From Deltaproteobacteria bacterium (GTDB lineage: Bacteria > Myxococcota > Kuafuiibacteriia > Kuafuiibacteriales > Kuafuiibacteriaceae): a DNA stretch of 64,000 nt. Under the pieces are notes generated by a model that did not search any database, had not been told where the DNA came from, and worked only from the letters and a program-made list of their open reading frames with translations. Every line of letters starts with the position of its first letter. Within the stretch, counting starts at the first letter, position 1. The DNA is taken from the NCBI GenBank assembly GCA_040218735.1, contig JAVJQW010000038.1, positions 128,001 to 192,000 on the forward strand. Reading direction: 5' to 3'. The translations under genes were made by a program, and so were the position numbers. Of this stretch, positions 1 to 64,000 are shown piece by piece.

Positions 1-383
1 CGGCGCGCGTTGAGGAAGCGTTTGCGGTTCGCGAGGTCGGCGTGGGTGAGGAGGACCTGCGCCACCGGGACGTCGTGTTTGCGGAACGCGGACGACCACG
101 CTTCGACGAGCTTCGACTGCCCGATCGCCGCCGCCGCCTGCAGGCCCGCCATCGTGCGCGGGCGTTGTTTCAGCCCGAGGATGCCCATCCCGACCGCGAT
201 CGCGCCCGACGACACCACGTACGGCCACCGCCGCAGCCCGACGATCGGCGCGATCTCGTTCGCGAGCCGCCGGATGGTCTTGGGATCGAGGCGCCCCTCG
301 CCGTCCGTGAGGACGCCGGAGCCGATCTTCACCACGACCCGCCCGGTGCGGACGAGTTTCTTCAGGTCGCCCCGCGTGGACAT
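1..383 (-). CDS. proB: glutamate 5-kinase (5' part; runs off window start)
   Basis: Manual translation from ATG at 383: MSTRGDLKKLVRTGRVVVKIGSGVLT...VVSSGAIAVGMG...QAAAAIGQSKLVEAW...VAQVLLTHADLANRKRFLNAR, which carries the standard ProB motifs. Not in the ORF track. Confidence 0.95.
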   Translation of the reverse strand, partial: MSTRGDLKKLVRTGRVVVKIGSGVLTDGEGRLDPKTIRRLANEIAPIVGLRRWPYVVSSGAIAVGMGILGLKQRPRTMAGLQAAAAIGQSKLVEAWSSAFRKHDVPVAQVLLTHADLANRKRFLNAR

Positions 384-384
384 G

Positions 385-1338
385 TCACTCTTCGGACTTC
401 GCGCCGTCCTTCTTGCCGCCGATGACGGTGCTGGTGCGTGTACCGCCGTCCAGGAACGCGAGCGGGTCGAGGTCGACGGGGCGGTGTTTGATCGTCGGGA
501 CGAAGTCCTTCGGCTTCACCTCCGCGCCTTCGATCGTCTCGATCGTGTAGTCGAGCGCGAGCTTCAGGCGCCCCACCTTCTGGTCCGCCTTCGCGGGCGG
601 GATCTCCAGCTCACCGCGCAGCTTCACCTGAATCGGCACGCCGGTCTTCTCGTCGATGAAGAGCGAGCCGGACAGCGACACCGGCTTCTTCTTGCCCTTC
701 ATCCCGGGCACCTCGACGTACTCCGAACCGTCGCGAAGCTCGAACGCGTACTTGGCGGCGCCGCGCCCCTTCACGGTGGCGGCGCCCTCCTTGCGCAGGC
801 CGACGCGCGGACCGAAGTAACTCGTGTACACGCGCAGCGGCTGCCACGCTTCGTCGAGCATCTCCAAGTGACGGTGCTCGACGAGCCCCTGCACCCGCAT
901 CTTGCCGGGGCCGTTGCGCACGTACATCACGCCGCCGTTGTAGACGAGCTCGCGCGCGATCGCGTCGTCCTTGTCCTTCTGCAGGACGCGGAAGCTCCCG
1001 TGCAGGCCGTGCTCGATGTGCGTCTTCTCCACGAGGTCGAGCTGGTGTTTGTTGCGCACCAGCGTGAAGCGCGCGGTCCCGTCGTACGCGATGAACCCCA
1101 TGCGCGCGACGGCCTCCTCGTAGCGCATGTTCAGCACACGCTGCAGGAGGTCGGGGCGCTCACCGACGAGGTAGGCGTCGATCGGGTTCTTCGCCCGCTC
1201 CAGCATCTCGGCGGCGATCTTCTCGCGGCCCCAGACCCGGACGCCCTCCTTGGACATCTTCTCGCCGTCGCTGCAGCCACCGCAGGACACGAGGCCCATG
1301 GCGAGGGACGACACGACGAGGCGACCGAGGACGTTCAC
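385..1338 (-). CDS. hypothetical lipoprotein
   Basis: Clean ORF with Lys/Glu-rich composition typical of real proteins here. The N-terminal hydrophobic stretch ends in LVSC/GGC (lipobox-like). Its stop lies directly before the proB start. Confidence 0.75.
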   Translation of the reverse strand: MNVLGRLVVSSLAMGLVSCGGCSDGEKMSKEGVRVWGREKIAAEMLERAKNPIDAYLVGERPDLLQRVLNMRYEEAVARMGFIAYDGTARFTLVRNKHQLDLVEKTHIEHGLHGSFRVLQKDKDDAIARELVYNGGVMYVRNGPGKMRVQGLVEHRHLEMLDEAWQPLRVYTSYFGPRVGLRKEGAATVKGRGAAKYAFELRDGSEYVEVPGMKGKKKPVSLSGSLFIDEKTGVPIQVKLRGELEIPPAKADQKVGRLKLALDYTIETIEGAEVKPKDFVPTIKHRPVDLDPLAFLDGGTRTSTVIGGKKDGAKSEE

Positions 1339-1387
1339 GACGACAAGCGCCCTATCACGACCCGCTTCGGGGCGTCGAGATCGACCG

Positions 1388-2122
1388 TCACGGCGCTTTA
1401 CGTCCGATCACGATGTATTGCCGCGGCAGCGTCTCCTCGACGACCTCCGCTTCGAGGCCGCCCGCCTTCAGCTCCTCGATCACCTTCGCGGCCGGGAGGC
1501 GGTGCTCCGGCGGCGGGCCCTCGGGGCTGTCCTTCGTGAAGTCGACGATCACCACCTGCCCGCCGGGCGCGAGGCCCGCCGCGAGCTTTTCGGTGTACGC
1601 GACGCGCCCGTCGATGTGGTGCCAGGTGTCGACGATCAAGACGCGGTCGACGCCGCCCGCGGGGAGCTTCGGGTCGTCATAGGGGATCTGGTCCACGGTG
1701 ACGTTGCCGAGGCCGTCCTTCTCCACGCGCGCCTTCATGTACGCGACGAGGTTCGCCTCGACGTCGAGCGCGAGCACCTGGCCCGACGCACCGACCGCCT
1801 TCGATAGGTACGGAAGGAAGTAACCCGTGCCCGCACCGATGTCCGCGACCGTCGCCCCGCTGTCGACCGTCGCGGCCTTCACGACCTCGGCCGGCTTCTG
1901 CCACGCGTCGCGCTTTGGATCGTCGAAGCGCTTCGCCCACTTCTCGGCGTCGTCGAAGCGGTGATGGAACCCTTCGCCGCCCTTGCCGTGATGTTCGCCG
2001 TGGCCGTGGTGTTCGCCGTGACCGTGTTCGTGCGCGGCGGGCGCGCTCGCCGGGCCGTCCTTCTGCGTAGAGCTGCAGCCGAGCACGAGGGTCATAGAGG
2101 CGAGAGCGTACTTCGCATTCAC
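1388..2122 (-). CDS. class I SAM-dependent methyltransferase with lipoprotein signal and His-rich linker
   Basis: Motif I VADIGAGTGYF, VLALDVE and DTWHHI are present. N-terminal LVLGC lipobox, followed by HEHGHGEHHGHGEHHG. Confidence 0.85.
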   Translation of the reverse strand: MNAKYALASMTLVLGCSSTQKDGPASAPAAHEHGHGEHHGHGEHHGKGGEGFHHRFDDAEKWAKRFDDPKRDAWQKPAEVVKAATVDSGATVADIGAGTGYFLPYLSKAVGASGQVLALDVEANLVAYMKARVEKDGLGNVTVDQIPYDDPKLPAGGVDRVLIVDTWHHIDGRVAYTEKLAAGLAPGGQVVIVDFTKDSPEGPPPEHRLPAAKVIEELKAGGLEAEVVEETLPRQYIVIGRKAP

Positions 2123-2144
2123 GGCGCGCTGCTTAGCAGCGGGG

Positions 2145-2882
2145 CTACTCGTCGTCGAGCAGGAGCGTCGTCGAAGACGGGAGCAGCGGCGTGTTCGACG
2201 GCGCGGAGCGCCCGATCAGCGGCGCGAGCATCATGCCCATCGTGCCGGACACCGTCCCCGCGAGGGTCGCGTGGTAGGCGTCCCAGAGCAGCTCTTGAAG
2301 CAGCGTCGGCGCCGGCGTCATGAACCAGGTGATCAGCGCCTGCAGGAACACCAGCGTGAACCCGAAACCGAAGCCGGCCGAGAAGCTCCGGAAGATGCTC
2401 CGGAACATGGTGCGCATGCGGCGGCGGAGCGTCGGCCGGCGCCCGAGGTCCTTCATCCCGGCGAGCGCCGCGCGCTCCCAGAGGCGGCGCCCGGTGCGCC
2501 ACGCGATCGGGACGGGGAGGAGGAACGACAGCCCCGCGAGCCAACCGAAGCCGTGTTCGATCGCGTACAGCGGGATGAGCATCGTCATCCACAGCGAGCC
2601 GATGCCGAGGCCGTAGAGCGCGCCGAGCTTCCCGGTCTCGCGCATCTGCCGCCACGCATGTTTGTTGGCGAGGATCGCCTTGGCTTCGGGGTCGGGCTCG
2701 TCCTCGACGGCGTCCGCCTGGAGGATCGTTTCGATGCGGTCGCGCCAGAGGTTGTACTGCTCCGTGTCACCCGTGACGAGCAGGTGCGAGAGCATCATCG
2801 GTTCGAGTTTGGCGGGGAGAGGGCGCGGGGCGTCGTCGTCCGTGCGTGGAGCCAATGCGGTCGGTCCTTCCTCTCTCGACAT
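2145..2882 (-). CDS. hypothetical membrane protein (start uncertain)
   Basis: About four hydrophobic segments (GALYGLGIGSLWMTMLIPL; GWLAGLSFLLPVPIAW; FSAGFGFGFTLVFLQALITW; GTVSGTMGMMLAPLIG). Confidence 0.7.
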   Translation of the reverse strand: MSREEGPTALAPRTDDDAPRPLPAKLEPMMLSHLLVTGDTEQYNLWRDRIETILQADAVEDEPDPEAKAILANKHAWRQMRETGKLGALYGLGIGSLWMTMLIPLYAIEHGFGWLAGLSFLLPVPIAWRTGRRLWERAALAGMKDLGRRPTLRRRMRTMFRSIFRSFSAGFGFGFTLVFLQALITWFMTPAPTLLQELLWDAYHATLAGTVSGTMGMMLAPLIGRSAPSNTPLLPSSTTLLLDDE

Positions 2883-3079
2883 TCGTCCGTCTGCCCGTCC
2901 TTTCGAGCGCCTCCTCATTCTATACTGCGACGGCGCCACTTTTGTTTCCGTAACCTCGGTTTTGCCGCCATCACGCGGCGAATCACCCTGAGGCACCCGT
3001 GTGGGTCTGGTGCCTCCCTTCGAAACAGAGGTCCCCGAGCCGGTTCAACCTGGGGCGCACCCCGACGATTGCTGGGGGC

Positions 3080-3841
3080 GTGGACCTCGCCACCATCATC
3101 GGAATCGTCCTCGGATTCGGTCTGATCGTCGGGTCGATCCTGATGAACGGCGAGATCACCGCGTTCATCGACCCCCCGTCGCTCCTCGTCGTCGTCGGCG
3201 GCACCATCGCCTCGACCTTGATCGCCGAGCGCGCGGGTCGCGTCCTCGCCGGCTTCAAGGTGGGGCTCAACACGGTGATCAGCAAGACGCCGGACCCGGT
3301 GGCGACCATCGCGGTCATCGGCGACCTCGCCGCCGCCGCGCGCAAGGACGGCATCCTCGCGCTCGAGAAGATGGAGGTCACCGACAAGTTCCTCGCGAAG
3401 GGTGTGCGCCTCGCGGTCGACGGCATCGCGCCCGAGGAGATCCGGTCATCGCTCGTCGGGGAGCTCATCTCTTTGAAGGCGCGCCACAAGCGCGGGCAGA
3501 AGCTGTTCCGGTTCATGTCGGGCACCGCGCCCTCGATGGGGATGATCGGGACGCTGATCGGTCTGGTGCAGATGCTCCAGGCCCTCGACGACCCGTCGGC
3601 GATCGGTCCCGCGATGGCGGTCGCGCTCCTCACCACGCTCTACGGCGCCATCGTCGCGTTCCTGGTGTGCGCGCCGATCGCGGACAAACTCGAGACCCGC
3701 ACGTCCGAGGAGACCGCGAACATGCAGATCGTCCTCGAAGGGATCGACGGCATCCTGAAGGGCGAGAACCCGAAGCTGATCCGCGAGAAGCTCGAGGGCT
3801 ACCTCGCGCCGAAGGCCCGCACCAAGGCCGAGGACAAGTAG
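3080..3841 (+). CDS. motA: MotA/PomA-type stator protein
   Basis: GTG start gives MDLATIIGIVLG. Contains ARKDGILALE, FLAKGVRLAVDG, APSMGMIGTLIGLVQML, MAVALLTTLYG and GENPKLIREKL. Confidence 0.93.
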   Translation: MDLATIIGIVLGFGLIVGSILMNGEITAFIDPPSLLVVVGGTIASTLIAERAGRVLAGFKVGLNTVISKTPDPVATIAVIGDLAAAARKDGILALEKMEVTDKFLAKGVRLAVDGIAPEEIRSSLVGELISLKARHKRGQKLFRFMSGTAPSMGMIGTLIGLVQMLQALDDPSAIGPAMAVALLTTLYGAIVAFLVCAPIADKLETRTSEETANMQIVLEGIDGILKGENPKLIREKLEGYLAPKARTKAEDK

Positions 3842-3847
3842 GGCGTC

Positions 3848-4612
3848 ATGTTCGACGACGACGACGACGACGGCGGGGGAGGCGGCGAAGGCGCACCCGC
3901 GTGGATGGCGACGTTCGCCGACATGGCGACGCTGCTGCTCACGTTCTTCGTGTTGCTGCTCTCGTTCGCCAACATGGACATCCAGGACTTCAAGATGGCG
4001 CTGGGCTCCGTGAAGAATGCGCTGGGGGTGAAGTCGGTCCAGCCGGGGTACTTCGAGGGCGTGACGACGAACCCGCTGCAGTTCGACGAAGAGGGGAAGG
4101 ACACGCAGGGCGAGGGCTCGGGGGTCGGCGAAGACGAGGCGATCGTGAAGATCAAGGCGCTCATCGAGAAGAAGGAGCTCGACGACCACATGACGGTCGA
4201 GATCGACGACGACAACATCGCCATGACGATCTACGACCAGTTCAAGCCGGGCTCCGCGAACCTCGAGCCGAAGAACTTCGAGGAGCTCGACCTCGCGGCG
4301 GAGCTCTGCCACGACGTCGGGACCGCGATCACCGTCGAGGGGCACACCGACGACACGCCGATCGGCCCGCCGATCATGTCGAACTGGACGCTGTCCGCGA
4401 TGCGCGCGGGTGCAGTCGCGCGTTACCTGATGGTCGCGGGACGTGTGGAGCGGGAGCGCGTCACGGTGGCCGGATACGCGGACGTGCGCCCCGAGCTCCC
4501 GAACGACTCGGACGCGAACCGCGCGAAGAATCGTCGCATCCGCATCGTGCTCGCGCGGCGGACGAAGACCACCGTCTACAAGACCAACCCGGGTTTGTGG
4601 CGGGGCGACTGA
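3848..4612 (+). CDS. motB: MotB/PomB-type stator protein (OmpA-like peptidoglycan-binding domain)
   Basis: TM segment WMATFADMATLLLTFFVLL with the conserved Asp. C-terminal VEGHTD, NWTLSAMRA and NRAKNRRIRI. Confidence 0.93.
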   Translation: MFDDDDDDGGGGGEGAPAWMATFADMATLLLTFFVLLLSFANMDIQDFKMALGSVKNALGVKSVQPGYFEGVTTNPLQFDEEGKDTQGEGSGVGEDEAIVKIKALIEKKELDDHMTVEIDDDNIAMTIYDQFKPGSANLEPKNFEELDLAAELCHDVGTAITVEGHTDDTPIGPPIMSNWTLSAMRAGAVARYLMVAGRVERERVTVAGYADVRPELPNDSDANRAKNRRIRIVLARRTKTTVYKTNPGLWRGD

Positions 4613-4640
4613 CCGGACGTTCGCGCGGTAGGGTGACGGT

Positions 4641-5171
4641 ATGTCCGTCGCGGTCTTGCTCCTCGCGCTCGCGTCGCCCCACGCGCTCGCCGACGACAGC
4701 GCGGTTCGGTTCACCGCGCACCAGACGTTCTCGAACACGACCGGCCACTTTCGAAAGTTCGAAGGCACGTTCGACATCGATCGCGAAGACCTCGCGGCGT
4801 CGAAGGTGCGGGTCGAGATCGACGCGGCGTCGATCGACACCGACAACGACGGACGCGACGATCACCTGCGCAACGAGGACTTCTTCCACGTCGACGAACA
4901 CCCGAAGATCGTCTTCGAGAGCACGTCGGTCACGCCGACGGCGAAGGACCGCGTGCGGGTGAAGGGGACGCTCACCGTGAAGGGCAAGAAGGTGCCGGTG
5001 ACGTTCTCGATGCAGCTGAAGTGGCGGGACGACGGTGTCGATGCGTTCGGGCGGCTGACGGTCGACCGCAACACGCTCGGACTCACCTACGAGGCGCCGT
5101 TCTACGCGCCGGCGCTGAAGCCGAACGTGAACCTGGAGCTCGACGTGAAGCTCAGGCGGCGCGGCGGGTGA
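4641..5171 (+). CDS. YceI family protein (secreted)
   Basis: IDAASIDTDNDGRDDHLRNEDFFHVDEHPKIVFEST and GTLTVKG; signal peptide. Confidence 0.92.
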   Translation: MSVAVLLLALASPHALADDSAVRFTAHQTFSNTTGHFRKFEGTFDIDREDLAASKVRVEIDAASIDTDNDGRDDHLRNEDFFHVDEHPKIVFESTSVTPTAKDRVRVKGTLTVKGKKVPVTFSMQLKWRDDGVDAFGRLTVDRNTLGLTYEAPFYAPALKPNVNLELDVKLRRRGG

Positions 5172-6282
5172 GCGCGACCCAGTCGACGACCATGCGGCCG
5201 CCGAGCGGGACTTCGCAGAGCAGCGCGAGCGTGATCATCGGCCCGATCGACTGAACGATCGCACCCGTCGCCACGAGCAGCGCCAACAACAGCAGCACCG
5301 CGACGTGCGCCATCAGGTACGTGCGCGCGACGGCGCGACGGGCGAGCACGACCAGCGCGAGGTGCAGCGGTGGGAACACGAGCATGTTCCAGTTCGCGTG
5401 GTAGAAGTCGTACTCCGACAGCAGCCAGAACGCCGTGTACACGAGGCCCATCGAACCCCACAGCGCGCCGAGCACCCGTGCACCGAGGGTGGGGCGCCAG
5501 ACGCCGAGGAGGATCAGCGGCAGCCCGAGCAGCAGGTAGACCTTCAGCCAGGGCCAGTCCCAGGGCGGCATGTCGGTGTACGAGAGCGAGCGGTACTCGG
5601 TGAACTTGCGGACGACGAACGGCTGGCCGTCGAAGCGCGCGCTGTCGATGATCGCGTCGACGGCCTCGGGGATGAAGATGGTGTCCCAGGCGACGATCGG
5701 GACGTCGCCCATGCCGTTCCCCATGAGGTCCATCGCGAGGTAGGTCGCCGGCTTCCAGCGCACGCGATCCAGGATCCAGTCACGGTGGGTCCCCGGCACG
5801 GGCTGCCCCGCGTGGGACTTCAGTCGACCGCCGAGGTGGCGGTCGAGGAGCTGGGCGATGCGCGTCGTGCAGTTGTCGAAGATGTGGTGGTACAGGTACG
5901 TGCGGTTCTCGGGCTTCGCGTTCTCTTCGAGGTCCTTCACGATCGCGCGGGCGACGTCGGGTTCGAACCGGAGCGTGCGACCGACGATCGTGCGGTCCTC
6001 CGCGGAGTACTCCAGGAGCAGGTCGCTGTACGGCGTGACCTTGAGGTACGCCTCGATGCGGCCCTGGACGAGGCGCATCCAGAAGTTGGGTTGCTCCATG
6101 TCGACGCCGCCGAAGTTGTAGGCGGTGTCGGTGCCGTCGGCCTCGACGACGCGTAGCGCCGCGTGGCCGAACGTCGCGTAGGCGGCTTCGCCGACGCCGA
6201 TGGTGATGAGATCGATGCGCGGCGCCGCCGCGGTCGCGGTGACCGTCGACGTCATCGCCGCCAGCAGCAGTCCCAGGCCCAT
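5152..6282 (-). CDS. DUF4105/Lnb-like protein (possible lipoprotein N-acyltransferase; start uncertain)
   Basis: YATFGHAALRV, AYNFG and YLYHHIFDNCTTRI form the N-terminal His/Cys domain, followed by C-terminal TM helices. Confidence 0.8.
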   Translation of the reverse strand: MGLGLLLAAMTSTVTATAAAPRIDLITIGVGEAAYATFGHAALRVVEADGTDTAYNFGGVDMEQPNFWMRLVQGRIEAYLKVTPYSDLLLEYSAEDRTIVGRTLRFEPDVARAIVKDLEENAKPENRTYLYHHIFDNCTTRIAQLLDRHLGGRLKSHAGQPVPGTHRDWILDRVRWKPATYLAMDLMGNGMGDVPIVAWDTIFIPEAVDAIIDSARFDGQPFVVRKFTEYRSLSYTDMPPWDWPWLKVYLLLGLPLILLGVWRPTLGARVLGALWGSMGLVYTAFWLLSEYDFYHANWNMLVFPPLHLALVVLARRAVARTYLMAHVAVLLLLALLVATGAIVQSIGPMITLALLCEVPLGGRMVVDWVALTRRAA

Positions 6283-6340
6283 GGCACGGCGCCATAGCGC
6301 GATGGGCGCGGCATCTCCAGCCTCGTGGCATGATCCCACC

Positions 6341-7096
6341 GTGGACCCCCTGAAGGTGGTCGGCTTCAACGTGCGCTACGGGACCGCGAAGGACGGGCCG
6401 AACGCCTGGCCGCACCGGGAGGCGCTGGTGATCCGTCACCTCGCATCGCTCGACGCGGACCTCATCGGCGCTCAGGAGGTCCTCGACTTCCAGCTCGACG
6501 CGCTCCGCGCGGGCCTCCCCGAGCACACCGCGTTCGGCGTCGGGCGCGACGACGGCGCGACGCGTGGGGAGATGGTCGCGCTCTTCTTCAGGACGGAGCG
6601 CTTCGCGCCCCTCGCGCGCGGGCACTTCTGGCTGAGCCCGAACCCGGACCGTCCCGGGCGGGGGTGGGACGCGGCGCTGCCGCGGGTCGCCGCGTGGATA
6701 CTGCTGGAAGATCGAACATCGAAACGACCGGTTCGCCTGGTCGTCACGCACTTCGACCACGCCGGTGCGAAGGCACGGGCGGCGTCGGCGCGGCTGTTGT
6801 GTGCGCGGTTCGCGGACGACGACGCGATGCCGATCGTGACCGGCGACTTCAACGACGGGCTCGACTCCGAGACCTACCGAACGCTGACGAATACGTACGT
6901 GGATACCTATCGAGCCGCGCACGACGCCGAGACGGGGGGGACGTTCCACGGGTTCGGTGCGATCCAGGTCGACGATCGCATCGATTGGATCCTGACGTCG
7001 CGTGACGTTCGTGTCCTCGCGGCGTCGGTGGAGCGGACGGCCTACGGGGGACGCTGGCCTTCCGATCACCACGCGGTGACGGCCACGCTGGCGTGA
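6341..7096 (+). CDS. endonuclease/exonuclease/phosphatase family protein
   Basis: FNVRY, LIGAQEV, THFDH, VTGDFN, RIDWIL and WPSDHHAV. Confidence 0.92.
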   Translation: MDPLKVVGFNVRYGTAKDGPNAWPHREALVIRHLASLDADLIGAQEVLDFQLDALRAGLPEHTAFGVGRDDGATRGEMVALFFRTERFAPLARGHFWLSPNPDRPGRGWDAALPRVAAWILLEDRTSKRPVRLVVTHFDHAGAKARAASARLLCARFADDDAMPIVTGDFNDGLDSETYRTLTNTYVDTYRAAHDAETGGTFHGFGAIQVDDRIDWILTSRDVRVLAASVERTAYGGRWPSDHHAVTATLA

Positions 7097-7112
7097 GGTC
7101 GAGCGACGTTCC

Positions 7113-9281
7113 ATGTTATCAACGCGCGAGGTGCGCCTCATTCACAAGGTGATGGTGCTCGCCACGGTCCCGATGGCCGTGCTCGTGAGCGTCACCGGCT
7201 GGACGCTCACTGCGGCGATCGAGGATCAGCTCCGCGTCGAGCTCGAAGCGGAGACCCGCGCGGAGCTCACGCTTCGCACCGTGATGCTGAATCAGGACGT
7301 CCGGCATCGCTTCGATTCCCTCGCGCGGATCGCGTCGGATCCGATCTACTCCGAAGGTACCGAAGCGGAGCGGCTCGCGGCGCTGCGCGCGCGTCACCAC
7401 ACCGTGACGGGGTTGTTCGAGGGTCTCTACCTCGACGACCTGGACGGCAACGTGGTCGGGACCGACAGCACGCGCTTCAACGTAAGCGACCGTCCTTACT
7501 TTCCGATGATTCAGAAGGGAGAGCGCGTGGTGAGTCGGGCCCTCGACAGTCGAGCGACGGGCGAACACATCGTGGTGATGACGGTGCCGCTCCGCACCGA
7601 GGGCGACGAGCTGATCGGTGCGGTGGCGGGAACGGTGCGCGTCGACGACCTCGTCACGAGCGCGTCGCTGCTCCCGCCGCGGTTCGGTGGGTTCGCTGCC
7701 TTGTTGGAGAAAGACGGGACGCTCATGTCCGGCGAGCGGATGCCCGACGGCATCGCGGTCGACGTCTTCGCGGGCCACGAAGAACGTTCGACGCTCGACA
7801 TCGATGGGGCGCGGTACCTCCTGTTCTCGGATCCTGGGCACCCGATCCCCTGGCGCCTGGTGATCGGGTATCCGGAGTCCGAGGCGTTGGCGTTCCCGCG
7901 AAAGCTCCGACGTGCCACAGCGTTCACGATCCTCGTCGCGGTGTTCTTGACGGCCCTCGTCGCGGCGTTCGTCGCGCGCCGCATCACGCGCCCGGTCGTT
8001 GCGCTTCGCGCCGGCCACGATCGGGTGGCGCGTGGTGATCTCGAGGCTCATGTCGAGGTGATGACGAGCGACGAGATCGGTGACATCGCGCGCTCCTTCA
8101 ACGCGATGGTCGCACGTATCCGCGAAGAGACGGAGAGCCGTGCGGACGCGGAGGTGAAGCTCGAGCGAGCGCAGCGACTGGAGACCGTCGGCCTCCTCGC
8201 GGGCGGCGTCGCACACGACTTCAACAACCTCCTGATGACCATCCTGGCGAACGCGGAGTTCGCGGCCGAGGACTCGGACGACCCCGACGTCGAAGCGAGC
8301 CTCGGTGAGATCATCACGGCGTCGAAGCGCGGCGCGGATCTGACGCGGCAGCTGCTCGGGTTCGCGCGGCGCCAGCCGCACCTCCCGGCGGACGTCGATC
8401 TCGGTGAGGTCGTGCGGAGCATGGAGCCGCTCTTGAAGCGTGTGCTGCCGGAGACGATTCGACTCACCACCGAGGTGGGGCCGCAGTGCGGGGCCCACGT
8501 CGACGTCGGTCAGATCCAGCAGGTGTTGCTCAACCTGGTGATCAACGCGCGCGACGCGATCGACGCGCAGGGGCACGTGCGGGTGACGGTCGACGCCGAC
8601 CGGGAATCGGCGCGGATCGTCGTGCAGGACGACGGTTCGGGGATCTCGGCCGAGGCGCTCCCGAACATCTTCGATCCGTTTTTCACGACGAAGGACGCGG
8701 CGGGTGGAACCGGGCTCGGGCTGTCGATGGTGCACGGGATCGTCGAGCAGCACCGCGGTGCGATCGACGTGGAGAGCGAGCCCGGCAACACGAGGTTCAC
8801 GCTTCGTTTCGCGCGGGTTCGGCTGACCTCCGCGACGCCGCTCTCGGTGCGCGCGCCCGATCTCTCCGCGCTCGTCGGGAGCCTCCCCACGGGCCGCGTG
8901 TTGGTCGTCGAGGACGACCCGTCGGTGCAGCGTGCCACGGTGCAGGGGCTCAAGCGCATGGGCCTCGACGTCGCGGTCGCCGCCGACGGCCAGAGCGCGC
9001 TCGAGCGCTTCGAGCGCTCGCCGCATGCGTTCATCGCCATCGTCACCGACGTCGTCATGCCGCGGATGTCGGGCCCGGAGCTCGTCGAGCGGGTGCGCCA
9101 GCGGCGCGCGGACATCCCGGTGGTGTTCGTCACCGGCTACCAGGACCGCTCCGTCGAGGCGGAGCTGTCGCTGCCGGGCTCGACGCTGATCATGAAACCC
9201 GCGACGACCGAGCAGATCGCCCGCGCGGTGGAGGCGCTGATCCACGGCGCGACCCATCCGCCGAAGGCGGCCGAGGCTTGA
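7113..9281 (+). CDS. hybrid sensor histidine kinase (Cache, HAMP, HisKA, HATPase, receiver)
   Basis: Two TM segments, NVSDRPYF (Cache), DEIGDIARSFNAM (HAMP), GGVAHDFNNLL (H-box), NLVINARDA, FDPFFTTK, GTGLGL, and receiver motifs VLVVEDD / TDVVMP. Confidence 0.95.
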   Translation: MLSTREVRLIHKVMVLATVPMAVLVSVTGWTLTAAIEDQLRVELEAETRAELTLRTVMLNQDVRHRFDSLARIASDPIYSEGTEAERLAALRARHHTVTGLFEGLYLDDLDGNVVGTDSTRFNVSDRPYFPMIQKGERVVSRALDSRATGEHIVVMTVPLRTEGDELIGAVAGTVRVDDLVTSASLLPPRFGGFAALLEKDGTLMSGERMPDGIAVDVFAGHEERSTLDIDGARYLLFSDPGHPIPWRLVIGYPESEALAFPRKLRRATAFTILVAVFLTALVAAFVARRITRPVVALRAGHDRVARGDLEAHVEVMTSDEIGDIARSFNAMVARIREETESRADAEVKLERAQRLETVGLLAGGVAHDFNNLLMTILANAEFAAEDSDDPDVEASLGEIITASKRGADLTRQLLGFARRQPHLPADVDLGEVVRSMEPLLKRVLPETIRLTTEVGPQCGAHVDVGQIQQVLLNLVINARDAIDAQGHVRVTVDADRESARIVVQDDGSGISAEALPNIFDPFFTTKDAAGGTGLGLSMVHGIVEQHRGAIDVESEPGNTRFTLRFARVRLTSATPLSVRAPDLSALVGSLPTGRVLVVEDDPSVQRATVQGLKRMGLDVAVAADGQSALERFERSPHAFIAIVTDVVMPRMSGPELVERVRQRRADIPVVFVTGYQDRSVEAELSLPGSTLIMKPATTEQIARAVEALIHGATHPPKAAEA

Positions 9282-9358
9282 ACTTCCCAGAGTTGACGAG
9301 CTGTTCCGGCGGCGGGACTTCGACCCGGGCGCGCGCACCCTGATGCGCGACGGACGCG

Positions 9359-10483
9359 TTACAGCTTGCGCCAGATCGTCGTCGTCACCGTCTTGCGCTC
9401 GGTCGCCACCGACTCCCCGTCCACGAGCCCGCGCCACGAATGCGCCACGGAGCGGGTCTGCGCGGCCTGCAGGAAACACGGGTTGTCCGCTTCGAAGGAG
9501 ACGAGCTCGCTCCCTTCGCCGCCGAGGAAGTCTTGGATGTTGGCGTCGGGGTTCTTGGGGACGACGTGCGGCGCCTTGCTCGGCGCGAACCCCCAGCGGG
9601 TCTCGAAGAGGATCTTCTTGCCCTTGTGGTTGATGCGCCGCGCCCGGAGCGCGCGTGCGCGGTGGTCCGGCGTGAGGACCTCGATCTCCTCCTTGTCCTT
9701 GCGCCCGGCGTCGAGGTTGCCCTTCTCGAACAGGTGCACGGCAAACGGGAGGAAGCGCTCGGCGATCGCTTCGTCACTCATGCGTAGCTTCGCGCGCTCG
9801 ATGTAGAACGGGCTCTTGCGCGGGTGGGGCGGGTGCAGCGACATGAACCGCTTGCGGACCTCGTCGCCGCCGTCGAGGCGTTCGAAGCGCCCGCGCATGT
9901 CGAGGTGGATCTTCACCGGCAGGTCGACCAGCGCGAACCACGCGACGGTGTCGGGTTCCACGGTCGCGTCCGCGCCGCCCTCGACGCGCCGCAGATCCGA
10001 GTTGCGCGTGGAGTCGAGGTCGGTGTGAACGTCGGCGCGTTTGCCGCGCATCCGCACGCGCTCCGCCACCGCTTCGAAGGCAAATCCGAGCCCGGCCTTC
10101 AGCGGCTGCGTGCGGAGGATGTAGTCGACCTCGATCTCGGTGCCCGCGTAGAAGTCCCCGCCGAGCACTTCGTTGACGACCTGTTTGTACGTGTACCGGC
10201 ACAGCGCGCCCGCGGCGTTCGGCTTGAAGGTGTACGGCGACTTCGGATCCGGCGCGTCGGCCGACGGCTCGACGGGCGGAGGCGCCGGCTCGGGCTCGAC
10301 GCGTTTCTTCGGCTGCGACGCGGCGTGACCCTTCGGGGCGTCCGGTTGCGACGCGGGCTGGGAGGCCGGCTGTGCCGCCGGAGTGTCCGGGGCGGCCGGG
10401 GGCGCCTCGGCGGGGGCCTTCGCGGGTTCGGCCTTACACGCGGAGAGCACGAGGATGGAAGCGAGCAGGTGACGGACGCGCAC
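9359..10483 (-). CDS. hypothetical lipoprotein with Pro/Ala-rich linker
   Basis: ILVLSAC lipobox, PASQPASQP linker, then a globular domain. Confidence 0.75.
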   Translation of the reverse strand: MRVRHLLASILVLSACKAEPAKAPAEAPPAAPDTPAAQPASQPASQPDAPKGHAASQPKKRVEPEPAPPPVEPSADAPDPKSPYTFKPNAAGALCRYTYKQVVNEVLGGDFYAGTEIEVDYILRTQPLKAGLGFAFEAVAERVRMRGKRADVHTDLDSTRNSDLRRVEGGADATVEPDTVAWFALVDLPVKIHLDMRGRFERLDGGDEVRKRFMSLHPPHPRKSPFYIERAKLRMSDEAIAERFLPFAVHLFEKGNLDAGRKDKEEIEVLTPDHRARALRARRINHKGKKILFETRWGFAPSKAPHVVPKNPDANIQDFLGGEGSELVSFEADNPCFLQAAQTRSVAHSWRGLVDGESVATERKTVTTTIWRKL

Positions 10484-10585
10484 GCCGCGTTCTAACAGGC
10501 GGTCCGGCGGTGCGTCGATCCCGCCTGTGACCGCGGCCCCGTTTGACCGTTCGGGGGCACGCCCGCTATTCGATCGGGAGCGTCC

Positions 10586-11401
10586 ATGGGCCCCCTCGCC
10601 GCCATCGCCGTCGTCACGCAGCTCGCGATCGGCCTCCCGCCGCCGCTCTGCGAGGGCCGCGTGGTCGGGCGCTACGATCCCTCGCTCGATTCACGCCCCA
10701 GCGCGCGCGCCGTCGCCGAGGTGCAGGCCGCGTACGACGCGCTCTGTCCCAAACACAACTGTGGCAAGGGTGAGCTCTTCAAGAACCACACGATGGGCAA
10801 CAACGCGGCCACGTGGGTGAACGGCATCCGCAACGGCGCCGCGACACGCGCCAAGATCGTCTACTCCAAGCAGTTCCTCGAGGCGCTCGCGGTGCGCTTC
10901 GGCGACGGCGCCTCGTTCGGCGTCCTCGCCCACGAGGTCGGCCACCACCTCACGGCCGCCCTCAACATGCGCGCCGAGTTCGAGGCGAGCTGGAACGAGG
11001 AGCTGCGCGCCGACTACCTCGCCGGGTGCGCGCTCGGCCGCAGCGGCCGCCCACCCGACGAGCTGGAGAACGCGCTCCGGGCGCTCGCGTCGGTCGCGAC
11101 CAAGTCCCACCCGTCCTTCGCCCAGCGCAACCCCGTGGTGCGCCGCGGCTACGACGAGTGCCGGGCCTCCGCCGCGGACCTGAGGAAGGTCCGCCCCGCG
11201 TTCGGGCTCGGTTCGCTCGCCGAGAAACCGGCGAGCGAAGGATGCGGCTACTGGTATCGACTGAAGGAGCAGGTCGATCGCGTCGGGCCCGTCGCGGCGC
11301 CGCGCCGCCGCGCGGGGCCGTTCAAGTCAATCGAGGCTTGTCGATCGCACGAGCGGAAGCTAAGCGAAGAACGGACCTCGGAGGGCTGTGTCTGTCCTTG
11401 A
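10586..11401 (+). CDS. secreted zinc metalloprotease (M48-like)
   Basis: VLAHEVGHH, ELRADYLAG and SHPS; several Cys residues. Confidence 0.75.
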   Translation: MGPLAAIAVVTQLAIGLPPPLCEGRVVGRYDPSLDSRPSARAVAEVQAAYDALCPKHNCGKGELFKNHTMGNNAATWVNGIRNGAATRAKIVYSKQFLEALAVRFGDGASFGVLAHEVGHHLTAALNMRAEFEASWNEELRADYLAGCALGRSGRPPDELENALRALASVATKSHPSFAQRNPVVRRGYDECRASAADLRKVRPAFGLGSLAEKPASEGCGYWYRLKEQVDRVGPVAAPRRRAGPFKSIEACRSHERKLSEERTSEGCVCP

Positions 11402-12656
11402 TGCCACGCTTCGGCGCTTCGCTTCGTTCACGCTCCTCGCGGCGGTGACCGCCTGCACCGATCCGGCGCCGCCCGCACCCCCGCCTCCGCCCGTCGAACC
11501 GTACTTCACGTACGCCGAGGCCATCGGCCCCGAGCCCGGTTCGCCCGCGCAGTATCACGTCGCCGAGATGCGCTGGGGCGACGCGTTCAGCACCTGCGCC
11601 TCACGCGTCGACGTCAACGGCCGCGAAGTCGACGAGCTCGTGCGCGCGCTCGACGGCTACGTCGACTTCACGAGGTGCCGCCCGGGGCAGTGGTTCGAGA
11701 TCGAGCGCGACGCCGAGGGGACGCTCACCTGGTTTCGCTACAACGCGAGCATCACCGACAAGTCTGCGGTGTACCGAGGCCCAGACGGGGTGCTCGTCGC
11801 GTACAAGGAGCCGGTCGCGGTCCGCACCGCGACGGTGACGGTGAGCGGCGAGGTCGACTGGTCGCTCTACGCGGCGATGGACGCGATCGGCGAGGAGCCG
11901 TGGCTCACGCTCACGCTCGTCGACATCTTCGCGTGGGACGTCGACTTCTTCACGGAGACGCAGAAGGGCGACCGCTTCGCGATCGTCGTCGAGAAGCGCT
12001 ACGTGGGGGACAAGTTCATCGGCTACGGCAACGTGCTCGGCGCCGAGTACGCCTTCGCGGACCGCGACCGCAAACACCGCGCGTTCCGGTACGCGTTCGA
12101 GGACGGGAAGGTCGGCTTCTACCAGGCGAACGGAAAGGCCGTGGAGAAGGCGTTCCTGAAGTCACCGATCAAGTTCGCGAGCATCACGAGTCGCTACGGG
12201 ATGCGCAAACATCCGATCCTCAAGTACGTGCGCGCGCACCGCGGCGTGGACTACGGCGCACCGAGCGGCACCGCGATCTGGTCGGTGGGCGACGGCGTCG
12301 TCACCTACGCGGGGCGCAAGGGCGGCTACGGGCGCGTTGTGTTCATCCGCCATGCGAACGGGCTGTCGACGCGCTACGCACACCTCAGGGGGCTCGGATC
12401 CGGGATCCGGCGCGGCGTGCGCGTGCGGCAGAAGCAGACGATCGGCTACGTCGGCCAGAGCGGCCTCGCGACCGGGCCGCACCTGCACTTCGAGCTGCTG
12501 CGCGGCGGGCGCCACATGAACCCGCTCGCGCTGGTGTCGCCGCCGGCGCCGCCGATCCCCGAGGAACAGATGGAGCGCTTCCTCGACCAGGTCTCGCCGT
12601 GGGTCGAAGCGCTCGGAACCGTGACCAGCACGCAGTCCGGCGGTAGCAGCGGCTGA
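11388..12656 (+). CDS. M23 family peptidoglycan endopeptidase (MepM-like), lipoprotein
   Basis: ITSRYGMRKHPIL, AHRGVDYGAP, GYGRVVFIRH, YAHL and TGPHLHFE. Confidence 0.95.
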   Translation: MSVLDATLRRFASFTLLAAVTACTDPAPPAPPPPPVEPYFTYAEAIGPEPGSPAQYHVAEMRWGDAFSTCASRVDVNGREVDELVRALDGYVDFTRCRPGQWFEIERDAEGTLTWFRYNASITDKSAVYRGPDGVLVAYKEPVAVRTATVTVSGEVDWSLYAAMDAIGEEPWLTLTLVDIFAWDVDFFTETQKGDRFAIVVEKRYVGDKFIGYGNVLGAEYAFADRDRKHRAFRYAFEDGKVGFYQANGKAVEKAFLKSPIKFASITSRYGMRKHPILKYVRAHRGVDYGAPSGTAIWSVGDGVVTYAGRKGGYGRVVFIRHANGLSTRYAHLRGLGSGIRRGVRVRQKQTIGYVGQSGLATGPHLHFELLRGGRHMNPLALVSPPAPPIPEEQMERFLDQVSPWVEALGTVTSTQSGGSSG

Positions 12657-12706
12657 CGAGGAGATCCTTGTCGGTCGGGGAGGCGCCGCGGTAGCGTCCG
12701 CGCGCC

Positions 12707-13381
12707 GTGGCCGTGGAGTTCGAACATCGCGCGTCGATCCGGTCTGCGGCGGAGCAGCTCGTCGAGGTTTGCAAGCTGATGCACCAGCGCGGCTACATCG
12801 CCGCGCGCGACGGGAACGTCTCGGTACGCATCGGCGACAAGCGGATGCTCGTCACGCCGTCTGGGGCTCGCAAGGGCTTCATGAAGCCGGACGACATGGT
12901 GCTGTGTGACCTCGACGGGAACCCGGTGCGGGGGGAGCGCGGTCGACCATCGTCGGAGACGATGATGCACACGCTGATCTACGCGGAGCGCCCCGAGGTG
13001 AACGCCGTCGTGCACGCGCACCCGCCCTGCGCGATCGCACACACGATCGCGGGGGTCGGGCTCGACCAGCCGCTGATGCCGGAGGTGCTGTGTGAGCTCG
13101 GAGAGATCGTGACGGTGCCGTACACGACGCCGACGACGCGCGAGGTGCCCGACCGGCTCCGCGAGCACCTGACCTGCCGCGTCGCGCTGATCATGGAGCG
13201 CCACGGCTCCATCACGCTCGGCGAGACGCTCGGGCAGGCGTACGACCGCCTCGAGATCCTCGAGCACACCGCGCGCATCTCGATGATGGCCAACGCGCTC
13301 GCGCCCGGCGGCGTGCGTGGCCTCGACGCCGAGCAGGTCGACAAGCTCCGCGTCTTCCTCGGCTGCGGCCTCGGCTGCTGA
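12707..13381 (+). CDS. class II aldolase/adducin family protein
   Basis: DGNVSVR, TPSG, PSSETMMH, AVVHAHP and MERHG. Confidence 0.93.
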   Translation: MAVEFEHRASIRSAAEQLVEVCKLMHQRGYIAARDGNVSVRIGDKRMLVTPSGARKGFMKPDDMVLCDLDGNPVRGERGRPSSETMMHTLIYAERPEVNAVVHAHPPCAIAHTIAGVGLDQPLMPEVLCELGEIVTVPYTTPTTREVPDRLREHLTCRVALIMERHGSITLGETLGQAYDRLEILEHTARISMMANALAPGGVRGLDAEQVDKLRVFLGCGLGC

Positions 13382-13434
13382 ACCCCGGACGCCCCCTCTA
13401 GACGGCCTCGAAACCGGGTTTTCTCGCGCTCATG

Positions 13435-13457
13435 TTGATATTGAATTGTGTTCAATA
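13435..13457. promoter_or_regulatory. perfect palindrome TATTGAA-N5-TTCAATA, likely repressor operator upstream of the monooxygenase
   Basis: AT-rich patch in GC-rich DNA. Arms at 13439-13445 and 13451-13457 overlap a TTGATA -35-like hexamer (13435-13440), 23 bp before the ATG at 13481. Confidence 0.6.
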
Positions 13458-13480
13458 AGCGGATCCGGTAGACGTGGGGC

Positions 13481-15022
13481 ATGGACGCCATCCGACCTGT
13501 GGACCCCGAACACCTCGACGTCGTCATCGTCGGCGCCGGGCTCTCCGGCATCGGGTGCGCGGTGCACCTGTCGAAGCGGTGCCCGGACCACCGCTACGCG
13601 ATCCTCGAGGCGCGCGAGCGGATGGGCGGGACGTGGGATCTGTTCCGCTACCCCGGCATCCGCTCGGACTCGGACATGTACACGCTGGGGTACGCCTTCC
13701 GGCCGTGGACCGACGGCAAAGCGATCGCGGACGGGCCGTCGATCCTGAAGTACATCGAGGACACGGCGCGGGAGTTCTCGGTCGACGAGAAGATCCGCTA
13801 CGGCCTTCGCCTCGAGCGCGCGAGCTGGTCGACCGAAGACGCGAAGTGGACACTCTTCCTCCGCGAAGCGTCGACCGGCGAGGTCCGCAGGATGACCTGC
13901 CGCTTCCTCCTCGCGTGCACCGGCTACTACGACTACGACCAAGCGCACGCGCCGCAGTTCGAAGGGCAGGGTGACTTCGCGGGCCGCGTCGTGCACCCGC
14001 AGTTCTGGACGGAGGACATCGACTACGCCGGCAAGAAGGTCGTCGTGATCGGCAGCGGCGCGACCGCGATGACGCTCGTGCCGAGCCTCGCCGAGCAGGC
14101 GGAGCACGTCACGATGCTGCAGCGCTCGCCGACGTACGTAGTCGCCGCACCGGACACCGACGCGGTCGCGGACTTTCTGCGTCGTCACCTCTCCGAGAAG
14201 ACCGCGTACGACATCACGCGGTGGAAGAACGTGCTGCGCACCATCGCGCTGTACAAGGCGTCGCGCCGCTTCCCGAAGGCGATGAAGAAGCTCTTCATCT
14301 ACGGCGTGAAGAAGGCGCTCGGTGAGGACTACGACGTCGAGAAACACTTCACGCCGAGCTACAACCCTTGGGACCAGCGCCTTTGCCTCGTGCCGAACGG
14401 CGACCTCTTCGAAGCGATCAAGGCGGGCACCGCGAGTGTCGCCACCGATCACATCGAGCGCTTCACCGAGCGCGGCGTTCGGCTGCAGTCCGGCGAGGAG
14501 CTCGAGGCGGATCTGATCGTCACCGCCACGGGCCTCAAGGTCCGGTTGTTCGGCGGCGCCGAGCTGAGCGTGGACGGGCGAGCGATCACCCCGAACGACA
14601 CGATGGCCTACCGCGCGATGATGGTGAGCGACGTCCCGAACCTCGCGTTCGCCGTCGGGTACACCAACGCGAGCTGGACCCTGAAGATCGATCTCGTCGC
14701 CGACTACGTGGCGCGCCTGCTCGATCACATGGACGCCAACGGCTACGACATCTGTGTTCCGGAGCGCGACCCGGACATGGAGCAGGCGCCGTTGCTCGAC
14801 TTCGACGCCAACTACATCAAGCGCGCCCTCGGCGAGCTCCCGCAGGCCGGGAAGAAACACCCGTGGCGGATCTTCGAGAACTACCTGCTCGATCGCGTAA
14901 CGCTGAACAACGCGCGCTTCGACGACGGGATCATGAAGTTCTCGAAGCGCAAGGTGCGCGCGGTCGTGCGCCCGCAGCAGACACCGGCGGCGTCGACGAC
15001 TCAGCGACAGACGGTCGCGTAG
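13481..15022 (+). CDS. FAD-containing Baeyer-Villiger monooxygenase, EthA/AlmA-like
   Basis: IVGAGLSGIG, GGTWDLFRYPGIRSDSDM, FAGRVVHPQFW, VIGSGATA, LQRSPTY, PSYNPWDQRLC and GYTNASWTLK. Confidence 0.95.
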   Translation: MDAIRPVDPEHLDVVIVGAGLSGIGCAVHLSKRCPDHRYAILEARERMGGTWDLFRYPGIRSDSDMYTLGYAFRPWTDGKAIADGPSILKYIEDTAREFSVDEKIRYGLRLERASWSTEDAKWTLFLREASTGEVRRMTCRFLLACTGYYDYDQAHAPQFEGQGDFAGRVVHPQFWTEDIDYAGKKVVVIGSGATAMTLVPSLAEQAEHVTMLQRSPTYVVAAPDTDAVADFLRRHLSEKTAYDITRWKNVLRTIALYKASRRFPKAMKKLFIYGVKKALGEDYDVEKHFTPSYNPWDQRLCLVPNGDLFEAIKAGTASVATDHIERFTERGVRLQSGEELEADLIVTATGLKVRLFGGAELSVDGRAITPNDTMAYRAMMVSDVPNLAFAVGYTNASWTLKIDLVADYVARLLDHMDANGYDICVPERDPDMEQAPLLDFDANYIKRALGELPQAGKKHPWRIFENYLLDRVTLNNARFDDGIMKFSKRKVRAVVRPQQTPAASTTQRQTVA

Positions 15023-17946
15023 CTCACGGTCACGGCGTCGCCCGGGGTCGGCGCGATCAGCGGCGAGAACGCGAGGGTGTTGGTCGCGAGGGCGAACGCC
15101 CAGTTCGTCGCGCCGGTGCCGGTCACGCTGGGAATCGTCATTCCGTTGATGGTGACCTCGAGCGTCGCGGCCTCCACCGCGGCGTCTAGGCGGTACTTCG
15201 TGCGGTAGCCGAAGAGCGCCGGCGCGATGTCGTTGATGGTCTGGCCCCAGTCCGACGAGCAGATCGACGTGAAGCCGTCACCCGTGAGCTCGGCGATGGA
15301 CACGTAGCGAGGCGCCGGCCCGGCGCTGCCCGACGGGCCCGTGCAGAACGTCTCGCCCGCCACGATCGAGGTGACGTGGACGCGCTGGGGATCCTCCTTC
15401 GTCGAGCGCAAGAAGCGGCTGTACAGCTCGGGGGCGCCCGGCGACAGGTCGTCGCTGTCGGAAAGGAACACGACGGACAGGGATGCGTCGGGGCGGAGGA
15501 AGCCGGCGTTGTGGGTGACGACGTTGGTACCGGAGAGCCCGCGGTAGACGCTCTGCAGCCCGCGGTCCGCCGCTCCGATCGAGCCCGGGCTCAACGCGAG
15601 GTTCGCGTCGAACACCGCGCCCGGGGACGGCTGGGTGTTGCGCGTGATGATCTTCCGCGACGGATCCTCCGAGTAGAGGTTCTGCGGACCCGGGTGGACG
15701 AGGCGCCCCTGCTCGTCGGTGTTCATCGTCGTGACGCCGATCTGATAGTCGACGCCCTGCGAGTCGGCGAACGCGGTGAGCGCCGCGAAGAGGTCGCCGA
15801 TCAGCGCGCGCTCGTTCACCGTGCCCGGGCGGTTGCGCACGACGAACAGGACGTCCGCCTTTTGGGCCGCGAGCGGTTCGAGCGTCTGCACGGTCCGGGT
15901 CGTTCGACTCCGCCCGAACAACGGCACGGTCTGGCGAACCATGACCCCCTCCGTGAAGACCTCGATCGCCAACGCGGAGGCGAAGTCGCCCTCCTGCGAG
16001 ATCGCGAAGCCGACCGGGAGGGTCAGCGTCCCCATCGGTGCGATCGTCGCGGGGAGCGCGGGCGGGGTGAGCGTGAACGCACCGCCCGGCTGCAGCGTGA
16101 CGTTCGTAATCTGGACGGACGCCGCGCCCAGGTTGTCGATCGTGATCGTCTGATCTGCGGCACTGCAGTTGGGGTCGACGTGACCGAAGTCGACGCGACG
16201 TGGAGAGACGACGACCGGCGCCGCCTGTGCGTCGGCCACGAGATCGATCGTCGCGCTGGGGGAGCTCGGGCTCGACAGCTCGACGTTGAGTGTCCCCTGG
16301 TGGGTTCCGAACCCGGAGGGGCGGTAGCGGACGCGCAGCACGGCCGACGACCGGGAGTCGAGCCGAATGGCCGTGGTCGGTGCGTCGAGCAGCTCGAAGG
16401 TCTCACTCGTCGTCGCGGCGAGTCGTGCCTGGGTGAGTAGGCAGTCGTCCACACCGGTGTTCATGATCTGCGCGCCGAGGATCTGCTCGCGGCCGATGTC
16501 GATGCGTCCGAACGACAGCTCGGGTGTGACGACCGTGTACTGGCACGGCGGTAGCGCGACACCTTGACCGACGACGGGGGCGTCGAACGTGTCGACGTCG
16601 GCGTCGTTCGTCTCCACTCGAATCGCCGCCGTGTGTCCGCCGACGCGCGCCGGCGAGAACCGTACGCGGACCTCGCGCTGCGCGCCGGGGGCGAGGAACG
16701 CGCTGCCCCCGTTGAGCACTTGGAACGCCGCGGCGTCCGGGCCGACGGGGGAGATGTTGCCGATCTCGACGGCGAGCTGTCCGATGTTGGCGATGCGGAG
16801 CGTGCGCTCCATCGGGACGATCGTCGACACCAACCCGAAGTCGAGCGGCTCGGGCGTGGCGGCCAGCGAGGCGCGGCCAGCGAATCCACTGAGTGGAAGG
16901 TAGATGAGCTTCTGTTGGCTGGTGGTTTCGCGGTACCGGACGCCGAGGTGACCGACATCCCGTCCGTAGTCCGACGGGCAGTACTCCACGCGCACCGTAA
17001 ACTCGCCGCTCGGTTCGACGGCGAGGAACCCGTCGTCCTCGAAGACGAAGTCGGGGCTCGTCGGCGTACCGATCGATTCGGCGCCCCAGCCGTCGACGAG
17101 CACCTCGTCGTTGCCCTCGTTGGTGCAGCGGACCGTCCACGGCGCGCACGTACCGACCGTGACGCGGCCGAAGTCGAGCTCCGCGGGCGCACAGACCAAC
17201 CCGGTCTCGACGACCGTGCTCACGAGCTGGACCTCGACCTCGCAGCCCGCGCTCGCGCAGGTGCGGAGGAGCGCGGTCGCGCGCTCGCGCCCGGCCTCGG
17301 TGAAGGGGCTGTGTCGGACGTCGACGCTGCGGCTGTCGCCGGCCGACACGCGGACCGTCGCGGGGGCGTCGAAGCAGAACGGCGTCGACGCTCCGCCGCC
17401 GGGGACGCAGACCTCGACCTCGTCGCTGGCGCCGAGCTCGACGTTCAGCGCTTCCTCACAAGGGTTGGTGAGGGTGAGGGTCTGGTAGGCGCGCGTGCGG
17501 GTGACGACCTCGCCGAAGTCGAGCGGGTCGGGCGTCGCGACGATGGTGCACGTGGGCTCGGCGACCCCGACGCCTTGAACGCTGAGGCGCTTCGCGTCGA
17601 GGCCGTCGGGGCCGAGGTCGAACCGCGCCTGGGCGGGCTCCGCGAACCGCGGCGCAAACGCGACCTCGAACGACCCGCTCGCGCCCGCGTCGAGCTCGAG
17701 GCTGTCCTCGGACACGGTGATCGAACCGCTGGACGCCGGCCCGCGTCGGATCGGCACGACGAGGGTGTCGCTCGTCCGGTTCGTCACGGTCACGCGCTCG
17801 CGTGCCGTCGTACCGACGAGGGTGTCGTCGAACGTGATCGACTCCGGCGAGAGCGAGAACGCTTCGCCGAGCGGGAGCGCCTCGGCGCTGCATCCGGCGA
17901 GCGCGAGCGCGAGGATCGTTAGGCGAGGTTCGATTCGGATGTGCAC
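15001..17946 (-). CDS. large lipoprotein with about six Ig-like choice-of-anchor D/ASH domains and a C-terminal vWA-like domain
   Basis: ALAGC lipobox and repeated P..LDFG.V...N... units. The C-terminal DVLFVV..DYQIGVTT..FLRPDASLSVVFLSDSDD..SIC region is typical of myxobacterial CglB-like vWA domains. Confidence 0.85.
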   Translation of the reverse strand: MHIRIEPRLTILALALAGCSAEALPLGEAFSLSPESITFDDTLVGTTARERVTVTNRTSDTLVVPIRRGPASSGSITVSEDSLELDAGASGSFEVAFAPRFAEPAQARFDLGPDGLDAKRLSVQGVGVAEPTCTIVATPDPLDFGEVVTRTRAYQTLTLTNPCEEALNVELGASDEVEVCVPGGGASTPFCFDAPATVRVSAGDSRSVDVRHSPFTEAGRERATALLRTCASAGCEVEVQLVSTVVETGLVCAPAELDFGRVTVGTCAPWTVRCTNEGNDEVLVDGWGAESIGTPTSPDFVFEDDGFLAVEPSGEFTVRVEYCPSDYGRDVGHLGVRYRETTSQQKLIYLPLSGFAGRASLAATPEPLDFGLVSTIVPMERTLRIANIGQLAVEIGNISPVGPDAAAFQVLNGGSAFLAPGAQREVRVRFSPARVGGHTAAIRVETNDADVDTFDAPVVGQGVALPPCQYTVVTPELSFGRIDIGREQILGAQIMNTGVDDCLLTQARLAATTSETFELLDAPTTAIRLDSRSSAVLRVRYRPSGFGTHQGTLNVELSSPSSPSATIDLVADAQAAPVVVSPRRVDFGHVDPNCSAADQTITIDNLGAASVQITNVTLQPGGAFTLTPPALPATIAPMGTLTLPVGFAISQEGDFASALAIEVFTEGVMVRQTVPLFGRSRTTRTVQTLEPLAAQKADVLFVVRNRPGTVNERALIGDLFAALTAFADSQGVDYQIGVTTMNTDEQGRLVHPGPQNLYSEDPSRKIITRNTQPSPGAVFDANLALSPGSIGAADRGLQSVYRGLSGTNVVTHNAGFLRPDASLSVVFLSDSDDLSPGAPELYSRFLRSTKEDPQRVHVTSIVAGETFCTGPSGSAGPAPRYVSIAELTGDGFTSICSSDWGQTINDIAPALFGYRTKYRLDAAVEAATLEVTINGMTIPSVTGTGATNWAFALATNTLAFSPLIAPTPGDAVTVSYATVCR

Positions 17947-18008
17947 CCCAGGTTCCCTCTTTGCGTGCGAAACAAAGTGGACCCGGGCAGCCTAGCAGGC
18001 CTCGGCGG

Positions 18009-19355
18009 TCACCGTGAGAGGTGCGCGATGTGGGTGAGCACGCGCTCGTGGATCGAGTGGATCAACGCGTCCGAGAAGAGCGTCCAGTACGGCGCCGGGA
18101 AGATGTTGATGCGGTACCAGGTCGACCCTTCGAGGCGGGTCCGGGTCCCGCCGTCGAGCGGGATGAGCCGGAATTCACCGCGCTCGCTGGTGAGGTACCC
18201 GTCGAGGTGCGGGGTGTGGAGGTGGTCGTACGGCGACCACTCGTGCATCGGCGGCGGCTGCGCAACGACGTCGAACGAGAGGCGGTGCGGCGGCTCCCAC
18301 CGGGTGATCGGCTCGACGAACGGGCCGGTCGAGAACTCACAGTGGCGCACGGCGCCGACGCCCGAGCCTTCGATTCGCGCGCGCTGCGGGTACGCGATCC
18401 CGAGCTCGAAGTAGAGACGGTTCGGCGGCGGCAGCTCGGAGAAGCCGACGACGTTGGGCCACACCTTCGCGGGCGGTGCGTCGATCTCGAGGGACGTCGC
18501 GACCTCGCGGAGCGGGCGGTGCCCGACCGAAGTCTCGGCCGCCGCGAGCAGCGGCAACGCGAGGAGCATGATCGCCACGTGGGAGCCTGGGCCGACCGTC
18601 CGCAACGCGATCGCGCGGCCGATGAGCGCGCCCACGACGCCCGCGGTCGCTCCGATCGGCGCGGCCATCAACAGGCACAACACCCCCTCCAAGGCGAACA
18701 GGAGGATCGCCGTGCCCGCGAGTCCGACTGTGACCAGCCCGACGAGCACCGTGTTCCCGACCGAGCGCGCGTGGTTCTTGTTGTGGAGGAACGCACTGAC
18801 CGCGCCCATCACGAACGGCGTCACGAAGAACAGCACCGTCCCGTAGCCGCTCGCCGCGGCGCTCACGGGCAACACCATCAGCACCCCCACGCCGACGCCC
18901 GCCGCGCAGCCGAGGAGTGCGCTCTTCACCATCGCGACCGAAGTCGGCTCCGGCGTCTCGGCGTACCAGACGACGCGCTCGTTCGGCGCGGAGGGGAGCG
19001 CCGCGAGCACCAGCATCGCGACGATGTTCACGACCGGGACGAGGAACAGGAACACGAGCCACGGCGACTTGCCGGCATCGACCGCGCGACGCAGCGTCAT
19101 CGACGCGCCGATCCACAGGAACGGGAGCGCGACGACGATCGACGCGACCGCGAAGGCCCCCTCCGCTTCGCGCAGGAACGTCTCGCGGGTGGAGAGCAGC
19201 GGGGAGAGGAAGCTCAGCGGATCGAGCATCGCGCCCGTCGCGGCGAAGTAGAAGCCGGCGTCGATCGCGTACTTGAGGCCCATCAGCAGCACGCCCGCCA
19301 ACAGGTACTGCTTGCGCGAGACCGGGCGGGAGAGGCCGAAGAGCAGCGCGAGCAT
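18009..19355 (-). CDS. DUF805 membrane protein fused to an SRPBCC/START-like domain
   Basis: TLRRAVDAGKSPW (DUF805), several TM helices, then IDAPPAKVW...GVGAVRHCEFSTGPFVEPITRWEPP. Start at MLALLFG overlaps the upstream stop (TGATG). Confidence 0.85.
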   Translation of the reverse strand: MLALLFGLSRPVSRKQYLLAGVLLMGLKYAIDAGFYFAATGAMLDPLSFLSPLLSTRETFLREAEGAFAVASIVVALPFLWIGASMTLRRAVDAGKSPWLVFLFLVPVVNIVAMLVLAALPSAPNERVVWYAETPEPTSVAMVKSALLGCAAGVGVGVLMVLPVSAAASGYGTVLFFVTPFVMGAVSAFLHNKNHARSVGNTVLVGLVTVGLAGTAILLFALEGVLCLLMAAPIGATAGVVGALIGRAIALRTVGPGSHVAIMLLALPLLAAAETSVGHRPLREVATSLEIDAPPAKVWPNVVGFSELPPPNRLYFELGIAYPQRARIEGSGVGAVRHCEFSTGPFVEPITRWEPPHRLSFDVVAQPPPMHEWSPYDHLHTPHLDGYLTSERGEFRLIPLDGGTRTRLEGSTWYRINIFPAPYWTLFSDALIHSIHERVLTHIAHLSR

Positions 19356-20455
19356 CAGTTCGGGCCCATGAACTTCTTCGCGGCTTCGAGGCGCTGGGGG
19401 ATGCCGAGCTGACCGGCGATGTCCGGGTACTCTTCGACGAGTGACTCCCAGGCTTCGATCGCCTCGCGCTGCCGGCGCTGCGCCTGAAGCATGACGGTGC
19501 CGAACATCCAACGCACCTGCGGGTCCGTTGGGTGGTCGTCGTAGGCCGCCTCGATCATCTTCGCGGCGTCGTCGACCTTGCCCTGCGCGAGGTACGTCTC
19601 GGCGAGGCCCGCGCGCGCCGACGGATCGCCGGGGCGCAGCTTCAACGCTTCGGTGTACGCGGTCTGCGCGGCGGGGATGTCGTTCTGTCGTGTCGCCGCG
19701 AGGGCCTTCTGGATCGCGAGGCCGTAGGCGTTGAGCTGGCCGACGTCCTGTGCGTCACCCTCGCCGTGACCGGGGACGCCCGCGGGACCGTTCGGTGCTC
19801 CGGTCGGCGAGCCGGGCGAATGCGGCGAGCCCGGCGCGTTCGGGTCGTTGGTTGCGGCGGGGCCATGGGCACCGGGCGGCGTGGCGGCCGGCTGCGACGC
19901 GGGTTGGGAGGACGGGCCGATCGCGATCTGCTCGTTGGGGTCCGGCGGACCGATGCGCGCAGTGATCTGATCGATGCGCGACTTCACGTAGGCTGCGCGC
20001 TCGTGTTCACCCGCCACGGCGAGGAAGTGCATGTACGCGCGGCGCGCGTCGGCGAGCGAGCGTTCGTCGCCGTTGGACTCCATGATCGTGCCGAGCGCGT
20101 AGAGGCACATCGGCTCGTTGCGGTTGAGCTGAAAGCAGCTCTTCAGGCGGTCGATCGACTTTTGGTAGTAGCCGAGCTTCAGGTACGTGTTCGCGAGCCC
20201 GGCGAGCACCGGGGTCTTCGGGGCGCCGAGCGCTTCGGCGCGGACGTACGCGTCGGCGGCGTCGAAGAATTGGTCCGCGGCGAAGTACATGTCCGCGAGC
20301 GCGAGCCAGGCGGCGCCGTCGTTCGGCGCGGACTGCAGCTGCGCTTTCTGTTGCGCGATGCGCCGGGCGAGGCCTGGATCCGCGATGTCCTTCTTCGCGA
20401 AGTCGACCTCACACGCGACGAGGGCTAGGGCCGACAAGAGCGCGACACGTCTCAC
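19355..20455 (-). CDS. tetratricopeptide-repeat lipoprotein
   Basis: ALVAC lipobox; two TPR clusters separated by a Pro/Gly-rich linker. Confidence 0.85.
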   Translation of the reverse strand: MRRVALLSALALVACEVDFAKKDIADPGLARRIAQQKAQLQSAPNDGAAWLALADMYFAADQFFDAADAYVRAEALGAPKTPVLAGLANTYLKLGYYQKSIDRLKSCFQLNRNEPMCLYALGTIMESNGDERSLADARRAYMHFLAVAGEHERAAYVKSRIDQITARIGPPDPNEQIAIGPSSQPASQPAATPPGAHGPAATNDPNAPGSPHSPGSPTGAPNGPAGVPGHGEGDAQDVGQLNAYGLAIQKALAATRQNDIPAAQTAYTEALKLRPGDPSARAGLAETYLAQGKVDDAAKMIEAAYDDHPTDPQVRWMFGTVMLQAQRRQREAIEAWESLVEEYPDIAGQLGIPQRLEAAKKFMGPN

Positions 20456-20982
20456 GACGGGGACGATCCTCGGGAGACGGCCGAACAGTCAAGGCGGCCC
20501 GGCGCGAGCCAGACGGTGGCCGGGTCGTCGGTCAGCGCGTCCAGGAGCTCGAGGACCGTTCGATTCGGCCCCGAAATCACGTGGTGGGGCGCCAGCTCGG
20601 CCAGGGGGGCGAGCACGAAGCGCCGGGTCGCGATCCCCGCGTGGGGGACGGTGAGGAGGGGGCGATCGATGCGGGCGTCGCCGTACAGGAGGAGGTCCAC
20701 GTCGATTTCCCTGGGGCCCCAGCGGACGACGGGGGTGCTGCGGCCGACGTGGCGCTCGGTGGCCTTGAGCTCGGCGAGGAGCGCGATGGGGGAGAGCACG
20801 GTCTCCACTTCGACGACGGTGTTGAGGTAGGGCGGCTGGTCGGGGGGCCCCATCGGTGCCGACCCGTACCAACGCGCGCTTCGCACGACCTGCGTATAGG
20901 GGCGTTCGAGGCGGGCGAGCGCGCGGTCGAACGCGCGCGGCGGGTCGCCGAGATTCGCGCCGAGGCCGAGATAGCACCGCAC
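20452..20982 (-). CDS. folK: 2-amino-4-hydroxy-6-hydroxymethyldihydropteridine diphosphokinase
   Basis: YLGLGANLGD, DQPPYLNTVV, RWGPREIDVDLL, LTVPH and RRFVLAPLAEL. This is the 3' part of track ORF 20452..21963. Confidence 0.95.
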   Translation of the reverse strand: MRCYLGLGANLGDPPRAFDRALARLERPYTQVVRSARWYGSAPMGPPDQPPYLNTVVEVETVLSPIALLAELKATERHVGRSTPVVRWGPREIDVDLLLYGDARIDRPLLTVPHAGIATRRFVLAPLAELAPHHVISGPNRTVLELLDALTDDPATVWLAPGRLDCSAVSRGSSPS

Positions 20983-21018
20983 CGGGTGAGCATCGATCGT
21001 GTTAGGGAACAAGTCGAC

Positions 21019-22056
21019 GTGGATGTCATCGAACTGACGAAAGAGCTCGTCGCGATCCCCTCCGTCACGAACGACGAAGGGGAGGTCTGCCGGCTGGTCA
21101 TCGACCGACTCGAGGCCGCCGGGTGGCTGGTCACGACGCAGGAGATCGCGCCCGAGGACGGTGCGACGCCGGCGCTGCCGCGGCTGAACGTGCTCGCGCG
21201 GGTCGCGGACCGGACCCCGGACGTGGTGCTCACCACGCACCTCGACACGGTGCCGCCGTTCATCCCGCCGACCGAGGACGACGCCCGGATCTACGGTCGC
21301 GGTACGTGTGACGCGAAGGGGATCTTCGCGGCGCAGTGGATCGCGGCGGAGCGCCTGCGCGCGGAGGGCCACGAGGGCATCGCGCTGATGGGCGTGGTCG
21401 GCGAGGAGACGGACTCGATCGGCGCGAAGCTGATCGCGCCGCTGTTGCCGGCGGCGAAGTGGATCATCGACGGCGAGCCGACGCAGATGAAGTTCGCGTC
21501 GGGCGCGAAGGGCATCCTCGCGCTGGCGGTGACGGCGAAGGGGAAGGCGGGGCACAGCGCCTACCCGGAGGTCGGTCACAACGCGCTGCACGACCTGGTG
21601 CCGGCGTTGGCGCGGTTGATTTCGGCCGAGCTGCCGTTCGAGGAGCGTTACGGCCAGACGACGGTGAACATCGGCGTGATGAACGGCGGCGTGGCGCCCA
21701 ACGTGTTGGCGCCGGCGGCGTCGGCGCGGGTGATGATTCGGTTGGGGACGACGGTCGAGAAGGTGCTCCCCGAGGTGCGGTCGTTGTTGGGGGACGCGTT
21801 GGAGGTCGAGATCACTTCGACGAGTGAGCCGCACCCGATGCCGGTGCCGGACGGTCGCGACGCGGACGTCGTGAAGTTCGGGTCGGACGTGCCGTACCTG
21901 ATGAAGCTCGGCAAGACGATGTTGGTCGGCCCGGGCTCGATTCACGATGCGCACACGTCGCACGAGAAGATCGAGAAGCAGGAGCTGCTCGACGCGGTCG
22001 AGCTGTACGCGGACGTCGCGCGGATGTTGCTGACGGCCGAAGGAGGTGCCGCGTGA
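21019..22056 (+). CDS. M20 family metallo-hydrolase (ArgE/DapE-like deacylase)
   Basis: LVAIPSVT, THLDTVPP, YGRGTCDAKG, VGEETDS, GEPT, GKAGHSAYPE and AHTSHEKI. Confidence 0.92.
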   Translation: MDVIELTKELVAIPSVTNDEGEVCRLVIDRLEAAGWLVTTQEIAPEDGATPALPRLNVLARVADRTPDVVLTTHLDTVPPFIPPTEDDARIYGRGTCDAKGIFAAQWIAAERLRAEGHEGIALMGVVGEETDSIGAKLIAPLLPAAKWIIDGEPTQMKFASGAKGILALAVTAKGKAGHSAYPEVGHNALHDLVPALARLISAELPFEERYGQTTVNIGVMNGGVAPNVLAPAASARVMIRLGTTVEKVLPEVRSLLGDALEVEITSTSEPHPMPVPDGRDADVVKFGSDVPYLMKLGKTMLVGPGSIHDAHTSHEKIEKQELLDAVELYADVARMLLTAEGGAA

Positions 22057-22634
22057 GCGTCACGATCAATCGCGTCTACACCGGCGTCGGCGACGCCGGC
22101 ACCACCCGCCTCGCGGGCGGCCAGGAGGTCGCGAAGACCGACGCGCGCATCGAAGCGTACGGCACCGTCGACGAGCTGAACGCCGCGCTGGGCGTGGTCG
22201 CGGAGCACGTGCGCGGGGACGACCGGCACGCGGTGTTGTGCCGAGCGGTGCTGCGGATCCAGAACGAGCTGTTCGACCTCGGCGGTGAGCTCGCGGTGCT
22301 CCCCGAGGACCGCCACGAGAAGCAGCAACTCGTGACCGCGGAGGACGCGTCGAGGCTGGAAGCGGAGATGGACGCGTGGAACGCGGAGCTGGAGACTTTG
22401 AGGTCGTTCATCCTGCCCGGCGGCGGGAAGACGTCGGCGTTCCTGCACGTGGCGCGCACGACGTGCCGTCGCGCAGAGCGCAGGCTGGTTGGGTTGCACG
22501 CCGAGGCGCCGCAGAGGGATGTGGCGCTGAAGTACCTGAACCGGTTGAGTGACTGGCTGTTCGTGGCCGGGAGGTTCGCGGCGAAGGCGGAGGGGGAGGC
22601 CGAGGTGCTGTGGCGGCCGGGAGATCGGAGCTGA
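22053..22634 (+). CDS. PduO-type ATP:cob(I)alamin adenosyltransferase
   Basis: [49 protein letters not shown] and [10 protein letters not shown]. Confidence 0.95.
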
Positions 22635-22648
22635 GCGGGTCGGCGCCC

Positions 22649-22780
22649 GAATCCGAGTCCGAATCCGAGTCCGAATCCGAGTCCGAATCCGAGTCCGAAT
22701 CCGAGTCCGAATCCGAGTCCGAATCCGAGTCCGAATCCGAGTCCGAATCCGAATCCGAATCCGAGTCCGAATCCGAATCC
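22649..22780. repeat. hexamer microsatellite (GAATCC/GAGTCC) x22 between convergent genes
   Basis: Read directly from the sequence: 132 bp of mostly alternating GAATCC and GAGTCC units. Confidence 0.97.
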
Positions 22781-22809
22781 GAACTAAAATCCGCGCTCAG
22801 CGCCCCGAC

Positions 22810-25230
22810 TCAGTACAAGTCATACGACCCCGAGATCGCCGCCTCGTTCACGGCCCCCGCGACGGCATCCGCCAACGCCTTCAGCGGGCCGCTCCCGCCG
22901 CGGCGATCCGAGATGCTCACGTTCGTGCACACCGCGACGTTGATCTGCTTGCTCCCCGTCCCGAAGTAGTCCTCCTCGAACTTCGCGACGTACGTCGTGC
23001 CGCCGCCGAGGCGGCCGTTGTGCGCGAGCTTCTTCCCGGCGCGGTCCCAGCCGTGCGCGAAGCTGCTCTTGCCCGGGTACGGCCGGTCCTCCATCAGGTC
23101 CAGCGTCGCGCCCGACAACACGTCCGGGTGGTTCGTCTTCTGGTCCGTGCCCAGCATCAGCCGCACCAGATCCCCGGCGCTCGCTTTCCACCCGCCGGCG
23201 GCCAGGCCGAGGTTGTTCGTCGAGTCGCCGACGTACGCCTCGGGGAGCTCGTTCACGTAGTTGTGCCGGTGCATGTCGATCGACTGCTGCCCCTGGCTGT
23301 GCTCGCGGATGTTCAGACCGAGCGGGTTGATGATGTAGTTGAGCGCGTAGTTCCTGAACGTCATGCCCGAGCGCTCCGCGACGATGTGGCCGACGAGGCC
23401 CGCGCCGTGGTTGCTGTACGACTCGGACGAGCCCGGCGCGAACTTCAGCTTGCGCGTGCGCAGGACGTACTCGTGCACGTGCTGGTAGTCGAGGTTGTCC
23501 TCCGACGTGTTGAACATACGCTCCGCCCCGACCACGTCACCGCTGCGCGAGAAGCCCGAGGAGTGCGACATCAGGTGGTCGACCTTCATGTCCTGGTAGT
23601 ACGCGTTCCAGTCCTTCGAGCCGTCGAACGCGTAGCCGGGGATCGTGTAGTTCGCCGGGCCCGCGTAGTAGTCGAGGTTCCGGCTCGTGCCGCGCGTGAA
23701 CGTCCCGTCGCTGTAGAACGCGTAGACGCGGCTGTTCGACTTCGCGATGCCCATGCCCGAGATGAAGTAGGGCGTCTTGCCCGGCGTCGTGCTGTACGTC
23801 TGCGGCGCGATGTCCGCGTCGAAGTCCGTCGCCGTCCCAGCGCTGCGCCGACCGTCGTCGTACCAGACGTAGAGCGAGCCGCTCGGCGCGAAGTCCATCC
23901 CGACCACGTGCGACATGCTGTAGCCGCTCGGGAGCGACACCTTCACGTCCTCGTCGCGCTCCGTGTACTGGTCGAGGTTCCACGTCGTGCCGATGCTGTA
24001 CGTGCCGTCGTCGTAGTACGCGACCACGCGGCTGTTCGGCCGGATCGCGATCCCGCGGATGTCCTCGACCTTCATCCCCGGCGGCAAAGAGTAGTTGTAC
24101 GGCGTGCCGTAGTAGTCCGGGTCGTAGCTCGTGCCTTCGCTCACCGTGCCGTCGTGGTTCCAGGTGTAGACGTGGTCACTCGGCGCGATCGCCTTCGCGA
24201 CGATCGGCTGGTGGCGCTCGACGCCCTGCGTGTACGCCGACGTGTAGATCCAATTCGGCAGCGCGCCGCCGAAGCCGTAGAGCGGCATGCCGACGTCGAA
24301 GCTCGTGGTCTGGTGCAGGTGCATCGCGGAGAGCGCGGTGATGACCTTGCTGACGCTGCCGATGCGGCACCGCATGTCGTCCTGCATCCGCGTCCCGTTC
24401 GTGAAGTTGCCGAAGCCGTAACCCTTCTCCGCGACGACGCGCCCGTTCTTCGAGACCGACACCCCGAGACCGGGGAGGCGGTAGCGCCGGAGCACGTCCA
24501 TCGCGGCCGCGTCGATCTCGTCGGCGATCGAGCTGAACGCCGCGCCGAGCTCGACGTCGTGGTACCAGGCGTACACGCGGTCGTTCGAGCCTGCGATGCC
24601 GATGTCGATGATGTGGCCGATCTTCTTCCCGCTCGGCACCGAATAGGTATAGGGCGCCGAATAGTAGTCGAGGTCGCGTGACCAGCCGGCGCTCACGGTG
24701 CCGTCCGAGTAGAACGCGTAGACCCGATCGTTCGAGCCGGCGATGCCGATGCCCACGATGTCCGAGACGACGCGCCCGGGCGGCAAAGTGAACGGCTGCG
24801 GATCCTGGTAGGCGCCGAGGTCCTGCGACCAGCCTTCGCTGACGGTGCCGTCGGCGTACCAGGTGAACACGTGGTCGTTCGAGCCCGCGATCGCCATCGC
24901 GACGATGTCCCAGTAGTCCTTGCCCTCCGGCAGCACGTAGTCGGTGAGGCCCGAGTGGTACTGGAAGTTCTGGGTCGTTCCGCTGGAGACGTGCCCGTCC
25001 GCGTACCAGACGTAGACGTGGTCGTTGCTGCCGGCGATCCCCATGCCGACGATCGCGCCCTGGTCGCTCGCGGACGGGTAACCGACGAGCGCGCTGGAGT
25101 ACGCCTGCCCGAGGTTCCAGGTGGTCCCGGCGCTGACGTAGCGCTGGGAGTGCGCCGCGTCGGCGTTCGACGCGCACAACGACGCGACGCCGACGAGGGC
25201 GGTAAAGAGTTGGGTCTTGGTGAGTTTCAT
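22810..25230 (-). CDS. secreted serine hydrolase (beta-lactamase/AmpC-like) with about 50-aa beta-repeat domains
   Basis: Signal peptide. Catalytic motifs IGSVSK (SxxK), LMSHSSG, YSNHG (YxN) and HNGRLGG. Repeats of GIAGSND.VY.WY.DGTVS.G. Confidence 0.88.
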   Translation of the reverse strand: MKLTKTQLFTALVGVASLCASNADAAHSQRYVSAGTTWNLGQAYSSALVGYPSASDQGAIVGMGIAGSNDHVYVWYADGHVSSGTTQNFQYHSGLTDYVLPEGKDYWDIVAMAIAGSNDHVFTWYADGTVSEGWSQDLGAYQDPQPFTLPPGRVVSDIVGIGIAGSNDRVYAFYSDGTVSAGWSRDLDYYSAPYTYSVPSGKKIGHIIDIGIAGSNDRVYAWYHDVELGAAFSSIADEIDAAAMDVLRRYRLPGLGVSVSKNGRVVAEKGYGFGNFTNGTRMQDDMRCRIGSVSKVITALSAMHLHQTTSFDVGMPLYGFGGALPNWIYTSAYTQGVERHQPIVAKAIAPSDHVYTWNHDGTVSEGTSYDPDYYGTPYNYSLPPGMKVEDIRGIAIRPNSRVVAYYDDGTYSIGTTWNLDQYTERDEDVKVSLPSGYSMSHVVGMDFAPSGSLYVWYDDGRRSAGTATDFDADIAPQTYSTTPGKTPYFISGMGIAKSNSRVYAFYSDGTFTRGTSRNLDYYAGPANYTIPGYAFDGSKDWNAYYQDMKVDHLMSHSSGFSRSGDVVGAERMFNTSEDNLDYQHVHEYVLRTRKLKFAPGSSESYSNHGAGLVGHIVAERSGMTFRNYALNYIINPLGLNIREHSQGQQSIDMHRHNYVNELPEAYVGDSTNNLGLAAGGWKASAGDLVRLMLGTDQKTNHPDVLSGATLDLMEDRPYPGKSSFAHGWDRAGKKLAHNGRLGGGTTYVAKFEEDYFGTGSKQINVAVCTNVSISDRRGGSGPLKALADAVAGAVNEAAISGSYDLY

Positions 25231-25335
25231 GCCGGCGGCACATTCCGAAAAACGTGCCAGCCGACTTGGTGGGCGCGCGCGGCGTGAACCGGCGCGGTGG
25301 ACAGTCCGCGGACTGTCCGGCGTTCAGCTACGCGG

Positions 25336-27360
25336 TCACCAGATCTTCACGCGCTGGTCGGGCGCGCGGTACAGCTCGTCGCCTTCCTTCACTTCGAAGG
25401 CCTCGTAGAACTCCGGCATGTTCGAGAGGATGCCGATGACGCGGAAGCGGCTCGGCGAGTGCGGGTCGACCACGAGCCGCCGCTCCAGCTCCGCGTCGCG
25501 GTACTTGCGGCGCCAGATCTGACCCCAGCCGAGGAAGAAGCGCTGGTTGCCGGTGTAGCCGTCGATGACCGGCGCTTCGCCGCCCTCGAGCGAGAGCTGG
25601 TACGCGCGGTACGCGATCGTCAGGCCGCCGAGGTCGCCGATGTTCTCGCCGAGCGTCAGCTCGCCGTTCACGGTCTTCCCCGGGAGCGCCTCGTACTGGT
25701 TGTACTGCTCGACCATCAGCTGCGAGCGCTTCTTGAACTCCTCCGCGTCCTGCTCCGTCCACCAGTCGACGAGGTTGCCGTCGCCGTTCGACTTGCGGCC
25801 CTGGTCGTCGAAGCCGTGCGAAAGCTCGTGCCCGATGACCGCGCCGATCGCGCCGTAGTTCACGGCGTCGTCCGCCGCGAGGTTGAAGAACGGCGGCTGG
25901 AGGATCGCGGCGGGGAACACGATCTCGTTCATCACGGGGTTGTAGTACGCGTTCACCGTGTGCGGCCGCATGAACCACTCGTTCTTGTCGATCGGCCCGC
26001 CGAGGTACGCGATGCGGCGGTCGTGCTCGAACGCCTGCGCGCGCATCGCGTTGCCGAACGCGTCGTCCGCCTTCACTTCGAGCTTTCCGTAGTCACGCCA
26101 CACGTCCGGGTAGCCGATCTTGGTCGTGAACTTCGACAGCTTCTCCTTCGCCTTCTTCTTCGTCTCCGGGCTCATCCACTCCAGCGACTCGATGCCGCCG
26201 TCGAACGCACGGATCAGGTTGGCGACGAGCTCCTTCATGCGCGCCTTCGCCTCCGGCTTGAAGTGCCGCTCGACGTAGATCTTCCCGAGCGCCTCGCCGA
26301 TGTGCGCGTCCATGATCTCGAGCGCGCGCTTCTCGCGCGGGCGGATCTCTTCGACGCCCGACAGCGCCTTGCCGTGGAACGCGAAGTGCGCGTCGACGAA
26401 CGCCTTGGGGAGCAGCGTCGCGTAGTCGTCGATGACCGCGGCCTTGAGGTACATCTTCCAGTCGTCGAGCGGGACCTCTTCGACCGCCTTCGAGACACCC
26501 TCGAAGAAGCTCGGCTGACGCACGATGACCGCCTCGGGCTTCGGCAGCTTCGTGCCCTCCGCCCACGCGGCCCAGTCGATCGCCGGCGCGAGCGTGCTCA
26601 GCTCGGCGAACGTCTTCTTGTTGTACGTCTTGTCGCGGTCACGGCTCTCGGTGCGCGTCCACGAAACCTCCGCGAGGCGCTTCTCGAGCGCTGAGACTTG
26701 CGGGCGCGTCGACGCCGCGTCGGCGCCGATCGCCTGCGTGAGGAGCGTGTCGAGGTACGTGTCGAACGCGGCACGCGCGGCGTCCATCTTCTCGCCCTCC
26801 TTGAAGTAGTAGTCGCGGTCGGGGAGGCCGAGGCCGTTCTGCGTGAGGTACCCGATGTACTGCGTCGAGTTCTTCGCGTCCTGGTTGACGTAGAACCCGA
26901 GCGGGTTGCGGACGCCGACGCGCTCGAGCTTGCCGAACATCATCGCGAGGCCCTTCTTGTCCGCGATGGCGTCGATCTCGGCGAGCAGCGCCTTCACGGG
27001 CTCGAGGCCTCGGGACTCGATCGTCTTCGTGTCCATGTACGCCGTGAAGTAGTCGGAGATCTTCTTGGCGTCCGGCGAGTCGGAGACCTTGCCGGCGGCG
27101 ATGTCGTCGACGATCGCCTTGAGGTTCTTCTCGGACTCGTCGACGAGCACGGTGAACGAGCCGTAGTTGCTGCGGTCGGACGGGATCTTGGTCTGGTCCA
27201 ACCACTTCTTGTTCACGTGCAGGTAGAAGTCGTCCTGCGGCCGAATCTCGGCGGTGACGTCGGCGTCGACACCGGAGATCAGGTCGCCGTGGCCGTTGCC
27301 GTTTCCGGACGTGGCGCAGGCGAAGAGAGCGGGGAGCGCGAAGAGCGTGATTCGTCGCAT
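25336..27360 (-). CDS. M13 family metallopeptidase (PepO/neprilysin-like), lipoprotein
   Basis: RPQDDFY, VNAYY, FPAAILQPPFF, IGHELSHGFDDQG, GENIGDLGG and DPHSP. Confidence 0.97.
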   Translation of the reverse strand: MRRITLFALPALFACATSGNGNGHGDLISGVDADVTAEIRPQDDFYLHVNKKWLDQTKIPSDRSNYGSFTVLVDESEKNLKAIVDDIAAGKVSDSPDAKKISDYFTAYMDTKTIESRGLEPVKALLAEIDAIADKKGLAMMFGKLERVGVRNPLGFYVNQDAKNSTQYIGYLTQNGLGLPDRDYYFKEGEKMDAARAAFDTYLDTLLTQAIGADAASTRPQVSALEKRLAEVSWTRTESRDRDKTYNKKTFAELSTLAPAIDWAAWAEGTKLPKPEAVIVRQPSFFEGVSKAVEEVPLDDWKMYLKAAVIDDYATLLPKAFVDAHFAFHGKALSGVEEIRPREKRALEIMDAHIGEALGKIYVERHFKPEAKARMKELVANLIRAFDGGIESLEWMSPETKKKAKEKLSKFTTKIGYPDVWRDYGKLEVKADDAFGNAMRAQAFEHDRRIAYLGGPIDKNEWFMRPHTVNAYYNPVMNEIVFPAAILQPPFFNLAADDAVNYGAIGAVIGHELSHGFDDQGRKSNGDGNLVDWWTEQDAEEFKKRSQLMVEQYNQYEALPGKTVNGELTLGENIGDLGGLTIAYRAYQLSLEGGEAPVIDGYTGNQRFFLGWGQIWRRKYRDAELERRLVVDPHSPSRFRVIGILSNMPEFYEAFEVKEGDELYRAPDQRVKIW

Positions 27361-27409
27361 TGCGCCCTTGCAGACGACGGATCACCCCCGACCGTCAAGA
27401 AGTAAGGGG

Positions 27410-28255
27410 TCACGGTTCGGTCACGGTGAACGTATCGCACCGTTCGTACTGGCCCGTCTGCAACCCGCGACGGAACCACGCGACGCGCTGCGCCGAAGTT
27501 CCATGGGTGAAGGTCTCGGGCGCAACGGTGCCACGCGCACGTTTCTGCAGGCGGTCGTCACCGATCGCCGCGGCCGCGCGGAGGCCCTCTTCGACGTCGC
27601 CCTCTTCGAGCAGCCCGCGCTTCGCGGCGTGGTGGCCCCAGACGCCGGCGTAGCAGTCGGCCTGCAGCTCCTGTCGGACCGACAGCGCATTCGCCTGCGC
27701 CTTCGGCAACGTTCGTTTCTTCGCGTGCACCTGGCGCGACACGCCGGTGAGCGACTGGATGTGGTGCCCGACCTCGTGCGCGATGACGTACGCCTGGGCG
27801 AAGTCTCCGGGCGCGCCGTAGCGCTGCGCGAGCGCGTCGAAGAACGACAGGTCGATGTACACCTGGTTGTCGCCCGGACAGTAGAACGGGCCGACCGCAG
27901 CGCTCTGGAGCCCACACGCCGACTGGACGCGGTCGCGGAAGAGCACCAGCTTCGGATCGCGGTACGTGTCGCCGCGCTGCGCGAAGAGGGCGCGCCACGT
28001 CGTCTCGGTGTCACCGAGCACCACGCGGACGAACTCGGAGGCCTCGTCGCGGACCGCGGGGGTCGAGGTGTCGCGCGGTGCGGGCGCCTCGGTGCTCACG
28101 ATGGACAACAGCGTCGAGGGCTCCACGCCGAGGTAGAGCCCGACGATGACGACGACGATCGCGCCGACGCCGCCGATCAACGGTTTGCCGCGCCGTCCGC
28201 CGCCGCCGCGCCGATCGATGACGTTGTCGCTCCGACGTCCGCCTTGCCACTTCAT
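27410..28255 (-). CDS. neutral zinc metallopeptidase, YpfJ family
   Basis: MKWQGGRRSDNV, GPFYCPGD, GDFAQAYVIAHEVGHHIQ, ELQADCYAG, AIGDDRLQ and FTHGTSAQR. Confidence 0.95.
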   Translation of the reverse strand: MKWQGGRRSDNVIDRRGGGGRRGKPLIGGVGAIVVVIVGLYLGVEPSTLLSIVSTEAPAPRDTSTPAVRDEASEFVRVVLGDTETTWRALFAQRGDTYRDPKLVLFRDRVQSACGLQSAAVGPFYCPGDNQVYIDLSFFDALAQRYGAPGDFAQAYVIAHEVGHHIQSLTGVSRQVHAKKRTLPKAQANALSVRQELQADCYAGVWGHHAAKRGLLEEGDVEEGLRAAAAIGDDRLQKRARGTVAPETFTHGTSAQRVAWFRRGLQTGQYERCDTFTVTEP

Positions 28256-28307
28256 CGGCGCGGGATGTTGGTCGCAGCGGTCGACGGGAGCAACCCCGGC
28301 GACTCCG

Positions 28308-28348
28308 CTTCGACGCGACTCACTTCGACGCGACTCACTTCGACGCGA
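28308..28348. repeat. 15-bp tandem repeat (CTTCGACGCGACTCA) x2.7 covering the stop of the PQQ-repeat gene
   Basis: Copies start at 28308, 28323 and 28338. Confidence 0.9.
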
Positions 28349-31220
28349 GCGCCCGGGTGCCGTCGAAGACCCACAGGACACCCGCGCTCTCCAGCGCCGC
28401 GATGTGCGCTTCCGCCCGAACGACCTTCGCGAGGGGGCCCAGCTCGACGCGACCGGAGAACTGGCGACGCATCAGATCGTACGCCGTGAGCGACGCCCCG
28501 TGGTGCGCCCACACGATCGGCCGCTCGTCCGCGGCGACGACGTAGAGCGCTTCGACGTCTTCCGGGAGGGAGAGCAGCGTGGTCAGCCGTCCGCGCACAA
28601 CGTCGAACAGCCGCACCTGTTTGTCCGTCGCGTAGACGAGGCCGCGGTTGGTCGCGGTGACGAAGCGCATCGGCTCCTCGCCGCGCGTGACCTTCTTCCG
28701 CTCCTCCCCGGTCGTGACGTCGAGGACCCACAGGGCGTCCGCGAGCACGAGGACGGCGGCGTCTTGGTCCAGGTGGCCTCCGACGATCGGGACTTCCAGG
28801 TTACGCACGAACCTGCGCTCCCCGGTGGTGCGATCGAGGACCTGCACGAGGCCGCCGTCCGTCGCGAGGAGCACGTGTTTCGCGTCGGCGTCCAGGAGCT
28901 TCTGACCGTCGTCGACGGTCTGCGTCCAGGTCGTGGCGCCGCTGTCGTCCGCGATCGACACGACGTTGTCCTTGCGCAGGAACAGCGTCGCGCCGACGAC
29001 CGCCGGATCGAACGCGGCGGCGGGCTTCACTTCCTTCCCGCTCGTGGGCGACCAGAGCTTCTTGCCGATGCGCACCGCGGGGCCCGCGCTCTCGACCTGG
29101 GCGCCGAGCTTCTTGGACCACAGCGGCTTGTTCGGATCGGCCGCACGTCGCGCGACGATCGCGTCGCCTTCCTTGGTGATCAGGACGCCGCCCGCCGCGG
29201 CGACGTCCGTGATGGTCTGAGCCGGCCGAACGAACGCGCTCAGCCCGATGCGCTTCGCGAGCGCCTCCCGCGCGTCGTTCTGCACGACGTCGTAGCGCGG
29301 CGCGGTCGTCATCACCGTGCGCCACGCGTTGACGACGTCCTGCGTGCGGCTCGATGCACCCGCGAGGATCGCGGCGGCGTCGAGGTTGTCGCGGTCGCGC
29401 TCGAGGACGTCCTCCGCGATGCGCTGCGCGACGGTGCGCTGGCCGAGCGCGAGGCGACACCGCGCCGCTTCGAGGCGCACTTCGCGCAGCCACGCCGCGG
29501 GGCGCGGATCGTAGCCGGAGGGGAGGCCGTACAACACGCCGGCTTCGGTGAGCGCGGCGCCGCCCGTCTGTTCGTAGGCGACGTCGACGATGCGTTCGTC
29601 GAAGGAGAGGCTCGTGATGCGCGTGCCCTTCTTTCGGTCGAGCACGATCGCTTCGTTCTTGACCGCGCCGACGACGACGTCGCCGTGCGTCGACAGCGAC
29701 GCGACCTCGCCGCTCGTGCGCGCAGACCACGTCGCGTTGCCGCGCAGATCGCGCGCGACGATCGCGTAGGGGCGCGCCTGCCGGTGCAACACGCCGGAGT
29801 AGTCGCGCAGCGTCACGATCGGCGGGAGCGCGCCGACGAGGATCCGGCCGATCCCGTTGGGGCGCTTCGGATCCACGTACGCCACCGCGGGCCGGCGCCG
29901 GTAGGTGGCGGCGACGACGAGCTGCTCCGCCACGACCGCGGGGGGCCACGCCGCACCGACGAACGCGCTGGTGCGGAACAGGACGGCGGGCGGTTCGGGC
30001 TGCAGCTGGACGATCTCGTCGCTCCCGACCAGCGCCCACACCGCGCCGAGCGGCGTGACGGTGAGCGGCGCGGCGAGCTCGTCGCCGACGTCGATGCGCC
30101 GCAGCTCCTTGCCGGACGTGTAGTCGAGGAACAGGACGAACGGGCCGGCGGGGATGGCGAGCTCCCCGCCGACGAGCACCGGGCCGCCGACCGGGGTGAC
30201 GAGGGGATCGGTGCGCCACACGATCTCACCGTCGTCGTCCGCGATGCCGAGGATCTCCTGGCGCGTCGCAACGAACAGGCGTCCGCCGCGCACGGCAATC
30301 TCCGGCGCGGGGGAGGGGAGGTCGTGCTGCCAGGCGATCTTGCCGGTCGCCGGGACGATCGCGATCAGCGCGCTCTCGGTCGCGGCGATCAGGTGGCGCC
30401 GCGTGCGGACGAGCGTGGGCTCCGCGGCGCCGACTTCGACGCGCCACCGCTCTTGCCCGGTGAGCAGATCCATCGCGACGAACGCACCGGCTTCGAACGC
30501 GGTGACGATGTCGTCGATGACCTCCAAGGAGGACGGGAGCGTCTCCTCGGACGGCGGCGCGCGGCGCCACACCGGTGCGAGGGCCCCGCGCTCCAGCGCG
30601 ACGATCGTGCGGTCGAACGTCGAGACGGCGCGTCGGCAGTCACCGGCGGCGGCGCGTGCGCTGGCGATCGCCCAGTCGACGAGGAGTGTCCCGCCCCGTC
30701 GTTTTTCGTCGGGCGCGATGAGCGCCGGGATCGTCCGGCCGACGGCGGCGCCGCTCGCGTCGTAGGCGGCCTTTGCGTCGCCCTTGCAGGCGGCGTCGAT
30801 CGCGGCGTCGTTCGGGACGCCGAGGGCTCGGGCTTCGAGGAGTGGCGGGGCGCTCTTCGGCCACGCGGCGCGTAGCGCTTCGGCGAGCGGTGCGCCGCCC
30901 TGCGCGGGGGCGGTCTTCTTCGTCACGCCGTCGGCGTGGGCGACCTCGACCGTGACGCCGTCCTCAGTACGGCGTGCGACGATAGCGACGGTGGCGGCGA
31001 GGCGTTCGCGCGCCGCGTCGAGCTTCTCGTCCTTTTCGAGGGGGCCGCGCAACAGGCGCAGGCCGTCGGTCAGGTCGACGACCGAGGCGACGCGCGCTTG
31101 GGTCGCGCAGTGCTCGGGGACGTCGGGGACGAAGACGACGGATACCCCGGTCGCCGCGAACAGGGTCGCAAGCCAAGCGCTCACGACGTTTGGGTAACAT
31201 CGACGGGTGACGGCTGCCAC
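28335..31220 (-). CDS. PQQ-like beta-propeller repeat protein (BamB-like) with helical/TPR segments; start may be about 31184
   Basis: Repeated (A)xD..TG...W motifs: MDLLTGQERW, PATGKIAW, DDDGEIVW, LDRTTGERRF. Confidence 0.8.
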   Translation of the reverse strand: MAAVTRRCYPNVVSAWLATLFAATGVSVVFVPDVPEHCATQARVASVVDLTDGLRLLRGPLEKDEKLDAARERLAATVAIVARRTEDGVTVEVAHADGVTKKTAPAQGGAPLAEALRAAWPKSAPPLLEARALGVPNDAAIDAACKGDAKAAYDASGAAVGRTIPALIAPDEKRRGGTLLVDWAIASARAAAGDCRRAVSTFDRTIVALERGALAPVWRRAPPSEETLPSSLEVIDDIVTAFEAGAFVAMDLLTGQERWRVEVGAAEPTLVRTRRHLIAATESALIAIVPATGKIAWQHDLPSPAPEIAVRGGRLFVATRQEILGIADDDGEIVWRTDPLVTPVGGPVLVGGELAIPAGPFVLFLDYTSGKELRRIDVGDELAAPLTVTPLGAVWALVGSDEIVQLQPEPPAVLFRTSAFVGAAWPPAVVAEQLVVAATYRRRPAVAYVDPKRPNGIGRILVGALPPIVTLRDYSGVLHRQARPYAIVARDLRGNATWSARTSGEVASLSTHGDVVVGAVKNEAIVLDRKKGTRITSLSFDERIVDVAYEQTGGAALTEAGVLYGLPSGYDPRPAAWLREVRLEAARCRLALGQRTVAQRIAEDVLERDRDNLDAAAILAGASSRTQDVVNAWRTVMTTAPRYDVVQNDAREALAKRIGLSAFVRPAQTITDVAAAGGVLITKEGDAIVARRAADPNKPLWSKKLGAQVESAGPAVRIGKKLWSPTSGKEVKPAAAFDPAVVGATLFLRKDNVVSIADDSGATTWTQTVDDGQKLLDADAKHVLLATDGGLVQVLDRTTGERRFVRNLEVPIVGGHLDQDAAVLVLADALWVLDVTTGEERKKVTRGEEPMRFVTATNRGLVYATDKQVRLFDVVRGRLTTLLSLPEDVEALYVVAADERPIVWAHHGASLTAYDLMRRQFSGRVELGPLAKVVRAEAHIAALESAGVLWVFDGTRALASK

Positions 31221-31260
31221 AGGTGAAATGCACCGATGGACCCGCTAGTGTAGGGGGCAC

Positions 31261-32337
31261 ATGCGCTGGCCCGTCGCGTCGGTTCTCATCGGCCTCGTTC
31301 ACTTCATCTCGTTCGACGCTTCCGCCCACTCCGCGACCTTGGTCGCGGCGCAGGGCGAGGTCGCGGTGCGCGCGCCCAAGGCGTCGCAGTTCGCGTCGGT
31401 GGCTTCGGGGGCGACGATCACGTCCGGCTCGCGCCTGAAGACCGGCGCCAGCGGGAGCGCGACGCTGAAGTTCGCGGACGGGACCGAGACGAAGGTCCGA
31501 CCGAAGACGCAGATCATCGTCCGCGCCGCCAAGAAGGAGGAGAAGAGCGGGCTGACGGTCTTCTTCGGCCGGGTGTGGACGAGCGTCGTGAAGCGGGTCG
31601 GCGGCGACACGGCCTTCGAAGTGCACTCCGCGAACGCGGTCGCCGGTGTGCGCGGGACCGAGTTCGAGGTCGGCGTCGCGGACGACGGATCGACGCGGGT
31701 GATCGTGACGCGCGGGAAGGTCGACGTCGGGGGCGACGGCGAGAAGGGGCCGGTGAACATCGCGGCGGGCTTCGAGATCGAGAGTGGGCCGCAGGGCGGC
31801 CTCGCGCGGCGCCGCAAGGCCAAGCGCAACGCGAACTGGGAGGGCTGGTTCGCGAAGCGCGCGAAGGTGCTCGTGAAGCGCGGGACGAAGGTCGCGAAGA
31901 ACCTCGATGGTCGACTGAACCGGCGCAAGGCGAAGCTGGAGCGGTTGCTCGGCGAGCAGCGTCAGCTCCGCGATCGGATCGTGGCGCTGGAGCGCAAGCA
32001 AAAGATGGGCGCCGACGTCGGCGACGAGCTGAAGGCGACGCTGTCGCGGCTGGAGCGCGTCACGGAGCGCATCGAGGACATGCAAGCTCGCTTGCAGGCG
32101 GCGTTCGGTTTGTTCGAGCGGTGGGGCGACGTCGCGGAGGCCGGGATGGTGAACGAACCGGCGACGATGAAGCGCATGGCGGGCAACATCCGAAAGATCG
32201 CGGCGGACTTCGCCGACATGATCGAAGAAGGCACCGACCTCTCCGAAGAAGGCATGGACGACATGATGAAGGAGATGGAGAAGGGCGGAACGCTGCGCCC
32301 GAAGAAGGGCGGCGCGAAGGACGAGCTGTTCGAGTAG
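31261..32337 (+). CDS. FecR-domain protein with C-terminal coiled coil
   Basis: Signal peptide; LKTGASGSATLKFADGT, FEVHSANAVAGVRGTEFEV and VTRGKVDV; Glu/Lys/Arg heptad-rich C-terminus. Confidence 0.88.
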   Translation: MRWPVASVLIGLVHFISFDASAHSATLVAAQGEVAVRAPKASQFASVASGATITSGSRLKTGASGSATLKFADGTETKVRPKTQIIVRAAKKEEKSGLTVFFGRVWTSVVKRVGGDTAFEVHSANAVAGVRGTEFEVGVADDGSTRVIVTRGKVDVGGDGEKGPVNIAAGFEIESGPQGGLARRRKAKRNANWEGWFAKRAKVLVKRGTKVAKNLDGRLNRRKAKLERLLGEQRQLRDRIVALERKQKMGADVGDELKATLSRLERVTERIEDMQARLQAAFGLFERWGDVAEAGMVNEPATMKRMAGNIRKIAADFADMIEEGTDLSEEGMDDMMKEMEKGGTLRPKKGGAKDELFE

Positions 32338-32681
32338 CTCGTTCTCTTGAATGGATCGCGGGATCGGTTCTTGGCGCCCGGGATCGTTCGTTCCACTGAA
32401 GATACCGCTCAGATCGGCCTGGGATCCGGGGCTGCGGGGCCGAATCCTCGGGGGTGGTCCTGGGCCCCCCGAATAAGGGCTCGAAACGTGCTTTTTGCGG
32501 GACTTTTCGGCCGCAACCTCGCGAAACAGGGGATAGATGGCCGATTTCGGCTTCTTTCGGCGCTCGGACCCGTTGCGCCCGTTCATTTCTTCCGATACGG
32601 TCCGCGCCCATCACGACGGGGACGGTCTCCGTCGAAACGCCCCGTGAAGGGGCAAGAACGCAATCTCTGGAGGTTAACGGG

Positions 32682-32891
32682 ATGGCCGGTAAGAAGAAGG
32701 CGGGCGCCAAGAAGCCCAAGGAAATGCTCCTCGTGCAGAGCAAGGTGAAGGAATACGTCCGCGGGCAGGAGATGATGTGCTCGTCGGATCTCGTCGAGGC
32801 GCTGAACGACCACGTCGCGTGGCTGCTCGACAAGGCCGTGGAGCGCGCGAGCGCGAACGGCCGCAAGACGGCGCGCGCGAGCGACGTCTAA
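32682..32891 (+). CDS. bacterial histone-fold protein (Bd0055/HBb-like) with Lys-rich N-terminal tail, 69 aa
   Basis: GGAGG RBS at 32669-32673. MAGKKKAGAKKPK-EMLLVQSKVKEYVRGQEMMCSSDLVEALNDHVAWLLDKAVERASANGRKTARASDV has the V.SKVK start and the histone-fold RKT....D end. Confidence 0.88.
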   Translation: MAGKKKAGAKKPKEMLLVQSKVKEYVRGQEMMCSSDLVEALNDHVAWLLDKAVERASANGRKTARASDV

Positions 32892-32906
32892 TCTAGGCGA
32901 CCGCTC

Positions 32907-32924
32907 AGCCCATCTCGATGGGCT
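32907..32924. terminator. hairpin AGCCCAT-ctcg-ATGGGCT between convergent genes
   Basis: Perfect 7-bp stem 15 bp after the histone stop; no long U-tract. Confidence 0.4.
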
Positions 32925-34578
32925 AGTTGGTACTTCGTGGGCGTGCGTCCGCACGCCGGTGCGTGCGCCCACGAGCACTCCACAGCAACGCGACGAACAC
33001 CCACCCCCAGGCGCTCTGCCTCGAACGTCGCGTCGAAGAACACGAACAACCCATCTCGTCCGCCGGCAACTTGGTCGGAGGGGCACAGCCGTCGAAGCGC
33101 GAGCAAAGCGATCCGCGCCCGTCGGTGTACGCGACGTACGCGGCGTCCATCGCGACGCGGAACGCCTCGTAGGGGGCGAGGTCGACGCTCGCGGCTGCTT
33201 CACCCGGGGCGGTGAGCACGACGTAACGAAGCGCGCGCTCCGCGACGCCCGGATCGCGCGGTCCGACGCGCGCGACGACATCCTCGATCGTCACGTCGAT
33301 CCGCCGGCCGAGGATCGCGGTCCCCACGGCGAGCTGCGCTTCGGCGGGGATCGCGGCGCCGTCCTCGGTGGTGGCGTCAGCGACGAAGAAAAACGGCGGG
33401 ACCTCGTCGGCGTCTGCGAGCCCGAGCCCGTACAGATCGAGCGGGGCGTAGCGCTCGTTCCTCGACTGCACGACGAAGCGCCCGGGGCGTGACTCGACGA
33501 ACCCGTGGCCACCGAGGACGGAGCCGTCGGTGTGCAAGAGCGCGTGCCAGTGCGCGCGCTGCCGGCCGAGCATCGTGACCGCCGCGGTCGAGCCGCCGAC
33601 CGTGGCCTCGAGGTGCGCGAGGTGCCGGTGCGCGATCTCGTGGAAGAAGAGCGCCTCGTCCTCGTCGCCGAGCTGCTTCATGTTGACGATGCCCTCGAGC
33701 CGCTCGACGCCGAACGCCGCGCGCTGATCCACGTCGTCGTCGCCGGTGCCCGCGACGTCGTCGAAGAACGGCACGTAGTAGGCCGGGCCGCCCGCGCCGA
33801 GATCGTCGAACGTGGTGAAGAGGACGATGACACCTTCGCCGTCCGCGCCCTCGTCGGCGAGGCGCGCCGTGATCCTCGCGAGGTCGTCGACCTCGTCGTC
33901 GAAGCGGATCCCGTAGGCGTCATCGATCCCGCTGACGAGACCGTCGCCCTCGAGCACGAGGAGCTCGCCGACGCGCGCGGTGAGGGCGTGGCCGGTGGTG
34001 CGGACGTGGTCGTTGGCGAAGCGGCGGGGCGTGTGGGTGCCGCGGTCGAGCGCGGGGGCGCAGGCGGTGAGGGCGAGGAGGAGGAGGGTGGGGATCGGGT
34101 TGGGGATCGGGATCGGACTCCGGATCGGATTCGGGATCGGACTCCGACTCGGATTCGGGATCGGATGCGGATGCGGATGCGGGATCGGATTCCGACTCGG
34201 ATTCGGGATCGGACTCCGACTCGGATTCGGGATCGGATTCGGGATCGGATGCGGATGCGGGATCGGACTCGGATTCCGACTCCGACTCCGACTCGGGATC
34301 GGGATCGGACTCCGACTCGGATTCGGGATCGGTTCCCGAGTCCGATTCTGTTCCTGAGTCCGATCCTGTTCCGGAATCCGCGCCCGAATCCGATCCCGTT
34401 CCCGAATCCGAGTCCGAGTCCGAGTCCGAGTCCGAGTCCGATCCCGCATCCGAATCCGCATCCGAATCCGCGTCCGAATCCGCGTCCGAATCCGAGTCCG
34501 CGGCCGATTCCGAATCCGCGTCCGATTCCGAGTCGGTGTCCGAGTCCGATCCCCTTCCCAACGCATCATCATCACCAC
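32923..34578 (-). CDS. surface lipoprotein with HExxH motif and MYXO-CTERM-like tail; true start unresolved (lies in or beyond the microsatellite)
   Basis: LLLLALTAC lipobox with Cys at 34060-34062; [13 protein letters not shown]...AHWH zincin-like motif; LDLYGLGL; C-terminal GCSC...[13 protein letters not shown]. Confidence 0.7.
34090..34552. repeat. degenerate hexamer microsatellite arranged as two inverted arms
   Basis: The left arm is GGGATC/GGACTC/GGATTC/GGATGC units. The right arm is their reverse complements GATCCC/GAGTCC/GAATCC/GCATCC. The switch occurs near 34335-34350. Confidence 0.93.
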
Positions 34579-34652
34579 GGCCGCGATTCAGTACCGGGAC
34601 CCGGACCGGGACCACCACGGCCGCGATTCAGTACCGGGACCCGGACCGGGAC
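34573..34652. repeat. perfect 40-bp tandem duplication
   Basis: CACCACGGCCGCGATTCAGTACCGGGACCCGGACCGGGAC occurs at 34573-34612 and again at 34613-34652. Confidence 0.95.
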
Positions 34653-34725
34653 CGGGACCGGGTCCCCTTGCTTCGCTCGGGGTGGATATTGACGACCACC
34701 CCACCCCTCGTCATCCTCACCGGCG

Positions 34726-34941
34726 GTGAAGTTCCGACTCAAGCGCCGCGTGAAGAAGATGAACGTCTGCACGCGGTGCGAGGCGACGATGGACCGGCGG
34801 ACGTCCATCCCCGAGGGCGCCGGGCGGCGCTACTGGGGGGACGTCGAGCCGTACGTCTACGTCGGCGACGCCGAGATTCATCACTTCATCTGCACGGCCT
34901 GCGGCAACCTCACCGCGATCCAGTTCGCCGAAGCCGCGTAG
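34726..34941 (+). CDS. small zinc-ribbon protein (CxxC...CxxC) with basic N-terminus
   Basis: [14 protein letters not shown] and CTAC; its stop is 5 bp before the next gene. Confidence 0.7.
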
Positions 34942-34946
34942 GCGCC

Positions 34947-35675
34947 GTGGCGGTCAAGGGTCCCAAGGACCGCGGCCCGCTCCCGCCGCGGGTCGATCCC
35001 CAGGCGCCCGACACCACGCCCCGCGAAGCCCCGCGCCTGGACGCCACGCGATGGCCCGGTGCGCTCGCGCCGAAGGATCACGACGCCCCGGGGCACGACG
35101 CCCTCCTCGGCGAGGGGCAGATCGGCGACCCCAGCGTCACGCCCGACGCGCTCATGCAGATGGGCTCCCTCGTGCGCGCCCGCCACCTCATGACCCTCCT
35201 CGCGCGACGGCGCGGGCAGATCGAGCGCGACGCGCTCGTCGCCGAGGTCGGCGATCTCCTCCTCGCGCTCGACCCCGCCGAGGCGCGTCGGCTCCTGTTC
35301 ACGATGACGCAGGCCGGCCGCATCGTGGACGTGTACCCGCTCGAGGTCTTCGACTACGTGCACCGGCGCCGCGCGCTCGCCGACGTCGAGTACGGCCCCA
35401 TCGTGAAGAACAAGGATGACCTCGAGGGCCGCGCGTTCACGCCCGACGACGTCATCCGACTCGAGCTCGCGGCGCTCGCCGTGCGCCTTCAGGCCCTCGC
35501 GCTGGAGGGCGGCCCCACCCCCGGCTACTGCCTCGCGCCCGGCCCGCCCGGTCGCTATCACCTCCAGTTCGACGCCCCCGGGACGTTTTCCCTGTTGCTG
35601 CGGGCCCAAATCCGCAAGAAGACTCGCCTCGAGCGCCTACGAATCCGCGTCGAGGACGCCGAATCGCCGCGCTGA
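34947..35675 (+). CDS. hypothetical protein
   Basis: GTG start just after the zinc-ribbon stop; GC3-rich codons; no family recognised. Confidence 0.65.
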
Positions 35676-35736
35676 ATGGTAGTATCCCGTGGGGACGGGG
35701 CGCCGGTGTGACCGCCGGCTGCGACGAGTGATTTCC

Positions 35737-38700
35737 ATGAACAGATCCGCTGCGCTCTTCTCGATCATCTTGCTCTCGGCGGCGTGTGGCTCGGGCGAAG
35801 ACCTCGGCGACGAGACGGTCCCGCGCGACGGCGGCCCCGACCGCCCGCCGGTCGTCCGACCCGACGCCGGCCCGGACGTCCCCGACGTCCCGCTGCCCAC
35901 CGTCACCAACGTCTCCCCCGCGACAGGCCCCGAGACCGGCGGCACCCGCGTGACCATCCGCGGCACGTCCTTCGCCGAACCCGCCGAGGTCTACTTCGGT
36001 GAGCTCGCCGCCAGCAGCGTCGTCGTCCTCGACGAAGTCTCCATCGCCGCGACCACGCCGCCGAACCCCGTCGGCGCCGTGAACGTCCGCGTGGTCACGC
36101 CCGGCGGCGAGGCCACCCTCGACAACGGCTTCACGTACCACCGCGAGCTCGTGCTCGACTCCGTCGAGCCGCGGCGCATCCCCGACGAGGGCGGCGTGCG
36201 GGTCATCGTCCGCGGCCGAGGTTTCGACGCCCAAACGATCGTGCTCTTCGATCGCCAACCGCTCCGCGGACAGATCCTCGTCGATGAACGACGCATCGAA
36301 GGTTACGCGCCCGCGCTCGAGCCCGGGCGCCCCGAAGTACGCGTCATCCACGTCGACGCCTCCGTGCGCCGCAGCGACGTCGTCTACGTCTATGGCACCC
36401 CCGACATCGACGCGGTCGCGCCCGGCTACGGCCCCGCCACCGGGCGCGCCGCGCAGGAGATCGCCGGCGACGGCCTGTCCGACGCCGACGAAGTCCGCAT
36501 CGGTCCGGAGGTCGCGGGCGGCCTCGAGCTCGCGGACGACACGCGCCTCGCGGTCACGTCCCCGGCGCTCGCGGTCGGCGTGCACGACGTGACGGTCGCG
36601 AACCAGGACACGTTCGGCACGCTCGTGGGCGGCTACATCGCGTACGATCCGAACGAGACGCAGACGAGCGTCCTCGGCGTCACGCCGCCGCGTGCGTCCA
36701 CCGCGGGGGGCACGGTCATCGCGCTCGTCGGGTACGGCTTCGCGCAGGACGCCCAGGTCGCGATCGCCGGGCAGCGCCTCCCGATCACCGCGCTGTCCGC
36801 CAACGCGGTGTCGTTCGTGCTGCCGGCGGGGCTCCCGGCCGGGCCGACGGACATCGCGTTCTTCACGCAGGGCCGCTCGATCAACGTGAACAACCAGCTG
36901 ACGCTCTTCGACCCGGTCGTCGTCGACAGCGTGGATCCCGCGACGGGGCCCGTCAGCGGCGGGACCGCGGTGACGATCCGCGGCTCCGGCTTCATCGCGG
37001 GGGCGAACGTGCGCATCGCGGACGTCCCGCTCGCGGATGTCGTCATCGTGAGTGACACCGAGATCACCGGCACCACGGTCGCCGGCGCCCACGGCGCGCA
37101 GGACGTCGTCGTGCGGACCGCCGACTCGACCGGCGTGCTCGAGGACGGCTTCTTCTTCGAGGAGGCGTTCGAGCTCATCGCCATCGAGCCGCGCGAAGGC
37201 TCGATGGCCGGCAACACCTACGTGTCGATCATCGGTCGCGGCTTCTCGGAGCCGGTGAGCGTCGAGTTCGACGGCGTCGAGGGCATCGACCCGGTGCTCG
37301 AGAACGGCTCGGTCATCGGCGTGCGCACCGCGCCCGCGAGCCCGGGGCTGGTCGACGTGGAGATCACGACGGGTGTCGAGCAGGTGTTGCGCGAGCGCGC
37401 GTTCCGCTTCTACGACCCGCGCCTCATCACCGGTGGCGCGTGGGGCGGGCCGATCGAAGGCTCGGTCAACGTGGCGGTGATGACGCGTCAGCGGCAGCCG
37501 CTCGCGGGCATGGTGGTTCAGCTCGGCTACGAGGCCGACATCCGCTACGCCGCCATCACCGACGAAAACGGCCTCGCGACCATCTCCTGGCCGGACGTCC
37601 GCGGCGCGCAGACCGTGACGGCCGGCGGGCCGCAGGTGGAGTTCGTGACGTTCATGGATCTGAACGCCAAGAACCTCACGATGTTCGCGGAGCCCTATCC
37701 GATGTCGATGCCCCCGGACGCACCGCTGCAGCCGTGCGGCGTCCCGGCGCCCCCGCCGACGGTCACGGGGCGGATCTTCCGCTTCAAGTCCGCGCTCGAC
37801 GAGCAGACGCGCCCGGGTTGGCAGCCGCTCGCGCGCATCACGTACACGCAGCAGAACGTCTTCACGCCGAACCCGCCGGAAGGGATGATGCCGCCGTTCC
37901 AGGAGGCCGAGGTGACGATGGAGGGCGGCGCCTACGAGATCGCGGTGATGCGCGCCGGCACGGTCGCGGTTTACGCGACGTTCGGGGAGTACAACCGCGC
38001 GACGGGGCAGTTCATCCCGAAGCGCATGGGGATCGTGCGCAACGTCCCGGTCGCGCCGGAGACGGAGACGTCGGACATCAACATCTCGCTCGACATCGAC
38101 CTCGACCAGACCACGGCCGTGCGCCTCGACGCGCCGCCGGACCAGCTGCCGGGGCCGACGATCAACGCGGTGTTCCCGTTCCTCAACCTGCAGTCGGACG
38201 GCGTCATCCCGTTCCCCGCGGTCGCGGTGTTCGGCGAGGGGCCGGTCATCGTGAACAACATGCCGCGCGTGGCGGAGTCGAGCTTCTACTACATGGGCGG
38301 CTCGTTCACGTGGGACGGGCAAGGTGGCTTGCGCAACCCGTACTCGCTCTCGTTCACGGAGAGCGGCGAGCCGCTCGAGAACGGCGTCGACATGGGGCCG
38401 TTCCTCCAGATGCCGCAGAACATCTCGCCGAAGCCCGGCGAGCTCACGGTGGACGGGAAGATCTCCTGGGACACCATCGGCGTCACGCCGGACATCACGA
38501 CGCTCAACGTCGTCGACGTCGTCGGCGTGAGCGGCTGCTGCTGCGACGACGAGCCGCCGCGCGGAAACCGCAACGGCCAGTGCGACGCCGGCGAGCCGGA
38601 GAACTGCGGCGGGATCCCGCAGCAGTTCAACCGCTGGAGCATCTTCGGCCAGGGCGGGCTGCAGAGCTACGCGATGCCGCGGATGCCGCTGTCCCTCACG

Positions 38701-38859
38701 GCGTTCGACACCCCCCGCAACTACGCCGTGCTCGGTCAGTTGGCGATCGCGCCGCGCTTCGACTACAGCGAGTTCATCTACAACCAGTTCTCGCCGTTCT
38801 TCTGGCAGAGCTGGGTGGTCTTCCAGTCGCAAGTGTTCGTGAAGGAAGAAACGGACTGA
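35737..38859 (+). CDS. IPT/TIG repeat lipoprotein
   Basis: LLSAAC lipobox; about six P..GP..GGT.VTI.G..F units; C-terminal beta-rich region. Confidence 0.9.
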   Translation: MNRSAALFSIILLSAACGSGEDLGDETVPRDGGPDRPPVVRPDAGPDVPDVPLPTVTNVSPATGPETGGTRVTIRGTSFAEPAEVYFGELAASSVVVLDEVSIAATTPPNPVGAVNVRVVTPGGEATLDNGFTYHRELVLDSVEPRRIPDEGGVRVIVRGRGFDAQTIVLFDRQPLRGQILVDERRIEGYAPALEPGRPEVRVIHVDASVRRSDVVYVYGTPDIDAVAPGYGPATGRAAQEIAGDGLSDADEVRIGPEVAGGLELADDTRLAVTSPALAVGVHDVTVANQDTFGTLVGGYIAYDPNETQTSVLGVTPPRASTAGGTVIALVGYGFAQDAQVAIAGQRLPITALSANAVSFVLPAGLPAGPTDIAFFTQGRSINVNNQLTLFDPVVVDSVDPATGPVSGGTAVTIRGSGFIAGANVRIADVPLADVVIVSDTEITGTTVAGAHGAQDVVVRTADSTGVLEDGFFFEEAFELIAIEPREGSMAGNTYVSIIGRGFSEPVSVEFDGVEGIDPVLENGSVIGVRTAPASPGLVDVEITTGVEQVLRERAFRFYDPRLITGGAWGGPIEGSVNVAVMTRQRQPLAGMVVQLGYEADIRYAAITDENGLATISWPDVRGAQTVTAGGPQVEFVTFMDLNAKNLTMFAEPYPMSMPPDAPLQPCGVPAPPPTVTGRIFRFKSALDEQTRPGWQPLARITYTQQNVFTPNPPEGMMPPFQEAEVTMEGGAYEIAVMRAGTVAVYATFGEYNRATGQFIPKRMGIVRNVPVAPETETSDINISLDIDLDQTTAVRLDAPPDQLPGPTINAVFPFLNLQSDGVIPFPAVAVFGEGPVIVNNMPRVAESSFYYMGGSFTWDGQGGLRNPYSLSFTESGEPLENGVDMGPFLQMPQNISPKPGELTVDGKISWDTIGVTPDITTLNVVDVVGVSGCCCDDEPPRGNRNGQCDAGEPENCGGIPQQFNRWSIFGQGGLQSYAMPRMPLSLTAFDTPRNYAVLGQLAIAPRFDYSEFIYNQFSPFFWQSWVVFQSQVFVKEETD

Positions 38860-38875
38860 CCCGAGGAGCGCGGTC

Positions 38876-40192
38876 TTGAAAACCCATCGTTCGAATCCAT
38901 GGCGCGCGCAGCTCGCCGTGAGCCTGTTCCTGTTCGCGTCCTGCGTGGTCGTCGCCTGTTCGTCCGGCGACGACGGCGAGCCGACGAACGTGTGTACCTC
39001 GGACGCCGAGTGCACCGCGCCGGGCACGCGCTGTGACGTCGCCCGTTCGGTCTGCATCTGCGTGACCGACGAAGCGTGCGACGAAGACGAGTTCTGCAAC
39101 AACGCCGGGGTCTGCCAGGTCGAAGCGGGCTGCACGTCGAGCACCGAATGCACCGAGCCCAACACGTACTGCGACATCTCGTCGGGGCAGTGCCTGCAGG
39201 GGCAGGGCATCCAACCGCAGGAGGCCTGCCGGCTCGCGTCGCACTGTCCCTTCGGCTACGTGTGCGACGTACCCGAGGCCACCACGGCGCTGATGACGCC
39301 GGTGGGGACCTGCGTCGAGGGCTGCTTCGACGACGGCGACTGCTCGCTCGGCGAGGTCTGCTTCGAGGGGCAGTGCGCGACGGGCCTGTGCAGCGCGGAC
39401 GCCTTCTGCGACTACGGCCAGCGCTGCCGCAACGCGAGCTGCGTCGACGACAACCGCGGGCCGTACTGCCGTTCCTGCTCGGTGCGGACGGCGATGAACC
39501 CGAACCCCTGCGACGACTACCGAAACTTCTGCCTGATCAACAACCGCGAGCTCGGTGGCTTCACCAACTTCTGCGGGGTCGACTGCTCGCTCGGCCAAGA
39601 GTGCCCGAACGGCTTCCAGTGCGGAGGCGTCGTGATCCTCACGCAGCAGCAGTGTCAGTCCGAGGCCGACTGCCGGTGCCGCCGCGAGAACATCCGCTTC
39701 GCGACGCAGACCTGCACGGTCGCTGCGACGTGTGACCCGCGTCTGCCGGACGGACGCCCCGACCCCGACGCGACGCGCTGTCTCGTCGCGGGCGCCGCGG
39801 ACTGCAACGGCGGCGTGCCCGGCGGCGACGGCATTTGCATCGTCCCGAAGGGTCAGCGCGGCGGCAACTGCACGTGCGTGACGAACGACGACTGCGGTGA
39901 AGACGGCGTGTGCGTCGGCGGCCTGTGCTGCGGCGGCAACGTCGAGCCGGAGGGCCCGGTGTGCGCCGGCGGCGAGGGCACGATCGCGGGCTTCTGCACC
40001 TGCGGCACCGACGACGACTGTCCGCGCGACAACTGCGACGGCAGCACGAACCGCTGCGCGATCACCGGTCTGCCGTGCACGCCGGGCAACGACGACTGCG
40101 GTCCGATCCCCTGCGTGAACGGTGGCTGCCTCATCGGCCGCAACTGCGCGCCGCTGCAGGGGCTCACGTGCTCGGAGGTGCTCGACCGGTGA
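38876..40192 (+). CDS. cysteine-rich repeat lipoprotein
   Basis: VVVAC lipobox and dense C..D.DC....C....C repeats. Confidence 0.85.
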   Translation: MKTHRSNPWRAQLAVSLFLFASCVVVACSSGDDGEPTNVCTSDAECTAPGTRCDVARSVCICVTDEACDEDEFCNNAGVCQVEAGCTSSTECTEPNTYCDISSGQCLQGQGIQPQEACRLASHCPFGYVCDVPEATTALMTPVGTCVEGCFDDGDCSLGEVCFEGQCATGLCSADAFCDYGQRCRNASCVDDNRGPYCRSCSVRTAMNPNPCDDYRNFCLINNRELGGFTNFCGVDCSLGQECPNGFQCGGVVILTQQQCQSEADCRCRRENIRFATQTCTVAATCDPRLPDGRPDPDATRCLVAGAADCNGGVPGGDGICIVPKGQRGGNCTCVTNDDCGEDGVCVGGLCCGGNVEPEGPVCAGGEGTIAGFCTCGTDDDCPRDNCDGSTNRCAITGLPCTPGNDDCGPIPCVNGGCLIGRNCAPLQGLTCSEVLDR

Positions 40193-40689
40193 GCGAGGAC
40201 CGCGACGCGCACCTGACGCGCCTCGCCGAGATCCAACGTGCGCGGAAGGTTCGCACCGTGGGCGGCGCGCTCACGTCCATCGCCGTCGGGCAGCTGTTGT
40301 TCGCGGCCTTCGCGTTTGGCCACTCGCGCGGCCCGGTGCCGCTCCAACCCCTCGAGCTCCTGATCGGGATGGGCCTCGCGCTGGTCTTCGGCGCGGTGCT
40401 CGCGGTGGTGACCACGCGCCGCCGCCTGGAGACCACGTCGAAGTTCGTGCTGCGTCTGACCGAGGGCCGCCACCGCCGCCGCGTCGCGGTGTTCTCGGAC
40501 TTCTTCACGATCGACCAGGAGGTCGTCCTGGGCGGGACGGTCGAAACGCTCGACGTAGAAGACGACAAACTCGTCCTCCGCTACATCGATCCGCGCTTCG
40601 ACGGCCCGGTGCTGCGCGAGCTCGAAGGGACGCCGAATGTGTTGGGGCGCCTCGTCGACGCGATGAAACCGAAGCCCGCCGCGACCTGA
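40189..40689 (+). CDS. hypothetical membrane protein (2 TM)
   Basis: GTG start overlaps the previous stop (GTGA); two hydrophobic helices. Confidence 0.7.
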   Translation: MSEDRDAHLTRLAEIQRARKVRTVGGALTSIAVGQLLFAAFAFGHSRGPVPLQPLELLIGMGLALVFGAVLAVVTTRRRLETTSKFVLRLTEGRHRRRVAVFSDFFTIDQEVVLGGTVETLDVEDDKLVLRYIDPRFDGPVLRELEGTPNVLGRLVDAMKPKPAAT

Positions 40690-40695
40690 GCCGAT

Positions 40696-41475
40696 TCAGT
40701 CGACGACAACGACGGGCACGACGAAGAACCAGACGTCCTCCTGCCCGACCGCGGCTTCGAAGCTCTTCTCCTTCGTGTCGTAGCTCGACGTCGCCGTTCC
40801 GGTCGCCAAGGCCGCGATGCGTTCGTCCGACGGCCGGGCGTCCTCACGCGCCACGTACACGACGAGTGTCCATTCGCCCGCGGGCGGGAGCACCACGTCG
40901 GCTTCGCCTCGGTAGCGGAACGAGCCCCCCTCTGCGCCTTGAAGTGCGAACGAACGCCGTGTGTCTCCCGCACCGACCCAGAAGCCCTCGGCGCGAATCG
41001 GCCCGCTGAAACGCGTGGCCGGGCGGACGATGAGATCCAGCGGGTCGCTGTTGCGCAGGAGGACGGCGCGCTCCGTCGACGCCACATCGGCGCTACGGTG
41101 GGTCTGTTGGATCGGCCGGAGCGTCACGTTGTACTCGGGCAGCGCCCCGTGCTCGACGGTCATCGGCGCGGGCAGCGTGACCCACAGGGCCAGGGCTGCG
41201 GCGACCGCCGCGAGGGCGCCCCCGGCGATCCGCCAGCTCGATGCACGCGAGCGGCTCGGCGCCGAAGCCGCGACGGAGGGCCACACGCGCTGCGCCGACG
41301 CCGAGGCTGCGTAGGTCTCCCCAACGGCGGCCTCGGCCTCGGCCCAGCGATCGTAGAGCCCGCGGCAGTCGGCGCAGGTGCGGAGGTGCGCACGCAGCGC
41401 TGCCTGCTGCGCCGCGTCGACCTCGCCGCCCACGAACAGGTCGCGGACGAGCGCCTGGGCCTCGTCATGGTTCAC
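40696..41475 (-). CDS. anti-sigma factor, zf-HC2 type
   Basis: LRAHLRTCADCR (HxxxCxxC), a TM helix and a C-terminal extracytoplasmic domain; overlaps the sigma gene end. Confidence 0.85.
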   Translation of the reverse strand: MNHDEAQALVRDLFVGGEVDAAQQAALRAHLRTCADCRGLYDRWAEAEAAVGETYAASASAQRVWPSVAASAPSRSRASSWRIAGGALAAVAAALALWVTLPAPMTVEHGALPEYNVTLRPIQQTHRSADVASTERAVLLRNSDPLDLIVRPATRFSGPIRAEGFWVGAGDTRRSFALQGAEGGSFRYRGEADVVLPPAGEWTLVVYVAREDARPSDERIAALATGTATSSYDTKEKSFEAAVGQEDVWFFVVPVVVVD

Positions 41476-42037
41476 TGAGCCACCCCTGATCCTCGAAGAA
41501 CTCCGCGAGGCGTCGCTTGAGGCGCCGCAGGGCGCGCTGGACGTGGTCCCGAGACATGCCGATTCGTTCGCCGATCTTGGCCTGGCTCAGATCCTCCTGG
41601 AACCGTAGAGCGCAGATGCGTTTGTCCTCCTCGGAGAGACTTTCGAGAAACGCCCGAACTTGTGCGGCTCTTTCTTCGGTCACGAGCTTTTCCTCGGCGG
41701 ACTGGACGGGGAGCGCCGCCTCCGCCCACCGAATCTCGACGTCTTCATCCGGGATCTCCCGCGACTGACGGCCCGTGTATTGGAGCGTGGTGAAGAAGGC
41801 GATCCGCATCAGGTAGGGCTCCGCGGGGCGCGTCGGATCGTAGTTGCCCTTGTCCCACTGCTCCGTGAATCGACCGAACGTCTCCTGCAGGATCTCTTCG
41901 CGGTCGAACGCGCTGACCACGCGCACGAAGCGGTTTTCGCCGCTCTTGTTGTAGTACGAGAAGCCGCTCCGGAGTCGTTGGAGGATCCGAGGGGCCGTCA
42001 CCTCGTAGATCCGCTCTAGCTCCCCTCGATGGACCAT
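41465..42037 (-). CDS. ECF-type RNA polymerase sigma factor
   Basis: Region 2 EEILQETF..F...YDPTRPAEPYLMRIA; region 4 LSEEDKRICALRFQEDLSQAKIGERIGMSRDHVQRALRRLK. Confidence 0.88.
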   Translation of the reverse strand: MVHRGELERIYEVTAPRILQRLRSGFSYYNKSGENRFVRVVSAFDREEILQETFGRFTEQWDKGNYDPTRPAEPYLMRIAFFTTLQYTGRQSREIPDEDVEIRWAEAALPVQSAEEKLVTEERAAQVRAFLESLSEEDKRICALRFQEDLSQAKIGERIGMSRDHVQRALRRLKRRLAEFFEDQGWLSEP

Positions 42038-42129
42038 CGTCTGCGGCCGCGTCGCGGCGCGACGACAGCATAGCGAAAAAAGATCGATCGCAGGCGCACA
42101 GGTCGCGGCCCTCGCCCAAACATACAAAC

Positions 42130-43170
42130 GTGACGACGCTGGACCACGCCTGCTCACCCTCGAACCGTCCGCCGCTGGAGCTCGTGCCCTCCCTGCACGC
42201 GGTCGTTCGTCCCCGGCCCATCGTTCAGGTCCCCGCTATGGCTTCGCTGTACGCTCGGGTCGATCGGCTCGCGCGCTGGCCCAAGCCGGTGTTGATCCGA
42301 GGGGAGACCGGCGTGGGCAAGGAGCTCGTCGCCCACGCGTTGCACGAGCGTGGGCCACGCCAAGCGGCGCCCTTCGAGGCGGTCAACTGCGGCGCGCTTC
42401 CGCCCAACCTCGTCGAGGCGACGCTCTTCGGCCACACGCGGGGCAGCTTCAGCGGCGCCGTCGAGGACCACCCCGGTCTGATCGTGGCGGCCGGCGTGGG
42501 CACGCTGTTCCTCGACGAAGTCGGCGACCTCCCGATGCCGGCGCAAGCTGCCTTGCTCAGAGTCTTGTCCGAGGGGATGGTCAGGGCGGTTGGCGCGACC
42601 TACGAGGTCGCCGTTCGTGCGCGCGTCGTCGCCGCGACGAACCGCGACCTCGACGCGATGTGCCGCGCCGGTACCTTTCGCGAAGACCTGTACTTCCGGC
42701 TCGCGGGGATCACGCTGGAGGTCCCGCCGTTGCGGGAGCGCGTCGCGGAGATTCGTGCGCTCGTCGAGCAGACGATCGAGGTCACCAACGCGACGGTCCC
42801 GACGTGTGTTCGCGGCGTCTCTCCCGGCGCCCTTCACCTCCTCGAGCGCTACCGCTGGCCGGGGAACGTGCGTGAGCTCAAAGGCGTCGTGGAGCGGGCG
42901 ATGGTCTTCTGCGATACGCCGCAGCTCGAGCCCCGCAATCTTCCGCCGGCCATCGTCGACGGTTCGAAGCAGCACCGCACGGGCGAGGCCGTGACCGGAG
43001 ACGATCTCAAGAGCCGCGTCCGCCGCTTCGAGGCCGAGGTCATCGTCGGCAAGCTGAACGAAGGACTCACGCAGGCCGAGGCCGCGCGCCAGCTCGGCGT
43101 TCCGCTTCGGACGCTCGTGGACAAGATGAAGCGCCTCGGGATCCGCGCGCGTCCGGACTTTCAGGTGTAG
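42130..43170 (+). CDS. sigma-54 interaction (AAA+) domain protein with HTH and no sensory domain
   Basis: VLIRGETGVGKE, VNCGAL, LFGHTRGSFSGA, GTLFLDEVGD, AATNRDL, FREDLYFRL, WPGNVREL and a C-terminal HTH. Confidence 0.93.
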   Translation: MTTLDHACSPSNRPPLELVPSLHAVVRPRPIVQVPAMASLYARVDRLARWPKPVLIRGETGVGKELVAHALHERGPRQAAPFEAVNCGALPPNLVEATLFGHTRGSFSGAVEDHPGLIVAAGVGTLFLDEVGDLPMPAQAALLRVLSEGMVRAVGATYEVAVRARVVAATNRDLDAMCRAGTFREDLYFRLAGITLEVPPLRERVAEIRALVEQTIEVTNATVPTCVRGVSPGALHLLERYRWPGNVRELKGVVERAMVFCDTPQLEPRNLPPAIVDGSKQHRTGEAVTGDDLKSRVRRFEAEVIVGKLNEGLTQAEAARQLGVPLRTLVDKMKRLGIRARPDFQV

Positions 43171-43182
43171 CTCCGCCGAGCT

Positions 43183-45930
43183 CTACCGAACGAAGACCCG
43201 CAGGCTCTGCCACTCGGGAGTCGGGTCCGCTCCGTGAACCGAACGTTGGTACATCCGCGCCAGGTCGTCGGGCGACGTCCCTCGGTAGAGCTTCGACACC
43301 AACGCCTTCGCGTGATCGTCGGCGATCGCGCGGCTCGCGCCCACGACGACCTCGGCGCCGGACAGGAGGAACGCGTGCGCGAGGGCCAAGCTCTGACCGG
43401 CGTCGTGGCTCGAGTCTGCGGTTTCGCACCCGGCCAAGAACACGTGCGGAGGGACGCGCGCGAACGCGAGGATGTCCGTCATCGTCAGCGCGGTCCCCTT
43501 CGCCAGCCCCAGCTCGCTCTCGAACCCATCTTGCGCGGACAGACGCGCGTGCCCGGCGAAGTGCGCGAGTTGTAAGCCCGGTCGTTCGAGGTGGGATCGT
43601 ACGGTCGGAAGATCGGCATCGCCGCCCAGGAGCAGCTCGGTGTCCCAGCGGGCATCGACGAGCAGTCGATGGACCGCCTTCGCCTCCTCACGCGCACGCG
43701 GGAGGTTCGCGGCGGGGTCGCCGACGATCAGCGCGCGCCGGCGGGCCTCGACGCGGCGAGGCGGTCGGGGGGCGAGGTCCGCCCCGTAGACGACCTCGCG
43801 CTGGGCGACGAGCGCCGAACCATCGAACGGGAGCGCGTGGAAGTCGACCGAGAGCAACGCGCCGTACGGCAGAATGGTCACGCGGCGTGCACGTCGAATC
43901 GCGCGGGCGAACGGGGAGAGGAGCCGTCGTGCGAGCGCGCGCTCGTCGAGCGCGCTGAGGTCGGCCGATTCGATGCGGCGCATGACGGTGCGTGATGTGT
44001 CGATCGAGAACCCGACCCAGCCCGTCGACGTCGGGTGGAACAGGAGCAACACCTCGTCGTCGTCTGGGGGGCGCAGTCGTGCGTCTCGATCTCGGGCGTC
44101 CCGTGCGAGCGCCGCAAGCGCTTGTTCGAACGCATTGGAGACCGCGCGCACGTTCGCGGCGCGCTTGGCTTTGACGGCGTCGAGCTCCTTCCCCGAGAGC
44201 GTCCAGGCGTGCTCGAGACCGGTCGCCCCGGCGTCGCGCGCGGCGCGGTACTTCGCGAGCGCTTCGTACCACCGCGTTCGTGACATCGGGTCGAGCTGCG
44301 CGACGCGGCTCGCCCAGTCGAGGATCTGAAGCGCTCGCCGCCGGCTCCGTCGAGCGGCCCGAGCGGTCTCCTCGGGCGCGCCGTGCTCGGCCTGCAGGCC
44401 GACCAGCATCCGCGCGCTCTTGGAGAGGAGACGGATGGACGCGTCACGGCCCTCGCCGAAGGGGATGACGAGGAGCTTCTCGTCGACGAGGCGCTCCGCT
44501 TCTTCGAGGTGTCGAATCGCACGGTCGCGCGCGCCCTGCGCGATCGCGACCTCGGCCAGACCAACGGAGGCAAACCAACGAAACAACGCGATGTCCCCGA
44601 GCTCCGCGAGGCTCGCCATCGTTTGATAGGACCGGGTGGCTTCGGCCCACGCGTGGACGCGCGTTTGGATGCGCGCCTTCAGGTGGATTCGGTCGAGTGC
44701 TTCGCGCGGGCTCGGGTCCGAGGTGAGGCGTTCGGCCTCGTCCAACGCCGTTTGTGCCGACACGTCGTCCCCCGCGTTGATGTAGCCCCGCCCGAGCGCG
44801 ACGAGTGCGTTGGCGCGCGTCGCAGCGCGCGGACAATCGGCCGCGTACATCGCGACGGCTTGCCGTAGACGGTCGAGCACCTCCGGGGGCGTTGTGGCAC
44901 CGAGGGCCTCGGCCTCGAGGACGCCGTGGAACGCGCCGTTGTAGAACGTGGCGGCCCGAACGCACGGTTCGCCGCCGGCGTACTGCAGGGCGAGCGCGTC
45001 GTGTCGTCTTGCGTCTGCGAAGCGGCCCATGCGCAACAAGAGCCCCGCGCGGAGAGAGTGACTTGCGACCAACAGCCAATCGATGCCGAGACGCTCGGCG
45101 AGTCGGATGGTGTCGAGCTGCCTCGAGAGCGCAGTGCGGAAGTCGCCGTAGTCGAAGGCGATATTGGAGAGGTAGTACGAGCGAAGTGGTGCGGCGTCGT
45201 GAAAGTCGGCGGCGATCGCGCCGAGGGGCTCGAGCATCGCCGTTGCTTCAGCGAACCGCGCCTCACGGGTGAGGAAGTGCGCGGCGGCGGCGCGATCGTC
45301 CGTGACCGTCTGGAGCAATCCGGCCTGAGTCGCGAGCTCGATCGATGCGCGCAGGTCGTCGATCCCGGCGTCGACCTCGCCCCGCCAGTAGCGGATGCGT
45401 CCGCGGAGACCGAGCGCGTGCGCGCGGACGCTCGCCTCGGGTGCGTCGAGCAGCGATGTGATGACGTCGAGCGCCTGGTCCAGATCCTGTCCGCTGCGGA
45501 GCTCACGCGCTCGTTTGATCTCGGGATGGAGGGTCGAGGGGGTGACTCGGAGCTCGGCGACCACCCGACCGTTCGCTCGAGTCACCAGGGTCGCGCCCGA
45601 TGCGCCCCCCGGGTTTGGGGGTCGTGTGCGGAGCTGCCATCCGTCTTGGACGCGCCGGATCGAGCGTTCGAGCGGTCGATCGTCGAGGGACACGGCGACG
45701 GTCGCGGACGCCGGCTGCGCGACCCACAGGACGAGCTCGCCGCCGGGCTCGATCTCGCACTGACCCCCGCTGCGCACCTCGCTGCAGCCGGACACGAGCA
45801 CCTCGCCGGGCGGCGCGGGCCTCGACGCGGTGAGCGCGCGCGGTGCGGGATCGTCCGCGCCACGGATCGCGGCGTAGGCGGCGATCGCTGCGATGACGAC
45901 GAGCGCAGCGATTCCCTTTCGAGGCAGCAC
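43183..45930 (-). CDS. TPR-CHAT (caspase-like) domain protein with N-terminal membrane anchor
   Basis: TPR-like helical region; LPYGALLSVDFHAL, LPRAREEA, catalytic HFAGHA and LAGCETA, LAHAFLLSGAEVVVGA. Confidence 0.88.
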   Translation of the reverse strand: MLPRKGIAALVVIAAIAAYAAIRGADDPAPRALTASRPAPPGEVLVSGCSEVRSGGQCEIEPGGELVLWVAQPASATVAVSLDDRPLERSIRRVQDGWQLRTRPPNPGGASGATLVTRANGRVVAELRVTPSTLHPEIKRARELRSGQDLDQALDVITSLLDAPEASVRAHALGLRGRIRYWRGEVDAGIDDLRASIELATQAGLLQTVTDDRAAAAHFLTREARFAEATAMLEPLGAIAADFHDAAPLRSYYLSNIAFDYGDFRTALSRQLDTIRLAERLGIDWLLVASHSLRAGLLLRMGRFADARRHDALALQYAGGEPCVRAATFYNGAFHGVLEAEALGATTPPEVLDRLRQAVAMYAADCPRAATRANALVALGRGYINAGDDVSAQTALDEAERLTSDPSPREALDRIHLKARIQTRVHAWAEATRSYQTMASLAELGDIALFRWFASVGLAEVAIAQGARDRAIRHLEEAERLVDEKLLVIPFGEGRDASIRLLSKSARMLVGLQAEHGAPEETARAARRSRRRALQILDWASRVAQLDPMSRTRWYEALAKYRAARDAGATGLEHAWTLSGKELDAVKAKRAANVRAVSNAFEQALAALARDARDRDARLRPPDDDEVLLLFHPTSTGWVGFSIDTSRTVMRRIESADLSALDERALARRLLSPFARAIRRARRVTILPYGALLSVDFHALPFDGSALVAQREVVYGADLAPRPPRRVEARRRALIVGDPAANLPRAREEAKAVHRLLVDARWDTELLLGGDADLPTVRSHLERPGLQLAHFAGHARLSAQDGFESELGLAKGTALTMTDILAFARVPPHVFLAGCETADSSHDAGQSLALAHAFLLSGAEVVVGASRAIADDHAKALVSKLYRGTSPDDLARMYQRSVHGADPTPEWQSLRVFVR

Positions 45931-46104
45931 GAGCGTTCGGGGCGGTGGGATCCGGCGTCAGGCGCCGCGTCGTCACCACCGCGCCGGAAACGTTGCACCT
46001 TCGCACGGAGCGATCAACGACCGCGCGCGGGGAGGTGGTCCCCGACGCGAGGCTGACCTTCCGGCCGGTGGATCCACTGGCGGACTACGGCTAGGGTCGG
46101 CGCG

Positions 46105-46770
46105 ATGAAACGTTGGATGGGGTGGGTTGGGATCGGTTTGGCCCTCGGATGTCAGAGCACGAATCAACAGGCGAACGACAAGGCGGCTTCGGCCCCGGCG
46201 GCGTCTCCCGCGACGCCCGCGGCGGCGCTTGCGAAGGGTGGGCAGACGTTCTGGATGTCGCCCGGAGGGCTGAAGATCTTCAAGGACGCGGGCGGCGGCG
46301 AAAACAAGCCGTGTAAGAACTGCGTCCTCGACTTCTCCGACGCGTCGAACCTGAACGTCGTCATCACGATGGACGCGGACGATGTGGACTACCCGTTCCT
46401 GCCGATGGCGTGCGCCGTGATCCAGACCTACGACAAGGACGGGGAGTTTCACGCCTACGTGGTGCTCGAGTCGCCGCCCGCCACCGGGTTCGAGAAGAAC
46501 GAGACGTACCCCTCCAAGGTGAAGTCCGAGGCGGCCGCGTTCGACGCGAAGAAGGTCAAGTCCGCGTCGATCCACTTCATCGGGACGAAGTTCGAGCCGG
46601 CCGACGGCGCAAACGCCGAGAGCCGCCCCGTGGCCCGGGACGACGAGGGAAAGATCGTCGAGCGCTTCGCCAACGGCTTCGACAAGTTCACCGATGCGGA
46701 CGGCAACGAAGTGGGGACGTCACCGAAGGAGCTGCACGAAACGGGTAAGAAGTGTAGCGACTTCTACTGA
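46105..46770 (+). CDS. hypothetical lipoprotein
   Basis: LALGC lipobox and a Pro/Ala linker. Confidence 0.75.
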   Translation: MKRWMGWVGIGLALGCQSTNQQANDKAASAPAASPATPAAALAKGGQTFWMSPGGLKIFKDAGGGENKPCKNCVLDFSDASNLNVVITMDADDVDYPFLPMACAVIQTYDKDGEFHAYVVLESPPATGFEKNETYPSKVKSEAAAFDAKKVKSASIHFIGTKFEPADGANAESRPVARDDEGKIVERFANGFDKFTDADGNEVGTSPKELHETGKKCSDFY

Positions 46771-48236
46771 CAGGACGTGCGCAGCGGGGCATCGAGGCAC
46801 GCATCGACGGGCGCGAGGACGGTGTCCGCGTCGGCACCCGCGACGTCTCGGATCGCTTCGTAGAGGTGACACCGCGTCAGGAAGCCGTGGCGATGCGTCT
46901 GCGCGAGTCGTTTCAATAGAACGTCGTGCCGTTGCGCTCCGAGGTCGTGTCGGAGCTTCTTCATCGCCAGCCCACCCATCGAGTACGCCGACTCCGGTGT
47001 GTGCCGTGAGAACGGCCCCACCGCGTCGAGTTTGTCGGGGATCGCGCAGCCGTAGCTCAACGCGGCCGGCGTCTCGGTCTCCAGCAGCGAGGCGAGGCCT
47101 TCGTCGATCCATCCGTCCGTCGCGGTCGGCGGACGGGCGCTCCGCCCCAGCCACTGGTGGGCGACCTCATGGCGCAGGCGGTCGTCGGAGGCCCCGAGCG
47201 GGAGCCACAGCGCCCCGGCGTACTCCATGCCGCGTGAGGTCCCGGCCTTCCTCGGGCCGACGTCCACGACGAGCCGGTCGAAGGGGAACGGCCCGAGGTG
47301 CTTCGAGAGGCCTCGGATCGCCGCCTCTACCTTCGCGTGTATGTCCGCTATCGATGGTCGATGCCTCGCGGCGCGGCGACGTGAGACGTGGATTTCGATC
47401 GCCGGAAGGTACGTCTCCGCCTCCGGACCGGAGGAGGCGGGGAACGTCTGGGCGTCGGCGTTCGCGGTGAGGTGCAGGTAGAACGACGCGGTGTTGAACC
47501 AGGACGGGAACTGGAGGCGCCACCGCCGTCGGTCGGGGTCGAACGTGGACGTCGTCGCGTTGCTGAACAGCGCATAACTTCGTTCGCTGTCGTCCTTCAG
47601 CGTGAGGTCGAGCTTCAGCGCGAACGTGTCGAACTCGAAGTTGGATGGGAAGTAGCGGTCGGCGAAGAACACGGTGTTTGCGCTGCACTTCTTCTTGCAC
47701 CGCGACGTATCACTCATGTGGAAGACCAACTCGATGCCGCGTTGGGCGAAGTCGTCGAACGACGGCGGCACCCGATACGCGAGGCGAAGCACGTACGGAC
47801 GAGACCGGGGCACGAGCTCCTTGTCGAGGTCGAGGAGTGCGACCTTCGGGTCGACCCGCTCCGGCTGCGTCGGCCGCACTCTGCGGAGCGTCGCCGGCTC
47901 GAGGCGTCGGCCATCGAGGGCGAGCGCCGTCGCCCGAGGGTAGAGCTCGAAGTAGGGGCGGCCGGGGCGCTCGACGACGAAGCGCACCTCCGCGGTGGCG
48001 TCGATGTGTCCGGAGCCCGCGTCGGCCACGTAGGTGACGTGGACGTCGAGGATGTTCACCGGCACGGCGCGCAACGTGCGACCGCCACGGTCATACGAAA
48101 AGGGCGGCGGCGCGTCGTCGAAGTCGCTCGAGGACGCTGCGTGAGACGCCGTGGAAGGCAGCGCGTTCGCGAGGAGCGCAGCCGCGAAGATCGACGCGAG
48201 CAGCGCCAAGAAGACGTGGAGGCGACCGCTACCCAC
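46764..48236 (-). CDS. secreted M1/gluzincin-type metallopeptidase
   Basis: Signal peptide; GMEYAGA, LRHEVAHQWLG and WIDEGLAS. Confidence 0.82.
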   Translation of the reverse strand: MGSGRLHVFLALLASIFAAALLANALPSTASHAASSSDFDDAPPPFSYDRGGRTLRAVPVNILDVHVTYVADAGSGHIDATAEVRFVVERPGRPYFELYPRATALALDGRRLEPATLRRVRPTQPERVDPKVALLDLDKELVPRSRPYVLRLAYRVPPSFDDFAQRGIELVFHMSDTSRCKKKCSANTVFFADRYFPSNFEFDTFALKLDLTLKDDSERSYALFSNATTSTFDPDRRRWRLQFPSWFNTASFYLHLTANADAQTFPASSGPEAETYLPAIEIHVSRRRAARHRPSIADIHAKVEAAIRGLSKHLGPFPFDRLVVDVGPRKAGTSRGMEYAGALWLPLGASDDRLRHEVAHQWLGRSARPPTATDGWIDEGLASLLETETPAALSYGCAIPDKLDAVGPFSRHTPESAYSMGGLAMKKLRHDLGAQRHDVLLKRLAQTHRHGFLTRCHLYEAIRDVAGADADTVLAPVDACLDAPLRTSCQ

Positions 48237-48262
48237 CCGCTTACGTCACTCGGGGGCGCGCG

Positions 48263-48763
48263 TCAGTAGGTGACCTGTACGACCTTCGTCTTCGCGATGC
48301 GGTCGTGGAGGCACTGCTGGGTGTCGCCGAAGATCATCAGCGCGTCGATCAGGCCGACGAACGAGCCGACGAAGGGGAGCATCGAGAGCGCGGTGACGGC
48401 CCAGATGCGGAGGACGACGCCCGTGACGAAGTCGATGTCGCTGCCGTCCTCGCGGACGATGCGGATGTTCATCCACTTCTTCGCGAGCGACTGGCCGGTG
48501 GTCGAGATGAGGTACCACTGGTACCCGGTGATCGCGAGGACGAGCAGCACGCCGAGGCCGATGGCGGCTTCCTCCTGTTCGAGCGTCGCGAGGATGACCG
48601 CGGGGAGCACCGCGGCGGCCACGAGGAGGCCGTCCACGATCGCCGCGACGAAGCGCGTGCCGCGCTGTGCGAGCGGCGCGTCGTCGAAGACCTCCTGCTC
48701 CATGTAGCCGTACGGGTTCGGGTCGGAGCGGGGGGCGTCGAAGGGGTTCGGCGAGCTGGTCAC
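48263..48763 (-). CDS. RDD family membrane protein
   Basis: NPFDAP, RFVAAIVDG, GQSLAKKWMNIRIV and QCLHDRIAKTKVV. Confidence 0.92.
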   Translation of the reverse strand: MTSSPNPFDAPRSDPNPYGYMEQEVFDDAPLAQRGTRFVAAIVDGLLVAAAVLPAVILATLEQEEAAIGLGVLLVLAITGYQWYLISTTGQSLAKKWMNIRIVREDGSDIDFVTGVVLRIWAVTALSMLPFVGSFVGLIDALMIFGDTQQCLHDRIAKTKVVQVTY

Positions 48764-48806
48764 GGTCCGGCCACTGTACCGGGCCGCCGCTCGGATGCCC
48801 ACCGCC

Positions 48807-50921
48807 TCAGCGGCGGCGTCGCAGGACGAACGCGAAGAGCACGAGCGCCGTGATCCCCAGGCCGCCGCGTGGCGTGCCGGTGTGGGCACATTCACAGCCG
48901 TCGTCGTCGAAGACGAACGGGCGCCCGCCGTCCGCGGCGCCGCCGTCAGTGCCTACGCCGGGCACGAACCCAGCGTCGACGCCGCCGTCTCGCGGATCAC
49001 CGCCGTCTCGCGTGCCCGCGTCGACGCCGGCTTCGGAGTCGTCGTCGCCGCCGTCGCGCGTGCCCGCGTCGCGCGGCGCGGGGCCTGCGTCGCGTCCGCC
49101 GTCCGAGCCGCCGTCGGGCATCGGGCCCACGCCGCCGTCCCGGCCGCCGTCCGGATCGTCCGGTCCGCCGTCGGGGCCGCCGTCCGGATCGTTCGGTCCG
49201 CCGTCGGGTCCGCCGTCCGGACCGCCGCACGTATCGACGTTTTGGCACACGGTGCCGACGCAGCTGTCGACGGTGCACGCGTCGCCGTCGTCGCAGTCGC
49301 TGTCGAGCACGCAGCAGCCGGCGCCCGCGTACTGGCAGGTGTTCGTGCCGAGATCGCAGGTGTCGGTGGTGCAGGCCATGCCGTCGTTGCAGTCCGCGTC
49401 GGCTTCGCAGCAGTTCGCGACGTTTGCGTACTGGCAGGTGTTCGTGCCGAGATCGCAGGACTCCGTCGTGCACACCGAGCCGTCGTTGCAGTCCGCGTCG
49501 GCGACGCAGCAGGCGCCGATGACGGGGTTCGAGCAGGTGCCGCCGGGGCCGGAGCAGACGTCGGCGGTGCACACGTCACCGTCGGTGCAGTCGCCGTCGG
49601 TGAGGCAGCACCCGGCGACGGCGCTGTTCGAGCACAGGCCGGTCATCGTGTCGCAGCTGTCCGTCGTGCACGCGTTCCCGTCGCTGCAGTCCGCGTCGGC
49701 GACGCAGCAGCCGGGGACCGCGGCGTTCACGCAGGTGTTCGTCGCGAGGTTGCAGCTGTCGGTCGTGCAGATCGAGCCGTCGGTGCAGTCGGCGTCCGCG
49801 GTGCAGCAGCCCGCGATCGGGTTCGACTGGCACATCCCGCCGGGGCCCGGCGTGCAGACGTCGGCGGTGCAGACGTCCGCGTCGTCGCAGTCGGTGTCGA
49901 CGTAGCAGCAGCTCGCGATCGCGGGGTTCGTACAGGTGCCGCCGGGGCCCGAGCACACGTCGGCGGTGCAGGGGTCGCCGTCGCCGCAGTCGGCGTCGAC
50001 GTTGCAGCAACCGGCGATCCGTGCGTTGTCGCAGCCGCCGGGCTCGGCGCAGCTGTCGGCGGTGCAGAGGTTGCCGTCGTCGCAGTCGAGCGGAGCGGGT
50101 GCGGGCGTGCAGCTCGCGGCTTGGCAGGTCTCGGTCCCGTTGCACGCGACGCCGTCGGGGCAGGGGGTGTTGTCGGGGATGGTCGCGTCGACCGGGCAGA
50201 ACGGGTTGGCGCCGGAGCAGACCTCCTGCGGATCGCAGACGTCGGTCGACGCGCGGCACACGGTGCCGCCGGCGACGAAGCCGTCGGCGGGGCAAGCTAC
50301 GTTGACACCGTTGCAGAGCTCGTCGACGTCACACACGTCGACGGCCGGGCGGCAGTTGGTGCCGGCCGGGGAGATCGTGTTCGCGGGGCACGCGACGCTG
50401 ACACCGTCGCAGGTCTCGGCCGGGTCGCAGCCGCCCGCGGAGCCGCGGCACGGACGGCCGACGGGGTAGAGTTGGTCGGCGGGGCAAGCGGCGCCGAGGC
50501 CGTCGCAGATCTCTTGCGGGTCACACGTCCCCGCGGACGGTCGGCAGAGCGCGCCGTTCGGGAGGAAGCTGTCGGCGGGGCACAGCCCGTCCTGGCCGGT
50601 GCACACCTCCGGCTCGTCGCACAGCCCGCCCACGGCGCGGCACACGAAGCCGGCCGCCTCGAACTGATCGGCGGGGCACTGGCCGACGGCGCCGTCGCAC
50701 ACTTCGGCGATGTCGCAGGTGTCGACCGCGGCGCGGCAGACGGTGCCGACCGGCTCGATGGTGCAGGTGGGGGAGCAGCAGTCGCCGGCCGCGAGGTTGC
50801 CGTCATCACAGGCCTCGGGCGGCTCGAGCACCGCGTTCCCGCAGACCTGCGCCCACGCCCCGGCGGGGGCGACAAAACTCGCGACGAAGGCGGCCGACGC
50901 CAAGCGAACGAACGGAGACAT
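48807..50921 (-). CDS. Cys-rich surface protein (disintegrin-like and CDDG..CT.D.C repeats) with MYXO-CTERM
   Basis: [16 protein letters not shown]; CR....CD..E.C.G....CP.D repeats; CC..DADC.DG..CT.D.C repeats; DGG linker; C-terminal GCECA...[12 protein letters not shown]. Confidence 0.9.
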
Positions 50922-50997
50922 CCACCGGCTAGAGTCGGCCGCCCCGACGGCGACTGGCGTGGTGTGTTTCGAACTGAGCCACTGCTAACGTGGCGAC

Positions 50998-51396
50998 ATG
51001 GGGACGAAGACGGCGGCCTGCGCCTGCGGACAGCTCACGGTGACCGTGGAAGGGGACCCGGTGCGGCTCTCGATGTGCCACTGCTTCGAGTGCCAGCGAA
51101 GGACGGGCAGCGTCTTCGGCGTGCAGGCGCGCTACCCCGTCGAGCGTGTGAAGTCGTCCGGGGAGGCGTCGGTCTACGAGCGCCGCGGCGACGAAGGGAA
51201 CCTCATCCGCTTCTCCTTCTGCCCGACCTGCGCGACGACGCTGCACTGGGTGATCGACGCCCAGCCCGAGCTCGTCGCGGTGGCGGTGGGCGCGTTCGCG
51301 GATCCGAGCTTCGGTGCGCCGACCGTGTCGGTGTACGAGGACCGCCGGCACGGCTGGGTGAACCTGTCCGCGATGGCGATCGAGCACTGGGACTGA
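50998..51396 (+). CDS. GFA (CENP-V) family protein
   Basis: CACG, CHCFECQRRTG and FCPTCAT. Confidence 0.95.
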   Translation: MGTKTAACACGQLTVTVEGDPVRLSMCHCFECQRRTGSVFGVQARYPVERVKSSGEASVYERRGDEGNLIRFSFCPTCATTLHWVIDAQPELVAVAVGAFADPSFGAPTVSVYEDRRHGWVNLSAMAIEHWD

Positions 51397-51397
51397 C

Positions 51398-52357
51398 ATG
51401 GAAGCCTCGGACATGGAGTCGGTGCGGCTCGACATTCACGGTGCGAGGCTGACGATCACCGGGCCCACCAGGGTGCGCTCCACGGTCGAGACGCTGTACG
51501 CCCCCTTTATCTCCGAGACCGGGGACGCGGTTGGCGTGCGCCTCGACGTCGTCACCGATGAGGCAGCGCGTCCTCGGCTCGACGACGTCGATACGGGTGG
51601 CCGACGTATCGACGGGCCGATGGGGCCCTGCCTCCTGCACCTCCACCCCCCGGACCGCTCGGTGAGCTTCGCGGGTCGAGGTGTACTGACCGTCGTCGAG
51701 GCGGGGCCATCGACGCTGTGGCTTCTGGATCCCGAGGACCCGGTGGTGGAGTTCATGTTGTCGTTCTCGATCTCGGAGCTGATCAAGTCGCAGGGGGTCT
51801 ATGCGATGCATGCGGGCGCCGTCGCGTGGGCAGGGGCGGGGGTGCTGATTCCCGGCGGGAGCGGGTTCGGCAAGAGTACGACGACGGCTGCGCTCGTCCA
51901 GGGCGGCTTCGAGCTGCTGTCGGACGATCAGCCGTTCGTTCGGTGGCAGGCGGGTGCGCCCGAGTTGTTGGCGTTCCCCGCGCCGCTCAAGCTGGGGCCC
52001 GAGAGCGTCGAGCGGCTGGCGGGGCGCGTGCCGACCGCCGACGGTTCGTCGGCGTCGAAGCGCCCGGTCGACGTGGGCCCGGACCTCGGTGGCCGCCAGG
52101 CGCACCGAGCGCGACCCCGTGTTCTGCTCATCCTCACGCTTACGCATGGCCTGCAGAGCTCCCTCGAGCCGGCGCAGAAGACGGCTGCGTTCGAGGCCTT
52201 GCTCGCGCACTCGCTCTTTGCCTTCGATCCGCGGCTCACCCGAAGGCAGTTCGAGCTGCTGGGGTCCGTGGTTCGCGCCGCCGACGCGTACCACCTGAGG
52301 GTCGGCCGGGATCCTCGCGACGTCGCCGCGCTGCTCAAGGCGGCGATCGCCCCTTGA
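51398..52357 (+). CDS. HPr-kinase-like P-loop kinase (RiPP/lasso kinase type)
   Basis: MHAGAV...GVLIPGGSGFGKSTTTAALVQGGFELLSDD...AFP. Confidence 0.85.
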   Translation: MEASDMESVRLDIHGARLTITGPTRVRSTVETLYAPFISETGDAVGVRLDVVTDEAARPRLDDVDTGGRRIDGPMGPCLLHLHPPDRSVSFAGRGVLTVVEAGPSTLWLLDPEDPVVEFMLSFSISELIKSQGVYAMHAGAVAWAGAGVLIPGGSGFGKSTTTAALVQGGFELLSDDQPFVRWQAGAPELLAFPAPLKLGPESVERLAGRVPTADGSSASKRPVDVGPDLGGRQAHRARPRVLLILTLTHGLQSSLEPAQKTAAFEALLAHSLFAFDPRLTRRQFELLGSVVRAADAYHLRVGRDPRDVAALLKAAIAP

Positions 52358-52372
52358 TGTGGGTGACCAAGC

Positions 52373-52666
52373 TCAGGGCTCTGCGCGGATGAGGCCGGAT
52401 CGCTCGAGTGTATCGAGGAGCCGAGTGACATCGTCCTTCAGACGAGCGCGCGGGACGTCGAAGACGGCGTCGAGCGCATCCACGATCTGTTCGAGGGTCG
52501 CTGGCGCGGCCTCCAGTCGTTGCCAGACGACGCCGCCGACCACGTTCAGCGTGAAGTGTCGCCCGGTGCGCAGGTCGAGGACCACGCTCCCGTCGGCGAG
52601 GTGCTCGGCGGCGACCTCGGTCGCGACGCGGAGCTCACGGTTCTGATTCTTCTCGGAGGCAGTCAT
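52373..52666 (-). CDS. PqqD family RiPP recognition element (RRE) 1
   Basis: VVLDLRTGRHFTLNVVGGVVWQRL...FDVPRARLKDDVTRLLDTLERSGLI. Confidence 0.92.
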   Translation of the reverse strand: MTASEKNQNRELRVATEVAAEHLADGSVVLDLRTGRHFTLNVVGGVVWQRLEAAPATLEQIVDALDAVFDVPRARLKDDVTRLLDTLERSGLIRAEP

Positions 52667-53828
52667 AGGTGAGCCATCGGTGCCAGTCGAACGCCGTCAC
52701 GGGGCCCAACATCAGGGCGCCGGCGGAGAGCGCGGCGTCCGCGATGACGCGAGCGCGGGTCGTTCCGTCTTCGAGCTGAAGATCGAAGCGTGTATCGGGG
52801 TGGGTGTCCATCATTCGGGCGAGGCGACGAAGACCGTCACGTTTGCGGTCGTAGCTGAGCGGGAGCAGCGCGACACTCGTGCCACGACGTACGCAGCGGA
52901 GACCGCCGATCGTCTCGTAGCTCGAGAGGAGCCGGGCGATTTTGCGCGCGCGGAAACCGACGCGGTCCTCGAGCTGGTAACGGAGCCGCTCGGCGTCGGG
53001 GGCGAGGACGCGCTCCGCGATCTGGGTCCCGACGTAGACGGCCGTGAGCGCCCGCGCTCGCCCCGCTTCGTCGAGCACGTCGTCGAGGTCCAGGCCGTGG
53101 GCCAGCAGCGCGACGAGGTCGGCGACGCGAAAGAGGTCGAAGCGACCACCGTCACCCAATAGCTGCGTGCAGAGGTGGACGAAGACGTCCTCACATCGAG
53201 CGGCGAGCGCTGGCGTCAGCGGGCCCTCCGTCGCAGTGGCACGAGACAGCACGCGGCGAGCGTCGAGGGTGAAGGCTTGCCCGCGCGGATGGACCAGCGC
53301 CCAGTGCAGGTCGACCGTCATCGCGCCCGAGCGGCAGAGCTCGACCTGATGGGACGTCCTCGGGGCGGGGGGACCGTTCGGCGTGTCGTAGCCGAACGCC
53401 TCGAAGGTCGACACGGCAGCCGAGACGTCGTTCGGGCGGATCAAGAGGTCGACATCGCCGAGACGTCGTTGGCCCGGCGAGTACACACGCCCCAGGAGCG
53501 CGCTCCCCTTGAGTAGGACGGTTTGGATACCGCGGACGTCTAGCTGCTGAAGGATCGGGCGCAGGGTCCGCGTCGTAGCCTCCTCCTGGGCTGCAAGGCG
53601 GAGCAGGCAGGCCGAGGCGAGTCTGCGGATCTCGAGCGGGGCGTCCAACGCGCGTTCGTCGAGGAGGTGGCGCGCGACCGCTCCGTGGACCCCGCTGCGC
53701 TGAGCCAGGTTCAGGGCGTCGTGCCAAGAGAAGTCCGGTGCCTTCGTCAGGCGTACCGCGGCGTCTCGGAGGGCGCGAGGGAGGGCGGGGCGGGCGAGCG
53801 TGACGACGAAGGCGCGTGTCGCACCCAT
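52635..53828 (-). CDS. nucleotidyltransferase (NTP_transf_5 family)
   Basis: VLLKGSAL...RRLGDVDLLIRP...VDLHW. Likely start MGATRAF at 53828; the longer ORF overlaps the B2 gene. Confidence 0.88.
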   Translation of the reverse strand: MGATRAFVVTLARPALPRALRDAAVRLTKAPDFSWHDALNLAQRSGVHGAVARHLLDERALDAPLEIRRLASACLLRLAAQEEATTRTLRPILQQLDVRGIQTVLLKGSALLGRVYSPGQRRLGDVDLLIRPNDVSAAVSTFEAFGYDTPNGPPAPRTSHQVELCRSGAMTVDLHWALVHPRGQAFTLDARRVLSRATATEGPLTPALAARCEDVFVHLCTQLLGDGGRFDLFRVADLVALLAHGLDLDDVLDEAGRARALTAVYVGTQIAERVLAPDAERLRYQLEDRVGFRARKIARLLSSYETIGGLRCVRRGTSVALLPLSYDRKRDGLRRLARMMDTHPDTRFDLQLEDGTTRARVIADAALSAGALMLGPVTAFDWHRWLTYDCLREESEP

Positions 53829-53876
53829 GGCCTCGCTGGCAGCCGCGAAACGCAATGTTAGGCTCCCGCGGACTCG

Positions 53877-54329
53877 ATGAGCGTACGGTCGAACGGTCGG
53901 CGCGCCGCGTTGTTGGTGCGGGTTGCGGCGACCATGAGCGTGGTCTCGGTTGCGCTGCGGTTCGAGACGACCCAGGACGTCCTTCGCCGGATGCTTGGAA
54001 CGTGCGCGTTGCGGCGCCCGGAGCGCGCAACCCTCGACCGTGTACGTCGGTACGTCGACCTGTTGTTGTTTCGGATTCCGTTTCCAGGGGCTGACGGTCG
54101 CTGTGTGCCTCGCTCGATCGTCATCGCGCGGTTTGCGCGCCAGCTCGGGTTCGACGCCCGCGTGCAGTTCGGGATCCGACGGACGTCGGATGGGCTGATG
54201 GGGCACGCGTGGGTCGTCATCGACGGAGCACCGGTCTTCGAGGCGCCCGGGAAGGTCGAGCAGTTCGAAGAGACGTTCCAATTCCCGACGGGTGGCCGGG
54301 TTACGAGCGTCGCCCCCGACATCAGGTGA
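53877..54329 (+). CDS. lasso-peptide B2-type leader peptidase (transglutaminase-like)
   Basis: RCVPRS...VQFGIRR...GHAWVVIDG carries the catalytic Cys and His. Confidence 0.9.
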   Translation: MSVRSNGRRAALLVRVAATMSVVSVALRFETTQDVLRRMLGTCALRRPERATLDRVRRYVDLLLFRIPFPGADGRCVPRSIVIARFARQLGFDARVQFGIRRTSDGLMGHAWVVIDGAPVFEAPGKVEQFEETFQFPTGGRVTSVAPDIR

Positions 54330-55218
54330 GTGCCCGGAATGTTCGCTCGGTTTCGGCGAGCGCCGCGTCGAGGCTCGGCGTTGCGCGGGACTTACGTACG
54401 TACTCGGCGAGGAATGCGGCGCGCAGGTGGGCCTTCGCGACGCCCTTGGTTCCGCGGCGTTCGATGGCGGCGAACTGCGCCTCGAGGTGGTGCGCGAAGC
54501 CGATCCGCGCCTTGTGGGCGTCGCGGGACTGCGAACCCGGAACGACGCGATAACGGTAGAGTGGTGCGTCGACGAAGGCGACTTCGGAGACCTCCTCGAG
54601 TTTGTAGACCAGGTCCCGATCCTCCGCGTACTCGAGCGCCGGATCGAGTCCGGCGGTTTGCGCGTAGGCGCTCACACGAAACGTCTTGAGGTGGCTGACG
54701 TAGCCGTCGGTCAGCGCTGACCGCCCGGGGGGAATCGCGCGGCACGTCCCCGGCTCCTCCGTTCCGTCGTCCGCGAACGTGGTGTAGTTGGTGTAGACGA
54801 GCCCCGCCGACGGGTGGGCGTGATAGGTGGCGAGGACCCGCTCGGTCGCCGTGGGGGCGAGCATGTCGTCCGCGTCGAGGATGCCGACGACATCCGTCGA
54901 AGCCTCCCCGATGAGCCGAATCAGCGTGCGGATGTAGCCGACATTCGAGTCGTTTTGGATGAGTCGGATCCTGGAGCCGACGTGACGTCGGATGCGGTCG
55001 ACGGAGGCGTCCGTGCTGGCGTCGTCGCAGACGATCGCTCGCCAGCGCTCGACGGTCTGACCTACGAGGGAGTCGAGGCAGTCGTCGACGTAGTCGGCGT
55101 TGTCGTAGTTTGCGATCAGATAGGTGATGAGGCGATCGGGCGAATCGATCGGCGGCGACATCGGAGCAAGAGGTGCCAGCGGGCGCGCGCCGGGCCAACC
55201 CGGCGCGCGATGGTTCAT
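54322..55218 (-). CDS. glycosyltransferase family 2
   Basis: IANYDNADYVDDCLDSL, CDDASTD, ILDADD and AEDRDL. Its ATG overlaps the precursor stop (ATGA). Confidence 0.92.
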   Translation of the reverse strand: MNHRAPGWPGARPLAPLAPMSPPIDSPDRLITYLIANYDNADYVDDCLDSLVGQTVERWRAIVCDDASTDASVDRIRRHVGSRIRLIQNDSNVGYIRTLIRLIGEASTDVVGILDADDMLAPTATERVLATYHAHPSAGLVYTNYTTFADDGTEEPGTCRAIPPGRSALTDGYVSHLKTFRVSAYAQTAGLDPALEYAEDRDLVYKLEEVSEVAFVDAPLYRYRVVPGSQSRDAHKARIGFAHHLEAQFAAIERRGTKGVAKAHLRAAFLAEYVRKSRATPSLDAALAETERTFRALT

Positions 55219-55370
55219 TCGGGGAGGGGGGTCGGGGCGGGCGTCGTCGGGCTGCTGCTCGACGACTGCGCCGTCACGTCGAGGAGCAGATCATGCTCGA
55301 CGATCGCCGGAGCCTCGTAGGCCAGCTTGGAGGCGGGCGCGTTGGCGTTTTTGTTCTCGTTGGTGCTCAT
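55215..55370 (-). CDS. RiPP precursor peptide with lasso-type leader (51 aa; not in ORF track)
   Basis: Manual translation: MSTNENKNANAPASKLAYEAPAIVEHDLLLDVTA-QSSSSSPTTPAPTPLPE. It has the YxxPx(L/I) RRE-binding motif and Thr at -2. GGGAG lies upstream and the stop is coupled to the GT2 start. Confidence 0.85.
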   Translation of the reverse strand: MSTNENKNANAPASKLAYEAPAIVEHDLLLDVTAQSSSSSPTTPAPTPLPE

Positions 55371-55493
55371 GATTGGTTCGATGTTCTCCCAGTCTTGGCG
55401 TATGCAGACACGAATGTGTGACTGCGTGAAACGATCCCTGACTTACTGGCCAGGCCGAAAGGAGTCAACCCGTGCCGTATTCCGCGATGGGGC

Positions 55494-57323
55494 TTACCCT
55501 TGGTCGCTCTGCGCGCGCCACATCTGTGCGTAGCGTCCGCCCTGGGCGAGCAGTGCCGCGTGCGTCCCGCGTTCGACGATGCCGTCCTCTCCGAACACGA
55601 GGATTTGGTCGGCGCCTCGGATGGTTCCGAGGCGGTGCGCGATGACGATCGTCGTCCGTCCCTCGCGCACGCGGTCGAGCGCGTCCTGAACCGCTCGTTC
55701 GTTCTCGCTGTCGAGGGCGCTCGTGGCCTCGTCGAGGATCAGGACATCCGAGCTGCGCAGGAGCGCCCGTGCGATCGACACCCGTTGCCGCTGTCCGCCC
55801 GACAGGAGGACGCCCCGATCTCCAAGGTGGGTGTCGAGCCCCGCAGGGAGGGTGTCGAGGAGGGCGTCGAGTTGGACGGTTTCGAGCACTTGGCGCAGGG
55901 CGTCGTCGCCCGGGCGATCGTCGAGCCCGAACACCAGGTTCTCGCGGAGGGTGTCGTGGAAGAGCACGACGTCCTGCGTGACGACTGTGATGCGCTCGCG
56001 CAGTTTGCGGAGGTCGAGCTCGCGGATGTCGACGCCGTCGAGGAAGATCTGATTCGGCGGGCAGTCGTAGAGCCGGAGCAGGAGGGACGCGACCGTCGAC
56101 TTACCGCACCCGGAGGGGCCGACGAGCGCGGTGGTCTCGCCGGCACGAGCGACGAACGAAACGCCATCGAAGACCGAAGTGCCATCGGCGTAGGCGAACT
56201 TCAGCCCTCGAAACTCGATCGCGTCGGTGAGCGGGCCCATCGGCTCACTTCCGGAGGCCACCAGCCCCTTGTCGTCGTCGGTCAGGACGTCGGCGAGTCG
56301 CACCAGCTGGGGGCGGACATCGGCGAGGGCGACGCGGAACTGGCCAAACGCCTCGAACGTCGGCAGCGCGCGCCGCGCGACGAGGAGGAACGCGCAGAAC
56401 CGTGACAGCTCCTGCGTCCCTCCACTGTCGGCTTGCCACACCGCAAACCCGGCGAGGGCGAAGAGCGCCGCGAAGCCGATGGCCTTCTGTAGCGGGGCCA
56501 CGATGTCGGTGGTCTTGACGCGCTTCAAGGACAGCGCTTGGCGCCGGTCGAGGAGGGTGACGTAGTCGTCGACCGCCGAGCGCTCGCGCGAGTAGGCCTT
56601 CACGAGCGGGATCGACGTCAACGCGTTGAAGACCTTTCGATTGGTCTCCATCTCGTTGACCTTGATCGCGTCGGCGACCTGATTCACGCGTCGTACGAGC
56701 CGGTTGAGCGCGATGTAGAGGACAGGGCCGACGGCCAGGAGGACGAGCGTCATGGAAGTCGAGATCGCCAACAGCACGGCGAATAGGGCCGCACCGCGGA
56801 CGACGTTCGACACCAGCGTCTCGGACAGCCCCATGACCCGGAGGATCGCGCTGCTGTAACCTAGCGTGGTCTGCACGTCCGCGGACGAACGTGCGTCGAA
56901 GTAGGCCTTTCCGAACCCCAGGTACCTCTCGAGCAGCGCGCCCTGCGTGCGCAGGAAGTACCTCGCGTCTCGCGCGTAGGCGGCGATCGCCGCCGCGTAG
57001 GTCGTGAGCGCCTGAAGCGTGAGCAACACGAAGATGAGCAGCAGCAACGTGAGGAAGCTCCGCGCCGTGCTCCAGGACTCGAGCGCGAGCTCGAAAGGCA
57101 ACACGGATCGGACCGCGGCGATCGCGGGCCGGGACCAGACCTCGTCGAAGGTGCCACGTGCGATGCCGTCGCCGAGCGGGACGAGGAGCGCCATCGCCGC
57201 GCCGTCGAGCGCCGCCGCGACGAAGTTCGCGCCGAGCGTCGGGACGTAGTGGAGCGGGCGTGCACCGGTGACTTCGACGCCCCAGCGCAGTAGGGCGCGA
57301 AGTGAGGGAGCCGGTGCCGTCAC
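55494..57323 (-). CDS. ABC exporter (fused TMD and NBD; MsbA/HepA-like; no C39 peptidase domain)
   Basis: TM domain; GPSGCGKST, LSGGQRQRVSIARAL, ILDEATSALD and IAHRL. Confidence 0.95.
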   Translation of the reverse strand: MTAPAPSLRALLRWGVEVTGARPLHYVPTLGANFVAAALDGAAMALLVPLGDGIARGTFDEVWSRPAIAAVRSVLPFELALESWSTARSFLTLLLLIFVLLTLQALTTYAAAIAAYARDARYFLRTQGALLERYLGFGKAYFDARSSADVQTTLGYSSAILRVMGLSETLVSNVVRGAALFAVLLAISTSMTLVLLAVGPVLYIALNRLVRRVNQVADAIKVNEMETNRKVFNALTSIPLVKAYSRERSAVDDYVTLLDRRQALSLKRVKTTDIVAPLQKAIGFAALFALAGFAVWQADSGGTQELSRFCAFLLVARRALPTFEAFGQFRVALADVRPQLVRLADVLTDDDKGLVASGSEPMGPLTDAIEFRGLKFAYADGTSVFDGVSFVARAGETTALVGPSGCGKSTVASLLLRLYDCPPNQIFLDGVDIRELDLRKLRERITVVTQDVVLFHDTLRENLVFGLDDRPGDDALRQVLETVQLDALLDTLPAGLDTHLGDRGVLLSGGQRQRVSIARALLRSSDVLILDEATSALDSENERAVQDALDRVREGRTTIVIAHRLGTIRGADQILVFGEDGIVERGTHAALLAQGGRYAQMWRAQSDQG

Positions 57324-58267
57324 GGCGCGTCCTCGGGGTGTCGCTCGGACGACAGACGGAGGAGGTCGAACCTCGCGAGGGAAGGGTCGAGCGGGCGGAG
57401 CAACTTCGCGAGCTTCAGGCCGGCGACGACCGGGCCGTGGTGCGTCATGAAGTGGGCCCGAGGCCCGCGCTCGATCGCGAGACAGCGCTGCGCGGCTTCG
57501 ACGACGTCATCGGCATCGTCGAAGAATGCGCCCGTGTCTTCGTTGACGTAGTGCCACCCACCGAGGATGCCGCGATGAACCAGCACGGGACGGTCGAGGC
57601 ACAACGCTTCGGCGATCACGCGCGGGGAGGCGTCCGTCGCGGATGCGACGAGGAGTAAGCGCGCGCGCCGCATGTGCGCGAGCAGCGGAAGCCACTCCAT
57701 CTGAGGGACGACGGTGGCACCGGCCGGAGGCGAGCAAACATCGGGATCGGGCCCCACGATCAACGTCGTGAGTCCGAGCGTCTCGTGCAGTCGGTCGATC
57801 GCAGCGACGGCTCGGTTCCAGCCCTTCACGTCACGGTGCACCTCATAGGTCCGCCACTGCTCGAGGCAGACATAGACCAGGTCGTGCGTCGGCCCCTCCA
57901 GCTCGATGGTCTCCATGCGGCGCGGGGACACGTCGGTCGGGCTGGTGAAGTCCGACTGTGGGAGGAACGCAACCGGGGTGTCCGGCGGAAAGTACGACTG
58001 GGGATCGCGGAAGCAGTACGCCCAAGCATCCGCGACCGACCGTTGGGCGGCGCTGTTGGGATCGTCGAGCGTCCCTGGGAAGTCGAGGAAGCTCGTGAAG
58101 CCGACGATCCGAAACCGCTCGCGGTACTTGGCGTGCTCGTTTCGCCAGGTGTCCCGCATGAGCGGGCACCACAGCGCCATCCAGTCGGTGGGTTCGCCGT
58201 GTCGGCCCGTCACCCTGAGGAAGGGGTGGCTCAGCTTGTGCGAGGCCTCGCTCCCCTGGGACGTCAC
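57320..58267 (-). CDS. glycosyltransferase (GT-B, GT4-like C-terminal motif)
   Basis: SATDASPRVIAEALCLDRPVLV...GGWHYVNEDTGAFF. The GTG start overlaps the RRE2 stop and the stop overlaps the ABC start. Confidence 0.75.
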   Translation of the reverse strand: MTSQGSEASHKLSHPFLRVTGRHGEPTDWMALWCPLMRDTWRNEHAKYRERFRIVGFTSFLDFPGTLDDPNSAAQRSVADAWAYCFRDPQSYFPPDTPVAFLPQSDFTSPTDVSPRRMETIELEGPTHDLVYVCLEQWRTYEVHRDVKGWNRAVAAIDRLHETLGLTTLIVGPDPDVCSPPAGATVVPQMEWLPLLAHMRRARLLLVASATDASPRVIAEALCLDRPVLVHRGILGGWHYVNEDTGAFFDDADDVVEAAQRCLAIERGPRAHFMTHHGPVVAGLKLAKLLRPLDPSLARFDLLRLSSERHPEDAP

Positions 58268-58548
58268 GACGAGGACGCCTCGATGACGAGGCCCGCGTCG
58301 AGGAGCGAACGCACCAACCGGGTGACATCGTCTCGGACCTGCGTCTCGCCGGCGTCGAACCGTGTGCAGATCGCTGCCACCGCTTCCTGGAGCGGGCGGC
58401 GCGCTTCGAGGACGCGCCAGACTTCGGAGCCTGTCGCGTTGAGCGAGTAGTAGACCTCGGTGTCGAGGTTGAGGATGACGGCCTCGCCGTCGATCTCGGT
58501 GGCGCGGGCGTGGTCGGTCGGGATGAAGGTACGGGCGAAGTCGACCAT
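58264..58548 (-). CDS. PqqD family RiPP recognition element (RRE) 2
   Basis: EIDGEAVILNLDTEVYYSLNATGSEVWRVL...FDAGETQVRDDVTRLVRSLLDAGLV. Confidence 0.93.
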   Translation of the reverse strand: MVDFARTFIPTDHARATEIDGEAVILNLDTEVYYSLNATGSEVWRVLEARRPLQEAVAAICTRFDAGETQVRDDVTRLVRSLLDAGLVIEASSS

Positions 58549-58584
58549 GCGCGTGCCCTAGCACAAAAACACCGACGTGAGGTG

Positions 58585-59805
58585 TCAGGCTGGCCCCAGC
58601 CTTCCGAAGTCGTAGCCCGTCGGCTCCTGGAACATGCGCAGCCCGAACTCCGGGACCGCGGCCATCAAGTGGTCGAAGATGTCGGCCTGGATGGCTTCGT
58701 AGTTCGCCCACGCGATGTCGTTCGAGAAGACGTACAGCTCGATCGGGACACCCTTGGGGCCGGGCTCGAGCTGGCGCACGAGGAACGTCATGTCGTCGTG
58801 CAGCTTCGGGTTCGTCTTCAGGTAGGCGGTGACGTAGGCGCGGAAGGTGCCGACGTTCGTGAGGCGGCGGCCGTTGACCGGGCTGTCCTCGAGCTTCTTG
58901 CCGGCGTTGGCCTCGGCGAGCGCGGACTTCTTCTCTTCGAGGTACGGCTTCAGCACCTCGATCTTCGAGAGGTTCGCGAGCTCCTCGTCGGTGAGGAAGC
59001 GGATGCTCGACGCGTCGAGCGCGATCGCGCGTTTGATGCGGCGCCCGCCGGACTCCGTCATGCCGCGCCAGTTCTTGAACGAGGACTCGATGAACGCCTT
59101 CGTCGGCACGCTGGTGATCGTCTTGTCCCAGTTCTGAATCTTGACGACGTGCAGCGCGATGTCGACGACGTCACCGTCCGTCCCGAACTGCGGCATGCTC
59201 ACCCAGTCGCCGATGCGAATCATGTCGTTGGTCGCGATCTGAATGCTCGCGACGAACGAGAGGATCGTGTCGCGGAAGACCAACAGCAGGATCGCGGTCA
59301 TCGCACCGAGGCCGGACAGCAGGCCCCACGGTGACTGGTTCAGCAGCGTCGCGAAGATGACGATCACGCCGATCAACACCGCGATCAGCTTGATCACCTG
59401 GATGTAGCCCTTGATGGGCAGCTCCTTGGCGCGATCGGTGCGGTTGTAGATCAGGTTGCCCGCGTCGAGCACGCGCCCGAACACCATGATCAAGACGGCG
59501 AGGATGTACGCGAGGAGCAGTCGCTGGACGATGCCCTCGGCCTCTTCGCCGAACGTGTACGCCGCGTAGTACGCGATCAGCGCCGGCGCGATCCAAGCGA
59601 GCGCGTTGAAGACGCCGCGCTCCTCGATGACGTCGTCCCACTCCCACTTCGTGCGTTTGATGATCGCTTGGACGATGCGCAGGACGATGCGCTTCGCGAT
59701 GACGTACGCGATCGTCGCGATGACCACCAACCCGACGAGCGCGGCGATGCGACGCCCGTAGGGGATCTGGTCGAGGTACCCCAGCCACTGCTCGAGATCG
59801 TTCAC
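58585..59805 (-). CDS. ybdG: MscS-family mechanosensitive channel, YbdG-like
   Basis: PIKGYIQ, GLGAMTAILLLVFRDTIL, GDWVSMP, VKIQNWDKTITSVPT, FKNWRGMTESGGRRIKR and YEAIQADIFDHL. Confidence 0.95.
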   Translation of the reverse strand: MNDLEQWLGYLDQIPYGRRIAALVGLVVIATIAYVIAKRIVLRIVQAIIKRTKWEWDDVIEERGVFNALAWIAPALIAYYAAYTFGEEAEGIVQRLLLAYILAVLIMVFGRVLDAGNLIYNRTDRAKELPIKGYIQVIKLIAVLIGVIVIFATLLNQSPWGLLSGLGAMTAILLLVFRDTILSFVASIQIATNDMIRIGDWVSMPQFGTDGDVVDIALHVVKIQNWDKTITSVPTKAFIESSFKNWRGMTESGGRRIKRAIALDASSIRFLTDEELANLSKIEVLKPYLEEKKSALAEANAGKKLEDSPVNGRRLTNVGTFRAYVTAYLKTNPKLHDDMTFLVRQLEPGPKGVPIELYVFSNDIAWANYEAIQADIFDHLMAAVPEFGLRMFQEPTGYDFGRLGPA

Positions 59806-60443
59806 GGCGCCCCCCCGGTCGTGCTCGTCTTCACCGGCGGAGCGTCTGCGTACGCCCAGATCTTCAGGTTGTCCCAGCGGATCCGGTTCTGCCAGTTGGA
59901 CAGCGCGAGGCGGTCGTGGCCCGGACCGGAGAGCGGCTCGGGATCGTTGAAGGTCAGGTACAGCTTCCCGTCGATGTACCAGCGGATGTCGCCGCCCTTC
60001 TTCTCGATGCGCCAGCGGTAGGTCTGGTTACCGGTGACCCGGGTCGGCGAGGTCTCGACGCGGTCCTTGCCGTGTTCGTCGAGGCGCGCGATCGCCGAGA
60101 TCTGGTTGTTCCACCCGCCGAGGATGAACACGTAGCCGGACTGGTGCGTACGCCCGTCGGTCATCAGCTCGATCTTGGAGTCGACGGTGCGGGTCTCGGA
60201 GCGCACATCGACCTCGACGACCACGTCGGCGGGCAGCGCGACCTTCAAGAAACACGGCGCGTTGTTCGCGCCCGTCGAGTAGGCGTACCCGTTCTCGATC
60301 ATCCACTGACCACCCGACGCGTACCAGTCGGGGCCGAGCTCGGCGCGCTCGAAGTCGTCCGAGTAGGGGAGGGAGCCGACCGACTCCGCCTTCTTCTTAC
60401 ACGCGAAGAGGGCGAGCACGGCGACGAGGAGGATCCGACGCAT
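59802..60443 (-). CDS. hypothetical lipoprotein (beta-sandwich/concanavalin-like)
   Basis: ALFAC lipobox; YSDDFERAELG, GYVFILGGWNN and WDNLKIW. Confidence 0.75.
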   Translation of the reverse strand: MRRILLVAVLALFACKKKAESVGSLPYSDDFERAELGPDWYASGGQWMIENGYAYSTGANNAPCFLKVALPADVVVEVDVRSETRTVDSKIELMTDGRTHQSGYVFILGGWNNQISAIARLDEHGKDRVETSPTRVTGNQTYRWRIEKKGGDIRWYIDGKLYLTFNDPEPLSGPGHDRLALSNWQNRIRWDNLKIWAYADAPPVKTSTTGGAP

Positions 60444-60491
60444 GGCTCGGGTCCTATGAAATGCGGGTGGCGCTGTCGAGGGGCGAGGAAA

Positions 60492-61712
60492 CTACGGGCG
60501 GAGCTCGGGACAGAGCAGCCCCTCGGAGGGCGCGCAGCCGGCGCCGATCAGGCAGCCGCCGTCCTGGCAGGTCAGCGTGCAGTCCGCGGCCGTCGAGCAG
60601 GTGCGACCGGAGTTGAGGCACGACCCGCCGTTGCAGAGGCACTCGTTGCCGCGCGAGCACGGGCGGCCGTCCGTGATGCAGAGGTTGTTCTGGCACAGCT
60701 CGATCGGCGCGCACTGGCTGTCGTCCTGACAGGGGGCGCCGCTGCCCGCGCACGAGGCCTGGCAGGGCAGCGCGGTGCAGTCCGCGTCGGTCGCGCACGC
60801 GCGCAGGCCGAAGCCGCCGCACGAGCGCTGACACTGACCCGGGAACCGATCCGGCGAGCACTCTTCGTTGCTCTGACACGTGCACCACCCGCGCGTCGCG
60901 GCCTCGCCGAGGCGGCACTCGCTGCCGGGGTTGCAGTCCGAGCTCTGGGTGCACTCGTTCTGCGTGGGCACGACGATGCGCACGCAGTTGTAGCCGTTCG
61001 GGCAGTTTGCTTCGTCGTTGCACTCCGTGGAGCAGAACGCCGACGCGCCGGTCTCGGGGCGGTTCGGATCGTACTGGTTGTTCGTCAGGCAGAAGCCGTT
61101 CGGGCTCGGGCACTCCGCCGGACCGTTCTCACACGGCTGGCAGTTCTCGTTGCTCGGGAACGGCGCGCACGTGCCGTTGTTGCAGACCTCGCCGTAGTCG
61201 CAGAACGACTTGTCGCCGCACGTCCCGGACAGGCACGCGCCGAGCGCGGAGCCGTCGGTGACCGTGCATGCCGAGTACAGCTGGCAGTCGCCGTGGCCGT
61301 AGCAGCCCGCGACACACGCGCCCGACGCCGGGTCACACACGAAGCCCGGATCGCAGTGCACGAGGCTCCCGCACTTCGTCAGCGCGATGCAGTCTCCGGA
61401 GCCCACGTCGCAGTACGTGTTCGGCTCGTCGCTGCAGTCGGCGGTCGTGCGGCAACCGGAGCGCGCCTGGCAGACGCCCTGCGAGTTGCACTCCTCGCCG
61501 GGGTTGCACGCTTCGTCGCTGCGGCAGATGCAGATGCCGACGGAGTCCGCCGCGCCGGTGATCTTACAGGCGGAGCCCACCGGACAGTCGGCGTCCGCTT
61601 GGCACTCCCCTACGAAGTTTCGTTGCTGGTTGCACGCACCGGCGACCGCCGCCAGCGCGAACGCGAGGACTAGGACCTTGGGCTTCACGTCTTCGACTCT
61701 CTTCTCGATCAC
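60492..61712 (-). CDS. cysteine-rich repeat lipoprotein (paralogue of 38876..40192)
   Basis: VAGAC lipobox. Shares CIC..DEAC...E.CN..GVCQ, PNTYCD..SG.C, FCDYG, FCL.NN and CPNG motifs with the paralogue. Confidence 0.85.
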   Translation of the reverse strand: MIEKRVEDVKPKVLVLAFALAAVAGACNQQRNFVGECQADADCPVGSACKITGAADSVGICICRSDEACNPGEECNSQGVCQARSGCRTTADCSDEPNTYCDVGSGDCIALTKCGSLVHCDPGFVCDPASGACVAGCYGHGDCQLYSACTVTDGSALGACLSGTCGDKSFCDYGEVCNNGTCAPFPSNENCQPCENGPAECPSPNGFCLTNNQYDPNRPETGASAFCSTECNDEANCPNGYNCVRIVVPTQNECTQSSDCNPGSECRLGEAATRGWCTCQSNEECSPDRFPGQCQRSCGGFGLRACATDADCTALPCQASCAGSGAPCQDDSQCAPIELCQNNLCITDGRPCSRGNECLCNGGSCLNSGRTCSTAADCTLTCQDGGCLIGAGCAPSEGLLCPELRP

Positions 61713-63253
61713 TGCAGCGCCGCGTCACACGACAGCGCTTCGTCCCCGGGCGCGATGCGGTAGGAGACCTGGATGTCGGCGTCGGTCGGCGGCACGAACG
61801 TACCGTCGAAGAACACCGCGTTGCCGCCGGCTTCGTAGACCCACCCGGAGGCTCGGTTGTTGGCGATGACCTCGCCGTTGACGCGCACGCAGACCGGCAC
61901 CTCGGGGGTGTCGCAGTTGCCCTCCGCGTCCTCGACGCCGCAGCAAACACCCTTGCTGCAGTCCGGGAACTTCGTGAGCTCGAACTTCCGCGACAGTCCG
62001 GCCGCCTCGAACCCGAGCGCGTTGAGCACGCGACCGTAGTCGGCGTCGCAGATCGAACCGAAGATGCCGTTGCGCTCCAGCAGCTGCAGGAACAGGTCGC
62101 CCTTCAGGTTGCACGCGTTGTTCTCGCAGGTGACGCAGCCGATGTCGTCGCCGCACTTGAAGTTGCCGCAGTCCTGGTCGACCTGGCACTGACCGGACGG
62201 GACACAGACGCCGGGGAGGTTCGGCACCGGCGCCTGGCAGGCCTGGCCGGTCGGGCACGTGAGCCGCGTGCCGTCGCAGACGCGGAACTCGCCGGAGAGG
62301 CCGCGCGAGTACATCGACAGCGCGACGTAGCGCGTCCCCGGGGCGGCGAACTGCGGGGCGGAGCAGCCGCCGGGGTTGGTGCCGGACGCGTCGGTCGACG
62401 GCGGGCCGACGATGCTCGACAGGGACACGAGGCCTTCGTTGCCCGGGCCCTTCAGCGTCTCGAACGTGCGGTAGTAGTAGGTCGGCTCGCCGAACGACTG
62501 GTCCTCCTCGTCGGAGACGAAGATGATGAACAGCGAGGCGTCGGTCCGCAGGAAGCCCTGGTTCCGCGAGGGCATCGCGACGGACATCATCGCGTCGCGG
62601 TCGTAACCCTTGCCGACGGCGATCGACGCCGCGGTGAAGCCGGACTCGCGGCCGCCGCCCGCGGTGCCGACGTCGACGATGCGCGCGAAGGCCGCGGGGG
62701 CGTTCGGCGTCGTCGGCGTGACGAAGGTGATCGCCTGGTTCATGTCGCAGAAGGGGTTCGCGGGGTCGGTGCACTCGGCGTTGGAGCCCTGACAGTAGGT
62801 CGGCGTCTGCGTGGTGGGCGTGGCGCCGCTCGAGGGCACACACACGCCGGCGAGGCGGAGCTGGCCCTTGTCGATCTGCTGGTTGGCCTCGGTGATGTCC
62901 GTCGAGATGACGCCGATGTGATAGTCCGGCGGGTTACACGGCTGACCGGAGCCGCGGCAGGTCCGCGTGTCGAAGTCACACAGGTCGTTGTCGACGCCCG
63001 TCCCCTGGCACAGCGTGAGGCCGGAGATGAAGCGCTCGAAGTTGGTGGCGAGCAGCTGCTGCTCCTCGACCATCGAGTCCGAGTTGTCGACGACCCAGAG
63101 GATGTCGACGAGCGCGGCGGGCTTTTGTTTGAGCTCGTCGATCTGCACCTCCGGCTCGGGGAGCCGGACGAAGACCGGATCGTCCTGGCAGGCGCCGAGG
63201 GCTGCGCCGGTGGCGGCGAAGAGAACGAGAGCGCTGAATCGACGTACCATCAT
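61709..63253 (-). CDS. vWA-domain lipoprotein, CglB-like (myxobacterial)
   Basis: ALGAC lipobox; VDILWVVDNSDSM (MIDAS DxSxS), DYHIGVISTD and FLRTDASLFIIFVSDEED; Cys-rich inserts. Confidence 0.82.
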   Translation of the reverse strand: MMVRRFSALVLFAATGAALGACQDDPVFVRLPEPEVQIDELKQKPAALVDILWVVDNSDSMVEEQQLLATNFERFISGLTLCQGTGVDNDLCDFDTRTCRGSGQPCNPPDYHIGVISTDITEANQQIDKGQLRLAGVCVPSSGATPTTQTPTYCQGSNAECTDPANPFCDMNQAITFVTPTTPNAPAAFARIVDVGTAGGGRESGFTAASIAVGKGYDRDAMMSVAMPSRNQGFLRTDASLFIIFVSDEEDQSFGEPTYYYRTFETLKGPGNEGLVSLSSIVGPPSTDASGTNPGGCSAPQFAAPGTRYVALSMYSRGLSGEFRVCDGTRLTCPTGQACQAPVPNLPGVCVPSGQCQVDQDCGNFKCGDDIGCVTCENNACNLKGDLFLQLLERNGIFGSICDADYGRVLNALGFEAAGLSRKFELTKFPDCSKGVCCGVEDAEGNCDTPEVPVCVRVNGEVIANNRASGWVYEAGGNAVFFDGTFVPPTDADIQVSYRIAPGDEALSCDAALQ

Positions 63254-63408
63254 GGATTCCATACCGTGCAAGCAGGCAGCGTGGCGGATGCGAGGCCCCG
63301 CCGCCATGAATTTCGGGGTTGTTAGTCGTCTGGACCGCCCCTGTCCATCCGCAGCTTGGCCCCTTCTGCCTTGACTGCCATACCCAACACCCCTACCTCC
63401 CTCGGACC

Positions 63409-64000
63409 GTGAGCAACCCCTCCCAGCTCCCCGAGCCCGTACGTTTCGATTCCATGCCGCTGTCCGAGGACGCCGCGGCCGGTCTGAAGGCGCTCGGGTA
63501 CGAGTTCGCCACCCCCGTCCAGGCCGCCGTCTTCGAAAAGGCGATGGCCGGCGGCGACCTGATGGTCCAGTCCAAGACTGGCACCGGAAAGACCACGGCC
63601 TTCGGGCTGCCCGTCATCGAGCGCATCAAGATGGAGGCGGCCTCGGTCGACCCCCAGGCGCTGATCCTCTGCCCCACCCGCGAGCTGGCGATGCAGGTCG
63701 CCGAGGAGCTCGCCGAGCTGGGTGACCCCAAGGGTGTGCGTGTCCTCCCGATCTACGGCGGCGCGCCGATGGGGCCGCAGCTCAAGAGCCTCAAGGCCGG
63801 CTGCGACGTCGTGGTCGGGACGCCGGGTCGTGTGCTCGACCACATTCGGCGCCGCACGCTGCGCCTCGTGCACGCCCACACCGCGGTGCTCGACGAGGCC
63901 GACGAGATGCTGTCGATGGGTTTTTGGGAGGACGTCACCGCGATCCTCGGCCAGCTCCCCGACCAGCGGCAGACGCTTCTGTTCTCCGCGACGCTCCCCG
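63409..64000 (+). CDS. DEAD-box RNA helicase (5' part; runs off window end)
   Basis: Manual translation: Q-motif GYEFATPVQ, SKTGTGKT, PTRELA, GTPGR, VLDEADEMLSMGF and LFSATLP. Confidence 0.95.
   Translation, partial: MSNPSQLPEPVRFDSMPLSEDAAAGLKALGYEFATPVQAAVFEKAMAGGDLMVQSKTGTGKTTAFGLPVIERIKMEAASVDPQALILCPTRELAMQVAEELAELGDPKGVRVLPIYGGAPMGPQLKSLKAGCDVVVGTPGRVLDHIRRRTLRLVHAHTAVLDEADEMLSMGFWEDVTAILGQLPDQRQTLLFSATLP

What the first reader, a model, noticed from the sequence alone, without database searches (positions are those of the whole stretch)
32682..32891. Bacterial histone with a eukaryote-like lysine-rich N-terminal tail
Seen: a stand-alone 69-aa gene with a strong RBS, a long upstream intergenic region and a downstream hairpin. 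The ORF track hides it inside a longer spurious ORF. Established: the pattern (L/V)V.SKVK......M..S......L...V..L...A...A...GRKT..A.D matches Bdellovibrio Bd0055-type histone-fold proteins, which are abundant nucleoid proteins, and Bd0055 itself has essentially no tail. Seen: this copy has an extra AGKKKAGAKKPK extension with six Lys. Inference: a tailed bacterial histone, potentially subject to acetylation or methylation.
Basis: partly seen in the sequence, partly recalled or inferred. Interest (0 to 1): 0.72.

Follow-up and report, generated by a model that had tools for sequence, protein, structure and literature searches.

The report
Tailed face-to-face bacterial histone gene
This is a real 69-residue bacterial histone with a genuine lysine-rich N-terminal tail, but it belongs to the already described tetramer-forming "face-to-face" histone group, where such tails are common, not to the tail-less Bdellovibrio type.

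Summary
A stand-alone 69-aa gene lies at 32682-32891 (+). GGAGG sits 8 nt before its ATG, a 344-nt intergenic region lies upstream and two hairpins lie downstream.

It is a histone-fold protein of the alpha3-truncated kind (AF2 pLDDT 83). The best fold matches are HLp, HBb and HTkC.

The tail is translated:
- All 14 same-family loci place a Shine-Dalgarno motif before the tail ATG.
- Tail codons show third-position variation.
- Two relatives have no internal Met.

The interpretation needs correcting. The protein carries the R55/N59/R61 tetramer signature of face-to-face (FtF) histones, and Bd0055 lacks it. It matches Leptospira HLp better than Bd0055 (6.4e-9 against 1.2e-5). A four-copy model uses the HLp-type dimer-dimer interface.

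Positively charged N-terminal tails on bacterial FtF histones, Myxococcota included, are in print (Schwab 2024). In my survey, 57 of 108 singlet representatives have such tails.

One modest new point concerns this clade. The fold core is electrically neutral, and nearly all net positive charge sits in the tail. Modification of the tail is untested, and SET-domain genes do not co-occur with the histone.

Verdict: a new member of a known kind, of low to moderate interest.

The parts
32338..32681 (+). 344-nt intergenic region upstream of the histone gene, presumed to hold the promoter and 5' leader
   Evidence: It lies between the stop of the FecR-domain gene (31261..32337) and the ATG. There is no sigma-70-like hit and no Rfam hit. 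One RNA-library contig of run X1 covers 32541-32697.
32669..32673 (+). Shine-Dalgarno motif GGAGG, 8 nt before the ATG
   Evidence: Read directly. GGAGG or AGGAG sits at a similar distance before the tail ATG in 14 of 14 same-family loci.
32682..32891 (+). Histone gene, 69 aa plus stop (P0001)
   Evidence: Sequence matches to solved histones: HLp 6.4e-9, HTkC 1.2e-7, Bd0055/HBb 1.2e-5.
32682..32723 (+). Codons 1-14: Lys-rich N-terminal tail (6 Lys, net charge +5), predicted disordered
   Evidence: pLDDT is under 50 for residues 1-10. M1, A2, K4, K5 and K10 are at least 90% conserved in 58 homologues. Differences per codon position are 0.297/0.287/0.495.
32724..32888 (+). Codons 15-69: alpha3-truncated histone fold (helices at 19-28 and 35-58, one turn at 66-68) with R55, N59, R61, T63 and D68
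   Evidence: AF2 model, Foldseek, conservation, predicted interfaces.
32900..32975 (+). Two adjacent GC-rich hairpins after the stop codon (32900-32931 and 32934-32975), a possible terminator without a U-tract
   Evidence: MFE -46 kcal/mol, z -3.1; no canonical terminator pattern on the + strand.

Best explanation
The gene encodes a small nucleoid protein of the alpha3-truncated histone family, face-to-face (FtF) subgroup, the group of Leptospira HLp and Thermococcus HTkC. Two chains form the handshake dimer. Two dimers then join through the end of alpha2, loop L2 and the short alpha3 (R55, N59, R61, S67, D68) into a ring-shaped tetramer. By analogy with HLp, this tetramer wraps roughly 60 bp of DNA without sequence preference, using S20, K21, K23, R27, T63 and R65. 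The 14-residue Lys-rich tail is translated and disordered. It leaves the fold next to the DNA-contacting N-terminus of alpha1. Because the fold core has net charge 0, the tail (+5 per chain, +20 per tetramer) supplies nearly all of the net positive charge. It most likely raises DNA affinity or bridges neighbouring DNA. Shown here: the fold, the family signature, the start codon and the conservation of the tail. Inferred: tetramer formation in solution, DNA wrapping, and the role of the tail.
For: Fold. The AF2 model has pLDDT 83, with helices at 19-28 and 35-58 and a turn at 66-68. The top Foldseek hits are HLp 9qt0_A (TM-score by target 0.90, rmsd 0.9), HBb and HTkC.

Sequence. HLp scores 6.4e-9, HTkC 1.2e-7 and Bd0055/HBb 1.2e-5.

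FtF signature. [quoted passage not shown] In the alignment they map to R55/N59/R61. N59 and R61 are invariant and R55 is at least 90% conserved in 58 homologues. The R48/N52/R54/T56/D61 spacing of the FtF profile (section 7 of PMC11390915) fits R55/N59/R61/T63/D68.

Tetramer. The four-copy model scored 0.85 against a best control of 0.00. That mark was reached by 20 of 30 solved one-chain pairs and 1 of 23 single chains. Runs agree in at least 89% of contacts, and the partner's pLDDT is at least 83. Contacts between copies 4 and 1 fall at 54-55, 58-59, 61, 65 and 67-68. Like complexes have been solved, so this pass shows likeness and may come from memory.

Tail start. An SD motif precedes the tail ATG in 14 of 14 same-family loci, and the sequence further upstream cannot be aligned. 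L016 and L017 have no internal Met. Third codon positions vary most in the tail (0.495 against 0.297 and 0.287).

Charge. The query tail is +5 and the core 0. In the 58 close homologues the core is -1 to +1, and the tail is +3 to +6 in 53 of 58.

DNA contacts. HLp residues A13, S14 and K15 at the start of alpha1 touch DNA (section 9).
Against: There is no experimental datum for this protein. The tetramer model may simply recall HLp and HTkC. HLp S52, T61 and F63 are A58, S67 and V69 here, and HLp DNA-contact residues T27, G29 and K54 are C33, S35 and G60. The genome also has four HU/IHF-family genes, so this histone need not be the main nucleoid protein, as it is thought to be in Leptospira. 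One same-family relative (L015) has an acidic tail, so a basic tail is not obligatory. Expression evidence is weak: it rests on short contigs from two metatranscriptome libraries, which cannot exclude DNA carry-over or show a strand. Core charge and tail charge do not correlate across the wider family (rho 0.14, p 0.21, 83 proteins).
Confidence: 0.75

Rival explanations
1. It is a Bd0055/HBb-type 'bacterial dimer' histone. It would stay a dimer and bend or coat DNA rather than forming a wrapping tetramer.
For: Same alpha3-truncated fold. HBb chains match with TM-score by target of 0.83-0.92 and rmsd 0.6-0.7, and with E 1.2e-5 by sequence. The invariant RKT (K62) resembles the RKTxxxD motif noted for bacterial dimers (passage in PMC11390915), whereas the FtF profile lacks a strongly conserved basic residue there.
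Against: Bacterial dimers are said to lack R48 and N52. The query and 105 of 108 singlet representatives have both, and Bd0055 has S and D there. HLp and HTkC score better by sequence. The four-copy model places a confident dimer-dimer interface on these residues.
Confidence: 0.12
2. Translation starts at the internal Met15, giving a tail-less 55-residue histone. The Lys-rich stretch would be untranslated leader.
For: An ATG is present at codon 15 in the window and in most close relatives. For HLp a longer annotated form was judged wrong on Shine-Dalgarno grounds (section 7 of PMC12701072), so start errors do occur in this family.
Against: GGAGG lies 8 nt before the first ATG. Before Met15 there is only AAGGAA, which directly abuts the ATG. 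The SD-plus-ATG arrangement is kept in 14 of 14 same-family loci. All tail length differences keep the reading frame, and third codon positions vary most. L016 has Leu at that position, and L017 has no other start candidate.
Confidence: 0.03
3. It is a histone-fold protein with a specialised role, such as a stress, developmental or spore-specific DNA protectant or a local regulator. It would be a low-abundance protein and not a general nucleoid organiser.
For: The genome keeps four HU/IHF-family genes. The gene was not found in 3 of 19 same-family genomes searched, two of them 92-96% complete. FtF histones in some archaea are expressed far below the main histone.
Against: The strong SD and the monocistronic layout fit high expression. 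The family is tightly conserved (59% mean column identity in 58 homologues). Characterised members are abundant.
Confidence: 0.1

Closest known systems
HLp of Leptospira perolatii (PDB 9QT0/9QT1/9QT2), a bacterial face-to-face histone
   Same: It is the best match by sequence (6.4e-9) and by fold. It shares the truncated alpha3, the R/N/R tetramer residues, the RD clamp (R61-D68) and the S-K-x-K DNA-contact motif at the start of alpha1. Its N-terminus is also disordered.
   Different: HLp has only about 6-7 disordered N-terminal residues, against about 12-14 here with 6 Lys. A58, S67 and V69 replace HLp S52, T61 and F63. Leptospira is reported to lack HU, whereas this genome has four HU/IHF-family genes. 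The gene neighbourhood differs: FecR-domain and unknown genes here, and SMC, MAP and DUF350 in Leptospira.
HTkC of Thermococcus kodakarensis (PDB 9F2C), an archaeal face-to-face histone
   Same: E 1.2e-7 and 46% identity over the fold. It forms a torus-shaped tetramer.
   Different: Archaeal FtF histones generally lack tails. In the alignment HTkC has Glu where this protein has N59.
Bd0055/HBb of Bdellovibrio bacteriovorus (PDB 8CMP, 8FVX, 9EZZ), a 'bacterial dimer' histone
   Same: Alpha3-truncated histone fold, RKT...D motif and S-K motif in alpha1.
   Different: It has S and D at the R55 and N59 positions, is a dimer, has about four residues before the fold and matches more weakly by sequence (1.2e-5).
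N-terminal tails of eukaryotic core histones and Asgard archaeal histones
   Same: A disordered, Lys-rich N-terminal extension on a histone fold.
   Different: The tail here is much shorter. It is low-complexity, with no demonstrable homology to those tails. No modification is known for it, and no reader, writer or eraser is linked to it. SET-domain genes do not track the histone in relatives (9 of 33 with it against 9 of 28 without).

Membership tests
Alpha3-truncated prokaryotic histones | Histone fold (alpha1-L1-alpha2-L2-alpha3) with alpha3 cut to 3-4 residues and a shortened alpha2 | tested here: met
   AF2 model: helices at 19-28 and 35-58, helical turn at 66-68. Foldseek tops are HLp, HBb and HTkC at rmsd 0.6-1.0. 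The definition comes from a passage in PMC11390915.
Alpha3-truncated prokaryotic histones | RxTxxxxD motif (RD clamp plus L2 threonine) | tested here: met
   R61, T63 and D68 are present. R61 and D68 are invariant and T63 is at least 90% conserved in 58 homologues.
Face-to-face (FtF) histones | Conserved dimer-dimer residues R48 and N52 of the FtF profile (HLp R49 and N53), together with R54 (HLp R55) | tested here: met
   R55, N59 and R61 are present at the right spacing. They are conserved in the 58 homologues. R..N is present in 105 of 108 singlet representatives.
Face-to-face (FtF) histones | Predicted tetramer (torus) with both sides of the dimer engaged | tested here: met
   The four-copy model scored 0.85 against a best control of 0.00. 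The mark was reached by 20 of 30 solved one-chain pairs and 1 of 23 single chains. Runs agree in at least 89% of contacts, and the partner's pLDDT is at least 83. Copy 4 touches copy 1 at 54-55, 58-59, 61, 65 and 67-68. Only one copy was scored, so closure of the ring was not seen directly. Like complexes are solved, so the pass may come from memory.
Face-to-face (FtF) histones | Stable tetramer in solution and wrapping of about 60 bp of DNA | not testable with these tools
   This needs SEC-MALS, crystallography or tethered-particle assays, as were done for HLp.
Bd0055/HBb-type 'bacterial dimer' histones | Lack of the conserved R48 and N52 that mediate dimer-dimer contact | tested here: not met
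   The query has R55 and N59. Bd0055 has S and D there. The definition comes from a passage in PMC11390915.
Bd0055/HBb-type 'bacterial dimer' histones | No confident multimer larger than a dimer is predicted | tested here: not met
   A confident dimer-dimer interface is predicted.
Bd0055/HBb-type 'bacterial dimer' histones | Clusters by sequence with Bd0055 (CLANS in the source paper) | tested here: inconclusive
   No clustering was run. Pairwise, Bd0055 scores 1.2e-5, against 6.4e-9 for HLp and 1.2e-7 for HTkC.
Tailed histones (eukaryote- or Asgard-like) | Disordered, positively charged N-terminal extension that is translated | tested here: met
   pLDDT is under 50 for residues 1-10. There are 6 Lys in 14 residues, net charge +5. 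SD position, conservation and codon pattern support translation.
Tailed histones (eukaryote- or Asgard-like) | Tail lysines are post-translationally modified and read | not testable with these tools
   This needs mass spectrometry. The only lead tested, SET-domain genes, showed no association with the histone.

The most novel reading that the evidence does not exclude
In this Myxococcota clade the histone fold has lost its own net positive charge, so DNA binding has come to depend on the conserved tail (M-A-x-K-K-K ... K-K-P-x-E). Neutralising those lysines, by acetylation for example, would then act as an on/off switch for chromatin compaction. That would be a bacterial counterpart of eukaryotic tail regulation, evolved on a face-to-face tetramer.
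Probability: 0.12. Interest if true: 0.75.

Novelty: new member of a known kind. Interest (0 to 1): 0.3.

Why it matters
Bacterial histones are a young field with only two experimentally characterised types: the HBb dimer and the HLp tetramer. The literature is also inconsistent on tails. One paper says most bacterial singlets lack long tails (PMC10627809). Another says tails are common and mostly positive in bacterial FtF histones (PMC11390915). A third corrected an over-long HLp annotation (PMC12701072).

This locus gives a clean case in which a 14-residue Lys-rich tail is supported by Shine-Dalgarno position, codon-level conservation and relatives that have no alternative start. In this clade the tail carries essentially all of the protein's net positive charge. 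That makes the clade a convenient system for asking what a bacterial histone tail does. It does not change what is known about the family.

Tried and rejected
Pfam gave no hit for the protein. NCBIfam gave only a sub-threshold archaea_histone hit (15.5 bits against a cut-off of 50).

Rfam found nothing in 32300-33100. The promoter scan found no sigma-70-like site, and the terminator-like sites it found lie only on the minus strand inside the gene.

SET-domain methyltransferases as a lead for tail methylation. The genome has two. Across 61 genomes, SET was found in 9 of 33 with the histone and in 9 of 28 without it. In the window's own family, 16 of 19 genomes have the histone but only 3 of 19 have SET. 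There is no association, so the lead was dropped. Kin are not independent, so this is only descriptive.

Charge compensation between core and tail across the wider family. There is none: Spearman 0.14, p 0.21, on 83 of 108 singlet representatives. I dropped 25 with extensions over 31 residues, C-terminal extensions over 4 residues, or a non-Met first letter, as likely miscalled or different architectures.

Expression. Runs X3 and X4, which share the species label, laid nothing. X1 and X2 gave only short contigs. Two X1 pieces are identical to the window over 79 and 93 nt. One X1 piece covers 32541-32697 with 12 differences and 1 gap. One X2 piece covers 32684-32890 with 6 differences. Contigs show neither strand nor level, and DNA carry-over is not excluded. 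I treat this as a weak hint that the gene or a close relative's gene is transcribed, and I name no habitat from it.

The second weak match in the same genome (C59, E 0.5) was not followed.

Supplementary figures of PMC11390915 (its Supplementary Figs. 13, 19 and 20 on bacterial tails) and of PMC12701072 could not be seen. They may already show these Myxococcota tails.

Searches of papers for tails on bacterial histones were. I read passages of PMC10627809, passages and section 7 of PMC11390915, and the outline, passages and sections 6, 7, 9 and 10 of PMC12701072. The other listed papers were seen as search listings only.

Full report
THE OBSERVATION

The window holds an ATG at 32682 and a TAA at 32889-32891, which encode 69 residues. 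GGAGG lies at 32669-32673, 8 nt before the ATG.

The gene upstream on the same strand (31261..32337) has a FecR domain (6.3e-15), which leaves 344 nt of intergenic DNA. The next long frame downstream is on the other strand and has no Pfam hit. After the stop codon, two GC-rich hairpins fold at 32900-32931 and 32934-32975 (MFE -46 kcal/mol, z -3.1, 1 of 200 shuffles as good). No T-run follows, and the pattern scan found no terminator on the + strand. No Rfam family matches 32300-33100.

IS IT A HISTONE?

Pfam gave nothing, and NCBIfam gave only a sub-threshold archaea_histone hit. Against the sequences of solved structures, four histones match:
- HLp of Leptospira perolatii (9qt0): 6.4e-9
- HTkC of Thermococcus kodakarensis (9f2c): 1.2e-7
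- Bd0055/HBb of Bdellovibrio, two constructs: 1.2e-5 and 1.3e-5

I folded the protein with AlphaFold2 on an alignment of 58 homologues. The model has mean pLDDT 83, with helices at 19-28 and 35-58, a single turn at 66-68 and residues 1-10 below pLDDT 50. Foldseek against the PDB ranks HLp first, then HBb and HTkC. TM-scores by target are 0.83-0.92 and rmsd 0.6-1.0 A. Classical archaeal histones, NF-Y and eukaryotic histones follow far behind. So the histone fold, in its alpha3-truncated form, is shown as far as prediction can show it.

WHICH KIND OF HISTONE?

Schwab et al. 2024 define face-to-face (FtF) histones by a predicted torus-shaped tetramer. They name profile positions 48, 52, 54, 56 and 61 (R, N, R, T, D) as strongly conserved, with R48 and N52 making the dimer-dimer contacts. 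The Bd0055-like 'bacterial dimers' lack R48 and N52 (PMC11390915, passages and section 7). Hu et al. 2025 solved HLp. [quoted passage not shown]

In the alignment these residues map to R55, A58, N59, R61, S67 and V69 of the window's protein. N59 and R61 are invariant and R55 is at least 90% conserved among the 58 homologues. In the same alignment Bd0055 has Ser and Asp at the R55 and N59 positions.

A four-copy complex prediction scored 0.85, with a best control of 0.00. That mark was reached by 20 of 30 proteins solved as one-chain pairs and by 1 of 23 solved as single chains. The runs agree in at least 89% of contacts, and the partner's pLDDT is at least 83. The scored copy makes the handshake dimer with one copy, and it touches a copy of the other dimer at residues 54-55, 58-59, 61, 65 and 67-68. 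That is the HLp-type interface.

Like complexes have been solved, so this pass shows likeness and may come from memory. Only one copy is scored, so I did not see the closure of the ring directly.

Taken together, the protein is an FtF-type histone, not a Bd0055-type one. One departure from the FtF profile is the invariant Lys62 (R-K-T), which the source paper says is not strongly conserved in FtF histones.

IS THE TAIL REAL?

This matters because the HLp authors showed that a longer database form of their protein was a start-codon error. Four lines of evidence agree here.

1. All 58 database homologues of similar length carry the extension. M1, A2, K4, K5 and K10 are at least 90% conserved.
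2. I took the DNA of 14 loci from genomes of the same taxonomic family: L001, L003-L010 and L012-L016. L011 was left out because its start candidates are TTG or GTG, and L017 because my pattern did not pick it up. In all 14, GGAGG or AGGAG lies at a similar distance before the tail ATG, and the sequence further upstream cannot be aligned. In L014 a stop codon lies one codon before that ATG.
3. Within the tail, pairwise differences per codon position are 0.297, 0.287 and 0.495. In the fold they are 0.220, 0.158 and 0.495. So the tail evolves as coding sequence under weaker constraint. Every length difference in the tail keeps the reading frame.
4. L016 has Leu where the window has Met15, and in L017 the tail ATG is the only start candidate. 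Before Met15 the window has only AAGGAA, which abuts the ATG directly.

Short contigs from two metatranscriptome libraries cover the gene, tail codons included. This is only a weak hint of transcription.

HOW UNUSUAL IS THE TAIL?

It is not unusual. A profile search of 1.84 billion representatives found 1740 proteins at E up to 0.001. Among the best 150 plus the first 58, 164 have one fold and 42 have two. Of the 108 one-fold representatives:
- 105 carry the R..N signature.
- 57 have at least 8 residues before the fold with net charge +3 or more.
- 32 have at least 8 residues before the fold without that charge. Some of these are plainly miscalled starts that contain an internal M-A-K-K tail.
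- 19 have fewer than 8 residues before the fold.

After dropping 25 likely miscalled or differently built proteins, the median extension is 12 residues, with quartiles 9 and 18.5. The window's extension is 14. [quoted passage not shown] Their supplementary tail figures could not be seen here.

WHAT IS MODESTLY NEW

Within this clade the tail is conserved in sequence, and the fold itself is electrically neutral. The query core has net charge 0 and the tail +5. In the 58 close homologues the core is -1 to +1 and the tail is +3 to +6 in 53 of 58. The wider family has a median core charge of +3. Across the wider family, core charge and tail charge do not correlate (rho 0.14, p 0.21), so this is a feature of the clade and not a rule of the family.

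In HLp the first residues of alpha1 (A13, S14, K15) contact the DNA backbone. S14, K15, K17, K21 and R59 give about half of the computed binding energy (sections 9 and 10). Their counterparts here, S20, K21, K23, R27 and R65, are conserved. The tail leaves the fold right beside this site. I therefore infer that the four tails of a tetramer (+20 in all) add non-specific contacts with DNA and may set the affinity. One same-family relative (L015) has an acidic tail instead, which argues against an absolute requirement for a basic tail.

CONTEXT IN THE GENOME

The assembly has 11.6 Mb in 70 contigs and holds one copy of the gene. A second match at E 0.5 was not followed. The genome has four HU/IHF-family genes over the Pfam cut-off. 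So, unlike Leptospira, which is reported to lack HU, this organism combines a histone with classical nucleoid proteins.

With this query, a match at E up to 0.001 was found in 33 of 61 genomes searched, the window's own included. In the same family that is 16 of 19. Names given by sources to homologues point to Myxococcota.

MODIFICATION OF THE TAIL

Nothing here tests it. As a lead I looked for SET-domain genes. The genome has two. Among the 61 genomes, SET occurs in 9 of 33 with the histone and in 9 of 28 without, which gives no support.

VERDICT

The family assignment should be changed from the Bd0055 type to the face-to-face, HLp-like type. The claim of an unusual, eukaryote-like tail should be lowered, because positively charged tails are the norm in this bacterial group and are in print. 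This is a new member of a known kind. The remaining interest is that this clade offers a clean, well-supported tail that carries all of the protein's net charge, which makes it a good test case for what bacterial histone tails do.

Noticed in passing
window 34091-34549 (also 34573-34666): A dense array of 6/12/18/24-nt tandem repeats lies under overlapping long frames on both strands. These frames read as Asp/Ser/Glu-rich or Pro/Ile/Asn/Ser-rich low-complexity protein. After the repeats, the minus-strand frame 32923..34578 continues into a lipoprotein-like L-T-A-C motif. Which frame is real is unclear.
   Followed up: no
proteins P0061, P0063-P0067, P0069, P0070 and others: Many of the best-scoring relatives are tandem doublets of this histone fold, about 114-134 aa. 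42 of the 206 proteins held have two folds. Some score as high as the singlets.
   Followed up: partly
proteins P0060, P0073, P0093, P0097, P0098, P0175: These histone-fold proteins begin with a hydrophobic, signal-peptide-like segment, followed by a K-P-K-E motif and then the fold. This hints at exported or membrane-anchored histone-fold proteins. P0111 and P0150 carry further N-terminal domains.
   Followed up: no
L029 (G049) and L031 (G056); proteins P0177, P0179: Relatives in the same phylum encode Cys-rich, zinc-finger-led double histone folds. These are probably the ZZ histones described by Schwab 2024.
   Followed up: no
protein P0162: One representative has a 40-residue tail built from about six A-K-K-A-P repeats, reminiscent of linker-histone-like repeat tails. 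P0116, P0182 and P0202 have 28-31-residue tails with 11-16 basic residues.
   Followed up: no
L015 (G012:C5): A same-family homologue (62% identity to the query) has an acidic tail (M-S-E-E-E-S-N...) in place of the Lys-rich one, behind a good AAGGAGG motif.
   Followed up: partly
L028 (G057:C1:275205-275429): The match to the histone in this relative contains one in-frame TGA. It may be a broken copy, or two adjacent matches read through.
   Followed up: no
G000 contigs C23, C17, C48, C39 (L032-L035); C59 and C5 (L036, L037): The window's genome holds four HU/IHF-family genes and two SET-domain genes. Among 14 control genomes, SET matched only in Methanosarcina acetivorans.
   Followed up: partly
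G000:C59:388587-388679 (L002): A weak second match to residues 36-66 of the histone (E 0.5, 42% identity) lies inside a 781-aa open frame. It may be chance, or a histone-fold-like segment in a large protein.
   Followed up: no

Follow-up and report, generated by a model that had tools for sequence, protein, structure and literature searches.

A compact Myxococcota gene island that most likely makes a linear modified RiPP by an LPP-like pathway

What would lasso-type leader-processing genes make in a cluster that has no lasso cyclase? The question is raised by a nine-gene island in a 64-kb stretch of Myxococcota DNA, referred to here as the window. In a preliminary description it was proposed that lasso leader recognition and cleavage had been reused without a cyclase for a linear, Ser/Thr-modified peptide that is exported, and that this was a candidate new system. 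The first part remains the best-supported reading of the locus. The claim of novelty in kind did not hold, since cyclase-free kinase/RRE/NTP_transf_5/MsbA clusters for linear polyphosphorylated peptides (LPPs) were published in May 2026 (PMC13381572), and the window leader fits the LPP motif as given in the accessible part of that paper. The analysis indicates that the island most likely makes a linear modified RiPP via an LPP-like pathway in which a B2 protease replaces the SipW-like peptidase.

Gene content and boundaries of the island

Pfam and NCBIfam profile searches gave nine intact contiguous genes between positions 51398 and 58548 (Table 1), in agreement with the coordinates and families assigned earlier, as were the flanking GFA (50998-51396) and MscS (58585-59805) genes. 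The translational coupling proposed for RRE2, the second glycosyltransferase and the exporter, and for the precursor and GT2, is legible as stop/start overlaps. The precursor stop and GT2 start share ATGA, the RRE2 stop and glycosyltransferase start share GTGA, and a second GTGA joins the glycosyltransferase stop to the GTG start codon of the exporter. Furthermore, the start of RRE1 lies within the nucleotidyltransferase gene, which it overlaps by 32 nt at the 3' end. No lasso cyclase is present in the window, as had been stated: all 11 PF00733 matches in the genome fall on contigs other than that of the window (C66).

Table 1. Features of the island, with positions in the window.
Feature	Position	Strand	Length	Basis
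HprK-like peptide Ser kinase	51398..52357	+	319 aa	PF07475 and TIGR04352, both sub-cut-off
RRE1, discrete PqqD-type leader-binding protein	52373..52666	-	97 aa	PqqD, E 7.7e-17
NTP_transf_5 nucleotidyltransferase	52635..53828	-	397 aa	PF14907, 114 bits
Lasso-type B2 cysteine leader peptidase	53877..54329	+	150 aa	NF033537, Transglut_core3
GT2, family-2 glycosyltransferase	54322..55218	-	298 aa	Glycos_transf_2, E 1.4e-21
Precursor ORF	55215..55370	-	51 aa	read from sequence
MsbA-like ABC exporter	55494..57323	-	609 aa	ABC_membrane + ABC_tran
Second glycosyltransferase, GT4/Glycos_transf_1-like	57320..58267	-	315 aa	Glyco_trans_1_4, E 7.4e-5, sub-cut-off
RRE2, second discrete PqqD-type leader-binding protein	58264..58548	-	94 aa	PqqD, E 1.8e-17
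Terminator-like hairpin, mscS/RRE2 intergenic	58568..58586	-		consensus scan only, weak

The hairpin is a probable upstream boundary of the RRE2-glycosyltransferase-exporter transcript; the scan that located it returned 8 sites, compared to 3.7 +/- 1.9 in shuffled sequence. GC3 is 0.81-0.88 in the cluster (0.88 for the precursor ORF and 0.86 for the second glycosyltransferase, on the minus strand) versus 0.92-0.95 in the flanks. The island was possibly gained by horizontal transfer.

The kinase scored 31.3 bits against PF07475, slightly below the cut-off of 33.3, and its top NCBIfam match was TIGR04352, with 54 bits versus a cut-off of 200. Alignments A1 and A2 show no variation in the P-loop GSGFGKST or in a DD motif, and matches to PDB entries are limited to the P-loop region of HprK. 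There were 7,236 distant relatives, just two of them at E<=1e-30, and the nearest is 35% identical. With scores below both cut-offs and so distant a nearest relative, no substrate or site can be confidently transferred to the enzyme. Nothing else in the genome matches it strongly: it scores 268 bits itself, and the next match, a partial one on contig C9, scores 43 bits.

The B2 peptidase exceeded the NF033537 cut-off of 33 with 56.4 bits and matched Transglut_core3 with an E value of 1.3e-17. Its Cys (GRCVPRS) and His (GHAWV) are kept in all 13 aligned B2 domains. B2 and NTP_transf_5 are each present once in the genome, and the PF14907 match of the latter spans model positions 2-248 of 249. 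RRE1 scored 50 and 42 bits against the lasso PqqD models, below their cut-offs. The top PDB match of both RREs was TbiB1 (5v1u), with E values of 9e-9 for RRE1 and 3.8e-10 for RRE2. Matches to the 2026 PqqD entries 9x8z_B and 9x90_B, which may be LppB and PbaB1, were weak (13.8-26.7 bits).

The exporter is a fused permease and ATPase without a peptidase domain. The second glycosyltransferase is predicted to be of the GT4/Glycos_transf_1 type from its atlas model (pTM 0.85), which resembles, at TM 0.82-0.84, clusters in which a minority of the members carry Glycos_transf_1.

The precursor and its relation to known systems

The precursor had no match in Pfam or NCBIfam. Its leader comprises residues 1-33/34 with Y18xxP21xI23...T33, and the core is (A)QSSSSSPTTPAPTPLPE. 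The core is 17 residues long, rich in Ser, Thr and Pro, and begins with Gln or Ala-Gln. A lasso core is expected to combine a small first residue with Asp or Glu at position 7-9, and this combination was not found in it; the C-terminal Glu is the only acidic residue and positions 7-9 have neither Asp nor Glu.

LPPs are described in the accessible part of the Nature Communications paper that reported them (Popov et al., PMC13381572) as products of lppA-K-B-S-D-N of Paenibacillus alginolyticus and of other Bacillota, to which they are said to be restricted. The clusters are cyclase-free and combine an HprK-like kinase, a discrete RRE, an NTP_transf_5 protein (LppN, so assigned by Pfam in Supplementary Data 2), an MsbA-like exporter and an SpI peptidase. 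The products are linear and their Ser3 bears one to four phosphates, put on while the leader is still attached. LppN was inactive in a heterologous host, as far as the available text goes, which leaves its role as a nucleotidyltransferase putative even for the model LPP system. The window cluster shares with these loci the lack of a cyclase and the presence of the kinase, a discrete PqqD RRE, NTP_transf_5 and the MsbA-like exporter. LPP loci are also often associated with glycosyltransferases, of which the window cluster has two.

The likeness extends to the leader. When the segment YEAPAIVEHDLLLDVTAQS (YEAPAIVEH..DVT-AQS) was compared with the published LPP motif YxxPxVLxHQxIxFETxxS (PMC13381572), it agreed at Y, P, +5, +6, H(+8), +11, T(+15) and S(+18) and departed at Q(+9), F(+13) and E(+14). 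The T-AQS junction is common to both; in LPPs, according to the same source, Ser3 at this junction is phosphorylated, and S36 of the window precursor occupies the equivalent place. The relaxed expression Y..P.[VIL][VIL].H.{6}T..S, composed when the window peptide and the LPP consensus had already been seen, matched only the precursor in the six-frame translation of the genome (23,212,656 residues).

There are, however, differences from the LPP clusters as far as these are described in the accessible material. In the window the place of the leader peptidase is taken by a cysteine protease of the lasso B2 type, whereas LPP clusters have a SipW-like signal peptidase (LppS). TIGR02228, the model for the latter, had no match in the nine cluster genes or in the 96.5%-complete genome, and the window cluster is therefore not LPP in the strict sense. 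It has two RREs for one precursor and one peptidase, as well as two glycosyltransferases, and it belongs to a myxococcotal host. The Ser/Thr/Pro-rich core also differs from the LPP cores in the part of Supplementary Data 1 that was available, which are mostly Gly/Asn/Pro-rich. In the neighbourhoods of the LPP paper, B2 always occurs with a cyclase (39/39; PMC13381572).

The phosphorylated lasso peptides offer a second comparison. The paeninodin, pseudomycoidin and Bsf (Bradymonas sediminis) clusters, as presented in the accessible part of PMC8498205, have a B1-type RRE, B2, an HprK-like kinase and an ABC exporter, all of which have counterparts in the window, and that of pseudomycoidin also has a nucleotidyltransferase, which puts a hexose on phosphoserine. 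BsfK is reported to phosphorylate Ser3 with the aid of BsfB1, which also assists BsfB2 (PMC10368454, available in part). The YxxPxL leader with Thr at -2 is a further similarity. However, the lasso clusters have a macrolactam cyclase and a core with an Asp/Glu acceptor, and the window cluster has neither; paeninodin and pseudomycoidin are modified at a C-terminal Ser, whereas the last residue of the window core is Glu.

Closer to home, cyclase-less loci of the Anaeromyxobacteraceae, a family of the same phylum, combine B2, an HprK-like kinase and NTP_transf_5, often with an ABC exporter. Their precursors have Y..P, Thr at +15 and usually Ser or Thr at +17 or +18. A literature search for these B2-RRE fusion/HprK/NTP_transf_5 loci found no description. 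They differ from the window cluster in that B2 and RRE are fused, with a TTCLYRSL motif, whereas the window proteins are discrete and divergent, and in that their cores are Gly-rich. A tblastn search of the loci with the window GT2 and GT4-like proteins as the only glycosyltransferase queries gave no match to these two. In a quick, midpoint-rooted kinase tree that includes metagenome rows of unknown gene context, a split with 99% support has the window kinase on one side together with the Anaeromyxobacteraceae kinases. Fifteen kinases of cyclase-free loci are on that side, and the five from loci with a cyclase are all on the other. Finally, the HPr-rel-A pairing of NCBIfam, in which HprK-related kinase A (TIGR04352) accompanies a PqqD chaperone (TIGR04353), is similar in composition, but the kinase missed its cut-off as given above, RRE1 scored 31.9 bits against a cut-off of 35 and RRE2 had no match.

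Alternative readings of the locus

The possibility was considered that the output is not a peptide. GT2, the GT4-like enzyme and the MsbA-like transporter would then make and flip a glycolipid or polysaccharide, and the kinase/RRE/B2/nucleotidyltransferase set would process a regulatory or priming peptide or be an independent neighbour. The best NCBIfam matches of the transporter are MsbA (374 bits, sub-cut-off) and HepA, and LPP and paeninodin clusters lie in glycosyltransferase-rich capsule loci where, in the accessible part of the LPP paper, peptide-acting glycosyltransferases were indistinguishable to its authors. However, the coupling of the precursor to GT2, and of RRE2 to the GT4-like enzyme and exporter, ties the glycosyltransferases to the peptide machinery. 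Furthermore, no polysaccharide genes other than those of the island itself were found flanking it, a single GC3 signature runs over the whole island, and the published description of LPP clusters counts an MsbA-like exporter among their core genes. The glycosyltransferases could act on lipid or polysaccharide instead of the peptide, but as an account of the island this reading is unlikely.

A decayed remnant would be a former phosphorylated lasso cluster of the paeninodin/Bsf type that lost its cyclase and is drifting to non-function. Such an origin would fit the RREs and B2, which score best against lasso models, and the lack of a close relative of the kinase in the databases. It would also fit the distribution of the cluster, which was absent from a same-genus genome (75% complete); in same-family genomes weak nucleotidyltransferase matches of 30-33% identity were the only trace, in 3 of 19. 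The genes themselves, however, do not look decayed. All nine ORFs are intact and four junctions overlap, the catalytic Cys/His and the P-loop are retained, and the leader still fits the LPP motif as published. The widest non-coding gap in the cluster is 123 nt, so there is no space for a cyclase pseudogene, and the core has no ring-acceptor residue. Contig pieces about 99% identical to the cluster, from four runs of two other studies, cover it, and the single indel is a 3-nt in-frame deletion in the kinase. Among the 40 differences listed, with 123 more beyond the listing, 22 fall in the cluster genes, 17 synonymous and 5 nonsynonymous.

The recurrence of cyclase-free loci also argues against decay. 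It had been reasoned that a remnant would be indicated if homologous clusters always carried a cyclase. In a phylum sample of 38 B2 loci from 29 genomes, with a Pfam check on 7 loci, 19 had an HprK-like kinase but lacked an Asn synthase within the stretch retrieved (at least 14 kb in 16 of the 19), and an adjacent Asn synthase was found at 8. Cyclase-free sets were thus the most frequent B2 context in this sample. Precursor-like ORFs (Y..PR[ILV], T at +15) numbered ten, spread over nine cyclase-free loci. A metagenome contig (locus L096) encodes four precursors alongside an RRE, two HprK-like kinases and NTP_transf_5. The leader of these precursors, ..Y.EPVLI.HELLRDVTG.., is homologous to that of the window, and K, Y, P, LL, D and T are common to the window precursor and all four ORFs. 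The residue at T+3 is Lys in L096 versus Ser in the window, indicating that the Ser position is not conserved across the wider family. Taken with the intact genes, these loci make decay very improbable.

The preliminary description had also called for a genome-wide search with PF00733, and in the genome, 96.5% complete and in 70 contigs, no lasso cyclase that could be cognate to the cluster turned up. The B2 (NF033537) and B1/RRE components of a lasso cluster are present, the latter as two PqqD proteins, and the window has no macrolactam cyclase (NF033535/NF033561). The 11 PF00733 matches correspond to 10 Asn_synthase-family ORFs; the best of the nine scanned gave 283 bits against the lasso cyclase model NF033535, where the cut-off is 525. 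Eight of these nine pass the glutamine-hydrolysing asparagine synthase model and begin with MCG, and the ninth (C17) is divergent, without an N-terminal Cys. It has LigD, ATP-grasp/phosphatase and methyltransferase genes as neighbours, with no RRE or B2 among them. At six cyclase-free loci in five near-complete Anaeromyxobacteraceae genomes there was no full-length Asn_synthase within 19 kb, the nearest matches to two of them being weak, partial and about 19-21 kb away. A true lasso peptide made with a cyclase from elsewhere, either an Asn-synthase paralogue such as the C17 ORF or a gene in the unassembled ~3.5%, is thus the least probable reading and scarcely credible for a core that has no Asp/Glu at positions 7-9 and begins with Gln or Ala-Gln.

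Proposed pathway and significance

The product of the LPP-like pathway is probably an exported linear peptide that is both phosphorylated and glycosylated. In the proposed scheme, the YxxPxI leader motif of the precursor would be bound by one or both PqqD-type RREs, and the HprK-like kinase, assisted by an RRE, would phosphorylate one of the first residues of the Ser run. This could be S36, at +3 from the conserved Thr like Ser3 of LppA, or S37, which would be Ser3 following a B2-type cut, as in BsfA. The phosphate may then receive a sugar or nucleotide from the NTP_transf_5 enzyme, in the manner reported for pseudomycoidin. The GT4-like enzyme coupled to RRE2 and the GT2 coupled to the precursor may extend the glycan or O-glycosylate the Ser/Thr/Pro-rich core. 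B2 and an RRE would cut the leader off after T33-A34, following the lasso rule of Thr at -2, and the MsbA-like transporter would carry the product out. No macrolactam is formed in this scheme. The peptide may also prime a glycan, as raised in the preliminary description.

A more ambitious version can be offered tentatively, as a possibility that we consider rather doubtful. A B2-processed linear phosphoglycopeptide might be an unseen RiPP chemotype, in which an RRE-guided kinase phosphorylates Ser in a mucin-like core, NTP_transf_5 starts a phosphodiester-linked sugar, and a pair of glycosyltransferases that depend on the leader, of which one is coupled to an RRE of its own, build the glycan on the peptide ahead of export. 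Such a product would amount to a ribosomally primed phosphoglycan. With the Anaeromyxobacteraceae loci and L096 added, LPP-like peptides would form a multi-phylum family with interchangeable leader peptidases (SpI or B2).

This kind of product has been described so far, in the literature as available, in Bacillota only and with a different, signal-peptidase-type protease. Together with the recurrent cyclase-free B2/kinase loci, the island suggests that the LPP leader logic (YxxP, Thr +15, Ser +18) and the kinase/nucleotidyltransferase/exporter core occur also in Myxococcota, and they are probably present in a Nitrospirota-like lineage as well. These loci suggest, moreover, that the protease for the leader is a module that can be exchanged, SpI in Bacillota and lasso B2 in the island, and that translational coupling to the precursor and an RRE can tie glycosyltransferases directly into such a pathway. 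As a nine-gene island without polysaccharide surroundings, the cluster offers a simpler setting than the Bacillota loci, which are embedded in capsule regions, for learning what the nucleotidyltransferase and glycosyltransferases do to a phosphopeptide.

The nine-gene island and its precursor peptide

Pfam and NCBIfam scans placed the nine genes at the positions and in the families given in the preliminary description, between the GFA and MscS genes that it had named as borders (table). A longer open reading frame for the nucleotidyltransferase reaches 54281, but its Pfam match begins at residue 183, and the B2 gene (lasso leader cysteine peptidase) lies upstream on the opposite strand. The proposed translational coupling was also borne out when the junctions were read from the sequence, with stop/start overlaps of ATGA (precursor/GT2), GTGA (RRE2/glycosyltransferase) and GTGA (glycosyltransferase/ABC exporter). 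The genes for the nucleotidyltransferase and RRE1, one of two PqqD-type leader-binding proteins, share a 32-nt overlap. The second glycosyltransferase has a confident atlas model (pTM 0.85), which superposed on GT4/Glycos_transf_1-type models with TM values of 0.82-0.84.

The GC3 of the island is 0.81-0.88, versus 0.92-0.95 in GFA, MscS and their neighbours. We read the island as a unit complete in itself, which may have arrived by horizontal transfer. A sigma-70 promoter scan gave 0 sites, and a TTGACT upstream of the precursor, noticed by eye, was discarded as promoter evidence. Directly upstream of GFA is a gene for a secreted-looking protein of 704 aa, composed of Cys-rich repeats with matches to the families Disintegrin and Dictyostelium CTDC.

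Genes of the island and other loci discussed (plain numbers are window positions; prefixed coordinates refer to the named contig or fetched locus)
Feature	Position	Strand	Assignment
HprK-like kinase	51398-52357	+	Pfam/NCBIfam
RRE1	52373-52666	-	Pfam/NCBIfam
NTP_transf_5 nucleotidyltransferase	52635-53828	-	Pfam/NCBIfam
B2 peptidase	53877-54329	+	Pfam/NCBIfam
GT2	54322-55218	-	Pfam/NCBIfam
51-aa precursor ORF	55215-55370	-	
MsbA-like ABC exporter	55494-57323	-	Pfam/NCBIfam
Second glycosyltransferase	57320-58267	-	weak Pfam match
RRE2	58264-58548	-	Pfam/NCBIfam
Secreted-looking protein	48807-50921	-	
Divergent Asn-synthase-family protein	G000:C17:181988-183958 (L055:8989-10944)	-	
Second RiPP-like locus	G000:C28:77098-81640 (L056:7098-11640)		
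Same-family locus	L065:9871-19430		
Anaeromyxobacteraceae cyclase-free loci	L047:7553-11532, L050:4851-10386, L052:5854-10299, L053:6442-14275, L064:6921-14968, L070:6957-14149, plus others		
Locus with two cyclase-like genes	L048:42-8856		
Metagenome locus	L096:1-7579		

In the precursor (MSTNENKNANAPASKLAYEAPAIVEHDLLLDVTAQSSSSSPTTPAPTPLPE), Y18, P21, I23 and T33 are spaced exactly as in the lasso/RRE leader motif YxxPxL...T(-2). The core after T33 comprises 17-18 residues, including 5 Ser, 3 Thr and 5 Pro. Since no acidic residue precedes the C-terminal Glu, which is the only one in the core, a lasso ring acceptor is missing. A word-based homologue search with the precursor returned the query alone. 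The predicted structure of a complex of RRE1, RRE2 and the precursor (score 0.02, mark 0.34) weighs neither way.

The six-frame translation of the genome (23,212,656 residues) was searched with a relaxed motif of the linear polyphosphorylated peptides (LPPs), Y..P.[VIL][VIL].H.{6}T..S, and the single match was the 51-aa ORF. A looser form, Y..P.[VILAF].{9}T..S, gave 18 matches. The regular expression was composed after the window peptide and the LPP consensus had been viewed, and the match therefore shows uniqueness, not an unbiased probability.

Search for a cyclase and recurrence of cyclase-free loci

The possibility was considered that the island is a decayed lasso remnant, or that it makes a lasso peptide with a cyclase (the Asn-synthase-homologous, macrolactam-forming enzyme) acting in trans. 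According to the accessible part of a review (PMC8498205), paeninodin-type clusters use an HPr-kinase homologue to phosphorylate the precursor at its C-terminal Ser, a nucleotidyltransferase adds a hexose onto that Ser phosphate in pseudomycoidin, and both clusters include a cyclase. The background offered earlier on phosphorylated and glycosylated lasso clusters agrees with this account.

The genome assembly (11.6 Mb, 70 contigs, 96.5% complete) contains 11 PF00733 matches in 10 ORFs, with 0 on contig C66, which holds the window (C66:128001-192000). The NCBIfam scan took in nine of these ORFs, the omitted one being a 258-aa C39 ORF with a short PP-loop match. Eight of the nine pass the model for glutamine-hydrolysing asparagine synthase and have the N-terminus MCG; against the lasso cyclase model NF033535, the top score among the nine was 283 bits, versus a cut-off of 525. 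The ninth, on contig C17, is a divergent GATase_7 protein with a short Asn_synthase match and without the N-terminal Cys. Its neighbours are LigD (primase-polymerase), an 880-aa fusion of ATP-grasp and low-molecular-weight phosphatase, and methyltransferase genes, and no RRE or B2 was found near it. By PF00733 and NF033535, therefore, the absence of a cognate cyclase elsewhere in the genome holds in the 96.5%-complete assembly. B2 and NTP_transf_5 each occur once in the genome. The sole other PqqD match is on C28, in a second, unrelated RiPP-like locus, where genes for a radical SAM enzyme and a nitroreductase-family protein accompany a 62-aa ORF and the gene for a 193-aa PqqD-domain protein.

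The genes of the island are intact. The kinase retains its P-loop and DD motif, and the Cys and His of B2 were kept in 13 of 13 aligned domains. In both RREs an Asn (..LN..G) and an Asp (DDVTRL) were recognised by eye; the accessible part of the LPP report (PMC13381572) describes these residues as gripping the Pro and Tyr of YxxP. Near-identical DNA was found in 16 DNA runs from 6 studies, and none of the listed runs carrying cluster DNA is recorded as RNA. In four metagenome runs from 2 studies other than the probable source, contig pieces cover the stretch at about 99% identity. Each of the four lacks 3 nt at window position 51580, an in-frame strain variant within the N-terminal half of the kinase. 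Among the 40 differences listed (123 more exist), the nine genes account for 22 (17 synonymous, 5 nonsynonymous), flanking genes for 17 and intergenic sequence for 1. This pattern, taken from the listed differences between contigs rather than reads, fits purifying selection rather than decay.

Close relatives lack the cyclase-free architecture. With the nucleotidyltransferase as query, nothing was found in the same-genus genome (75% complete), and three of 19 same-family genomes had matches of 30-33% identity. A comparable set occurs in one same-family genome alone, where (locus L065 of G010) a small B2 is followed 7 kb on by an RRE, an NTP_transf_5 protein and an HprK-like kinase, with no Asn synthase in 20 kb and no precursor recognised.

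A broader sample of the phylum comprised 301 genomes, 29 of them with a B2 match above the cut-off, and all 38 places were fetched and annotated by tblastn with clean queries (7 were checked by Pfam). The expectation that homologous clusters of a remnant always carry a cyclase fails, because the cyclase-free architecture recurs in this sample: 19 of the 38 loci have an HprK-like kinase and B2, and the stretch fetched around them (at least 14 kb in 16 cases, short contigs in 3) holds no Asn synthase. Eight are ordinary lasso clusters in which an Asn-synthase gene adjoins B2/RRE, and 11 are other or truncated. At six cyclase-free loci in five near-complete genomes, no full-length PF00733 match was found within 19 kb; the nearest matches, weak and partial, lie 19-21 kb from two of them. 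In the 19 cyclase-free loci B2 is mostly fused to an RRE, NTP_transf_5 is usual and an ABC exporter is often present.

The set recurrent in Anaeromyxobacteraceae has a B2-RRE fusion with an N-terminal peptidase, a C-terminal PqqD domain and the motif TTCLYRSL; several loci also encode a PD40-repeat protein and ORFs of 330-360 aa without a Pfam match. An alignment scan of named genomes with the fusion yielded 19 loci, several identical with those of the phylum sample, all in MAGs whose labels read Anaeromyxobacter, Anaeromyxobacteraceae, Deltaproteobacteria or 'delta proteobacterium'. On the strength of this overlap, the phylum sampled, to which the window belongs, was taken as Myxococcota. Ten small ORFs in nine of the 19 cyclase-free loci have Y..PR[ILV], Thr at +15 and mostly Ser/Thr at +17 or +18. 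Their short Gly-rich cores, which have no consistent acidic residue at positions 7-9, resemble by eye the Gly/Asn-rich Bacillota LPP cores in the accessible part of the LPP report. In one Myxococcota locus, L048, an RRE is surrounded by two HprK-like kinases and two Asn-synthase/cyclase-like genes; the locus may be a doubled phosphorylated-lasso cluster.

Kinase relatives and a related leader family

An exhaustive HMMER search gave 7,236 relatives of the window kinase at E<=1e-3 and only two at E<=1e-30, P0002 (35% identity) and P0003, on metagenome contigs of 2.3 and 3.8 kb; a word-based search returned the query alone. Membership of HPr-rel-A, the NCBIfam pairing of an HprK-related kinase with PqqD, was ruled out, the scores being below the cut-offs. 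When 48 kinases were placed in a quick maximum-likelihood tree (midpoint root, SH-aLRT support only), a split with 99% support divided them. One side took in all five kinases of cyclase-containing loci together with three from cyclase-free loci in which B2 and RRE are discrete. The remaining 40 comprised the window kinase, 24 metagenome representatives and 15 from cyclase-free loci.

A metagenome scan with another relative, P0008, whose cluster contains a protein named from a Nitrospirota MAG, gave one locus of 7.6 kb, L096, with a kinase 92% identical to P0008. Besides two HprK-like kinases, the contig encodes a PqqD protein, NTP_transf_5, a RimK-type ATP-grasp protein and a fatty-acid-hydroxylase-family protein; no Asn synthase, B2 or peptidase was found on it. 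Four small ORFs share a nearly identical leader, ..KESY.EPVLI.HELLRDVTG.., and have different cores. When these leaders were aligned with that of the window, K, Y, P, LL, D and T were invariant. This homology speaks independently for the 51-aa ORF being a true precursor within a phyla-spanning leader family. Ser at T+3 is not universal in the family, since all four L096 peptides have Lys there. L096 may be a further branch, hydroxylated or ATP-grasp-modified. A profile of the window and the four L096 leaders, run over 401 Myxococcota genomes, had the window peptide as its sole clear match (E 9e-18). The remaining matches had E >= 0.003 and lay mostly within long ORFs; one, L101, is a 35-aa frame with no adjoining cluster genes.

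Proposed pathway and relation to linear polyphosphorylated peptides

The core genes of LPP clusters, conserved according to the accessible part of the report on them (Popov et al. 2026, PMC13381572), encode a SipW-like signal peptidase (TIGR02228), an HprK-like kinase and a discrete PqqD RRE, together with NTP_transf_5 and an MsbA-like exporter. The set proper has no cyclase and no B2. Only about one in three signal-peptidase genes is linked to a macrolactam cyclase and B2, which the authors attribute to co-localised lasso clusters, and LPPs are called 'restricted to the Bacillota'. The precursor motif is YxxPxVLxHQxIxFETxxS. In a heterologous host, the peptide was cut after Thr, the core began with AQS and Ser3 carried 1-4 phosphates; the nucleotidyltransferase was inactive. 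In the related Bsf system of Bradymonas sediminis, a kinase phosphorylates Ser3 of a lasso peptide, and BsfB1 assists both the kinase and BsfB2 (accessible part of PMC10368454).

Compared by eye over short motifs, the window leader, YEAPAIVEHDLLLDVT-AQS, agrees with the published LPP motif at Y, P, +5, +6, His +8, +11, Thr +15 and Ser +18, and the T-AQS junction is common to both. However, the window has B2 without a cyclase, whereas the neighbourhood table of the LPP report pairs the Transglut_core3 leader peptidase invariably with a cyclase (39 cases, 39 co-occurring). Moreover, TIGR02228 had 0 matches in the whole window genome. The cluster is thus LPP-like in its working, yet it misses one defining LPP feature.

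A further possibility is that the island serves a glycan pathway and that its peptide module is incidental. LPP clusters often lie inside glycosyltransferase-rich capsule loci, as the accessible part of PMC13381572 describes; no polysaccharide genes were found in the surroundings of the island. The island is most distinctive in its couplings, which link an RRE gene to the genes of one glycosyltransferase and of the exporter, and join the other glycosyltransferase gene to that of the precursor. A bolder and less likely reading, in which the product would be a leader-directed phosphoglycopeptide, builds on this feature. The decayed lasso remnant, the lasso peptide made by a cyclase in trans and the glycan pathway are, even taken together, rather unlikely.

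In the proposed pathway, the leader would first be bound by an RRE. The Ser at the start of the Ser run would then be phosphorylated, as by LppK/BsfK, and the NTP_transf_5 enzyme would move a sugar or nucleotide onto the phosphate, as PsmN does. The two glycosyltransferases would next extend the glycan or O-glycosylate the peptide. B2 would cut after T33-A34 in an RRE-dependent manner, as in B1/B2 systems, and the MsbA-like pump would export the product. The scheme builds on the observed gene set, couplings, motifs and recurrence, and its biochemical steps are carried over by analogy with LppK/BsfK, PsmN and B1/B2.

In the literature searched, which lacked most subscription journals, no description of B2-dependent cyclase-free clusters was found beyond the LPP paper. 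The kind of system has been known since May 2026 as LPP, and the window cluster is a variant of it. Its new features with respect to LPP are B2 in place of the signal peptidase, a host in Myxococcota rather than Bacillota, the presence of two RREs, a mucin-like core and the integration of glycosyltransferases.
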